Shown: positions 1 through 21,926 of the stretch, piece after piece | Layout of the letters: each line of letters starts with the position of its first letter | Position numbering within the stretch: position 1 is the stretch's first letter | Assembly: GCA_040235515.1 (NCBI GenBank) | Contig: JBECKX010000097.1 | Location: 1-21,926, forward strand | Origin: Candidatus Zixiibacteriota bacterium | GTDB lineage: Bacteria > Zixibacteria > MSB-5A5 > CAIYYT01 | DNA length: 21,926 bases | Direction of reading: 5' to 3' | The notes under the pieces: model-generated | Told to the model about the DNA's origin: nothing | Databases searched by the model: none | Seen by the model: the letters and a program-made list of their open reading frames with translations, nothing else | Program-made: the position numbers and the translations under genes

Positions 1-27
1 GGGGGAAACAGCATAATGGCTTGTGAT

Positions 28-94
28 TACACACCCCCGCCCCAAACCTGCCGCTTCGCGCCATGTTTGGGACGACCCCTCTCAAGAGGGGTCG
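28..94. repeat. Two-hairpin dispersed element (ACACACCCC...CCCCTCTCnAGAGGGG type), copy 1; further copies at 352..418 and 4428..4493
   Basis: Stem cccaaacctg/catgtttggg (41-71), then a perfect 10-bp stem cgacccctct-ca-agaggggtcg (73-94). Confidence 0.8.
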
Positions 95-129
95 GGCTGC
101 GTTGACCCTGATTGGTTGGTGATGCTCTC

Positions 130-152
130 GTAGGGGCGAATGGCATTCGCCC
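130..152 (+). repeat. GTAG-type REP element
   Basis: GTAG followed by the palindrome gggcgaatg-g-cattcgccc. Identical copy at 454..476. Confidence 0.8.
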
Positions 153-188
153 TTCTCGATCTCTTACGTGAATCACCTGGGCGAGCCA

Positions 189-256
189 CGTAGCTCAAGT
201 ACCCTCGGAACTTGACTGCATCCTTCTCGTCGGGTTCCAGGCGAACCCGACCTACG
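189..256. repeat. Inverted pair of GTAG-type REPs (REPIN-like doublet)
   Basis: cgtag-ctcaagtacc-ctc-ggaacttgac (189-216) faces gtcgggttc-caggc-gaacccgac-ctacg (229-256). A degenerate copy of the second lies at 629..655. Confidence 0.7.
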
Positions 257-287
257 AACTGCTGAAGTATAGATAGCCGCTCCGGTT

Positions 288-329
288 CCCCTCTCCCACT
301 TGTGGGAGAGGGGTTAGGGGTGAGGGGGG
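288..329. repeat. CCCCTCTCCC...GGGAGAGGGG palindromic repeat with G-rich tail
   Basis: Perfect 12-bp stem cccctctcccac-tt-gtgggagagggg (288-313) followed by ttaggggtgagggggg. It translates as 'PLTPNPSPTSGRG' on the minus strand, typical of spurious ORFs made from this widespread repeat. Confidence 0.8.
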
Positions 330-452
330 AAACAGCATAATGGCTTGTGATTACACACCCCCGCCCCAAACCTGCCGCTTCGCGCCATGTTTGGGACGAC
401 CCCTCTCAAGAGGGGTCGGGCTGCGTTGACCTTGATTGGTTGGTGATGCTCT

Positions 453-527
453 CGTAGGGGCGAATGGCATTCGCCCTTGATTGTTCTCTTAACTGATTCA
501 CCTGGGCGAGTGCCACTCGCCCCTACG
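453..527. repeat. Complete REPIN-like doublet (inverted GTAG REPs)
   Basis: cgtaggggcgaatggcattcgccc (453-476), a 27-nt spacer, then gggcgagtgccactcgcccctacg (504-527). Confidence 0.8.
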
Positions 528-659
528 CCGACGTACATCATGCACGTCCACGGTACCCCACCCAACGGGTGGGTTCTCGATTCTGGCGGCTCCCGTTTGG
601 AATTCGCAACTCTGTCTGCAATTTCTTAGTAGGGTTCCAAGCGAACCCGACGTGCAGCC

Positions 660-1727
660 CTAGTACTCCTTCAACTCCTCTTCCCCCTTCAAATACCGCA
701 TCCCCGCTGCCGCCAATGCCTCCATCTCAAACTCGCCGGGCACGACCGCGAACCGGCCCAGAAAACCTGCATACTTCTCAATCTCTGCGACAAGCCGCTT
801 TGAATTTGCCATTCCGCCGGTCAATACAACCGCCTCAAACTTGCCCTCCAGCGCCACCGCGGCCTGCCCGATCTCTTTGGCGATCTGATACGCCATCGCA
901 TTGAAGTACATCAGCGCCTTCTCATCACCGCCATTGATCATCTTCTCAGCATCCCGCAAGTCGGCGGCTCCGATGTAGGCCACCAATCCCGATTTCTTCG
1001 AGAGTTTATCGAGCAACTCCTTCTCTTCGTACTTCCCGGAGTAGCAAAGCTTCACCAACGGCCCAATCGGCAGCGCACCAGCGCGATCCACCGAAAATGG
1101 TCCCATCCCCAGCAGGGCATCATTCACATCGACCACCAACCCACCTTGCAGCGCCGCCACAGACACTCCGCCTCCCATGTGCGCGCAGACGAAGTTGACT
1201 TCTTCCAACTTTTTCCCCAGCTTGGCTGCCTCACGACGGCAAACTTCTTTGATATTGAGCGCATGCACTCGGCACTTGCGCTCAAAGTCGGGGATGCCGC
1301 TCACGCGCGCGATGTCGGTGAAGTTGTCCACCGTAATCGGATCAGAAATCAGGCAGGGCACTCCATACCGCTCACCCAGATGGTGCGCGATGATTGCGCC
1401 GAGGTTGGATGCATGATTGGAGTACTTCATCGTACGGACCGCCTCAAGCATGGCAGAATTGATGCCATACGCACCACCCTCCAGCGGTTTTAACGGCGCT
1501 CCCCGTCCTATCACAGCCTTGATCTCCTTGCCTGCAGCGCCGACCTGATTCAGCCAGGCATCGATCTGACCCATGCGGAACTCGAACTGATCCGCAACAT
1601 TGTCATACTTCTCGAGTTCGCTGCGTTCATGCGCGATCGTCTCCGCTGCGATCAGCTTATCCCCATCAAACAGCGCCATCTTGGTGGAGGTAGAACCGGG
1701 GTTAATGATTATCAGGTAATCAGCCAT
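660..1727 (-). CDS. buk: Butyrate kinase (acetate/butyrate kinase family), 355 aa
   Basis: Motifs INPGSTSTK, HASNLGA, HALN, HMGGGVSV, GPFS..RAG, LTGGMA and PGEFE. Purine-rich SD-like ataaggga lies upstream. Confidence 0.93.
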   Translation of the reverse strand: MADYLIIINPGSTSTKMALFDGDKLIAAETIAHERSELEKYDNVADQFEFRMGQIDAWLNQVGAAGKEIKAVIGRGAPLKPLEGGAYGINSAMLEAVRTMKYSNHASNLGAIIAHHLGERYGVPCLISDPITVDNFTDIARVSGIPDFERKCRVHALNIKEVCRREAAKLGKKLEEVNFVCAHMGGGVSVAALQGGLVVDVNDALLGMGPFSVDRAGALPIGPLVKLCYSGKYEEKELLDKLSKKSGLVAYIGAADLRDAEKMINGGDEKALMYFNAMAYQIAKEIGQAAVALEGKFEAVVLTGGMANSKRLVAEIEKYAGFLGRFAVVPGEFEMEALAAAGMRYLKGEEELKEY

Positions 1728-1783
1728 TTCCCTTATCCTTGCTTAGAATCAGAGCCATCATCATTTCCTGATCTGAATGAGAA

Positions 1784-1818
1784 AGGCGCTCAACCCAACG
1801 AACCCAAGCCGAGCGCCC
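1784..1818 (-). terminator. Strand-specific RNA hairpin between iorB and buk (weak terminator or stabilising stem)
   Basis: Minus-strand GGGCGCUCGGCUUGG-GUUCG-UUGGGUUGAGCGCCU forms 15 pairs, 7 of them G-U, followed by only a short U-rich tail (UUCUCAUU). Confidence 0.5.
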
Positions 1819-1856
1819 ATCCTCTAAAGCAATCGCAGTGATCAACTGGCTTGCAG

Positions 1857-2471
1857 TTACGCAGTCACTGCGTCCAACTTGATTTCACGCCCCCGCGCAA
1901 AAGCCTTCAGATTTATCTCGACGAAGCGTTCTTTTACCTGCTTCCTGATCACTTCCAGCCACAGATCCTCCGGGAAGGGGAGATAGTTCGAAAGCACACC
2001 CAACAGGATCGTGTTCACCAATCTTGGGTTCCCCAATTCACCGGCGATCTTGTCGGCGGCCACATCGATTACACGCGAAGTCTTGGCCTTCATCTGATCA
2101 ACCGCATCATACGGATACTCATACTGTTTGGATGACGTCACAATCGCGGGCACGAGCGTGGAATGGGAGACAATCGCCACCCCCTCCTTCTTCATCCAGT
2201 TGATCGCACGCAGACCCTCGGCTTTCTCGAATGCCATCAACACATCGACTGTGCCGAGCGCGATCGTGGGGGAGTAGACGCGATCGGCGATCCGTACATG
2301 GGAGGTAACAACTCCACCGCGCTGCGACATGCCATGGATCTCAGCTTTCTTGACATCGAGGCCCGCCTGCATCGCCACCTCGGAGATGATCTCGGATGCC
2401 AGCAGCACTCCCTGGCCACCGACACCGACGATCAGGATGTTGAACTTATGCTTGCTCATCTCGGCACTCAT
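1857..2471 (-). CDS. iorB: Indolepyruvate:ferredoxin oxidoreductase beta subunit, 204 aa
   Basis: Motifs GVGGQG, KKAEIHGMSQRGG.V.SHVR and INLKAF..G. Start reassigned to ATG 2471, which forms an ATGA overlap with the iorA stop and has a strong GGAGG upstream, rather than 2564. Confidence 0.93.
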   Translation of the reverse strand: MSAEMSKHKFNILIVGVGGQGVLLASEIISEVAMQAGLDVKKAEIHGMSQRGGVVTSHVRIADRVYSPTIALGTVDVLMAFEKAEGLRAINWMKKEGVAIVSHSTLVPAIVTSSKQYEYPYDAVDQMKAKTSRVIDVAADKIAGELGNPRLVNTILLGVLSNYLPFPEDLWLEVIRKQVKERFVEINLKAFARGREIKLDAVTA

Positions 2472-4264
2472 GATCCCACCTCCTCCGGCGTACCCTTGAA
2501 CTGGCTCTTCAGAACAATCGCCTCCTCGGGACAGACCTGCGAACAGATCGTGCATCCGGTACACTGGCTCTGATCAATCACCGCCTTGTGTCGTCCACGC
2601 TCCGTTTCTTCCGAGGCCATAATCGCAGGGCATGATACCCGGAAACAGGCTCCACACGCATTGCAGAGCTGTAAATCGACAACGTACGGTTCCTCCATAA
2701 TTCGCTTCGGCATCAGCACACACGGCCTGGTCGTGAGGATCACCGAGGGTCCCGGCGTCTCCATCTGCTGCTTGATAACATCAAGCGCGCCGTCATACTC
2801 GTAGGTGTCCATTCTGACGAAGTTTTTCACACCGAGCGCTTTGACCAGTGTCTCGATATCGGTTTCGACCGCCGGATCGCCCATCAGGGTATGACCCGTG
2901 CCGGGGTGCTCCTGCCCGCCCGTCATTGCAGTGGCGCGGTTGTCGAGGATGATCACCGTCACGTTGCTCTGGTTGTAAACGGCATCGAGCAGACCTGTAA
3001 TCCCTGAATGGAAGAAGGTGGAGTCGCCGATAACGGCAACGGTACCTTTATCTGAACCCTGTACCTTTTCCATTCCGATCGCGTTACCGATCGACGCACC
3101 CATGCAGATACAGGTATCGAGCGCATTAAGCGGTTTCAGTACGCCAAGCGTATAGCAGCCGATATCACCCGTTACCGCCACACCAAGTTTGCGGAGCGCC
3201 ATGAACGCACCGCGATGCGGGCAACCGGGGCAAAGCACCGGCGGGCGCGGAAAGAGTTCTTCGGCATCGATCTCAGGTGCATGGACCTCACCGATCACGC
3301 CGGCATCCTTCAATCCCTGCGCGACCCGCGACGGCGACAACTCACCGAGATTTCCGAAGTACTTCTTACCCTCAACCATCATTCCGGCAGCCTTGAGCTG
3401 GTCCTCATAGTACGGCTCGAGCTCTTCGACTACGATGGCGACCTCATGCTCGAGCACGAAGCGGCGCAGTTTTTCCAGCGGCAGCGGGAAACCCATGCCA
3501 ATCTTGAAGTAGTCAAACTGCGGTGCGACCTCTTTGGCATACTCATAAGCCACGCCACCGGTGATGATACCGACCTTCGAGCCATTGCTTTCAATCCGAT
3601 TCCACTCGGTTTCCTCGCTGAATTTGTGAAGTTCCCGCAGCCGCTGCGCCAGAACAACGTGACGAACACGCGCGTTGGAGGGAATCATCACATACTTTTC
3701 CGGGTCCTTGACAAACTTCCGCTCCTGCAGCTTGACCGGCTCACCCAATTCGACGACTCCCATCGTGTGGGAGATACGGGTCGTCATGCGCAGCATTACC
3801 GGAGTGTCATACTGCTCCGATAGCTCGTAGGCCGCGATCAGCATATCTTTGGCCTCCTGCGAATCGGAGGGCTCAAAGAAGGGGACCTGTGCGAATTTGG
3901 CGAAGATGCGGTTATCCTGTTCATTCTGCGAGGAGTGCATCTCCGGATCATCAGCGGAAACAAACACGAAACCGCCATTGACACCGGTATAGGCGAATGT
4001 CATCAGCGGATCGGCGGCGACATTGAGGCCGACATGCTTCATCGTCACCAGCGCACGCGCACCGCCGATCGAGGCGCCGATTCCGACCTCGAACGCCACT
4101 TTCTCGTTGGGTGACCATTGCGAGTAGATGGAGCGATGTTTCCGCGCCAGCGTTTCGAGGATCTCGGTCGATGGCGTACCGGGATAACCCACCGCCAGCC
4201 TGACACCGGCTTCCTCCGCCCCGCGCGCAACGGCTTCATTGCCTGATAAGAGTTCTTTAGCCAT
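2468..4264 (-). CDS. iorA: Indolepyruvate:ferredoxin oxidoreductase alpha subunit, 598 aa
   Basis: Motifs GNEAVARG, YPGTPSTE, NEKVA.E, MKHVGLNVAADP, RPP.LCPGCPHR, GDIGC, TPP-binding GDSTFFHSG...N, and a C-terminal 2x[4Fe-4S] ferredoxin domain (CNACGAC..CP; CTGCTICSQVCP). Confidence 0.95.
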   Translation of the reverse strand: MAKELLSGNEAVARGAEEAGVRLAVGYPGTPSTEILETLARKHRSIYSQWSPNEKVAFEVGIGASIGGARALVTMKHVGLNVAADPLMTFAYTGVNGGFVFVSADDPEMHSSQNEQDNRIFAKFAQVPFFEPSDSQEAKDMLIAAYELSEQYDTPVMLRMTTRISHTMGVVELGEPVKLQERKFVKDPEKYVMIPSNARVRHVVLAQRLRELHKFSEETEWNRIESNGSKVGIITGGVAYEYAKEVAPQFDYFKIGMGFPLPLEKLRRFVLEHEVAIVVEELEPYYEDQLKAAGMMVEGKKYFGNLGELSPSRVAQGLKDAGVIGEVHAPEIDAEELFPRPPVLCPGCPHRGAFMALRKLGVAVTGDIGCYTLGVLKPLNALDTCICMGASIGNAIGMEKVQGSDKGTVAVIGDSTFFHSGITGLLDAVYNQSNVTVIILDNRATAMTGGQEHPGTGHTLMGDPAVETDIETLVKALGVKNFVRMDTYEYDGALDVIKQQMETPGPSVILTTRPCVLMPKRIMEEPYVVDLQLCNACGACFRVSCPAIMASEETERGRHKAVIDQSQCTGCTICSQVCPEEAIVLKSQFKGTPEEVGS

Positions 4265-4349
4265 AGTTATCAGCTCTCATATTTGGATTGAAATATCAAC
4301 ATTACGAATAATAAGATACAGCATTGTCATTTCCAGTTCGTCCCGGTTG

Positions 4350-4810
4350 TTACACCCCTACGCGGGTGGCAATCATCCGTAGGGGCTCAGCATGCTGAGC
4401 CCGGGCAACCGTGTCTGGCCCGGAGGATACACACCCCGTCCCCCGAGCTTGCCGCTGCACGTCAAGTTCGGGATCCACCCCTCTCGAGAGGGGAATTCAG
4501 GGAGGTCAGACATTCCTGTCTGAGGTCCAACCATCCGGGTGCCCCACCGCCTGCGGCGGGAACGATCCCCGGTCCGTGCGCGGAGTACGTCCTCGTGCTC
4601 CGCGGTACTCATTCAAGGACTCACACAGCGTGCCCCTACGCTCTCCCGATGTGTCCATCCTTCAAGCTGGAGACCGCAGGAGGTCAGAGATACCTGCCTG
4701 ACATCGCCCGCCTTGGCGGGCGAACAGCTTCACTCCGGCATGCGATACCCACAGGAGGCTTTCGATGTCAGTAAGCGCTCCGGCGTCATTTCCGCGCAGG
4801 CGGGAATCCA
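4350..4810. repeat. Intergenic cluster of multiple different palindromic REP-like elements
   Basis: cccctacg/cgtagggg (4355-4385); perfect 20-mer gggctcagcatgctgagccc (4383-4402); two-hairpin element (4428-4493); tcagaca-ttcc-tgtctga (4506-4523) with a degenerate copy at about 4679-4702; ggtgccccaccgcctgcggcggg (4538-4560); gcggagtacg-tcct-cgtgctccgc (4580-4603); gcccctacg (4632-4640); tcgcccgcc-tt-ggcgggcga (4704-4723). Confidence 0.85.
4785..4810. repeat. GTCATTCCCGCG.AGGCGGGAATCCA-type repeat (dRS3/RPE-like, 'WIPACAGMT')
   Basis: gtcatttccgcgcaggcgggaatcca differs by one base from the widespread consensus. The minus strand translates WIPACAEMT. Confidence 0.8.
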
Positions 4811-5036
4811 TGTCTTGTCGCCCGCTGCACCCTGAACGCACTGGGCGTCTGTGAATCTTTTCACAAATAATCGAAAAATCGAGACAAAGGCAACCGTTTT
4901 TTGACGAGGAAGGGTACGCGGCAAAGAAACTCGACAAAAAAAGCACTTTTACCTCCTGAGCTTCGGTGTATACTGTCATGTAACACTTCTCAGACTCAAG
5001 AAGCGGCCTTCTTCAATCAAAAAAGGAAGGAATCAG

Positions 5037-6347
5037 ATGACTCGGATAGGCCAAACCATTCTCATGTGCTGTGTGGCGGTGGCGCTTGCGATCCTCTCAT
5101 GCGAGGACAATACGATCAACAACTATTATCTGGCGGAAGATGGCTTCTTGCGTGGTCGAATTGCGCCCGCCGACTCAGGAGCAGTCGTTCTGACCGGTAC
5201 AACTGACGTTATGGTGAGTATCGATTCAAGCGGAAATTTCTTCATGAACGGGATTCAGCCGGGTAACTATGATGTAACTGTCTATCCGGCCAACTACTCG
5301 AAACGAGTGTTCGAGGATCGAATTATAGTGGCAGGCTCGGGACTGGACTTTGGCACAATCGCGGTAAACAAACTACCTTGGCCGATCCTGAATATTACTC
5401 CTTCGGAAGGTGCGACAGATGTCGAACTAGCAACCACATTCGCGATTCAAAGCTATGAGAGCCTGAACCTGGCGAGTCTTACAACGGGAGTGACCTTTGA
5501 TCCTCCACTCGATGGTGCCTGGCGTGAAGTTCTCCTTAGCAACGGCTACAACTACTACTTTGGTCTTCCGTACGGAACTTCAAGCCAGACGCGGATTCGC
5601 TTGCTACCCGGAACCAGCTACACAGTCAGCATCGACAAATCCATAACTAACGTTGTCGGTGGTTCTGCGACTGACGATTACAGTCAGTCTTTCACGGCGG
5701 AGCCGCTCCTTGTGACTCTCTACACAACGCCGGTACCGGGAACGCCGGTCAGCCTAAGGAGCTTCCACTTCGACTTGGGCTTCAACACCTGCGTGTCGGA
5801 GAACGCGGTAAACGAGGCCGTGAGAATTGAGCCGCCAATCGGTGGCTTATGGATAGGAGACAGAGCCTGTCAGGACAACCCCTACGAGATTGAGGATGGT
5901 TACACTGAGTTTCGCTTGTTCCCGTTCGTCAATAGCCTGCCTCCAAGCACCGAGTATATACTGACCGTTTCCGGAGGTGTAGATCTCTTAGAGAATGTGT
6001 CACTACCGCGGGACACTACATTCACCTTCGTTACTGAATCCCCTCAGATAATTTCATACAGCCCGACCTCCGGTTCGGTCGTCCAGTACTTGAGCTATGT
6101 TAACATTGACTTCAATACCTCGATGGACTCCACATCTGTTGCCGAGGCGTTTGCGCTTGAAGTCCTTGATGGTGATCCAGTCCCTGGCTCCTACCGCTGG
6201 TACAGCGACTACACAACCCTTCAGTTTGCACCGGATATTCCATTTCAGTTCGGAGTAGTGTATGTCTTCCGCGTGTCAACAGCAGCTCTCTCATTAGAGG
6301 GCGCGGCGATTGAGGATGACATCGAATCGTACTTCAGAGTTCGCTAG
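5037..6347 (+). CDS. Putative lipoprotein with an N-terminal carboxypeptidase-regulatory-like beta domain and tandem Ig-like (SbsA/Big_5-like) domains, 436 aa
   Basis: SD aaggaagg; lipobox ...LAILS-C; repeated 'P..G......I.FN..MD..SV..AF', 'L.P.T.YT.S' and 'F.F.T' motifs typical of Big_5 repeats. Confidence 0.75.
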   Translation: MTRIGQTILMCCVAVALAILSCEDNTINNYYLAEDGFLRGRIAPADSGAVVLTGTTDVMVSIDSSGNFFMNGIQPGNYDVTVYPANYSKRVFEDRIIVAGSGLDFGTIAVNKLPWPILNITPSEGATDVELATTFAIQSYESLNLASLTTGVTFDPPLDGAWREVLLSNGYNYYFGLPYGTSSQTRIRLLPGTSYTVSIDKSITNVVGGSATDDYSQSFTAEPLLVTLYTTPVPGTPVSLRSFHFDLGFNTCVSENAVNEAVRIEPPIGGLWIGDRACQDNPYEIEDGYTEFRLFPFVNSLPPSTEYILTVSGGVDLLENVSLPRDTTFTFVTESPQIISYSPTSGSVVQYLSYVNIDFNTSMDSTSVAEAFALEVLDGDPVPGSYRWYSDYTTLQFAPDIPFQFGVVYVFRVSTAALSLEGAAIEDDIESYFRVR

Positions 6348-6381
6348 GAGTATGACAGGACTCAAACTGATAGGAGGTAGC

Positions 6382-7698
6382 GTGCCGCGCCGTATCCTCA
6401 TTCCATTAGGGTGTTCAGTCACTATCTCTGCATTCCTGCTGTTGCTCTCATGCAGTGATGATGTGATCAACAATTACTATCCACCTGCAAGCGCTGCCAC
6501 CGCGAGGATATCAGGACAGCTTTATCCAGCTGACAGTGGATTAGTAGTCTTGGAGGGTGATACTACTATCGAAGTCAACATCAACTGGATTGGTGTCTTT
6601 CAGGCAGCAGGAATTCCGGAGGGCACTTACGACATTTTTGTTGTCCCGGCAAATCATGGTCGGAGGATATACAGGGACGTGTACATTAGCTCGGAACGGC
6701 CCTTCATTCAAGGCTATATCATTGTATCTGTCCTCCCGTGGCCCTTCTTTTATGAAACACCATCTGGAAACTCGACAATTTCTGACTTCCAAACCGAGAT
6801 AGAGATCGTCAGTTCCGAGCAACTAAACCTCGACGATTTGAAGTCCTTGAGCTATTTCGAACCAGAGATCGCAGGGGAATGGATAGAATCGGGTGGATCA
6901 TCGAATTTCGTCTATCAATATCTATCTACACTGGACGGAAGCCAGATATTCACCCTACCGCCAACAACGACATACACACTTCACATTGACAAGAGTGTCA
7001 GGACCGTTGATGGAAAGACACTTGACAGTGATGGAGCTTTGACATTTTCAACCGAGGACCTGGAGCTTCATCTTTCCGGGGATTTGACTAACAGAGGCAA
7101 TGTTGGAATTCTGGAGCCTGATCTGCGGATCTACTTCACGACCTGCGTTTCGGAAGCTGCGGTGAGGGAGGCTGTCACATTCGATCCGCCGATACCTGGA
7201 CTCTGGGTAGCTACAGGTTGCGGTGAGGATCTTTTTGATCTGCCTGATCCTTCATATTCGTTCAAGTACTTCATGTTCGAATCCACACTCCCGGCAGAGA
7301 AAGACTACACACTGTCGGTTTCTAAATCGATTGGCTTAGTCGCCGGTTCCCCGGTAGGCGGAGACTCGGTGTTTCATATTACGACTGAATCCTACGGGAT
7401 TATTGAAATATATCCGTCAGATCGCGGGACGATTCGCGGGCCCCGTTATGCCCATGTTGAATTCAATGCAGTGATGGATACCGCCTCGGTTGAGGCCTCA
7501 TTTTCGATTACGGACGTGGATGGCGAAGTCCTTCCCGGATGGCCACGCTGGGTGAATTCGAACAGAGGTTACCTTTACTACTTTGACGAACCACTGATAT
7601 CAAATTCGATTTATCGAATCGGGCTGACTACCGATGCAAAGACCGCCGAGGGAATGAATCTGACTAGGGAGTTTGAATCAATTTTCTTCACACCGTGA
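6382..7698 (+). CDS. Paralogous Ig-like-domain lipoprotein, about 438 aa
   Basis: GTG 6382 follows AGGAGG; lipobox LLLS-C. Colinear motifs are shared with the upstream gene (SC.D..INNYY, PADSG, V.PAN, LPWP, TCVSE.AV.EAV...PPI.GLW, FN..MD..SV...F). The start codon is uncertain. Confidence 0.75.
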   Translation: MPRRILIPLGCSVTISAFLLLLSCSDDVINNYYPPASAATARISGQLYPADSGLVVLEGDTTIEVNINWIGVFQAAGIPEGTYDIFVVPANHGRRIYRDVYISSERPFIQGYIIVSVLPWPFFYETPSGNSTISDFQTEIEIVSSEQLNLDDLKSLSYFEPEIAGEWIESGGSSNFVYQYLSTLDGSQIFTLPPTTTYTLHIDKSVRTVDGKTLDSDGALTFSTEDLELHLSGDLTNRGNVGILEPDLRIYFTTCVSEAAVREAVTFDPPIPGLWVATGCGEDLFDLPDPSYSFKYFMFESTLPAEKDYTLSVSKSIGLVAGSPVGGDSVFHITTESYGIIEIYPSDRGTIRGPRYAHVEFNAVMDTASVEASFSITDVDGEVLPGWPRWVNSNRGYLYYFDEPLISNSIYRIGLTTDAKTAEGMNLTREFESIFFTP

Positions 7699-7719
7699 AG
7701 TGGCTAATGAACTTCCCCC

Positions 7720-8862
7720 CTACACCCAATCCGGCAGCAGCGCCGTCGTAATCAAATCGGAGCGGAACATCCCCTGCGGGGTGAGGCGGATGCGTGAATC
7801 GGTGATCTCAATGTCACCATCGGCGGTAAGGGCATCGAGCAATTCGTTGCGGACCTCTAGAATATCAAAATCGTAACGATTCTTCAGAACCTCAAAATCT
7901 AATCCCTCTTTCATCCGCAACCGCAGCATGATTGTCTCGATCAGTCGCTTGCCATCATTCAACTGCTCAACATCCTGCGGCGGCAGATTCCCTTTCTCAA
8001 GCTTCTCAACATACTTCTTCAAATCAGGGTCGTTGCGATAACGAGTGTTATCTATTGTCCCGACTGCAGCCGGACCGAATGCATAGTAGTCGTCGCTGGT
8101 CCAGTAACTCAGATTGTGCCGGCACTCCCGTCCCGGTTTGGCAAAATTGGAGATCTCGTAATGCCTGTACCCGGCCTCTGCGAGCGTGTCAATTGCCCGA
8201 ACATAGCGATCAGCGACGGCATCATCTTCCGGCAACGCTACCTTCCTGCGTTCGACATCCCGCTGAAGCGGCACTCCGCCCTCGAGCATCAGAGAGTAGA
8301 ACGAAATATGATCCGGCTTCAGTTCAATCGCGCGCCGGAGATCATCCTGCTGCGATTCCTCTGACTCATCCGGTAAGCCATACATCAGGTCAAGCGACAG
8401 ATTCGCAAAACCCGCGTGGCGTGCCTCCCGCACCGCGCCACCAATCTGTGCTGCCTGATGGACACGCTTCAGCCGCGCCAGGTTGGCTTCCTGAAATGAC
8501 TGTGCTCCGATTGAGATGCGATTGAAGCCGAGCGCCCGAAGCAGTTCGAGTTTCCACGGCGTTGCCGACTCCGGATTCGCCTCGACAGTTTTTTCTGCGT
8601 CGGATGGCAGCTCAAAATAGCTCCTCAGCGTACTCATCAACTGCCGCCATGATTCCTCCGACAATACCGTCGGCGTCCCACCACCGACATAGAGTGAATC
8701 GAGGCGAGGATGCTCCCCCGCCTGCATTCGCAGCTCGACTTCTTTACAAATAGCTGCGATATAACGTTTCTCCCATTCCGGGTCGTGCAGGATCTTATAA
8801 AAATCGCAGTAGCTGCACAACTTGCGGCAGAACGGGACATGAATGTAGCAGGATAGGGCCAT
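7720..8862 (-). CDS. hemW: Radical SAM family heme chaperone HemW (HemN-like), 380 aa
   Basis: YIHVPFC..C.YCDF radical SAM motif right at the N-terminus, GGGTPT, EANP, NRISIGAQSF, DLMYGLP, YEISNF, and HN..YW (HemW-type). Start set at ATG 8862. Confidence 0.88.
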   Translation of the reverse strand: MALSCYIHVPFCRKLCSYCDFYKILHDPEWEKRYIAAICKEVELRMQAGEHPRLDSLYVGGGTPTVLSEESWRQLMSTLRSYFELPSDAEKTVEANPESATPWKLELLRALGFNRISIGAQSFQEANLARLKRVHQAAQIGGAVREARHAGFANLSLDLMYGLPDESEESQQDDLRRAIELKPDHISFYSLMLEGGVPLQRDVERRKVALPEDDAVADRYVRAIDTLAEAGYRHYEISNFAKPGRECRHNLSYWTSDDYYAFGPAAVGTIDNTRYRNDPDLKKYVEKLEKGNLPPQDVEQLNDGKRLIETIMLRLRMKEGLDFEVLKNRYDFDILEVRNELLDALTADGDIEITDSRIRLTPQGMFRSDLITTALLPDWV

Positions 8863-8871
8863 ACTATCCAA

Positions 8872-8901
8872 AAAATAGCACACGCAACGAGTCTATTACA
8901 A
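8872..8901 (-). promoter_or_regulatory. Putative sigma70 promoter for hemW
   Basis: TTGTAA-18 nt-TATTTT with an extended -10 (TGc). The -10 ends 9 nt before the ATG. Confidence 0.45.
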
Positions 8902-8963
8902 CAGATTTGTGTAGAAACTACTCGTGGGGAATGAATGAACCGGTCAGACCGGTCCCAAACCCC

Positions 8964-8992
8964 TTGAATTGAGATATCGATTTAGATAAGTT
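8964..8992 (+). promoter_or_regulatory. Putative sigma70 promoter for the glycosyltransferase gene
   Basis: TTGAAT-17 nt-TAAGTT. The -10 ends 9 nt before ATG 9002. Confidence 0.5.
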
Positions 8993-9001
8993 CAGATTCT
9001 T

Positions 9002-11176
9002 ATGGCGAAGAAGGCAAACTCCACGGAAGTCCCCCTGGACAAACGGCTGATCTGGTCCGGTATCATCATCGTGCTGGCTCTGGCGGTCCGTCTGGTGTTC
9101 CTGTTCAACACCAGCGAAAGCACCGTGTTCGGATTTCTCAGCTACGACCGTCTCTACTACGAACAGATCGCCCAGCAATTCCTCGCAGGACAGCCATTCG
9201 GACCGGAAATCCTGTTTAAGCCACAGCTTTATCCGCTCTATGTCGGAGTTGTGCTTCAGTTGCTCGGTCGGGACCTTTTCCTCCCGCTGCTGATACAGGG
9301 GTTCCTCGGCGCCTTCTCCTGCGCACTGGTTTTCCTGATCGCGCTCCGCTTCTATTCCCTTAAGATTTCTGCTACAGCAGGCATCATCACCGCGCTCTAT
9401 GGGACTCTGATATACTATTCCGGAGAGTTGTTGCCGGTGACGCTGCTGATTTTCCTCAATCTGTCGGTAATCTATCTTCTGCTTCGGTACAATGACACCC
9501 GCAATCTCTGGTACGCTTTCTTTGCCGGACTGAGCCTCGGTTTTGCCGTGGCTGCAGGGCCATCATCGCTGCTGCTACTGGCGGCTATTTTGGTCTGGAT
9601 CTTCCGTCGACGCTCAAAGAGAAAACTCCCGCGCGGCAAAGAGGCTGCGATCGTCCTGGTTGGGGTGATGCTGGTTTTCACACCCTTCTGGTTGCGAGCC
9701 CTCACCAATGGTGGAGAGGAGGTTCCCTACGCTACCCACATCGGGCTGACCCTGGCGGCGGGGAACAACATCGATGCCAGAGGCAACACCATCAATCTGC
9801 CGCGAACAATTGCACCAACCGGATTCGACTATGATGAAATGGTTGAATTGGCGCAGCGAGCAAACCTGGGAGAACGGCCGCTTGACCAGCTCGGTAGCCT
9901 CTGGACCGGACAGGCCATCGGCTTCGCGCTTCACACCCCCGGCAAATGGCTTCTACTCGAATTGCGCAAGCTTGGCTACATCTTTATGGGCTATGAGAAT
10001 TGGCGCCACAAGCCGCTTTACTACTTCTCATCTCATTCGGATCTTCTTGGCTTCCTCCTCTGGGACAACCTGATCTCGTTTCCGTTCGGGGTCATCCTCC
10101 CGCTGGCCCTGATTCTCCTGTTTGCTCCGCGCTCCGAGAAACCGGGGCAGGGGCTCCTGCTTGGCTATGCCGCCGTAGGTGTAATCGTGCTGCTGGCTTC
10201 CTATGTCGTAGAAGGGCAACGATTGATCTTCATCCCCCCGGTGATTATCTGGGCCGCTGCCGGCCTCTGGACCTTGATCGACAGCTACCGGGAGAAACAA
10301 TTCAAGCGATTCTATAAGTTGGCAGTTGTGTTCGTGGTGGCTCTTGGAGTCAGCAACGGTCTCACGGCAATTCCCGGACTCTCACCGCGTGTGATCGATG
10401 AAGCAGTCGGGGAGGTGTACATCGCCAACGCCCTGATCTCATTGGAGCAATACCCGGAAGCTGAACAGCGCTTGCAGCGGGCGCTCCGGTACGATTCGCG
10501 CTCGGCATCCGCTAACATGGCGCTGGCAACGATCTATTCCCGGCGGGGACAGATCGAGGAAGCGATGAAGAGTTACCGGCGGGCAAGCCACCTCTCTCCC
10601 GAAAGTCAGCTCCCCAAGCAGGCGATCGCGAACCTGCTGCAGCAAATGAACAAGCTCGAAGAGCTGAACCACTACATTGTAGGGATCATCCGCGAAAACC
10701 CGAAAGAAAACTGGGCGCAGCAGTTCTATGCAGATATGCATGCGCGGATCGGTGAATATATGCAGGCTGCCGATATTCTGGAGCGGGCCTACCAGGCGGA
10801 TTCAACCTACTTTGACGCGATCCTGTTGAAGGCAAACGTCTACATTCAGGCCGATATGCGTGTGGAAGCTGAGAAGGAATTGAATCGTTTTCTGGAGTTC
10901 ATGCCGAACTCGATTGAAGCCCACGCGAATCTTGGTCAGGTCTATGCCCGGCAGCAGCGCTATGATCTGGCACTTAAACAATTCACGGCTGCGCGCGATG
11001 CGCAACCGTGGAATCCTGCGGCGTATTTCAACCTGGCGACCCTGAGTTATCAAATGGGCCAATTCAACCGTGCGCACGCTTATCTCGATACCGTCCTGAT
11101 CATCAATCCTGACTTTCCCAGCGTGGATGTGATGCGTGCGAAGATCGATTCCACTCAGGCGGCTTTTAAGAACTAG
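9002..11176 (+). CDS. Polytopic membrane glycosyltransferase (GT-C, PMT_2/ArnT-like) fused to C-terminal TPR repeats, 724 aa
   Basis: About 11-13 hydrophobic segments; first-loop 'D..YY...A' and 'F.P.LYP' motifs; C-terminal about 250 aa of TPRs (e.g. EAHANLGQVYARQQRYDLA..QF..A....P, AAYFNLATL). Confidence 0.75.
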   Translation: MAKKANSTEVPLDKRLIWSGIIIVLALAVRLVFLFNTSESTVFGFLSYDRLYYEQIAQQFLAGQPFGPEILFKPQLYPLYVGVVLQLLGRDLFLPLLIQGFLGAFSCALVFLIALRFYSLKISATAGIITALYGTLIYYSGELLPVTLLIFLNLSVIYLLLRYNDTRNLWYAFFAGLSLGFAVAAGPSSLLLLAAILVWIFRRRSKRKLPRGKEAAIVLVGVMLVFTPFWLRALTNGGEEVPYATHIGLTLAAGNNIDARGNTINLPRTIAPTGFDYDEMVELAQRANLGERPLDQLGSLWTGQAIGFALHTPGKWLLLELRKLGYIFMGYENWRHKPLYYFSSHSDLLGFLLWDNLISFPFGVILPLALILLFAPRSEKPGQGLLLGYAAVGVIVLLASYVVEGQRLIFIPPVIIWAAAGLWTLIDSYREKQFKRFYKLAVVFVVALGVSNGLTAIPGLSPRVIDEAVGEVYIANALISLEQYPEAEQRLQRALRYDSRSASANMALATIYSRRGQIEEAMKSYRRASHLSPESQLPKQAIANLLQQMNKLEELNHYIVGIIRENPKENWAQQFYADMHARIGEYMQAADILERAYQADSTYFDAILLKANVYIQADMRVEAEKELNRFLEFMPNSIEAHANLGQVYARQQRYDLALKQFTAARDAQPWNPAAYFNLATLSYQMGQFNRAHAYLDTVLIINPDFPSVDVMRAKIDSTQAAFKN

Positions 11177-11191
11177 GCAGTTAATCCATCA

Positions 11192-13204
11192 CTACTGACA
11201 ACTACCACAAGGCGGCGGTCCGCCTCCGAAAATGTAGTTAATCAGAAACACAGCGTCGCCGATCGAGATCGAGCCGCTGCAATCGGCATCCCCGCTCAGC
11301 AGCGGACTTGGCGCCGGACCTCCCCCAAAGATGTAGTTGATCAGGAAAACAGCATCGCCGATACTGATCGCCGAACTACCATCGGAATCCCCAGCAACGT
11401 ACGGGGTACCGCCATCATGGCGCAGGAAATTCACCCCACCATACTCCTCACCCGCGAATATATCGAGATCACCGTCTGAATCGATGTCGGCAAAGCTGAG
11501 CGCAGGTCGCGCGCCAACATCACCACCCGGGATGATATCGGGCTGTTCGAGCAGCGTGGTGGAATCAGGGAAACTCGACGCACCGGCATCGTTTCTGAAC
11601 CAGGTCGCAGAAACATCACGTTTACCGACCAGCAAATCGTAGTCACCATCATTATCCCAGTCAATCGCCGTTGGAATCGTGAAGTCACGTTGTTCGATCT
11701 TGATCAGCTTGTTGGTAACCAGAGTAAGTGTGGGCGAACCGGCACTCCCGGTATTCTCGTAGAGAAGTATGTTTGCTTTGCTGTTAAAATCCCACTCGCC
11801 AACTACCAGGTCAAGTAGCCCATCACCATTCAAGTCGACCGGTGCCGGCACCGCGAGCTGATCGGTCTTTATCCCTGCCAGCTGGTTGGTTTCCTGGATC
11901 CCTACAAATGCGCACGCATCGCCATCATTGCGCCAATACTCGATTCTACCCAGCTCGGTGCCGATCAAAAGATCCGGATCGCCATCGGAATCCCAATCCA
12001 CCACCGCCGGAATCGCCGTCAGGCCGACATCGATCCCGCCGAACATATCAGACACCAGCTCGAACACCGGGTCGGTTCGTGTGCCGATATTCTCGAAATA
12101 CTTGATTGTCCCATCCCCGGCGCCAACCAGCAAGTCGTAGTCGGAGTCTCCGTCCATGTCAGCCACGGCAGGAAATGTGCTGCGCCCGAAATCAAGCTGA
12201 TCGATCAGGTTCTGGGTTTCCTCAACGAATGTCGCGGCGGTTGCGTTTCCCGTATTCCTCAGAAGCCGCAGGTTGTTGATGTTTTGCCCGTTCGCCGCGC
12301 CAAGGATCATATCGAAGTCGCCATCAGCATCAATGTCCGCCATCGGCACATGATTGTGGCCGAATGTCTCGATGGGCAGATATGTCTCAGACACATAGCC
12401 CAGGTCTGACGTCGCCGCACTACCATCATTCTGAAAGTAGTAGAGATTGGTATTGAAGAGATCGCCCCAGAATAGGTCGAGGTCGTTATCATTGTCGATA
12501 TCACTGAAGTAGATCGCGCTGAAACCATGATGTGGTTCTGCGGGCTTGCCGAGCCCGCTGCCACCTCCCGGAAACGCGAGTATGCTGTCATAGGCTGACG
12601 AGATCAGGCTGAAGCTGGCATTCACAGAATCACCGTCATTGCGATAGAAGACCAGTCGGCCGTTGGTGTCACCGATGAAGAAATCAAGATCGGCGTCGCC
12701 ATCGATATCTGCGAACGCAGGAGTATTATTGACACCGGTAGCAAAGCCGGCATACGCAGTATCGATCTCCACGAAGGTAATCGTTGGCCCTACCGATTCA
12801 TTGCGATAGTAGATCACGCCGTTACTGAGATTGTCGCAGAACAGATCAAGGTCGCCGTCGCCGTCAATATCTGCCAGTAGATGCCATTTGCCGATGTTCA
12901 GCCCGGCAAACCTGTCGGTCATAACCTGCCAGTCAGGAACCATCGCCGTACCTGTGTTTCGCAGATAGTTGAGCTTCCCGGTGTCCTCGCCGATGAACAG
13001 ATCGACCAGCCCGTCACCATCAAAATCATGCAACGAAGGCTTTGGGCTGTTGAGGCCGCCCAGAAATGGAATCGCCAAAGTGTCGCCATCCACGATCACC
13101 GGGAAAGGGGCGAACTCCTGCGTGTACTGCGCTAACAGAAGCGTTGGAAAGAGGAGAAACACCGCTGGAATCAGTATCAGAATCGAGATCGTTGTCTTGC
13201 TCAT
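11192..13204 (-). CDS. Secreted FG-GAP/VCBS repeat beta-propeller protein with C-terminal dockerin-like domain, 670 aa
   Basis: Signal peptide MSKTTISILILIPAVFLLFPTLLLA-Q from ATG 13204; about 10 'D.DGDGD.DL..G...G...Y..N.G' repeats; C-terminal duplicated GDxDxS.xISIGDAVFLINYIFGGGP.P. Confidence 0.85.
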   Translation of the reverse strand: MSKTTISILILIPAVFLLFPTLLLAQYTQEFAPFPVIVDGDTLAIPFLGGLNSPKPSLHDFDGDGLVDLFIGEDTGKLNYLRNTGTAMVPDWQVMTDRFAGLNIGKWHLLADIDGDGDLDLFCDNLSNGVIYYRNESVGPTITFVEIDTAYAGFATGVNNTPAFADIDGDADLDFFIGDTNGRLVFYRNDGDSVNASFSLISSAYDSILAFPGGGSGLGKPAEPHHGFSAIYFSDIDNDNDLDLFWGDLFNTNLYYFQNDGSAATSDLGYVSETYLPIETFGHNHVPMADIDADGDFDMILGAANGQNINNLRLLRNTGNATAATFVEETQNLIDQLDFGRSTFPAVADMDGDSDYDLLVGAGDGTIKYFENIGTRTDPVFELVSDMFGGIDVGLTAIPAVVDWDSDGDPDLLIGTELGRIEYWRNDGDACAFVGIQETNQLAGIKTDQLAVPAPVDLNGDGLLDLVVGEWDFNSKANILLYENTGSAGSPTLTLVTNKLIKIEQRDFTIPTAIDWDNDGDYDLLVGKRDVSATWFRNDAGASSFPDSTTLLEQPDIIPGGDVGARPALSFADIDSDGDLDIFAGEEYGGVNFLRHDGGTPYVAGDSDGSSAISIGDAVFLINYIFGGGPAPSPLLSGDADCSGSISIGDAVFLINYIFGGGPPPCGSCQ

Positions 13205-13389
13205 TTGCTCGGTATCCAATCGTAGTGTGGCCGGATCCTCCTCGCGCCGACTGGCGCCGGTCCCGGGAGCTGGAGTGATCGCTGACCTTATTGTTGTAGC
13301 ATCGGTCGAAAGTAGAACTCGCGTAAGCTTGCTTTTTGTCCATGAGACACGCGTGCCAGGAGTGAGGCTGGCGGAAAAATCGCGAGTGA

Positions 13390-15667
<2,278 letters not shown>

Positions 15668-15680
15668 TAAGGATTTGAGT

Positions 15681-15941
15681 TTGGTCACCAAAACGGTTAA
15701 AATTACGAATAAATTGGGGCTGCACGCTCGACCCTCCGCCAAGGTGGTCCAGACTGCCAGCCAATTCCAGTCAGATATTATGCTGGAAAAGGAAGGCCTG
15801 GAGGTGAATGGCAAATCGATCATGGGGGTCATGATGCTCGCTGCCGAAGCGGGCTCGGAAGTAACCGTAAAGGCGACCGGAAGTGATGAGGAGGAGGCAG
15901 CAGACGCCCTCGCAAAGCTACTCAGTTCGAAATTTGACTGA
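15681..15941 (+). CDS. ptsH: PTS phosphocarrier protein HPr, 86 aa
   Basis: A TTG start at 15681 after AAGGA puts the His of GLHARP at position 15. The regulatory Ser motif NGKSIMGVMML is present. Confidence 0.95.
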   Translation: MVTKTVKITNKLGLHARPSAKVVQTASQFQSDIMLEKEGLEVNGKSIMGVMMLAAEAGSEVTVKATGSDEEEAADALAKLLSSKFD

Positions 15942-16076
15942 TGACAAATATCTCTATCTATACCGCGCCACAGGTGTGCACCCAAATAGTCGTCAGATTC
16001 CGTTCCTGCCAAGACCAGTCGCCTCACTCAGAATGATTTTTTTCCGTAACTGGATTGTAAGAATTGTAAGACCAGT

Positions 16077-17867
16077 ATGACTTCAGCAGCTGCCAGGACA
16101 AAATCTTCCCATCCGCGCGAAATCCGACTCCGCGGTGCGATAGCCTCTCCCGGAATAGCCATAGCCAGGTGCTTCAAACACGACGTCGGAATCCGCATTG
16201 TGGAAAAACGGAAAATCAGTGCAGATGCTGTCGAGGGAGAAATTCAGCGGCTGCGTGACGCGATGTTGAGCGCCCGAGAGGAAATCCGGCAGATTCAGTT
16301 TGAAGCGGATCGCGTTGTGGGAGACGCGATGGCGAAGATTTTCGAAGCGCAATTGATGATCCTCGACGATGAGACCTTCATCAACTCCGTCGCCGTTGAA
16401 ATTGCCAGGCAGAAGCTCAACGCCGAATTCGTCTATCAACGTCAGATCCAGCGAAACCTCAAGTCGCTGCGAAAATCGAACGACTCGTATCTCAAAGAGA
16501 TGGCGAACGATATCAACGCCACCGCAGCAAAAGTCTTCGGCTTTCTGGTAGGACGACACAGCAACAAACTGGTCAATAACAAGAACAAGATCGCCCTGGC
16601 GGAGGAGTTCTCCCCCGGCGAGATCGTGTTGATCAACAAGTATGGGATTCCCGGCTATGCCACGCAGGTGGGGGGATCAACATCCCACATGGCCCTCATC
16701 GCCAAATCATTGTCGATTCCCGCCGTTGTCGGCGTTTCTGGATTGCTGGAACGGTGCCCCGATGGCGCGACCGTGATCGTTGACGGCAATCGCGGTGAAG
16801 TGATCGTCCATCCAAGCGAGGAGACCCTCTCTGAGTACAAAGCGGAGAGGCGCAAGCGCCGTTCATATCTCTCGAAAGAATTGCAGGGGCTTGGTAAACT
16901 CGAGCACACGACGAAAGATGGTACCGAAGTCGAGATACTCGCCAATCTGGAGATCCCGACAGACGTCGATCAATCACTCGCTTCGGGAAATATCGGTGTC
17001 GGCCTGTATCGCACCGAGTTCTTCTACCTGGCCAGCATGAAATTTCCGAGTGAAGCGGATCAGACCAGGATTTATTCGGAGATCGCACGCACCTTCTTCC
17101 CGAATCCGGTCACGATGCGCACGTTCGATCTCGGCTCCGACAAGACTACCGGTGAGTATCACCAGATCGATGAGGATAACCCCGCAATGGGTTGGCGCGG
17201 AATCAGATTCCACCTCGATTTGCCCCGGGTCTTCCGCACACAGATCAAGGCACTGCTGCGAGCCAGTGAATTTCGCAATATTCGTATCATGCTGCCGATG
17301 GTCTCTTCGCCGTCAGAACTCGCTAAGGCAAGACGGATCATCAATTCCGTCAAGCGTGAATTGAAGGCGGAGAAAATCAAGTACGATCCTGATATCGAGG
17401 TCGGAATTATGGTGGAAGTACCGGCGACTGCGATCATGGCTGAGTCGCTGGCTCGGCACGCCGACTTCTTCTCGGTTGGCACCAACGACCTGATCCAGTA
17501 CGCCCTAGCCGTCGATCGCGGCAACAAGAAAGTCGCCAAACTCTATCGCGAGTATCATCCCGGCGTATTGCGTTTGGTCGACATGACCATCAAGGCAGGC
17601 ATCAAAACCGGTACACCCGTGTCGCTCTGTGGCGAGATGGCCGGCAAATCGCTCTCGGTGCCATTGCTGCTCGGCATGGGGCTGCGCAGTTTTTCGGTGA
17701 CCCCGCCGCGGGTACCCAGTCTGATCAAGATCATCAACAGACTCGACATCTCTGCCTGCGAGGAGCTAACCGCGCGCGTCTCAGAGTTGGCTACCGCCGA
17801 AAAAATCGAAGCACTTCTGCTCGATTGGTTTACCAGGAACGTGGGCGAGAAGTACCTGGAGGGTTAA
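16077..17867 (+). CDS. ptsI: Phosphoenolpyruvate-protein phosphotransferase (PTS enzyme I), 596 aa
   Basis: G..ASPGIA, phospho-His TSH, GVGLYRTEF, RTFDLG.DK, NP.MGWRGIR, MVEVPA, SVGTNDL.QY and LCGEMAG. There is no N-terminal GAF domain. Confidence 0.95.
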   Translation: MTSAAARTKSSHPREIRLRGAIASPGIAIARCFKHDVGIRIVEKRKISADAVEGEIQRLRDAMLSAREEIRQIQFEADRVVGDAMAKIFEAQLMILDDETFINSVAVEIARQKLNAEFVYQRQIQRNLKSLRKSNDSYLKEMANDINATAAKVFGFLVGRHSNKLVNNKNKIALAEEFSPGEIVLINKYGIPGYATQVGGSTSHMALIAKSLSIPAVVGVSGLLERCPDGATVIVDGNRGEVIVHPSEETLSEYKAERRKRRSYLSKELQGLGKLEHTTKDGTEVEILANLEIPTDVDQSLASGNIGVGLYRTEFFYLASMKFPSEADQTRIYSEIARTFFPNPVTMRTFDLGSDKTTGEYHQIDEDNPAMGWRGIRFHLDLPRVFRTQIKALLRASEFRNIRIMLPMVSSPSELAKARRIINSVKRELKAEKIKYDPDIEVGIMVEVPATAIMAESLARHADFFSVGTNDLIQYALAVDRGNKKVAKLYREYHPGVLRLVDMTIKAGIKTGTPVSLCGEMAGKSLSVPLLLGMGLRSFSVTPPRVPSLIKIINRLDISACEELTARVSELATAEKIEALLLDWFTRNVGEKYLEG

Positions 17868-18929
17868 ATGCCGATCACTGTTGCAGCTATGAAACGAATC
17901 GATCCCGATGATATGTATGGTAAAATCGTCAATTTCCCGAAGCAGTTTCGCGATGGCTTCGATTTAGCTGTCAGCGGCGATCTGTCACAATTGAAGCGTT
18001 CTCGTTTCGACAGCATCGTGGTGCTCGGAATGGGGGGGTCGGCGATCGGCGGCGATATCCTGCGCTCCTATCTCGCAGATGAGGTGTCGATCCCGATTAT
18101 CATCAACCGCAACTATGGCTTGCCGAAGTTCGTGTCGGAGAACACGCTGGTAATCGCATCATCATATTCGGGCAACACCGAAGAGACTCTCTCCGCATTC
18201 GCTGAAGCAAAGGCACGCAACGCAAAGATTTTCGTCGCCAGCACCGGCGGCAAACTGGGTGAACTTGCCAGATCCGGCGGTTTGCCTCACGTAATCCTCC
18301 CTGCCGGCCTGCAGCCGCGCGCCGCGCTCGGTTACTCATTCGGCCCGCTGCTCAACCTGATGGCGAAGCTGGAGTTGTGTGCCGACCAGGCGCAGATCGT
18401 CGATCAAGCGACTCACTTTCTGCAGGAGCGCTCACCGAAGCTCGTGATCGAAAACGACTCAGACAATGCTGCCAGAGAGTTGGCGGAAAAGTTGAAAGAG
18501 AAGATCGCCATCATCTATGCCGGTGCCGACTGCTACGATACGATCGCAGTCCGCTTCAAGGGTCAAATCTGCGAGAACGCCAAGCACCTCGCCTTCGCCA
18601 ATATCTGTCCGGAGTTCAACCATAACGAGATTGTCGGCTATGAATATCCCGAAGAGTTGCTGAAGAAGTTGCACGTCGTGTTTCTTGCCGGTCCGGCTGA
18701 TTCTGTCGGGGTAACCAACAGATTCAAGATCATCAATGAGATTCTCAGCGAACGCGGAGTGCCGGCAACAACGATCCGCGCCGAGGGCCCAAATCGCCTC
18801 GCTGAGATATTCTCACTTGTCCAATTCGGGGATTTTACCAGTTATTATCTGGCATTGCTGAACGAAACCGATCCGTCGCCCGTAGAAGTTATCAACCGAC
18901 TAAGATCCTCATTGGAGAAAATGAAGTGA
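17868..18929 (+). CDS. Bifunctional phosphoglucose/phosphomannose isomerase (SIS-domain PGI/PMI), 353 aa
   Basis: GMGGSAIGG, SYSGNTEET, QPRAA, Q..ENAK, PE.NHNE and C-terminal S.YLA.L...DP.PV..I motifs. Confidence 0.9.
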   Translation: MPITVAAMKRIDPDDMYGKIVNFPKQFRDGFDLAVSGDLSQLKRSRFDSIVVLGMGGSAIGGDILRSYLADEVSIPIIINRNYGLPKFVSENTLVIASSYSGNTEETLSAFAEAKARNAKIFVASTGGKLGELARSGGLPHVILPAGLQPRAALGYSFGPLLNLMAKLELCADQAQIVDQATHFLQERSPKLVIENDSDNAARELAEKLKEKIAIIYAGADCYDTIAVRFKGQICENAKHLAFANICPEFNHNEIVGYEYPEELLKKLHVVFLAGPADSVGVTNRFKIINEILSERGVPATTIRAEGPNRLAEIFSLVQFGDFTSYYLALLNETDPSPVEVINRLRSSLEKMK

Positions 18930-19819
18930 TTCGACGTGCCGCTGCAGCGGTAGTGCCCATACTCGTCCTGATACTGGTGGTAGCCGTCCTGTCCGTCGAC
19001 GCCTTCGCGCAGACCTCGCCCGACGCCGCCGACACCGGTTGGTTTCTGACCAAGCGCACCAATGCACTGGTGATCCTGTTGTTGTTTTCTGCGGCAATCG
19101 TCTACTACACACGTCGTGCCCGCAAAGGAGACAAGCTCTTCGTCCGCAAGATCGCCGGCCTCGAAGCTGTTGAGGAGGCAGTCGGCCGCGCCACGGAGAT
19201 GGGACGCCCGGTCCTGTTCATTCCCGGCATCGATGAGATCGACCGGATCGATACACTCGCGGGCCTTTCGATTCTGGGACGGGTTGCAAGAATCACCGCT
19301 CGCTATGAATCCCCCCTTTACGTGCCGGTGCGTTACCCGATGGTGCTGGCCGCGGCATCGGAAGTGGTACAGCAGTCCTACTCCGTCGAAGGGAAACTGG
19401 AATCGCACAATCAGGATATGGTGCGCTATGTCGCGGGCGAGCAGTTCGCATTTACAGCCACCGTCAACGGCTACATGATGCGCGAACGTCCGGCAGCCAA
19501 CATCTACATGGGTGCGTTCTTCGCCGAATCACTCCTGCTGGCAGAAACCGGTAACGCCGCCGGCTCGATTCAGATCGCCGGTACCGCTCAACCGGAACAG
19601 CTACCCTTCTTCATAGCGGCGTGCGACTATACGCTGATGGGGGAGGAATTATTCGCTGCCTCAGCCTATCTTTCGCACGAGCCGATCATGCTCGGCGGGT
19701 TGAAAGGGCAGGACCTGATCAAGGTGCTCATAGTCATCGCAATCGTACTCGGCGCTATTCTGGTAACTTCCAACGGTAGTGCCGGCAACTGGATATCAAA
19801 CCTCTTCGAGATTCGCTAG
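18926..19819 (+). CDS. Uncharacterised membrane protein, DUF6754-like, 297 aa
   Basis: GTGA overlap with the pgi/pmi stop; signal-like N-terminus (..AFA-Q), a TM helix, a soluble domain (R.IAGLEA.EEAVGRATEMGRP; G.F.AESL.LAE.G...G.IQIAGT; QLPFF..ACDY.L.GEE.FAA.AY), and a C-terminal TM helix. The family name is recalled from motifs, not from a search. Confidence 0.7.
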   Translation: MIRRAAAAVVPILVLILVVAVLSVDAFAQTSPDAADTGWFLTKRTNALVILLLFSAAIVYYTRRARKGDKLFVRKIAGLEAVEEAVGRATEMGRPVLFIPGIDEIDRIDTLAGLSILGRVARITARYESPLYVPVRYPMVLAAASEVVQQSYSVEGKLESHNQDMVRYVAGEQFAFTATVNGYMMRERPAANIYMGAFFAESLLLAETGNAAGSIQIAGTAQPEQLPFFIAACDYTLMGEELFAASAYLSHEPIMLGGLKGQDLIKVLIVIAIVLGAILVTSNGSAGNWISNLFEIR

Positions 19820-19834
19820 AGCAAAATTCGCCTG

Positions 19835-20491
19835 ATGAAAACCGCCGTACCTGTCATTATTGCTTTTCTCTCCGGTCTCGCCATGATTCTGGCGTTCTTC
19901 CTTAATCCTGAGAAATTCGGTGATATCGAAGGGGAGATGCTCCAGTGGGCGACAATCATCGCAGGCTTCACTCTGCTTCTCGGAGTAGTCTCCATCGTGC
20001 GCGTCAACTGGCGCTCGGTGAAGCGACTCGAAAGCGGGTGGTTCAATAAAGCTGCGCTTCTCTTCGCACTCTTCATCACCGCGATTCCCGCTGTTATCCC
20101 GGTGAGTTGGTCACCACTCTTCGGCCGCGATAACGGATCGATCTATGATTGGCTCTTCACCTATCCCAATGCCCAGATGCAGTCAACCATGTTTGCGATG
20201 CTGGCCTTCTACATTGCCTCGGCAGCCTACAGGGCCTTCCGCGCCAGAACGACCGAGGCGACCCTGCTCCTGCTGACCGCGGTTATTGTGATGCTCTGGC
20301 GCATTCCGATGGGTGAGTCGGTTTTTGCGGCGATCAGCCCCGACCTGCCGGACCTGATCAACACCTACGTGATGGGAGGCGTCAATGTCGCCGTCCAGCG
20401 CGGTATTATCATCGGCGGGGCACTTGGTGCAGCAGCTACGGCGCTGCGCGTCATCCTCGGTATCGAACGCACATATATGGGGAGAAACTAG
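19835..20491 (+). CDS. Uncharacterised polytopic membrane protein, 218 aa
   Basis: About 6 hydrophobic segments; motifs TMFAMLAFYIASAAYRAFRAR..EA.LLL and RGI.IG.ALG.....LR.ILG.ER.Y. Confidence 0.8.
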   Translation: MKTAVPVIIAFLSGLAMILAFFLNPEKFGDIEGEMLQWATIIAGFTLLLGVVSIVRVNWRSVKRLESGWFNKAALLFALFITAIPAVIPVSWSPLFGRDNGSIYDWLFTYPNAQMQSTMFAMLAFYIASAAYRAFRARTTEATLLLLTAVIVMLWRIPMGESVFAAISPDLPDLINTYVMGGVNVAVQRGIIIGGALGAAATALRVILGIERTYMGRN

Positions 20492-20494
20492 ATC

Positions 20495-21328
20495 GTGAAT
20501 ATCTGGGAGAAACTGGGAACGCTCGATCGCCGCTGGGTCTATCTCGCAGTCGGTATCATGGTGATCATCCCGCTCTTCGTTCCGCTAAAGCTTCCGATCG
20601 GTATCACCCCGGAAGCCCGCGCCCTCTACAATTCCGTGGAGGCGCTCCCCGATAGCTCGGTCGTACTGCTGACCTTTGACTACTATGCTTCCACCGTTGC
20701 CGAGAGTCAGCCGATCTCCGTCGCCGCCCTGCATCACCTCTTCCGCAAGAACATGAAGATCGTCACGATGACGACCATCCCGCTCGGCGGTCCGACGATC
20801 GCCCAGAACGTGATGGCCGAAATGGCGGAGATGTACGGGAAGAGCTATGGCACCGACTATGTCAATCTCGGCTACAAAGCGAACTACACCGCCGTCCTCA
20901 AAGGTATGGGGATCGCGATCGAAAACATCTATCCCACCGATCAGCATGGCACGCCGCTGGATCAGCTCCCGTTGATGCAGAAGGTGAAGAACTACGCCGA
21001 CATCGACTACATTTTTGTCGTGGCGGACAACGCGATTCTCGATTACTGGGTTTCGATCGTCAATGCTCAATATGGTAAGCCGATCGGGGCGGGAACTACC
21101 GCGGTCATGGCTCCGAAATTCTATAGTTTCGTGCAGTCAGGACAAATGGCTGGATTGCTGGGCGGCATGAAAGGCGCCGCAGAGTACGAGTTGCTCGTCG
21201 GCAAGCCGGACAAGGCGATTCTGGGGATGAACTCCCAGTCGCTCGTACACCTGCTGATCATAGCTTTCGTCATAGTCGGAAACATCGCTCTTTTCACTTC
21301 AGGCAGGAGACAGCGGATCGATGTTTGA
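20495..21328 (+). CDS. Uncharacterised protein with N- and C-terminal TM anchors and a central soluble alpha/beta domain, 277 aa
   Basis: GTG start 3 nt after the previous stop, GGGAG upstream; motifs DRRW.Y, YG.DYVNLGY, GQ..GLLGGMKGAAEYE and GM.SQS..HL.II. Confidence 0.8.
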   Translation: MNIWEKLGTLDRRWVYLAVGIMVIIPLFVPLKLPIGITPEARALYNSVEALPDSSVVLLTFDYYASTVAESQPISVAALHHLFRKNMKIVTMTTIPLGGPTIAQNVMAEMAEMYGKSYGTDYVNLGYKANYTAVLKGMGIAIENIYPTDQHGTPLDQLPLMQKVKNYADIDYIFVVADNAILDYWVSIVNAQYGKPIGAGTTAVMAPKFYSFVQSGQMAGLLGGMKGAAEYELLVGKPDKAILGMNSQSLVHLLIIAFVIVGNIALFTSGRRQRIDV

Positions 21329-21926
21329 TTGGACTATCATCGGGACCTGGGTAGCAGGATTTTTCACCCTCTGCCTCTTTTCATTTCTCTATAAGGACAA
21401 TCCTTTCTATCGACTGGCGGAGCATATCTTCGCCGGGCTATCGGCGGGCTACTATATTGGCTTGATCTACCACTCGGTAATCCTGGCGCAGCTCGTGGAA
21501 CCGATCGGCGAACACTGGGCGCAGGCGGCTGCCCCGGGACCCGATACGGGTTACCACATCATGAAGGTAGCCTTCCTGTTGTTTGCCGGACTGATGGGTG
21601 TGCTGATGTTCGCACGCTTCTTCCCCAAAGTTTCCTGGATTTCCCGCTACCCGCTGGCATTCGTGATGGGGAACACCGCCGGTATCGAGATCATGTCGCG
21701 TCTGCACGGCATGGTGCTGCCGCAGATGCGCTCGACGTTCGTCGATCTGGGAGTCTCCTTCGGACCGCTGCTGTTGAATCTCGTGATCCTCTTCGGCGTC
21801 TTAACCACGTTGATCTATTTCTATTTCTCGAAAGAGCATAAGGGGCTGCTTGGCTTCAGTGCCCGCGTCGGCATCTACTTCATAATGATTGCTTTCGGCG
21901 CCCACTTCGGTTACACTGTCATGGCG
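21321..21926 (+). CDS. Uncharacterised polytopic membrane protein, 3'-truncated by the window end (at least 202 aa)
   Basis: Absent from the ORF track because it has no stop. ATG 21321 follows AGGAG and overlaps the previous gene by 8 nt. It is open to the end: MFDWTIIGTWVAGFFTLCLFSFLYKDNPFYRLAEHIFAGLSAGY...SWISRYPLAFVMG...TLIYFYFSKEHKG...RVGIYFIMIAFGAHFGYTVMA. Confidence 0.85.
   Translation, partial: MFDWTIIGTWVAGFFTLCLFSFLYKDNPFYRLAEHIFAGLSAGYYIGLIYHSVILAQLVEPIGEHWAQAAAPGPDTGYHIMKVAFLLFAGLMGVLMFARFFPKVSWISRYPLAFVMGNTAGIEIMSRLHGMVLPQMRSTFVDLGVSFGPLLLNLVILFGVLTTLIYFYFSKEHKGLLGFSARVGIYFIMIAFGAHFGYTVMA

Follow-up and report, generated by a model that had tools for sequence, protein, structure and literature searches.

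Gene organization of the locus

The window, the whole stretch of DNA analyzed here (21,926 nucleotides, the entire contig C138 of a Candidatus Zixiibacteriota bacterium), ends in four contiguous genes, A, B, C, and D, and raises the question of what a set made up entirely of membrane proteins may do. All four ORFs are present as real genes (Table 1), and their coordinates agree with the gaps of 15 nt (A/B), 3 nt (B/C), and −8 nt (C/D) given in a preliminary description. Gene D is open at its 3′ end because the window is the entire contig. The first 4 nt of gene A lie within the upstream pgi/pmi gene, and the HPr, PTS enzyme I, and isomerase genes are probably co-transcribed with the module. 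Promoter and terminator counts are near chance, and no RNA holder is listed.

Table 1. Features of the module and its immediate upstream context in the window
Feature	Position	Strand	Size and basis
Gene A, DUF6754 protein	18926..19819	+	297 aa; PF20539, E 1.8e-115
Gene B, 6-TM protein	19835..20491	+	218 aa; no Pfam match; K+R pattern
Gene C, TM-anchored periplasmic domain (predicted)	20495..21328	+	277 aa; predicted model; K+R pattern
Gene D, 6-TM protein, 3′-open	21321..>21926	+	202 aa; no Pfam match; K+R pattern
HPr, PTS enzyme I, phosphoglucose/phosphomannose isomerase (context, outside the system)	15624..18929	+	Pfam, NCBIfam

The Gly+Ala content of the four proteins is 18–22%, and they contain one, zero, zero, and one cysteine (A to D). 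A motif search of the four proteins found neither Walker A nor CxxCH, as had been described, and the account of cysteine motifs is refined by a single conserved Cys column in A (86 of 91 rows).

Five A-B-C-D modules are present in this genome, and the recurrence of the same gene order in the four further copies and in other phyla indicates that the arrangement is not due to chance. Of 135 A genes, 10 are too close to the end of their locus to be evaluated, and the order is kept in 120 of the 125 evaluable loci (117 by script and three by eye), with five exceptions; A is separated from B-C in G178 and G184. Together with natural C-D fusions (P0255, P0259), these counts bear out the claim that the four families co-occur and stay adjacent. 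A long A in L097, first taken for a fusion, was discarded because its sequence runs across a masked gap. Divergence of A, B, C, and D is correlated across 118 modules (r 0.80–0.84), as is expected of any co-inherited operon. Genomes carry one to 10 paralogous modules, and nearly all genomes of some phyla have the system (41/41, 15/15, and 114/121), a distribution that would suit a housekeeping envelope machine equally well. No paper on DUF6754 was found in the literature searched, where full text came mostly from outside subscription journals and without supplements; searches of the same scope for a GlmL/MutL-like ATPase with a membrane complex or transporter, and of titles and abstract openings for Zixibacteria transporters or peptides, showed nothing on this system among the matches listed.

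Predicted topology and folds of the module proteins

The description of an alternating set of anchored soluble-domain proteins and proteins of about six TMs holds in the predicted topologies, with two TMs each in A and C and six each in B and D. The further designation as a DUF6754-type set applies to A, a full-length DUF6754 protein (384.9 bits against a gathering cut-off of 27; profile positions 3–250 of 257), and not to B, C, and D, for which Pfam (E 0.01) gave no family.

Protein A consists of a signal peptide predicted from sequence, a TM, a Rossmann-like alpha/beta domain, and a second TM (predicted model: pLDDT 94, pTM 0.88), so arranged that the soluble domain is tethered at both ends. 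The K+R value is 1.4 on the N-terminal side of TM1 vs 4.6 on its C-terminal side, and the domain is predicted to be cytoplasmic. The window A is a short form, and many homologues carry an added outward-facing N-terminal domain (Fn3 or beta-propeller). A is the most conserved of the module subunits, with 31 invariant columns in an alignment of 91 rows, and its cytoplasmic domain may be where the ATPase described below docks. Protein C has the corresponding layout of a TM, a Rossmann-like alpha/beta domain, and a TM (pLDDT 94, pTM 0.88), and its K+R of 3.4 ahead of TM1 and 3.8 past TM2 would place the domain in the periplasm; its homologues form 5,505 clusters at 50% identity (E≤0.001).

B is predicted to have six TMs, with both termini inside according to the K+R pattern (93 rows), and large insertions in B homologues fall in the outer loop after TM3. 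D is likewise predicted to have six TMs, with its N-terminus outside, and carries invariant polar residues, a D-N and an E, in or beside TM segments. Helical hairpins make up part of D as repeats (hhalign of hairpin 1 against hairpin 2: probability 72%, E 3.5e-5); a search for three-fold hairpin repeats was significant for hairpins 1 and 2 of D alone and found none in B. In the ESM Atlas, C led to unnamed clusters among the matches listed and B to no usable named match.

A and C are thus predicted to lie in opposite orientations, as are B and D, and the predicted models of A and C have an identical order of helices and strands. Inverted-repeat carriers are built from two homologous halves in opposite orientation, and the modeled arrangement of the module, with its opposed A/C and B/D pairs and shared A/C layout, fits such a carrier. 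Profile comparison detected no homology between A and C (probability 3%) or between B and D (0.2%), and a motif match between the last strands of A and C, noticed by eye, did not clearly beat shuffled controls. A predicted B-C-D-A complex scored 0.74, two controls with A replaced scored 0.00 and 0.00, and one with C replaced scored 0.66; these scores are taken neither for nor against assembly of the four chains. The D used there was an orthologue from another genome (211 aa full length, 61% identity to the window D), since the window D is incomplete.

In PDB sequence searches A, D, and G had no match, B had one that is due to chance, and K had weak ones (G and K are introduced below), and Foldseek found no match to the A and C models at E≤0.001. 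The best VIA-align matches, 5w8x for A (Z 10.2, rmsd 3.2, 127 aligned) and 1kjn for C (Z 9.7, rmsd 3.7, 139 aligned), do not rise above the rest. The absence of a stand-out match does not make the fold of A or C new.

Association with an actin-fold ATPase

Away from the window module, the genome encodes a single copy of G, a long GlmL/MutL-like protein of ~613 aa and a predicted actin-fold ATPase. G matches Pfam MutL (PF13941, E 1e-130), and its ASKHA phosphate-1, phosphate-2, and adenosine motifs are intact (TDCGSTTTK, VDIGGATTD, and GSGGVL, with DxG phosphate and GxGG signatures). It differs from GlmL/MutL in length, in lying beside K and membrane genes and not beside a mutase, and in falling below the NCBIfam cut-offs (NF040745, 232<475; TIGR01319, 172<204; NF040744 (Or-4), 222<600), whereas a control GlmL, L204, passes those of NF040745 and TIGR01319 and adjoins mutase E. 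No tblastn match to glutamate mutase GlmE was found in this genome at E 1e-3. Identity of G is 71% across 20 aligned rows vs 38–56% for the membrane subunits, in alignments that differ in depth.

Across four lineages, module A and long G were discordant in two of 538 genomes. Both occur in 41 of 41 relatives (one with a G fragment only). In the phylum of G041, 114 genomes have both, 10 neither, and one A only; in that of G042, 40 have both and 211 neither; in that of G049, 114 have both, six neither, and one G only, with the best matches mostly on separate contigs. Co-absence is inflated in these counts because of kinship and because single-operon contigs may be absent from drafts. A single clade or a handful of them may account for the 40 vs 211 split, and the six small genomes with neither A nor G may be one lineage. 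Of 79 loci, 26 have G or K at a distance of at most 10 kb from A, and in several phyla the module shares one operon with G, K, and two small genes, E and F, in the order E-F-G-K-A-B-C-D or A-B-C-D-E-F-G-K. Natural G-K fusions exist; a suspected F-G fusion was unconfirmed on checking. E, F, and K match no family above cut-off, and K gives weak matches to KOW, RraA-like (E 0.11), and RnfC_N (E 5e-4) domains. Paralogous modules mostly accompany a single G. G was found in no viral contig and A in no plasmid.

The preliminary description had proposed a secondary transporter or trans-membrane signaling unit unrelated to ABC, TRAP, or ECF systems. Its second half stands, in that B and D show no such families apart from weak TMD0_ABC matches (best E 6e-4) in 12 of the 93 B members; the stand-alone reading is weakened because the module tracks a separate actin-fold ATPase and three more genes.

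Gene neighborhood and cargo

Neighbors at annotated loci are mixed, including PTS/PGI genes followed by nucleotidyltransferase, MetK, and AhcY, as well as TCA genes, GAPDH-PGK, and glycine cleavage. Several orthologous loci have genes of like size and order upstream of A, as judged by size only. One OPT and one SSF transporter adjoin modules at annotated loci, and apbE directly follows D at a single locus. A sugar-specific role suggested by the PTS/PGI neighbors was rejected because other copies occupy unrelated contexts; the neighboring genes name no cargo. The outer add-on domains comprise Fn3, BamB/PQQ-like, FG-GAP and WD40 propellers, and FHA, and no substrate-binding-protein family was found among those scanned.

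Proposed mechanism and alternative explanations

The retention of the module with an actin-fold ATPase points to an undescribed ATP-driven transport machine, of which A-B-C-D is probably the membrane part, and an exchangeable one. Our tentative proposal, at slightly less than an even chance, is an importer whose single ATPase is shared by several such modules and drives them. We infer subunit assembly, docking of G on A, ATP coupling, import, and cargo type as follows, with topology and folds taken from prediction. With E, F, G, and K, the four module genes make an eight-gene system, in which AB and CD would form a mirror-arranged carrier in the inner membrane. Cytoplasmic G (actin/Hsp70-fold) and its partner K would dock on A at its conserved cytoplasmic domain, and their ATP use would drive the conformational cycle of the carrier. 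A single G-K pair may serve every paralogous module, like a shared ECF energizer. The choice of cargo would fall to the outer domains of A, B, and C, which are variable; organic nutrients are the probable cargo, and amino acids or peptides are only weakly favored.

An ATP-driven machine for macromolecules, acting in protein export, insertion, unfolding, or envelope remodeling and not in solute import, is unlikely. Its outer add-ons are interaction folds (Fn3, propellers, FHA), the system is near-universal in some phyla and located in housekeeping operons, A was found in no plasmid and G in no viral contig, and reactivase-type ATPases remodel protein complexes (PMC7674605). However, one to 10 modules per mostly single G suit cargo-specific modules, and no consistent adjoining secreted substrate, pilin, or outer-membrane channel occurs at the annotated loci.

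Marginally less probable is a reading in line with the preliminary description: A-B-C-D would work by itself as an ion-coupled carrier or gated channel of inverted pseudo-symmetry, and G-K would only regulate, assemble, or reset it. The predicted mirror topology and the conserved polar residues of D would suit it, as would the RCK/KTN gating domains that recur as fold matches to A (3fwz, Z 9.4, rmsd 4.0, 127 aligned) and to C (3l4b, Z 8.8, rmsd 3.6, 127 aligned), but these matches (Z 8–9.4) tie with unrelated Rossmann folds such as glycosyltransferases, sirtuins, and SDRs. MutL/GlmL, the known relative, is described as a reactivating chaperone and not as a motor (PMC4682846), which also speaks for it. 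Against this reading, modules are kept without G in just one A-only genome of the 538, and the conservation of G exceeds that of the membrane subunits, alignment depths being unequal.

A trans-membrane sensor, whose outer domains bind a signal and whose cytoplasmic A switches a G-K ATPase acting on cytoplasmic targets, is improbable: soluble domains at both membrane faces, the outer ones variable, and the weak KOW and RraA-like matches of K are compatible with it, but no output domain of the kinase, cyclase, or DNA-binding kind was found in A, B, D, E, F, G, and K (Pfam, NCBIfam), and 16 TMs would exceed the need of most sensors. Rnf/Nqr complexes have conserved Cys pairs in inverted 6-TM subunits, and a redox or ion-pumping complex of that kind is very improbable here, since B has no Cys column at ≥25% and D one (27 of 93 rows), the four window proteins match no Rnf or Nqr family, and apbE occurs at one locus only, despite the weak RnfC_N match of K, the opposite orientation of the 6-TM pair B/D (as in NqrD/E), and apbE itself.

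Comparison with known systems

Group II ECF transporters combine a shared cytoplasmic energizer with several exchangeable membrane modules. The proposed importer resembles them in having one energizer per genome for several modules, as suggested by copy numbers, but its module is a four-subunit mirror unit with soluble domains on both faces, and its window proteins lack Pfam matches to a P-loop ABC ATPase, EcfT, or an S-component, as well as any ABC permease family. TRAP/TTT families (DctM/DctQ/DctP, TctABC) were found neither in the four window proteins or 93 D members nor for B members among the matches listed (25 of 29 families). As in RCK/KTN-gated K+ channels and transporters, a Rossmann-like domain adjoins TM helices in the predicted A and C; in contrast to them, there is no TrkA_N Pfam match, the A consensus lacks GxGxxG after strand 1, and the C domain is predicted to lie outside the cell. 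In diol/glycerol dehydratase reactivase, an Hsp70-like ATPase and a swiveling domain act on an alpha/beta partner subunit (PMC7674605). G and K may echo this pair, given a weak RraA-like resemblance of K, but their proposed target is a membrane complex and not a B12 enzyme. The DUF6754 family takes in A alone and carries no function.

Implications

No function is assigned to this eight-gene system, although several large phyla, mostly uncultured, carry it almost universally. The family that its ATPase matches is that of a helper to B12 enzymes, yet no such mutase was found in this genome. Single-operon versions make the system testable by heterologous expression. If the ATPase powers the modules, a new coupling of ATP to transport would be added and metabolic reconstructions of these groups would change. 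It is conceivable, with roughly one chance in three, that a class of primary active transporters is run by an actin/Hsp70-fold ATPase and not by ABC, P-type, or rotary ATPases. In that case a single G-K motor would serve several A-B-C-D modules of mirror build and may import peptides or other polymers in widespread uncultured sediment bacteria.

Composition and predicted architecture of the membrane module

The four adjacent open reading frames A, B, C and D were confirmed, with the gaps of 15, 3 and -8 nt given in the preliminary description, as was the absence of Walker A and CxxCH motifs from their products. D is cut short because the window comprises all of contig C138. The DUF6754 label, attached beforehand to the whole set, held for A and not for B, C and D, which matched no Pfam family; no NCBIfam match below E 0.1 was obtained for any of the four. 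A single cysteine in the FFxAACDYT motif of A (window 19622-19624; Cys197, alignment A2) is conserved among 86 of 91 homologues.

Topology was predicted from positive-inside counts over 91-96 homologues, with transmembrane (TM) limits set from hydropathy and structural models. In A, the N-terminus would lie outside and the domain in the cytoplasm; in C, both termini would lie inside and the domain outside. B is predicted to have six TMs and termini inside, and D six TMs and an outside start, which the extra linker helix of C-D fusions fits. The alternation of soluble-domain proteins (A, C) with proteins of about six TMs (B, D), remarked on earlier, agrees with this topology, and the predicted layout of the four proteins is mirrored. 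AlphaFold produced confident models of A and C (pLDDT 94, pTM 0.88). In both, a TM and a helix are followed by six strand-helix units and a closing TM, C having a short insert besides. The two proteins share Rossmann-like templates, aligned over corresponding ranges, including 1kjn (A: Z 9.6, rmsd 3.4, 133 aligned; C: Z 9.7, rmsd 3.7, 139 aligned); RCK domains stand level with many unrelated enzymes among the fold matches. The mirrored layout and the matching models and templates make an ancient AB to CD duplication with inversion plausible; profile comparison detected no homology behind it.

Add-on domains, predicted to face outward, occur before TM1 of A (Fn3 or BamB-like propellers) and in the B loop after TM3 (FG-GAP, WD40, FHA or a second C-type domain), and most outward extensions of A and B had no family match. 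The B proteins P0125-P0127 and P0129 hold a whole C-type soluble domain in that outer loop.

Gene order, distribution and neighbourhoods

Five A-B-C-D modules are present in the genome under study, G000. DUF6754 occurs in 41 of 41 related genomes searched (G000 included), mostly with five matches each, and in 0 of 14 control genomes. The expected adjacency of the four families was borne out among 135 A genes in 99 loci (20 hand-picked, partly with knowledge of the position of the ATPase gene G): B-C-D followed A in 117 by script and in three more by eye, and 10 lay too close to a locus end. Of the five exceptions, one has an insertion between B and C, another a masked gap, and three lack a recognised B-C-D; two of these three were checked, and their genomes carry B and C together at another site. 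Across 118 modules, the pairwise identities of A, B, C and D are correlated (r 0.80-0.84), as expected of any co-inherited operon. C alone forms 5,505 clusters at 50% identity, and two proteins, one of them belonging to a Planctomycetaceae cluster, are C-D fusions joined by an additional TM.

Features in the window, in G000 and in homologous loci (L)
Feature	Location	Strand	Remark
Module copy 1	window 18926-21926	+	preceded by HPr, enzyme I, pgi/pmi
Module copies 2-4	C148		in tandem, between succinyl-CoA ligase/2-oxoacid oxidoreductase/malate dehydrogenase genes and PPDK-like gene
Module copy 5	C15		beside sugar-type ABC operon on opposite strand
SucD-like and PPDK-like proteins	C148:1438-2766, 20801-23953		flank copies 2-4; loci L021, L022
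ATPase gene G	C60:9817-11706		single PF13941 gene in G000
Two tandem lipoprotein-like Big_5 proteins	window 5037-7698	+
PMT-like membrane protein with TPRs	window 9002-11176	+
FG-GAP repeat protein with dockerin tail	window 11192-13426	-
Spurious translations	window about 82-560, 4400-4980		intergenic
DNA methyltransferase, anti-sigma antagonist	L046:11423-13715		inserted between B and C
OPT transporter	L227:5450-7591		overlaps D
NfeD/SPFH pair	L233:13765-15119		between tandem modules
apbE	L218:13045-14097		after D
Exported protein, roughly 250 aa	L061:1472-2290, L084:2943-3698, L071:15428-16150		between G and K

The comparison of peptidases with sugar enzymes among neighbours had been proposed beforehand; the neighbours annotated were mixed. 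They include glycine cleavage genes and single OPT and SSF transporters, with genes of glycolysis, the TCA cycle, the PTS or the SAM cycle equally frequent. The NfeD/SPFH, OPT overlap, apbE and methyltransferase/anti-sigma antagonist neighbours are one-off cases. In one clade of the phylum of genome G042, four to six unannotated genes with no Pfam match are inserted in the operon between D and E (L181, L182). The gene on the far side of the C148 tandem, which we take to be PPDK-like, and the SucD-like gene encode long histone-like tails rich in Lys, Ala, Ser and Thr. A 5'-truncated metK and ahcY begin at the end of contig C38; as metK and ahcY follow D in orthologous loci, C138 and C38 probably lie on either side of a single assembly gap. 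The spurious translations of the two intergenic stretches in the window seem to resemble those of short palindromic REP-like repeats.

An actin-fold ATPase accompanying the module

G, a long GlmL/MutL-like ATPase gene, is adjoined by K (376 aa; weak barrel-sandwich and KOW matches), and C142 carries two small genes, E and F. G retains its ATPase motifs and scores under the GlmL, GlmL-family and Or-4 cut-offs, two of which are passed by a control GlmL beside a mutase; no match to glutamate mutase E was found in G000. On sequence grounds, G is distinct from true GlmL. In several loci an exported protein separates G and K; two of these proteins have a C-terminal TM and basic tail, and one is a DUF6134 protein.

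In 26 of 79 genome loci, A has G or K within 10 kb; this holds for 0 of the 24 closest orthologues of the window copy. The eight genes run E-F-G-K-A-B-C-D in operons from loci whose titles are mainly Eisenbacteria, and in the G042 phylum the operon order is A-B-C-D-E-F-G-K. A second G paralogue is fused to K in all five such regions fetched; the second, diverged G-K fusion (L197-L201, L217, L224; about 870-1050 aa, ATPase motifs intact) is common in the phyla of genomes G041 and G049 and lies directly upstream of A-B-C-D in L224.

A and long G occur together in 41 of 41 relatives (one with a G fragment only). Both were found in 114 of 125 genomes of the G041 phylum (10 neither, one A only; one A is a weak fragment), in 40 of 251 of the G042 phylum (211 neither) and in 114 of 121 of the G049 phylum (six neither, one G only). 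Five of the 211 have weak GlmL-type matches only; the two fetched resemble typical GlmL loci, and NCBIfam confirmed one of them. In a fifth, small phylum A is present in 15 of 15 genomes, G being examined in two. Discordant genomes number 2 of 538 overall. The co-occurrence figures are inflated by kinship and draft gaps, so that the retention of the same gene set in varied gene orders is the stronger argument.

Possible function

The membrane module, with its mirrored layout, resembles a carrier or channel. Among the membrane parts, conservation is highest in the cytoplasmic domain of A, and G is mostly single-copy, with one to ten modules per genome. MutL/GlmL is presented as a reactivating chaperone (PMC4682846), and the Hsp70-like ATPase and swivelling domain of a related reactivase are reported to pry partner subunits apart (PMC7674605). 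From these points we tentatively suggest, at somewhat below an even chance, that G-K docks on A and would power the carrier with ATP, one motor being common to several cargo-specific modules.

A machine acting on macromolecules or on the envelope is unlikely, though to be taken seriously, and a gradient-driven carrier or gated channel, for which G would be merely regulatory, is rather unlikely. A sensor seems improbable. An Rnf/Nqr-like complex is very improbable. The tests run place the system outside the Rnf/Nqr type, and the unrelatedness to ABC, TRAP and ECF systems claimed at the outset held in them.

We know of no characterised transporter powered by an actin-fold ATPase, and no description of the system was found in the open-access literature searched. 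The evidence from genomes argues strongly for an undescribed multi-gene membrane machine; for its proposed role as an ATP-driven importer the case is moderate.
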